DNA of 7,429 bases, taken from positions 1-7,429 of the forward strand of contig CAIWXP010000116.1 of assembly GCA_903916665.1 (NCBI GenBank). The letters are read 5' to 3'. Within the stretch, counting starts at the first letter, position 1. The number at the start of each line of letters is the position of its first letter. The notes under the pieces were generated by a model. It was not told the origin of the DNA, did not search any database, and worked only from the letters and a program-made list of their open reading frames with translations. The stretch comes from Candidatus Iainarchaeum sp. (GTDB taxonomy: Archaea; Iainarchaeota; Iainarchaeia; Iainarchaeales; 0-14-0-20-30-16). Both the position numbers and the translations under genes were made by a program. Shown piece after piece: positions 1 through 7,429 of the stretch.

Positions 1-2
1 AT

Positions 3-2789
3 TGGAATGACGGCAATGGTTTTATTCCTGTAGGTTATTTAGCTCCGTGGGGTGCATTTACAGGATCATTTAATGGAAATAATCATACGATAAGTAATTT
101 ATTTATTGATAGAAATAGTGATGAGTTAGGATTATTTGGCTACGTACATAATGCAAACATTTATAATTTAAATTTAGTAAATACAAACATTTCAGTAGGA
201 TCAGATTATAGTTATATTTCTGGATTAGCGGGCTATGTTGAAGATTCTAATATTTATGATGTTAATATAAATGACATAAATATTTTTGGACCCGGGGCAT
301 ATTATTTTGGGGCACTATCCGGATACTTTGAAGACTCTAATGTTAATCATGTAAATGTTAGTAATGCAAATGTTTTTGGAGATAAAGATGTTGCTGGATT
401 TTTAGGATATGCTTATGGTTCTATAATTAATGATGTGAATGTTTCTGGAAATATTAATTCATATTATGGTTATGTTGGTGGATTAATTGGTGAAATGGAT
501 GATTCAAATATTTTGAATTCTCATTCATCTATGGATATTAATACAAATTATCCCGAAAAAAATGATTTTATTTGTGCTTATTGCACAGAGCAATATGTTG
601 GTGGTTTAATAGGTTACGCATCAACAGACGAGTGGGAATATAACTACATTAAAAATTCAAGTTCATCAGGAAATTTAACAACTAATGGATTTATTGTTGG
701 TGGTTTAATAGGTGGTTTGCGGGATACACAAATCTCTCAATCCTATGCAACAGGAGATGTAAATGCAAATTATTTTAATTATCTAATTATTAATGATGAT
801 CAAAATACAAATAATTTGTTGTTTTCGCCAGGTTATACAACACAAAGTGTGCCTATTAATCAAACTGAAGATCATAATGTTAGTGTAAGAATATCGTTTA
901 ATAAACCAGAAGTTGACGGACAATATATTCCTGTATTTGCAGATTTAGAAAAAGTATATTTAACCTGTGATGATCAAAATTATTCTCCTAATTCTGCAAT
1001 ATTAAATGATATGAATGATGTTTTAAATGATGTTTTGGAAGTAGATAATAATGCAGTTACATTATCTAACTATGCAACTAATTATTTAGATTTGAATTTT
1101 AGTTTGGGTGATTGTTCAAGTGATATCAATTTATATTTAACTGCAAATGTTTATGGAAAAGGTTTGCCAATGGAATATTATAGTAATTATATTTTGGGGC
1201 AAGATAAAAATTATATAACTTATTGGACTCCATCAACAGGGCATCCAGACGGAAATACGTATATTACAATGTTAGATGATGATGAAAATTTATATGTATA
1301 TGCGGATATAACTTCTGACAATACTTTAGATATTGGTTCTGGTTGGATTGATTTCACAATTGGTGCAAATAGATTCCATGTTGATGATTCAAATACAGAT
1401 TATGGTAATTGTCAATTTGGAATGACTGATAAAGTAAATTACAAACATGAATATTGTAATTTAACAATTCCAAAAAATGATATAAATAATTTAAATCAAG
1501 ATTTTAATTATAGATTAAGATATTATGGTACTGAAGGTGCTTATGGTGTTGGTGGCTTAATAGGTTATGCAAGTGAAGATACTATTAATGAAACCTATTC
1601 TGCTGGAAATGTAAATAGTAATTTAGATAATGTAGGTGGGCTAATTGGAATATTATTACGTTCGGATATAAATAATACTTATTCTACTGGAAATGTAAAT
1701 GGAAATACCAATGTAGGTGGCCTAATTGGTGGTTTGGAATATAATTATAGTTCAGCAAATTCATATTCTATAGGGTTAGTTTCAGGAAATCAATATGCGG
1801 GTGGTTTAATAGGAATTTTATATTCTAGCTCATCAATTATAAATTCATTTACTACTAGTTCAATTTTAGCAAGTGATTCTTATAGTCACAATATTGGTGT
1901 AGTAATAGGGCAGTTTTCAACCGACGATACAGAATCAGGATTATATTATTATAATTCTGATGATTCATTAAATTGTTACCATAATAATAATTCTAATGAT
2001 TATTCTAATGAGGGCTGTACAAAAGTTAATGATGAAAATTATTTTAAAGATAATAATTCAAATGCCCCTTTGAATAGTTGGGACTTTACACATATTTGGA
2101 AAATAAATGAAAATGGTTATCCAACATTAAGAATGATTTCATGGACGCCTGTTACACCTCCGAATAATCATTCATCATCTGGTGGTGGATCAAACACAAT
2201 AACAGTAAATACTTCTGGAATATTAAGAGGAATTTTACAAGGTCAAATAATTGAATTCACTGTTGATAAAAAAGGACATTATGGTATAAAACATAAATTA
2301 ATTGTTAAAGATATAAACTCAGATTTTAATAGTGTAACATTTGATTTATACTCAACACCAATGAGTTATACCTTATCAATTGGACAAGAAATAAAAAGAG
2401 ATTATGATGGTGATGGAAATTACGATTTAAGTGTAAAATTATTATCAATTGTAAATGGAAAAGCTAGCTTTGAATTAAAAGCAATAAATGATCCTGTAAA
2501 TCCAGTCGTTATTGCAGATAAAAATACAAATAACAATACAAATATAAATGTAGATAATAATTCAAATATAAATAGTAATACAAATGTAAATGATAATACA
2601 AATTCAGTTATTATTGATAATAACGGGGATAACAATGTGATTAACAATACAAATACTAATGTTGAAAATAATTTTAACTATGGGTTTGATTGGGGATCAT
2701 TGGTAGTATTGATAATTATCATTATTGTCCTATTTGGTGTTTGGTATTACTTTATTAGAAAGCCAAAGCATCATTATAGACATTTATGA
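3..2789 (+). CDS. Large cell-surface protein, 5'-truncated by the window edge. It has GLUG-motif (GGLIG) beta-helix-type repeats, an inserted Cys-containing domain, an Asn-rich stalk and a C-terminal TM anchor.
   Basis: The frame of the 435 ORF is open from nt 3 with no stop. My hand translation of 3-434 reads WNDGNGFIPVGYLAPWGAFTGSFNGNNHTISNLFIDRNSDELGLFGYVHNANIYNLNLVNTNISVGSDYSYISGLAGYVEDSNIYDVNIND... There is no in-frame ATG before the GTG at 435, so the track start is an artefact and the real start lies upstream of the window. The protein contains an FxGxFNGNNHTISNL motif and seven exact GGLIG motifs plus degenerate copies (SGLAGY, GALSGY, AGFLGY). The repeat units end in xN(S/T)YxxGxVxG. 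A WDFTHIWKINENGYPTLR module follows. The hydrophobic span LVVLIIIIIVLFGVWYYFI (2700-2756) is followed by the basic tail RKPKHHYRHL and a TGA stop at 2787-2789. Confidence 0.85.
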   Translation, partial: WNDGNGFIPVGYLAPWGAFTGSFNGNNHTISNLFIDRNSDELGLFGYVHNANIYNLNLVNTNISVGSDYSYISGLAGYVEDSNIYDVNINDINIFGPGAYYFGALSGYFEDSNVNHVNVSNANVFGDKDVAGFLGYAYGSIINDVNVSGNINSYYGYVGGLIGEMDDSNILNSHSSMDINTNYPEKNDFICAYCTEQYVGGLIGYASTDEWEYNYIKNSSSSGNLTTNGFIVGGLIGGLRDTQISQSYATGDVNANYFNYLIINDDQNTNNLLFSPGYTTQSVPINQTEDHNVSVRISFNKPEVDGQYIPVFADLEKVYLTCDDQNYSPNSAILNDMNDVLNDVLEVDNNAVTLSNYATNYLDLNFSLGDCSSDINLYLTANVYGKGLPMEYYSNYILGQDKNYITYWTPSTGHPDGNTYITMLDDDENLYVYADITSDNTLDIGSGWIDFTIGANRFHVDDSNTDYGNCQFGMTDKVNYKHEYCNLTIPKNDINNLNQDFNYRLRYYGTEGAYGVGGLIGYASEDTINETYSAGNVNSNLDNVGGLIGILLRSDINNTYSTGNVNGNTNVGGLIGGLEYNYSSANSYSIGLVSGNQYAGGLIGILYSSSSIINSFTTSSILASDSYSHNIGVVIGQFSTDDTESGLYYYNSDDSLNCYHNNNSNDYSNEGCTKVNDENYFKDNNSNAPLNSWDFTHIWKINENGYPTLRMISWTPVTPPNNHSSSGGGSNTITVNTSGILRGILQGQIIEFTVDKKGHYGIKHKLIVKDINSDFNSVTFDLYSTPMSYTLSIGQEIKRDYDGDGNYDLSVKLLSIVNGKASFELKAINDPVNPVVIADKNTNNNTNINVDNNSNINSNTNVNDNTNSVIIDNNGDNNVINNTNTNVENNFNYGFDWGSLVVLIIIIIVLFGVWYYFIRKPKHHYRHL
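2523..2678 (+). repeat. Asn-rich low-complexity stalk with (N-x)n dipeptide periodicity, inside the surface-protein CDS
   Basis: The translation is NTNNNTNINVDNNSNINSNTNVNDNTNSVIIDNNGDNNVINNTNTNVENNFN. At the DNA level it is degenerate AAT-NNN reiteration (aat aca aat aac aat aca aat ata aat gta ...). It sits between the last folded module and the TM anchor. Confidence 0.7.
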
Positions 2790-2796
2790 ATAACTT

Positions 2797-2843
2797 GGGC
2801 TTTCTTAAGCCCTATCTTCTTCTTTTATCTTCTCTTCTCTTCG
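2797..2843 (+). terminator. Putative terminator of the surface-protein gene: a hairpin plus a polypyrimidine/T-rich tract
   Basis: The hairpin GGGCTT-tctt-AAGCCC (2797-2812) starts 8 nt after the stop. It is followed by a ~30-nt almost pure pyrimidine run, tatcttcttcttttatcttctcttctcttc. Archaeal termination uses T-rich tracts. There is no experimental support. Confidence 0.35.
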
Positions 2844-2848
2844 GTTAC

Positions 2849-2864
2849 AAGCTTTTAAAAGCTT
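2849..2864. promoter_or_regulatory. Perfect 16-bp palindrome AAGCTTTTAAAAGCTT immediately upstream of the tyrS TATA-like box; candidate operator
   Basis: The sequence is self-complementary over all 16 nt. It lies 7 nt upstream of the AT-rich box at 2871-2888. Confidence 0.3.
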
Positions 2865-2870
2865 TCTAGT

Positions 2871-2910
2871 ATTAAATATATAATTATACTTATGATACAT
2901 TATTAGGGGA
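2871..2910 (+). promoter_or_regulatory. Candidate tyrS promoter (TATA-like attaaatatataattata) and SD-like AGGGGA
   Basis: The TATA-like box at 2871-2888 is centred about 39 nt upstream of the ATG at 2916. A TSS about 26 nt downstream of the box would leave a short leader containing AGGGGA (2905-2910), 5 nt before the ATG. This rests on position and composition only. Confidence 0.35.
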
Positions 2911-2915
2911 TTTTT

Positions 2916-3953
2916 ATGGATGCAAGTAGAAAGTTTGAGTTAATTACAAGAAATCTACAAGAAGTAATGGAAGAAGCACAATTGAAAGAAATATTAGATA
3001 AAAGAGATTTAAAAGTATATTTAGGCACTGCCCCAACAGGGAGAGTTCATATAGGTTATTTAATTCCTTTTACTAAGTTTGCTGATTTTTTAGAGGCCGG
3101 TTGTGAAGTAACAATTTTATTAGCTGATTTACATGCTTTTTTAGATTCGCAAAAAACTCCTTGGGAATTATTGGATGCAAGAACTTTATACTATGAACAA
3201 GTAATTAAAGAAACTTTGAAAGCAATGAAAGTTGATATTACAAAATTAAAATTTGTAAGAGGAACAGACTATCAATTATCAAGAGAATTTTGTTTGGATG
3301 TTTATAGATTTGCAAGTATAACAACAGTAAATGAAGGAATAAAAGCTGGTGCCGACGTTGTTAAACAAAGTGAGAATCCAAGATTAGCACCTGTGTTATA
3401 TCCTTTGTTACAAAGTTTGGATGAAGAATATTTGAAAGTAGATGCTCAATTTGGTGGAAATGATCAAAGAAAAATATTTGTTATGGCCCACGAATATTTA
3501 CCTAAATTAGGTTATAAAAAAAGAATACATTTAATGAATCCTATGCTACCTGGATTAACAGGTGGAAAAATGAGTGCTTCAGACCCAAGTTCTAAAATAG
3601 ATTTATTAGATACTTCAGAGGCAATAAAGAAAAAATTAAATGGTGCATTTTGTCCTGAAGGTGTTATCGAAGGCAATGGTGTATTAACATTTATTAAATA
3701 TGTTTTATTTCCTTATTTAGAAAGAATAAATCAAAGTTTTAATGTTGAAAGACCAGATAAATTTGGTGGAAATGTTTCATTTGCAAATTATACTGAATTA
3801 GAAAATGTATTTGTTGAAAAGAAAATACATCCGATGGATTTAAAAAATTCAATTGCAAAATATTTGATACAAATATTAGCGCCTGTTAGAACAGCATTTG
3901 AATCTCAAGAGTATAGTGCAAACCTAGAAAAAGCATATTCAAATGAAAAGTGA
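2916..3953 (+). CDS. tyrS: Tyrosyl-tRNA synthetase, archaeal/eukaryal type (class Ic)
   Basis: The HIGH-type motif is H-I-G-Y (3048-3059, in GRVHIGYL). The KMSKS-type motif is K-M-S-A-S (3567-3581). From memory, the protein is collinear with Methanocaldococcus jannaschii TyrRS along its whole length: DLHAFLD, ENPRLAPVLYPLLQSLD, GGNDQRKI, CPEGVIEGNG, ERPDKFGGN and HPMDLKN all match. The Tyr-specifying Tyr (KVYLGTAPTG) and Asp (QSLD) are retained, which favours Tyr over Trp specificity. Confidence 0.95.
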   Translation: MDASRKFELITRNLQEVMEEAQLKEILDKRDLKVYLGTAPTGRVHIGYLIPFTKFADFLEAGCEVTILLADLHAFLDSQKTPWELLDARTLYYEQVIKETLKAMKVDITKLKFVRGTDYQLSREFCLDVYRFASITTVNEGIKAGADVVKQSENPRLAPVLYPLLQSLDEEYLKVDAQFGGNDQRKIFVMAHEYLPKLGYKKRIHLMNPMLPGLTGGKMSASDPSSKIDLLDTSEAIKKKLNGAFCPEGVIEGNGVLTFIKYVLFPYLERINQSFNVERPDKFGGNVSFANYTELENVFVEKKIHPMDLKNSIAKYLIQILAPVRTAFESQEYSANLEKAYSNEK

Positions 3954-3957
3954 TTTC

Positions 3958-4362
3958 ATGCAAATAAGAAAAGCAAAAACTAGTGATGCACAAGGTTCAT
4001 TCAAAGTAATTCAATGTGACTTTGGTAAACATATTTTAAAGAAAGATTTTGAATTAAGTTCAAAGAATAAAGATGTTGTTTATTTAGTTTTAGAAGATCA
4101 AAAGAAAATAATTGGTTATGTTCTAGGTTTTATTGTTCCAACAAGAAGAACAGAAGCTTTAATTCATGAAGTGCGAATTTTAGGATCCTATAGAGGAAAA
4201 AATTTGGGTAAAAAATTAGTTGATGCCTGTTGTAAAGAATTATTTGCAAAAGGCGTAAAAGATATTTATGCTGAAATAGAAAGCGAATTAGAAAAGTTTT
4301 ATTGTAAAACCTGTAAATTTAAAAAAGTAAATAATTGGATTGAAGTAGTTAAGAAAAAATAA
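3958..4362 (+). CDS. Small GNAT-family N-acetyltransferase (RimI-like size)
   Basis: It has a GNAT core: beta4/motif A is IHEVRILGSYRGKNLGKKLVDACCKELFAKG, an R-x-x-G-x-G/A variant (RGKNLG), and it ends with a FY..C.FKKV tail. I prefer the ATG at 3958. That start gives MQIRKAKTSDA, a typical GNAT N-terminus, and is preceded by SD-like GTGAT at 3950-3954, 4 nt after the tyrS stop. The track start ATG at 3943 overlaps tyrS by 11 nt and cannot be excluded. Confidence 0.75.
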   Translation: MQIRKAKTSDAQGSFKVIQCDFGKHILKKDFELSSKNKDVVYLVLEDQKKIIGYVLGFIVPTRRTEALIHEVRILGSYRGKNLGKKLVDACCKELFAKGVKDIYAEIESELEKFYCKTCKFKKVNNWIEVVKKK

Positions 4363-4368
4363 AAAGTC

Positions 4369-4388
4369 TTTTTACAAAAGCCATTTTT
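4369..4388 (+). terminator. Two T5 tracts downstream of the tyrS-GNAT operon (oligo-T terminator candidates)
   Basis: cTTTTTa (4369-4373) and caTTTTTa (4384-4388) lie within 26 nt of the TAA stop at 4360-4362. No strong hairpin is present. Confidence 0.35.
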
Positions 4389-4466
4389 ATGCATTCTCAT
4401 AAAATAATCCTTGCGAATTATTTTAATCAAATACATCAAAAGCTTTCACTTCGTGAACCATTTTGA

Positions 4467-4616
4467 TGCCAAAAGGGGGACTTGAACCCCCGACCTCCAG
4501 ATTTCCCATTTCAAGAAATCTATCTAATCATCAACCTTCTTTCAAAGGTTTCATCACTCACAATTTCAATTTAAACATTATGAGTCTGGCGCTCTAACCA
4601 ACTGAGCTACCTTGGC
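4467..4616 (-). tRNA. tRNA-Met(CAU), elongator-type (tRNA-Ile2 CAU not excluded), with a 76-nt intron at canonical position 37/38; CCA is not encoded
   Basis: The minus strand reads GCCAAGG-TA-GCTC-AGTTGGTTA-GAGC-G-CCAGA-CTCATA[intron]A-TCTGG-AGGTC-GGGGG-TTCAAGT-CCCCC-TTTTGGC-A. The acceptor stem is 7 bp (G1-C72, with two G-U pairs at 6:67 and 7:66). U8, G18G19 and the T-loop TTCAAGT are present. The anticodon CAT is at 4582-4580. Removing 4503-4578 gives a 74-nt cloverleaf. It is not an initiator, because it has G1-C72 and no GGG/CCC in the anticodon stem. The 3' flank is TCAAAA, so there is no genomic CCA. Confidence 0.9.
4503..4578 (-). ncRNA. tRNA intron with box C/D-like architecture: two UGAUGA boxes, D-like UUGA/AUGA boxes, a k-turn, and antisense elements to C34 and U39 of the host pre-tRNA
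   Basis: GUGAUGA lies at 4551-4557 and UGAUGA at 4528-4533 (minus strand). UUGA lies at 4511-4514 and 4542-4545. The hairpin AACCUU/AAGGUU spans 4533-4550. There are 7-9 bp complementarities to both splice-junction regions, with N+5 registers on C34 and U39 (details in findings). No canonical CUGA is present and the terminal C/D pairing is unresolved, hence the moderate confidence. Confidence 0.45.
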
Positions 4617-4620
4617 ACAA

Positions 4621-4680
4621 GCCTTTTTAGAAAAAAGGCACTGTCTGCCAAAAACTAGTGGATTGCATTTTGCAATACAC
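4621..4680 (-). terminator. Cluster of hairpins with T5/T6 tracts between the RtcA-like gene and the tRNA (candidate terminators, possibly alternative structures)
   Basis: On the minus strand, hairpin A is GTGTATTGCA-aaa-TGCAATCCAC (4680-4658; 9 bp plus 1 mismatch), followed by tagTTTTT. Hairpin B is GGCA-gacag-TGCC (4649-4637), followed by TTTTTT (4636-4631). Hairpin C is GCCTTTTT-tct-AAAAAGGC (4639-4621). C shares its GCC with B and ends 4 nt before tRNA position +1. Confidence 0.4.
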
Positions 4681-4717
4681 ATTGCTTCGCAAACAAAAAA
4701 ATAATTATAAATTATTT

Positions 4718-5731
4718 TTATAGATTAACTTCTAAAAGAATATCTTTTTCTCTTTCTTCTTTTTTAGATTTTGTTCCTAACATGGTTTCACAAACATATA
4801 AACAATCATCCAAATAATCATCTTTTTTTGGATAAATTATTTTTGCATTTAAACCAGAATAGGCTAAAAAAGGAATTATAACATTTGCCGCATGAGTATC
4901 CAAAGGAGTATCTCTAGCAACCAAACTAATTACTTTATCTGCCATTTCTTTACCCAATTGACTAGGTTGTTTTTTTGTTGAACAAACATTGGCACCTAAA
5001 ACTGTATTATCATATATCAAAACAATATCTGCACCATAACCTTTATGTTTTTCTCTGTTTTCAACAAATGTACTAATATATTCATTAAGTAAAATATTTT
5101 TTGGAGTTAAAGTATTTTTTATTCCATCAATAATATAATTGTTTACACTTTCACCATGACCATAGGAATGAACGTACATTATTGAATGTTCCAAATCTCC
5201 TTTTTCTAACATTGTAAAAGATTTTAATTTTGTTGATTCTTTTGTAAATAAAATAATTTTGCCAGGTTCTTCACCATAGCCTCTTTTTGTAATTTCTATA
5301 TTTGCGTTAACATTAATCTTTTTTAACAAAGGAATAATTACTTTTTGGAAGTAATCTCCACTTAATTTATTTTCATAGTTTGTTGGGCCCGTTAATGAAA
5401 TTTTTTGGGTTGTTGAATGATATAATAAAAGTAAATAGGGTAACATTACTGATATTAATGCAGGATGTCTAAAGTTTATTTGTGGGGCACTTTTAATTGT
5501 TTTTGGGTCAAATTCTATTTCTGTTGAGCCCTTTTCTATTCCTTTTGATTCTGCACCAGCAATTTGCTCGAATATTTTGACATAGATATAATCTTCATAG
5601 GTTAATCCAGGCTTATCTGCTGCACTTCGAATATTAATTATTTTAATGGGTTCTTTTTTTAGTGTGGAAAAAGTTAATGCTAACCGGAGTGTAAACCCGG
5701 GATGTGTCCTGTTTGCATCTATTATTATCAT
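4718..5731 (-). CDS. RNA 3'-terminal phosphate cyclase (RtcA)-fold protein lacking the catalytic His and other active-site residues; Rcl1-like
   Basis: The protein is collinear with RtcA: IIIDANRTHPGFTLRLALTFSTLKKEPIKIINIRSAADKPGL aligns with the family pattern DG..GEGGGQ.LR.ALSLS...G.P..I..IRA.R..PGL..QH. GSTEIEFDP aligns with GS....F.PG, and LDTHAANVIIPFLAYSG with (D/G)E(H/Y)L.DQL...MALA. I prefer the ATG at 5731 (MIIID...) to the track's GTG at 5740, because a TATA-like box at 5757-5769 would place the TSS near 5737. The stop is TAA at 4718-4720. Confidence 0.8.
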   Translation of the reverse strand: MIIIDANRTHPGFTLRLALTFSTLKKEPIKIINIRSAADKPGLTYEDYIYVKIFEQIAGAESKGIEKGSTEIEFDPKTIKSAPQINFRHPALISVMLPYLLLLYHSTTQKISLTGPTNYENKLSGDYFQKVIIPLLKKINVNANIEITKRGYGEEPGKIILFTKESTKLKSFTMLEKGDLEHSIMYVHSYGHGESVNNYIIDGIKNTLTPKNILLNEYISTFVENREKHKGYGADIVLIYDNTVLGANVCSTKKQPSQLGKEMADKVISLVARDTPLDTHAANVIIPFLAYSGLNAKIIYPKKDDYLDDCLYVCETMLGTKSKKEEREKDILLEVNL

Positions 5732-5756
5732 TTTTATCACACAAAAATTACAATTA

Positions 5757-5769
5757 GTATTATATATTA
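5757..5769 (-). promoter_or_regulatory. TATA-like box for the RtcA-like gene (a near-leaderless transcript is predicted)
   Basis: The minus strand reads TAATATATAATAC, centred about 32 nt upstream of the ATG at 5731. This rests on composition and position only. Confidence 0.35.
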
Positions 5770-5802
5770 GGCAAGGTTGGCTTTATAAATATTACCCAAA
5801 TT

Positions 5803-5857
5803 CCTATTATATATATAGATTTATATAACTTTTTAGTATTTATATATAATTTGGTGG
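5803..5857 (+). promoter_or_regulatory. TATA-like boxes and an SD-like GGTGG upstream of the GGR-like gene
   Basis: cctattatatatatagatttatataac (5803-5830) and atttatatataat (5838-5850) are both TATA-like. GGTGG (5853-5857) lies 4 nt upstream of the ATG at 5862 and partially matches the GGAGGTGATC-type archaeal SD. Which box is used cannot be decided from the sequence. Confidence 0.3.
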
Positions 5858-5861
5858 TTAA

Positions 5862-6887
5862 ATGAGCTTCTTGGTAATTGGCAATGAAATTGATGCTTTA
5901 ATAATAGCAAAATTTTTGAAAGAGCGAGGTTGGCCCGTTTCTTTATTATCTAAACAAAGATTTGAATATAAATCAGATTGCGAATTGGTAAATCCTGACG
6001 AATTTAAAGAAGCCGGCTATGATTATAAAAAAGGATTTTTGACTAATATTGAAACAATGGAAGTAATTGATTTATTAGGTAATAAATTTGAAACTAAAAC
6101 AAATACTATTTTGATAAATTTAGCAGTATATAAAAATGACCTATTGAAAACTTTGAAGGGTTGTAATCTCTATGAGAATTCAACCTATATTGATAAAAAT
6201 AATGAGAATATATTTATTCAACATGGGGATCATGGAACATTAATTAAATCAAAGCATGTTATTGGGGTAAATGATATTAATTTGGCAAAGACAGTTTTTG
6301 ACCCAGTAACAAAGAATTGCATCAAAGCAACAGTTGAAAGACGTGCAGAAATTGGTCGATTAACATTAAAGTTTTTAGAAAGTGGGTATATTTGGATTGT
6401 TAATTATAGTGATAGAATTGGAGAATTATGTGTTGTTTCTGATGATCCCGAGAAAGATTTAAATGAATTTATTTTTGAGAATAATTTTAAAATAATTTAT
6501 AAAAAAGGTATTGCGATTCCTTTTTTCAAGAAAGATAGAATAGTTATTAATAAAAATGTATACTTATCAGGGGCATCCGCATTAATTACAAATAATTTAA
6601 ATTTTTATAATTTGATTTTGCATTTGAAGTTTGCAGAATTAACAGGTACGTTTGCTCATGAGTTAATGACAAAGAAAAATATTAGTTATCCTTATTTTAC
6701 AAAAGAGTTTGATGAGGAATTATCAAAAATTGAGAAAAAAGGAAAAGTATTCTGGGCATTGAATAAACAAAAGAAAAATGAGTTAATCCACAAAATGAAT
6801 TTTTCAAGATTTGCTTTGGATTTTAACACAGCCTATGATAATTTATCAAGTATTTCAACAGTAAAATTAAAATTATTATTTAGCTAG
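5862..6887 (+). CDS. Geranylgeranyl reductase / FAD-dependent oxidoreductase-fold protein with degenerate cofactor motifs (function uncertain)
   Basis: The N-terminal Rossmann pattern is MSFLVIGNEIDALIIAKFLKERGWPVSLLSK, compared with the family pattern DV.VVGAGPAG..AA..LA..G..VL..EK. HVIGVNDINL corresponds to vIgADG..S, SGYIWIVNYSD to GY.WvFP.g, and VYLSGASALITNNLNFYNL to v.LvGDAAg.v.P.tG.Gi. The ORF is complete from ATG to TAG. The family assignment comes from motif order only. Confidence 0.6.
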   Translation: MSFLVIGNEIDALIIAKFLKERGWPVSLLSKQRFEYKSDCELVNPDEFKEAGYDYKKGFLTNIETMEVIDLLGNKFETKTNTILINLAVYKNDLLKTLKGCNLYENSTYIDKNNENIFIQHGDHGTLIKSKHVIGVNDINLAKTVFDPVTKNCIKATVERRAEIGRLTLKFLESGYIWIVNYSDRIGELCVVSDDPEKDLNEFIFENNFKIIYKKGIAIPFFKKDRIVINKNVYLSGASALITNNLNFYNLILHLKFAELTGTFAHELMTKKNISYPYFTKEFDEELSKIEKKGKVFWALNKQKKNELIHKMNFSRFALDFNTAYDNLSSISTVKLKLLFS

Positions 6888-6895
6888 ATGATGCC

Positions 6896-7429
6896 ATGTT
6901 TAAGAAATTATCAAATGATTTTGAGAATTTTATTAGTAATCTTAAGAAGAGTCCTATTTTTTCCTATTGGCGAGTTATTTTATTTGGAATATTAACAATA
7001 ATCTTAATTGTATTTTTATATTTGAAATTTGACTTTGTTGCATTTTGGAATTCTGTTAAACTTTTGAGTTGGCAAGCCTTTGTGTGGTTGGCATTACTAT
7101 CTATATTTGAACAGGTTTTATCCTGGGAAAGATACAAAAGGTTTTTATCAAAAAGTAATTATGCACAAATAAATGATTATATTACTGTTGCAACGGTTGG
7201 AGCGACAATTCCTCCGAAGCCTTTAGGATTATATTATAGATTTGTTTTATCTACACATTTATTTAAAACAAAAGTAAAAGAAACTGCTTTTTTAATTGCA
7301 ATAGATACTGCAATTGAAGGTATCTTTATTGTTGTTTTTGCAATTTTCGCATTGTTTTTATTTCCTCAAGTTAATTTGGGTTTAGAAGTTATATTATATT
7401 TATTGGGAATTTTAGGGATATTATATTTA
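6896..7429 (+). CDS. Multi-pass membrane protein, UPF0104 / flippase-like domain family (MprF-TM-like), 3'-truncated by the window edge
   Basis: This ORF is not in the supplied track because it has no stop in the window. I translated 178 codons with no stop from the ATG at 6896: MFKKLSNDFENFISNLKKSPIFSYWRVILFGILTIILIVFLYLKFDFVAFWNSVKLLSWQAFVWLALLSIFEQVLSWERYKRFLSK...VGATIPPKPLGLYYRFVLSTHLFKTKVKETAFLIAIDTAIEGIFIVVFAIFALFLFP... It has several hydrophobic spans. The family-typical layout is present: a basic N-terminus, a TM span, L..L..W..RW/Y..(L/F)L, and G...P...G...R. The gene starts 8 nt after the upstream stop, so it probably shares an operon with it. Confidence 0.65.
   Translation, partial: MFKKLSNDFENFISNLKKSPIFSYWRVILFGILTIILIVFLYLKFDFVAFWNSVKLLSWQAFVWLALLSIFEQVLSWERYKRFLSKSNYAQINDYITVATVGATIPPKPLGLYYRFVLSTHLFKTKVKETAFLIAIDTAIEGIFIVVFAIFALFLFPQVNLGLEVILYLLGILGILYL

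Follow-up and report, generated by a model that had tools for sequence, protein, structure and literature searches.

Can the intron of an archaeal tRNA gene guide the 2'-O-methylation of the precursor that carries it? The box C/D intron of euryarchaeal pre-tRNA-Trp does so for two nucleotides, Cm34 and Um39 (Clouet d'Orval 2001; Singh 2004). Cm34 of elongator tRNA-Met is also C/D-guided, by sR-tMet in Haloferax, sR49 in Pyrococcus and SNORD97/SCARNA97 in human. A sequence-only reading of the 7,429-nucleotide stretch of Candidatus Iainarchaeum sp. DNA analysed here (hereafter the window) proposed that the intron of a tRNA(CAU) gene is a self-targeting guide for C34 and U39, built like the pre-tRNA-Trp intron. 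It also stated that Cm34 of the Haloferax elongator tRNA-Met is guided in trans, which agrees with the literature, since sR-tMet is a separate gene. Our analysis of the window and of its relatives retains the guide for C34 and points to a simpler design.

Results

The tRNA(CAU) gene, its intron and its splicing motif

The gene is detected by the Rfam tRNA model (56.4 bits, E = 2e-10), which places an insertion of 76-78 nt after A37, and is not found when ARAGORN is run on the window. Intron positions are given as i_k, where i_k lies at coordinate 4579-k; in this numbering, all literal statements of the sequence-only reading proved correct. The window also contains TyrRS and RtcA ORFs. The gene and its splicing motif comprise the following features:

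4467..4616, minus strand: precursor tRNA(CAU)
4616..4579, minus strand: 5' exon of tRNA(CAU)
4578..4503, minus strand: intron of 76 nt at the canonical 37/38 position
4502..4467, minus strand: 3' exon of tRNA(CAU)
4505..4508, minus strand: 3' strand of the central helix of the bulge-helix-bulge (BHB), i71-74 UGGG, from direct reading and a constrained fold

The isotype is most likely elongator tRNA-Met rather than initiator tRNA or tRNA-Ile2(CAU). Initiator identity is disfavoured by the G1-C72 pair and by an anticodon stem without GGG/CCC, and the elongator assignment follows that of the homologous N. equitans gene, which has been called elongator Met.

The intron junctions form an archaeal bulge-helix-bulge, with a central helix of 4 bp between i71-74 and C32-A35 (4584..4581) and two bulges of 3 nt each, U36 A37|A1 and A75 A76|A38, which hold the splice sites. 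i4-8 and i65-69 form a weak outer helix, for which the constrained fold gives a 5' bulge of 5 nt, and UG(G/A)G is kept at the intron 3' ends of relatives. The constrained fold of this cloverleaf + BHB conformer has an energy of -40.5 kcal/mol. The minimum free energy structure of the precursor (RNAfold, -52.4 kcal/mol, z = -4.7) is a different one, the guide conformer, in which the hairpin and both antisense duplexes described below are formed.

An antisense element facing C34, next to a predicted k-turn

The 5' half of the intron carries an element antisense to the anticodon loop, followed, after one base, by the strands of a predicted k-turn:

4556..4564, minus strand: guide (antisense) i15-23, AUUGUGAGU, covering bases 2-10 counted upstream from the D'-like box
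4577..4585, minus strand: guide target, A31 C32 U33 C34 A35 U36 A37 and intron bases A1 U2
4551..4554, minus strand: AUGA (i25-28), a D'-like box on the k-turn strand that carries no bulge
4533..4550, minus strand: hairpin i29-46, AACCUUU GAAA GAAGGUU, the C-stem of the k-turn, from the folds
4525..4532, minus strand: C'-like strand, with the bulge G47 A48 U49 followed by G50 A51 U52 U53 A54

The guide AUUGUGAGU forms eight Watson-Crick pairs and one G-U pair with A31-A37 and A1 U2, and C34 (4582) pairs with G20, the fifth base upstream of AUGA (the N+5 position). Guide position 1 (p1), which is G24 (4555), is unpaired. The element thus has the layout of an archaeal C/D guide: it abuts its box, places its target at N+5, leaves p1 unpaired and forms a duplex of about 10 bp. 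The proposed hairpin AACCUU/AAGGUU does form, its full extent being 7 bp closing a GAAA loop. In the predicted k-turn, the sheared pairs G50.A28 and A51.G27 are followed by U52.U26 and by the pairing of U53 with A25. The two consecutive sheared G.A pairs, the bulge of 3 nt and the U.U pair are those of a C/D k-turn, which is built from a C-type box (RUGAUGA) and a D-type box (CUGA). The departure lies at positions 6-7 of the C-type box, which in these introns read UU or UC and not GA. Rfam C/D families gave no match at the locus (cmscan, E up to 10; tRNA match only), and the Rfam scan of eight loci returned only tRNA and RNase P.

How far could such an arrangement arise by chance? In 20,000 dinucleotide shuffles of this single intron, the C34 guide (8/8 pairs) has a probability of p = 0.0014. 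The same control is less favourable to the rest of the original proposal: the U39 guide (7/8) is obtained only at p = 0.065, and 5.6% of shuffles contain a pair of UGAUGA motifs. When guide, NNGA, abutting hairpin, 3-nt bulge and GA are combined into one composite motif, it is found once in the window, on both strands taken together, and once in 200 shuffled windows. For the putative C34 guide, the single sequence carries the case beyond chance only in part; the comparative evidence is decisive.

Conservation and covariation among DPANN relatives

Relatives came from synteny, from a scan of genomes and from a metagenome scan blind to intron content. The synteny set consists of tRNA(CAU) genes that have an RtcA homologue (43-100% identical) upstream, chosen irrespective of an intron; contigs L007, L008 and L009 stop short of the tRNA and lie outside this comparison. 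All seven genes keep the order antisense-NN-AUGA-hairpin-RAU-GAUU, while the sequence and length of the hairpin change completely, and the guide is present in 8/8 members of the window's clade, seven of them found through synteny. The genome scan gave about 30 genuine tRNA matches, which carry DPANN labels (Aenigmatarchaeota, Nanohaloarchaea, Micrarchaeota, Undinarchaeota, Nanobdellati, Diapherotrites) or that of an unclassified 'archaeon', with one labelled Magasanikbacteria. The metagenome scan used the exons only and yielded 80 unique introns.

Covariation was followed in 73 non-redundant introns, including that of the window, from several DPANN phyla. The module they share opens with an antisense to A31-A37 and to 1-2 bases at the intron start. 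A single unpaired base and the D'-like box AUGA/CUGA come next, then a free-sequence hairpin, a 3-nt bulge and GAU(U/C). In other words, the window and 72 other introns at position 37/38 of a CAU tRNA have the N. equitans-type layout antisense-NN-(A/C)UGA-hairpin-RAU-GAUY.

The C34 guide and its N+5 register are conserved and covary in this set. C34 is paired with the N+5 base in 45 of the 80 unbiased metagenome introns, and with the base of any other register in 0-2. Guide position 2 pairs with N31 as U:A in 60 introns and as C:G in 13, with zero exceptions. The duplex crosses the exon-intron junction, with p9 on i1 and p10 on i2, and the p10 pair with intron base 2 is made by six pair types. 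This p10 pairing is possible only in the precursor in 27 cases and only in the mature tRNA in 2. The covariation of p10 with intron base 2 argues that the target is the precursor and not the mature tRNA, as the sequence-only reading had supposed. Pairing runs from p2 to p10/11 and fades at p11-p12, pointing to a duplex of 9-10 bp, as in archaeal C/D RNPs, and p1 is mostly mismatched with N30. Overall, 90.5% of the guide cells are paired, compared to 76.5% after shuffling and 31-46% when the guide is slid.

The k-turn is likewise conserved and covarying in the register first proposed (AUGA i25-28, hairpin, bulge G47-U49, G50.A28/A51.G27), it being understood that its GA/GA was demanded by the motif scan and is hence present in every scored intron. 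The D'-like box reads AUGA in 43 of the 73 introns, CUGA in 19 and UUGA in 6; the bulge is RAU in 56 (GAU 33, AAU 23), and U.U is found at 3b.3n in 51. The C-stems of relatives have wholly different sequences of 10 to 62 nt and abut the GA on both sides, and each of their three closing pairs occurs as 5-6 pair types. Covariation is seen at N31, i1, i2 and the C-stem. At 4b.4n, the position of the U53-A25 pair, no more than about half of the introns have a standard pair. An alternative k-loop register for the C' box (G47.A28) was rejected: the base is A47 in 23/73 and the stem directly abuts the box.

One conserved k-turn rather than two

The motifs listed in the sequence-only reading all lie where it placed them (GUGAUGA at i22-28, UGAUGA at i46-51, UUGA at i34-37 and i65-68, AUGA at i25-28), but its interpretation of GUGAUGA and UGAUGA as two box C-type motifs did not survive the comparison. 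L014 has GUAAUGA and so lacks the first GA of GUGAUGA, and in 34/73 introns AUGA is preceded by a base other than G; the first G of UGAUGA is A in 23/73. The alternative order C/D'/C'/D fails for similar reasons, as UUGA i34-37 sits inside the free-sequence hairpin and the first GA of neither box C is conserved. Archaeal box C/D guide RNAs are bipartite in design, a terminal C/D and an internal C'/D' motif (k-turn or k-loop) being set apart by spacers of about 12 nt. No second k-turn is conserved among the relatives: the 5' segment of the intron, which several lineages have reduced to 6-9 nt and which contains no GA in L011, has no conserved box C, and the 3' segment has no conserved box D. 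A terminal k-turn made of UUGAAA (i10-15) and UUGA (i65-68) was considered and rejected, neither half being kept in relatives. With only one k-turn conserved, the intron would be a single-guide half-mer.

A single k-turn raises the question of whether fibrillarin is involved at all. L7Ae also binds k-turns of several non-C/D archaeal RNAs, and the guide conformer is more stable than the cloverleaf + BHB conformer by 9-12 kcal/mol. The k-turn might then bind L7Ae only, with the two antisense elements serving to control folding or timing, either by keeping the precursor in a form that cannot be spliced or by shielding the anticodon loop. We consider this unlikely, because it leaves the C/D-guide grammar of the module unexplained, namely the invariant N+5 register, the unpaired p1, the 9-10-bp limit of the duplex and the combination of a D-box consensus (A/C)UGA with U.U.

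The 3' junction helix and the candidate U39 guide

The second antisense element, with the box proposed to serve it, lies near the 3' end of the intron:

4512..4522, minus strand: clade-specific 3' antisense i57-67, UAGAUUUCUUG, the proposed U39 guide
4511..4514, minus strand: UUGA i65-68, candidate box D, not a conserved box

The segment UAGAUUUCUUG pairs with i71-76 and A38-G42 (4508..4498) to give an 11-bp hairpin across the 3' splice site. A helix of at least 9 bp is found here only in the window, L111, L010, L004 and L015, with covariation at G72-G74. In a dual guide for C34 and U39 of the tRNA-Trp type, this element would be the second guide and UUGA i65-68 the second D box. The geometry in the window fits: i57-64 pairs with G74-G42 (i58-64, AGAUUUC, facing G74 A75 A76|A38 U39 C40 U41), A60, at N+5 from UUGA, lies opposite U39, and the 3' complementarity is kept across the window's clade. 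In two further clade members, L011 and L015, a UUGA and a CUGA, respectively, lie within one base of the same site; however, their register falls on C40, not U39. The box itself is missing in L111, the closest relative, and in L004, L001, L010 and L014, UUGA being replaced by UCAU, UCUA, UUGC, AGAA or CCAA in relatives. Its bases are moreover paired in both alternative folds, U65, U66 and G67 pairing with G73, G72 and U71 in the guide conformer and with i4-8 in the splicing conformer. There is no partner box C, as a caveat to the original proposal had already acknowledged, L011 lacking even a GA in its 5' segment; in other DPANN lineages nothing is antisense to position 39; and the match in the single sequence is the one that shuffling reproduces at p = 0.065. 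A dual guide is thus quite improbable. Taken together, about half of the sequence-only interpretation stands, that is the k-turn and the C34 guide, while the pair of box C motifs, the U39 guide and the tRNA-Trp-like design are not supported.

It has also to be asked whether the tRNA complementarity is secondary and the excised intron acts as a trans guide for another RNA, e.g. rRNA, through the region past the C'-like box. In N. equitans the intron builds up as a stable RNA, and in some Nanohaloarchaeal introns the C'-like box is followed by a CUGA at a distance of about 12-16 nt, but the downstream region varies in length and sequence and is occupied by splicing helices in most lineages, which makes this explanation very improbable. 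That the motifs are fortuitous in an AT-rich intron, as might be thought from the shuffles with two UGAUGA or from the 5.6% in which some anticodon-arm position is 'targeted' 8/8, is refuted by the comparative data, the composite motif occurring in 45/80 unbiased homologous introns vs 7/4000 shuffles and N31, i1, i2 and the C-stem covarying, and we give it next to no credence.

Discussion

Our analysis suggests that the intron is probably a minimal single-guide box C/D-type methylation guide residing within the precursor of elongator tRNA-Met. In the mechanism that we propose, the single k-turn formed by AUGA (i25-28), the hairpin C-stem (i29-46), the 3-nt bulge and GAUU (i47-53) would be bound by L7Ae, which would recruit Nop5 and fibrillarin. 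The nine bases upstream of the D'-like box, past one unpaired base, would pair with A31-A37 and intron bases 1-2. C34 would thereby face the N+5 base and receive a 2'-O-methyl group from fibrillarin (Cm34). Methylation would be predicted to precede splicing, since intron bases take part in the guide duplex and its formation excludes the anticodon stem and the BHB helix. The guide could work on its own molecule or on a separate precursor, perhaps through an RNP of the excised intron. In the window's clade, the extra 11-bp hairpin over the 3' splice site may further stabilise the non-splicable 'guide' conformer.

Efficient and specific methylation by archaeal C/D RNPs reportedly requires two juxtaposed motifs as a rule, and for this reason a half-mer mechanism is an assumption on our part. 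Genes for Nop5 and L7Ae are found on contigs L017 and L092, both of which bear the same intron type. The 7.4-kb contig of the window has no L7Ae, Nop5 or fibrillarin gene within the stretch. A tblastn search for fibrillarin over 1.28 Mb of the loci analysed, with an approximate M. jannaschii query, gave no match, and no fibrillarin gene adjoins Nop5 on L175. The search for Nop5 homologues gave largely unnamed proteins; the organisms named in it are Aenigmatarchaeota, with Diapherotrites absent among them. Fibrillarin is present in >90% of the archaeal taxa surveyed (PMC8481954).

The closest known counterpart is the intron of the N. equitans elongator tRNA-Met, a stable and abundant RNA with box C/D elements for which a box C with a T-to-G change and a consensus box D were described and the target was given as 'no prediction' (Randau 2012, Genome Biol 13:R63; PMC3491384). 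It shares with the window a DPANN host, the 37/38 position and the order antisense UAUGAG, 2 nt, (C/A)UGA, short hairpin and GAU-GAU(C/U), reading UAUGAG-CU-CUGA-CCC GAAA GGG-GAU-GAUC, and it differs in its canonical CUGA, 3-bp hairpin, extra GC hairpin and lack of a 3' junction hairpin. The published account recognised neither the C34 self-target nor its register, and our search for literature on a DPANN-wide intronic Cm34 guide yielded only this paper. The self-guide had been put forward as a new instance of such a system; its layout has this precedent.

Like the intron studied here, that of pre-tRNA-Trp is a guide at position 37/38 that targets C34 through a junction-spanning duplex, with guide and BHB folds that are mutually exclusive; in both systems, the span of the duplex over the exon-intron junction implies that methylation would precede splicing. 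They differ in the host tRNA and in architecture, pre-tRNA-Trp having C/D and C'/D' boxes and two guides, whereas the tRNA-Met intron has one conserved k-turn closing a real hairpin and one guide, with a U39 guide unsupported. The trans guides for Cm34 act on the identical nucleotide of the same tRNA, and the archaeal ones also pair with intron bases of the precursor, but they are encoded by separate genes, while here the guide lies inside the intron of its own target. Half-mer box C/D RNAs are said to have been made as laboratory constructs for crystal structures of archaeal RNPs. They too combine one k-turn with one guide, and two such RNAs can fill a Nop5 dimer; being artificial, they leave a natural, conserved half-mer unusual in archaea.

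These observations would give the orphan tRNA-Met intron RNA of N. equitans a concrete, testable target. An intronic Cm34 guide would also overturn the published rule that the archaeal tRNA-Met guide is 'always exonic', i.e. not intronic but a separate gene (Grosjean 2008). If natural and conserved, a guide with a single k-turn would challenge the requirement for two juxtaposed motifs in archaeal C/D RNPs. In practical terms, introns of this type, which ARAGORN misses, can be annotated by the signature antisense-NN-(A/C)UGA-hairpin-RAU-GA. It is possible, although we advance it only tentatively, that elongator tRNA-Met introns throughout the DPANN archaea form natural half-mer C/D RNPs that methylate C34 of their own precursors and couple modification to splicing via a conformational switch. 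Such an intron could be an ancestral or a degenerate state of the trans Cm34 guides of Euryarchaeota and eukaryotes (sR-tMet, sR49, SNORD97). Being both the guide and part of the target would give the intron a reason to persist under strong genome reduction, and half-mer self-methylation, if true, would account for its retention in such reduced genomes.

Results

An intron-bearing tRNA(CAU) gene and its neighbours

The window has a G+C content of ~28%. Its protein genes are those for a GLUG-repeat surface protein, a TyrRS of archaeal type, a GNAT acetyltransferase, an RNA 3'-phosphate cyclase resembling RtcA and a 341-aa protein that has no annotation. The features discussed here are:

4616..4467, minus strand, tRNA gene; the Rfam tRNA model matches it with 56.4 bits and places a long insertion between positions 37 and 38
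4578..4503, minus strand, the 76-nt intron (bases i1 to i76); anticodon CAU
4718-5740, minus strand, RtcA-like cyclase gene
4621-4639, minus strand, perfect inverted repeat GCCUUUUU-UCU-AAAAAGGC
435-2789, plus strand, 784-aa, very Asn-rich GLUG-repeat protein

The gene escaped ARAGORN, which listed no tRNA at all for the window; the cause is the 76-nt intron. We put forward elongator tRNA-Met as the probable host, Ile2 being the alternative. The inverted repeat stops 4 nt before the 5' end of the tRNA and could serve to terminate transcription of the cyclase gene, as a promoter element or as a structure in a leader. Comparable A/U-rich palindromes stand ahead of the tRNA at the related loci L010, L011 and L015. 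The GLUG-repeat protein has a hydrophobic segment at its C-terminus and is probably a surface protein; its ORF starts close to the contig end and may be truncated.

The putative C34 guide stands out in the window sequence

The sequence-only reading proposed that the intron guides modification of C34 and U39 in its own precursor, as the pre-tRNA-Trp intron does. The motifs, coordinates and pairings that it listed are all literally present, and the RNAfold minimum free energy (MFE) structure of the precursor (-52.4 kcal/mol, z = -4.7) contains both proposed duplexes and the hairpin: i15-23 is paired with A31-A37 and i1-2, i29-46 forms a hairpin, and i57-66 pairs with i72-76 and A38-G42 in another. 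In 20,000 dinucleotide-preserving shuffles the two guides fared differently. A NUGA box preceded by a guide with 8/8 pairs and with C34 at the fifth base upstream (N+5) was rare (p = 0.0014), whereas the U39 arrangement (7/8 pairs) was not (p = 0.065); two UGAUGA motifs occurred in 5.6% of the shuffles, as did 8/8 'targeting' of at least one anticodon-arm position. The window sequence alone is thus only partly above chance. We also defined a composite motif, made up of a 7/7-paired guide, NNGA, a directly adjoining stem of 4 bp or more, a 3-nt bulge and GA. The two strands of the window contain it at a single place, and 200 shuffled windows yielded it once.

Relatives found by synteny keep the k-turn

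Among 15 homologues of the RtcA-like protein, one lies in the MAG Candidatus Diapherotrites archaeon CG08, placed in the DPANN kingdom Nanobdellati. On every contig that reaches far enough, an intron-bearing tRNA(CAU) follows the cyclase gene closely on its downstream side. The loci concerned (L001, L004, L010, L011, L014 and L015), with introns of 84-123 nt and tRNAs confirmed by Rfam, form a set unbiased for intron content. In each of them UAUGAG(U), antisense to C32-A37, is followed by two bases and AUGA, then by a hairpin, a GAU or AAU bulge and GAUUA; the hairpin itself is unrelated in sequence and varies from 12 to 62 nt. It is the k-turn register of the sequence-only reading that is conserved: AUGA forms the D-type strand, which has no bulge and runs straight into the C-stem, and on the opposite strand the C-stem gives way to a 3-nt bulge and GA. 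Two details decide the assignment of the boxes, against the two box C motifs of that reading: GUAAUGA in L014 shows the first GA of one to be dispensable, and AAUGAUUA in L004, L011, L014 and L015 does the same for the first G of the second, UGAUGA.

The C-stem hairpin at L001 (~11160-11225) and L010 (~11215-11280) carries a conserved 62-nt insertion (GACCGUUGCGUCAGUCUACG.CGCGUACUACACAAGGUAGUACAAU.CAUAA.GCAUUGGUU), which looks like a structured expansion common to two lineages whose cyclases are just 63-76% identical to that of the window. In the window and at all six loci the cyclase gene lies ~100-200 nt upstream of the tRNA on the same strand, with the TyrRS gene nearby, an order retained although the cyclases of the homologues are just 43-84% identical. 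The cyclase makes 2',3'-cyclic phosphate ends, and its position beside a tRNA that is spliced may not be accidental.

The element is widespread in DPANN lineages

A pattern scan with one genome per species gave 59 matches. About 30 have genuine tRNA flanks; their records are all labelled with DPANN lineages (Aenigmatarchaeota, Nanohaloarchaea/Nanoanaerosalina, Micrarchaeota, Undinarchaeota, Nanobdellati, Diapherotrites) or are an unclassified 'archaeon', except one record labelled Magasanikbacteria, which is probably mis-binned. The remaining matches, without tRNA flanks, are bacterial noise.

A metagenome scan specified exons only (GCCAGACTCATA, 50-80 nt, ATCTGGNRGTC), and so was blind to intron content. 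It gave 80 unique introns, 45 of which have the composite motif with C34 at N+5, compared with 7/4000 shuffled introns; the other registers across N+2 to N+9 gave 0, 0, 2, 0, 1, 0 and 0. Since unrelated intron families also occur, the k-turn motif is no by-product of merely having an intron.

Two further conserved tRNA-Met(CAU) intron families, at L077, L080, L088, L089, L099, L103, L108, L109, L139, L154, L168 and L169 and at L078, L079, L091, L093, L115, L123 and L152, lack the k-turn guide; their patterns are 'AUCUG..GGAAACC..GGUUUCC..CUUCCC..' and 'AUC..CAGCCAAUAAAUAAGGGUC..'. Many of these introns start with AUCUG, a copy of the 3' exon start. Some tRNA-Met genes (L016, L021 and L030, from Aenigmatarchaeota and 'archaeon' MAGs) have, besides the k-turn intron, a second one of ~15-25 nt in the 5' strand of the anticodon stem, immediately before G31. 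At L017 (1780-1937) the tRNA match spans 158 nt with a main intron of 71 nt, and there seems to be a further insertion in the T-arm.

Covariation supports a precursor-specific guide

Guide positions are counted upstream from the D'-like box (p1-p12). In 73 non-redundant introns, p2 is U opposite A31 (60) or C opposite G31 (13) with no exceptions, and p1 is mostly mismatched with N30. Position p10 pairs with intron base 2 in 44/54 introns and with mature position 39 in just 19/54 (precursor-only 27, mature-only 2); the i2:p10 pair is of six types, and beyond it, at p11-p12, pairing weakens. Each of the three C-stem pairs adjoining the k-turn comes in 5-6 types, and U.U stands at 3b.3n in 51/73 introns. 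In a fixed-register alignment (A1), 90.5% of cells are paired, compared with 76.5% when shuffled and 31-46% when the partner is slid, and the covariation score is 0.380 versus 0.127 in shuffles. The introns of this set had been selected on p2-p8 and the stem, which leaves as free evidence only the two-sided N31/p2 changes, p1 and p9-p12; the circularity is addressed by the shuffle (7/4000) and register (45/80) controls. Together, the comparative evidence strongly supports the k-turn and the C34 guide. These introns thus combine an unpaired p1, a duplex from p2 to p10-11, N+5 targeting, a box of the form (A/C)UGA and U.U at 3b.3n, and this combination is the grammar of archaeal box C/D guides.

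Discussion

The U39 guide and the tRNA-Trp-like dual-guide design are not supported. UUGA at i65-68, the box proposed for U39, is replaced by UCAU in L004, UCUA in L001, UUGC in L010, AGAA in L014 and CCAA in L111, which came from the unbiased scan and is the window's closest relative. A UGA does stand nearby in L011 (UUGA) and L015 (CUGA), but its register points to C40. The bases are nonetheless truly complementary, and they covary (C64-G74, U65.G73 and U66.G72 in the window are U.G, C-G and C-G in L111). They form a 9-11 bp hairpin across the 3' splice site, in which U65, U66 and G67 are base-paired and which is confined to one clade, that of the window with L111, L010, L004 and L015. In the splicing-competent fold, i65-69 pair instead with i4-8 as the outer helix of the bulge-helix-bulge (BHB). 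No conserved box C was found upstream of the guide among the compared introns, several lineages having just 6-9 nt there. A second k-turn is therefore lacking, and the design differs from the dual guide of pre-tRNA-Trp.

At -52.4 kcal/mol the guide conformer is the MFE structure, holding the k-turn bases single-stranded brings it to -49.6 kcal/mol, and the cloverleaf with a canonical BHB (C32-A35 with i74-71; bulges U36 A37|A1 and A75 A76|A38) is at -40.5 kcal/mol. As the two folds are mutually exclusive, C34 methylation would come first, followed by remodelling of the precursor and then by splicing, as in pre-tRNA-Trp.

Nop5 (PF01798) genes lie on L017 and L092, two contigs with this intron type. 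Three features of L092 (643-852, minus; 6888-7595, minus; 7740-8252, plus) comprise a gene for L7Ae, the RNase P RNA of archaeal type and a Nop-domain protein of only 235 aa. The short protein may lack the N-terminal fibrillarin-binding domain, although its ORF start is uncertain. Nop5 homologues are numerous in the protein database, the few organism-named ones being from Aenigmatarchaeota. Fibrillarin is reported from >90% of archaeal taxa surveyed (PMC8481954); a tblastn search with an approximate M. jannaschii query found no gene for it in the 1.28 Mb of loci examined.

In pre-tRNA-Trp, the box C/D intron guides both Cm34 and Um39. For Cm34 of elongator tRNA-Met, Haloferax and Pyrococcus have guide sRNAs of their own, encoded separately, and in humans SNORD97/SCARNA97 guides the same nucleotide. 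The tRNA-Met Cm34 guide has been described as 'always exonic', with intron bases joining the pairing (Grosjean et al., 2008). The 66-nt intron of N. equitans elongator tRNA-Met (GCAUGGGCUAUGAGCUCUGACCCGAAAGGGGAUGAUCUC...) was reported to be abundant and stable as an RNA and to contain box C/D elements, its target listed as 'no prediction' in the supplementary table (Randau, 2012; PMC3491384). Its own elements (UAUGAG, CU, CUGA, the hairpin CCC-GAAA-GGG, GAU as the bulge, and GAUC) follow the layout of the window exactly, so the same rule predicts C34 of its own precursor as the target; it is a published precedent without functional assignment. Our literature search, which covered few subscription journals, found no earlier description of the self-target, the single-k-turn design or the DPANN-wide spread. 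The description that fits the element best is that of a natural half-mer, a box C/D-type RNA with a single guide, housed in a tRNA-Met intron and with methylation and protein binding as predicted properties. In DPANN MAGs, annotation probably misses a share of the tRNA-Met genes that have such introns.

What the first reader, a model, noticed from the sequence alone, without database searches (positions are those of the whole stretch)
4718..5740. RtcA-fold protein missing the adenylylated histidine and other active-site residues: an Rcl1-like pseudo-cyclase in an archaeon
The ORF aligns end to end with RNA 3'-phosphate cyclases, but the catalytic positions are substituted. The GEGGGQ.LR loop is RTHPGFTLR (5684-5719). 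IRA.R..PGL..QH is IRSAADKPGLTYED, so the second Arg and the Gln-His are lost. In the C-terminal segment that carries the nucleophilic His (E. coli His309, in ..CH(L/T)(L/Q)T..), this protein has KKDDYLDDCLYVCETML. That places a Tyr (codon 4814-4816) at the aligned position, with no His nearby. Loss of this His and of cyclase activity is what distinguishes eukaryal Rcl1, the pre-18S rRNA processome factor, from RtcA. The local pattern F.LRL.L....K.PIKI..IRS....PGL also resembles my memory of Rcl1 more than RtcA. Rcl1 is generally treated as eukaryote-specific. An archaeal cyclase-dead paralogue would therefore be worth a look, either as an RNA-binding or processing factor or as an enzyme with a different nucleophile. 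The alignment was done by eye and could be off by a few residues.
Basis: partly seen in the sequence, partly recalled or inferred. Interest (0 to 1): 0.65.

Follow-up and report, generated by a model that had tools for sequence, protein, structure and literature searches.

The report
Catalytically dead RtcA cyclase homologue
[quoted passage not shown] This parallels eukaryotic Rcl1 but arose separately, and its new job is unknown.

Summary
Pfam RTC gives 4e-33, the AlphaFold model has pLDDT 96.6, and TM is 0.89 to P. horikoshii and E. coli RtcA.

Three alignment methods put Tyr306 (codon 4814-4816) at the nucleophilic His. They also give Arg43 to Ala, Gln51-His52 to Glu-Asp, Gln18 to Phe and Glu14 to His. 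All 144 of the nearest canonical RtcA relatives that span the nucleophile column keep these residues.

The protein belongs to a narrow clade: about 16 sequence clusters and 3 GTDB species genomes, one named Candidatus Diapherotrites. The clade is under purifying selection (dN/dS about 0.15).

It is not an Rcl1 relative. The profile-profile score is 366 to RtcA and 127 to Rcl1, and NJ bootstrap groups it with Rcl1 in only 17 of 200 replicates. Synteny with a canonical Diapherotrites RtcA suggests a degenerated orthologue.

I infer a non-catalytic binding role, but the function is untested. Every locus checked has an intron-containing tRNA(CAU) just downstream, and its intron carries a covarying K-turn.

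This is a new variant of a known kind, of moderate interest.

The parts
4718..5731 (-). RtcA-fold pseudo-cyclase gene. It is 337 aa from the ATG at 5731; the longest ORF extends to a GTG at 5740, giving 340 aa.
   Evidence: ORF list. Pfam RTC 4.3e-33. Homologues all start MI(I/T)ID. AlphaFold2 pLDDT 96.6. Foldseek TM 0.89 to RtcA 4o89.
4814..4816 (-). Tyr306 codon (Tyr309 in 340-aa numbering), at the position of the adenylylated His (E. coli His309, P. horikoshii His307).
   Evidence: phmmer alignment to 4o89. MAFFT column is H in 144 of 164 sequences and Y/F/R in the clade. hhalign agrees.
5684..5704 (-). H-P-G-F-T-L-R loop replacing E-G-G-G-Q-x-L-R. Glu14 becomes His, one Gly is deleted, Gln18 becomes Phe, and Arg21 is kept (Arg16).
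5591..5632 (-). I-R-S-A-A-D-K-P-G-L-T-Y-E-D replacing I-R-A-x-R-x-x-P-G-L-x-x-Q-H. Arg40 is kept (Arg35). Arg43 becomes Ala, Gln51 becomes Glu, and His52 becomes Asp (Asp47, invariant in the clade).
   Evidence: The roles of the Pho equivalents R36, R39, Q47 and H48 come from PMC4174438.
4467..4616 (-). Context: tRNA(CAU) gene with a 76-nt intron (exon 1 4616-4578, intron 4577-4502, exon 2 4501-4467). It lies 101 nt downstream of the pseudo-cyclase stop, on the same strand. The same adjacency is present in all 7 clade loci examined.
   Evidence: Rfam RF00005 56.4 bits; ARAGORN misses it. Related loci.
4525..4557 (-). Context: K-turn element inside the tRNA intron (GUGAUGA, hairpin, GAUGAUUA).
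   Evidence: The sequence pattern is conserved in 6 distinct loci. All 5 stem pairs counted show compensatory changes and 100% pairing.
5862..6887 (+). Context: divergently transcribed 341-aa protein that always accompanies the pseudo-cyclase. It has a geranylgeranyl-reductase-like fold and a degenerate dinucleotide-binding motif.
   Evidence: No Pfam hit. AlphaFold2 pLDDT 87.7. Foldseek TM 0.81 to Ta0516. It has 17 homologues, several apparently on the same contigs as the pseudo-cyclase, judged by matching contig lengths. Adjacent in L001, L004, L007 and L013.

Best explanation
The gene encodes a folded RtcA-derived protein that can no longer act as an RNA 3'-phosphate cyclase. It has no histidine to accept AMP. 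The arginine that stabilises the transfer step is gone. The Gln-His pair that grips the RNA 3'-phosphate has become Glu-Asp, and the nucleotide-track residues are replaced.

It is most likely the degenerated positional orthologue of RtcA in one narrow Diapherotrites (DPANN) lineage, not a relative of eukaryotic Rcl1. Selection keeps the remodelled pocket and several new charged motifs. I therefore infer that it works as a non-catalytic binding module for a protein or RNA partner, as Rcl1 uses its dead pocket to hold a Bms1 peptide.

Shown: the fold, the loss of catalytic residues, the narrow clade, purifying selection and separation from Rcl1. Inferred: loss of cyclase activity, orthology by synteny, and the binding role. 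The partner is unknown.
For: - Fold: pLDDT 96.6; TM 0.87-0.90 and rmsd 2.3-2.8 to RtcA structures.
- Catalytic losses are seen by phmmer, MAFFT and hhalign.
- Of 37 columns at least 85% conserved in canonical RtcA, the clade keeps 18. The losses include Pho Q14, R39, Q47, H48, the GTAGS loop, Q100, Y157/P158, D286 and H307.
- Desai et al. 2014 show R17, R36, R39 and H307 variants are inactive, and that R17, R36, Q47 and H48 bind the 3'-phosphate.
- A search of 1.84 billion representatives gives the clade (594 and 426 bits), then a drop to 162 bits and a continuum of canonical RtcA. Only the clade and P0018 lack the His.
- The replacement residues are fixed within the clade: D47, P90, P98, P116 and N283 are invariant.
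- dN/dS is 0.14-0.15, similar to the neighbouring TyrRS.
- Not Rcl1.
- Orthology: the canonical RtcA P0020 is from another Candidatus Diapherotrites MAG. Its locus shares A24 peptidase-SRP54 and MacB/FtsX downstream of the RTC gene, in the same orientation.
- Precedent for a dead pocket used as a peptide-binding site: the Rcl1-Bms1 structure.
Against: - No biochemical data exist, so inactivity is inferred from sequence alone.
- Two of the five 3'-phosphate contacts are kept and invariant (Arg16 and Arg35, plus the Gly12 backbone), so some phosphate or RNA binding could survive.
- A conserved remodelled pocket is also what a changed enzymatic activity would look like.
- I could not check whether the same genomes also carry a canonical RtcA. 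The orthologue-versus-paralogue question therefore rests on loose synteny.
- No partner is identified. The constant neighbours (GGR-like protein, tRNA) may simply be inherited gene order within a narrow lineage.
Confidence: 0.62

Rival explanations
1. It is still an enzyme, with different chemistry or a different nucleophile. The nucleophile could be the invariant Lys302 in the P-K-K-D motif four residues before Tyr306, or Tyr306 itself. The remodelled acidic pocket (His10, Glu46, Asp47) could bind a metal or another substrate.
For: The substituted pocket residues are conserved rather than random: D47, N283, P90, P98 and P116 are invariant, and K302 is invariant across the clade including P0017. 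Arg16 and Arg35 are retained. Purifying selection is strong.
Against: Tyr306 is Phe in P0015 and P0017 and Arg in P0014. His10 is Glu in P0015 and P0017, and Glu46 is Ser or Cys in four members. No complete alternative catalytic set is therefore invariant. The residues that hold adenosine and the RNA track in RtcA are also replaced. No known RTC-fold enzyme uses Lys or Tyr.
Confidence: 0.13
2. It is a true archaeal Rcl1, an orthologue or sister of the eukaryotic pre-18S processing factor. The shared loss of the active site would then be inherited rather than convergent.
For: The same kinds of substitution occur at three catalytic columns. R43 is acidic in both. H52 is Asp here and Glu in Rcl1. 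H309 is Tyr here, Tyr in vertebrate Rcl1 and Arg in yeast Rcl1 (yeast R321).
Against: TIGR03400 Rcl1 gives 84 bits against a cut-off of 228, lower than the RtcA model. hhalign to Rcl1 is 127, against 366 to RtcA; canonical RtcA is closer to Rcl1 (281) than this clade is. The clade(+P0018)+Rcl1 bipartition appears in 17 of 200 bootstraps, even though two long branches should attract. TM is 0.83 to Rcl1 and 0.89 to RtcA. Length is RtcA-like at 337 aa, against 360-373 aa for Rcl1. The distribution is confined to one small DPANN lineage. The syntenic counterpart is a canonical RtcA.
Confidence: 0.03
3. It is a decaying relic with no function, an RtcA gene drifting towards loss in reduced DPANN genomes.
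For: DPANN genomes are reduced and fast-evolving. The clade sits on a long branch, with mean distance 2.18 to other RtcA against 1.26 among RtcA.
Against: Intact full-length ORFs occur in about 16 clusters spanning 42-84% identity, with 60 invariant columns. dN/dS is about 0.15, comparable to TyrRS. The predicted fold is very confident. New clade-specific motifs are conserved.
Confidence: 0.05
4. It is an ordinary active RtcA, and the apparent losses come from misalignment.
Against: Three independent aligners and a structure comparison agree. No His occurs within the C-terminal helix segment PKKDDYLDDCLYVCETML. The Q-H pair and Arg43 are absent from the whole IRS...YED segment.
Confidence: 0.01

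Closest known systems
RtcA, RNA 3'-terminal phosphate cyclase (class I; E. coli RtcA, P. horikoshii RtcA PDB 4o89; TIGR03399, Pfam PF01137 + PF05189)
   Same: It has the same four-domain fold and the same length (TM 0.87-0.90). It is the closest family by sequence profile (hhalign 366). Arg21 and Arg40 (E. coli numbering) and the structural Gly/Pro framework are retained. The genomic position is shared with a canonical Diapherotrites RtcA.
   Different: The nucleophilic His is lost, as are Arg43, Gln51-His52, Gln18, Glu14, the GTAGS loop, the Tyr-Pro RNA-stacking pair and the Asp of the D-Q motif. It scores at half the equivalog cut-off. It has new conserved motifs: HSYGH, FVENREKHKGYGAD, KKQPTQLGKE, PKKDxY and KKEEREKD.
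[quoted passage not shown]
   Same: It is an RTC-fold protein that has lost the adenylylated His and the other cyclase residues but remains under selection. It has the same kind of replacements at three catalytic columns. The likely logic is the same: a dead enzyme reused as a binding module.
   Different: It is not specifically related. It is archaeal and confined to a few Diapherotrites genomes. It is shorter and lacks the Rcl1 insertions and C-terminal extension. No Bms1 or U3 context is evident, and archaea have no SSU processome (established knowledge).
P0018, a second His-less RTC-fold protein from another uncultured archaeon
   Same: It lacks His309 (Lys), Arg43 (Glu), Gln51 (Arg), His52 (Asp) and Gln18 (Phe). 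It is the NJ sister of the clade in 194 of 200 bootstraps.
   Different: It is only about 26% identical, scores 162 bits against 426-594 for clade members, and sits in a different context: DNA ligase, RTC-like, proteasome beta, KH/beta-CASP RNase. The sister grouping could be long-branch attraction.

Membership tests
RtcA (RNA 3'-phosphate cyclase, class I) | RTC fold: three repeated domains plus the insert domain | tested here: met
   Pfam PF01137 at 4.3e-33. PF05189 scores 22.2 bits, just under its cut-off of 23. The AlphaFold2 model has pLDDT 96.6, and Foldseek gives TM 0.89 to 4o89 and 0.87-0.90 to E. coli RtcA.
RtcA (RNA 3'-phosphate cyclase, class I) | Nucleophilic histidine that forms the His-AMP intermediate (E. 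coli His309, Pho His307) | tested here: not met
   This protein has Tyr306. Across the clade the position is Tyr in 12 members, Phe in 2 and Arg in 1. All 144 canonical neighbours that span this column have His.
RtcA (RNA 3'-phosphate cyclase, class I) | RNA 3'-phosphate binding set (Pho Arg17, Arg36, Gln47, His48) and transition-state Arg39 | tested here: not met
   Arg17 and Arg36 are kept. Gln47 becomes Glu, His48 becomes Asp (invariant), and Arg39 becomes Ala (variable in the clade). Residue roles are from PMC4174438.
RtcA (RNA 3'-phosphate cyclase, class I) | Score at or above the curated equivalog cut-off (TIGR03399, NF003246) | tested here: not met
   122.9 bits against a cut-off of 250.05, and 96.6 bits against 352.
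RtcA (RNA 3'-phosphate cyclase, class I) | ATP-dependent autoadenylylation and cyclisation of RNA 3'-phosphate | not testable with these tools
   This needs biochemistry with purified protein.
Rcl1 (eukaryotic cyclase-like processome factor) | RTC fold with the cyclase catalytic residues not conserved | tested here: met
   Rcl1 features are from PMC4150785.
Rcl1 (eukaryotic cyclase-like processome factor) | Score at or above the curated cut-off of TIGR03400 | tested here: not met
   84.2 bits against a cut-off of 227.95, which is lower than its score on the RtcA model.
Rcl1 (eukaryotic cyclase-like processome factor) | Common descent with eukaryotic Rcl1 to the exclusion of RtcA | tested here: not met
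   The bipartition clade(+P0018)+Rcl1 appears in 17 of 200 NJ bootstraps. Mean distance is 2.94 to Rcl1 and 2.18 to RtcA. hhalign gives 127 against 366. Caveats: only NJ with a Kimura correction was used, and only 7 Rcl1 sequences (vertebrates and fungi) were included.
Rcl1 (eukaryotic cyclase-like processome factor) | Complex with the GTPase Bms1 and a role in pre-18S cleavage within the SSU processome | not testable with these tools
   There is no Bms1-like gene in the about 20-kb neighbourhoods examined. The whole genomes could not be scanned.

The most novel reading that the evidence does not exclude
The dead cyclase may have been recruited as a non-catalytic RNA-processing factor, an archaeal convergent counterpart of Rcl1. 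It might act on intron-containing pre-tRNA or the tRNA-splicing and end-healing machinery. Its gene is always followed by a tRNA(CAU) whose unusually long intron carries a K-turn and a guide aimed at C34.
Probability: 0.1. Interest if true: 0.7.

Novelty: new variant of a known kind. Interest (0 to 1): 0.42.

Why it matters
RtcA is universal, but its physiological role in archaea is still unclear. The only well-known inactive derivative is eukaryotic Rcl1. A second, independent conversion of the cyclase fold into a conserved non-enzyme would show that this scaffold is easily reused. The parallel substitutions at the same pocket positions would give a natural comparison for how the Rcl1 pocket changed.

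It also matters for annotation. At least one member of the cluster (P0012) is already named 'RNA 3'-terminal phosphate cyclase' by its source, so RNA-repair capacity would be over-called in these DPANN genomes.

The limits are real. The clade is tiny, known only from metagenomes, and has no assigned function.

Tried and rejected
- **Rcl1 kinship.** I tested it with TIGRFAM scores, NJ bootstrap, profile-profile scores and structure, and rejected it.
- **Tyr306 as a new nucleophile.** Rejected as a general explanation, because the position is Phe or Arg in three clade members.
- **Operon link to RtcB or other RNA-repair genes.** None appears in the about 20-kb neighbourhoods of six clade loci.
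- **Functional link through the divergent neighbour.** It turned out to be a geranylgeranyl-reductase-like protein next to a membrane protein (LPG_synthase_TM). It points to lipids, not RNA.
- **Context of the nearest canonical relative, P0016.** It is unrelated.
- **Model coordinates.** They are not exposed, so I could not measure distances in the remodelled pocket.
- **Literature.** Searches found no description of an archaeal inactive RtcA.
Full report
**1. What is at the coordinates**

The window is AT-rich, at 25-31% G+C. It holds these features:
- a GLUG-repeat surface protein, running from the window start to 2789 (+);
- a tyrosyl-tRNA synthetase at 2916-3953 (+);
- a small GNAT acetyltransferase at 3943-4362 (+);
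- the ORF of the finding at 4718-5740 (-);
- a divergent 341-aa ORF at 5862-6887 (+);
- the start of a membrane protein from 6893 (+).

The ORF matches Pfam RTC from residue 17 to 324 (E = 4.3e-33), and RTC_insert weakly. Homologues and gene callers begin at the ATG at 5731 (MI(I/T)IDAN..., 337 aa), so the three residues from the GTG at 5740 are probably not translated.

**2.

phmmer against PDB sequences finds P. horikoshii RtcA (4o89, 1e-19) end to end. Counting in the E. coli alignment of the same call gives the table below.

| E. coli RtcA | This protein |
|---|---|
| Glu14 | His10 |
| one Gly of GGG | deleted |
| Gln18 | Phe13 |
| Arg21 | Arg16 (kept) |
| Arg40 | Arg35 (kept) |
| Arg43 | Ala38 |
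| Gln51 | Glu46 |
| His52 | Asp47 |
| His309 | Tyr306 |

MAFFT alignments of 164-167 sequences and hhalign give the same columns.

Desai et al. 2014 (PMC4174438) show the following for the Pyrococcus enzyme:
- Arg17, Arg36, Gln47, His48 and the Gly13 amide hold the RNA 3'-phosphate.
- Arg39 stabilises the transfer step, and His307 carries AMP.
- R17, R36, R39 and H307 variants are inactive.

Here two of the four side chains that hold the phosphate are gone, along with the transition-state Arg and the nucleophile.

The RNA track is replaced too: T91-A-G-S94, Y157 and P158, and R45 (Thr44 in the alignment). W125 falls in a segment that is also rewritten. Of 37 columns at least 85% conserved in canonical RtcA, the clade keeps 18. 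These are mostly Gly, Pro and hydrophobic residues, plus the two Arg.

This is not general lineage drift. The TyrRS next door scores 332 bits against a cut-off of 220, while this protein reaches 123 bits against 250 on the RtcA equivalog model.

**3. It is a real, folded, selected protein in a narrow clade**

- AlphaFold2 with a 106-sequence alignment gives pLDDT 96.6 and pTM 0.93.
- Foldseek gives TM 0.87-0.90 to RtcA structures and 0.83 to Rcl1.
- The word-indexed search of 5.8 billion proteins finds only 15 relatives, at 42-84% identity, plus one canonical-looking protein at 31%.
- The exhaustive profile search of 1.84 billion representatives finds two full-length clade representatives (594 and 426 bits) and an 89-residue fragment (158 bits). 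Scores then drop to 162 bits and a continuum of ordinary RtcA.
- Among the 164 near-full-length sequences aligned from these two searches, only the clade and one other protein (P0018) lack the His.
- Three GTDB species genomes carry the gene. One is Candidatus Diapherotrites archaeon CG08_land, and the other two are unnamed archaeal MAGs.
- Within the clade 60 columns are invariant. They include the replacement residues Asp47, Pro90, Pro98, Pro116 and Asn283.
- New motifs are conserved: HSYGH, FVENREKHKGYGAD, KKQPTQLGKE, PKKDxY and KKEEREKD.
- dN/dS against the loci of P0007 and P0004 is 0.14-0.15, as for TyrRS. dS is near saturation, so this is only a rough figure.
- The nucleophile position is not fixed: Tyr in 12 members, Phe in 2, Arg in 1.

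**4. Relation to Rcl1**

In Rcl1 the Arg43 column is mostly Asp and the His52 column is Glu. The His309 column is Arg in yeast (R321, PMC4150785) and Tyr in vertebrates. Every global measure nevertheless says RtcA:

| Measure | To RtcA | To Rcl1 |
|---|---|---|
| TIGRFAM model score (bits) | 122.9 | 84.2 |
| PDB phmmer E-value | 1e-19 | 9e-9 |
| Foldseek TM | 0.89 | 0.83 |
| Mean corrected distance | 2.18 | 2.94 |
| hhalign score | 366 | 127 |

For reference, the mean corrected distance between RtcA and Rcl1 is 2.48, and the hhalign score between canonical RtcA and Rcl1 is 281.

In 200 NJ bootstraps the clade and Rcl1 are each monophyletic 200 times. A clade(+P0018)+Rcl1 split appears only 17 times, although both are long branches. 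I read the shared substitutions as parallel decay of one pocket. Once the phosphate ligand is no longer bound, acidic residues opposite the retained arginines are an obvious way to neutralise it; this last point is inference.

The tree method is simple and the Rcl1 sampling is thin (vertebrates and fungi), so a model-based phylogeny is still needed.

**5. Orthologue or paralogue**

P0020 is one of the closest canonical RtcAs, with all catalytic residues present. It comes from another Candidatus Diapherotrites MAG. In its locus the rtcA gene is followed by MacB/FtsX and, 2 kb on, by an A24 peptidase and SRP54 on the opposite strand.

The pseudo-cyclase loci show A24 peptidase-SRP54 in the same relative position and orientation in L001 and L004, and the A24 peptidase in L013. 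L007 has MacB/FtsX. The proteins are homologous.

This loose synteny favours a degenerated orthologue. I could not scan the genomes for a second rtcA or for rtcB.

**6. Surroundings and possible function**

*The tRNA downstream.* In all seven clade loci examined, the gene is followed on the same strand, within about 90-170 nt, by a tRNA(CAU) with a long intron of 76-123 nt at the canonical 37/38 position. ARAGORN misses it.

The intron contains a conserved element: xU(G/A)AUGA, a hairpin, then (G/A)AUGAUUA. It obeys the K-turn rule of a GA before the stem, and a 3-nt bulge plus GA after it. All five stem pairs counted show compensatory changes.

Upstream of the AUGA lies UU(A/G)UGA(G/A)U(G/A), complementary to the anticodon loop. 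Its fifth nucleotide upstream of AUGA pairs with C34 in every locus (read). That is the geometry of a box D' guide for Cm34. Cm34 of tRNA-Met is known to be guided by C/D sRNAs in Pyrococcus, and a tRNA-Trp intron is known to encode such a guide (PMC7994747). The same pairing is also what a splicing bulge-helix-bulge motif needs, so I leave this as a lead.

The tRNA has its own A/T-rich upstream box, and the gene is followed by T runs, so co-transcription is not implied.

*The divergent neighbour.* It has the same narrow distribution and a geranylgeranyl-reductase-like fold (TM 0.81 to Ta0516). Its GxGxxG motif is degenerate (IGNEIDA), and it sits next to a membrane protein (LPG_synthase_TM), so it points to lipids rather than RNA.

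*Overall.* No RNA-repair partner is nearby. By analogy with Rcl1, whose dead pocket binds a Bms1 peptide, and given the acidified pocket and new charged surface motifs, I favour a non-catalytic binding role. A changed enzymatic activity cannot be excluded, because Lys302 and Asp47 are invariant.

**7. Verdict**

This is a new, independently evolved inactive variant of the RtcA family in a small DPANN lineage. I found no paper describing it. It is of moderate interest: a clear case, useful for annotation and for understanding how the RTC fold is reused, but confined to a few MAGs and without an assigned function.

Noticed in passing
window 4467-4616 (-); also L001 11369-11527, L004 11096-11267, L007 7973-8153, L013 11099-11294, L016 about 7152-7350, L017 7129-7300: A tRNA(CAU) gene with a 76-nt intron (84-123 nt in related loci) at position 37/38 lies directly downstream of the pseudo-cyclase gene in all 7 clade loci. 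ARAGORN does not find it; Rfam does (56.4 bits).
   Followed up: partly
window 4525-4557 (-), inside the tRNA intron: A conserved K-turn-like element (GUGAUGA, hairpin, GAUGAUUA) has 5 of 5 stem pairs covarying across loci. The 9 nt before its AUGA are complementary to the anticodon loop. The fifth nucleotide upstream pairs with C34, as in a box D' guide for Cm34. It would be a half-size intron-encoded C'/D' guide. No terminal C and D boxes were seen, and no Rfam C/D family matches.
   Followed up: partly
window 5862-6887 (+): An orphan 341-aa protein with no Pfam hit always lies divergent to the pseudo-cyclase. Its predicted fold is geranylgeranyl reductase or flavoprotein-monooxygenase-like (TM 0.81 to Ta0516). 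The N-terminal GxGxxG motif reads IGNEIDA, so FAD binding may also be lost. That would be a second possibly degenerate enzyme next to the first.
   Followed up: partly
P0018; loci L008 8001-9020, L009, L010: A second RTC-fold protein from another uncultured archaeon lacks the catalytic residues (Lys at His309, Asp at His52, Phe at Gln18). It sits between a DNA ligase gene and proteasome beta plus a KH/beta-CASP RNase. It is the NJ sister of the clade (194 of 200), which may be long-branch attraction.
   Followed up: partly
alignment column of E. coli His309: Vertebrate Rcl1 has Tyr (SPY) at the column where yeast Rcl1 has Arg321 and this clade has Tyr. Rcl1 and the clade also both carry an acidic residue at the His52 column, and mostly at the Arg43 column. 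This is a parallel substitution pattern in two independently inactivated lineages.
   Followed up: partly
many near relatives (e.g. P0016, P0021, P0025, P0042): Numerous otherwise canonical DPANN-like RtcA proteins (His309, Arg43 and Gln-His present) appear to lack the metal-binding Glu14 and have a shortened loop (GY-GQ instead of GEGGGQ). This may be a loop misalignment or a real variant.
   Followed up: no
L001 13755-14825 (-) versus window 2916-3953 (+): The class Ib aminoacyl-tRNA synthetase near the pseudo-cyclase in L001 is only 35% identical to the window's TyrRS. Those of L013 and L004 are about 80% identical, although L001's other genes are about 70% identical. This suggests a different paralogue or a gene displacement.
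   Followed up: no
window 1-2789 (+): A large GLUG-repeat protein runs off the window start. It has Asn-rich low-complexity stretches and a C-terminal hydrophobic anchor followed by basic residues, so it is probably a cell-surface protein.
   Followed up: no
window 3943-3953: The GNAT acetyltransferase start overlaps the TyrRS stop by 11 nt, which suggests the two are co-transcribed.
   Followed up: no
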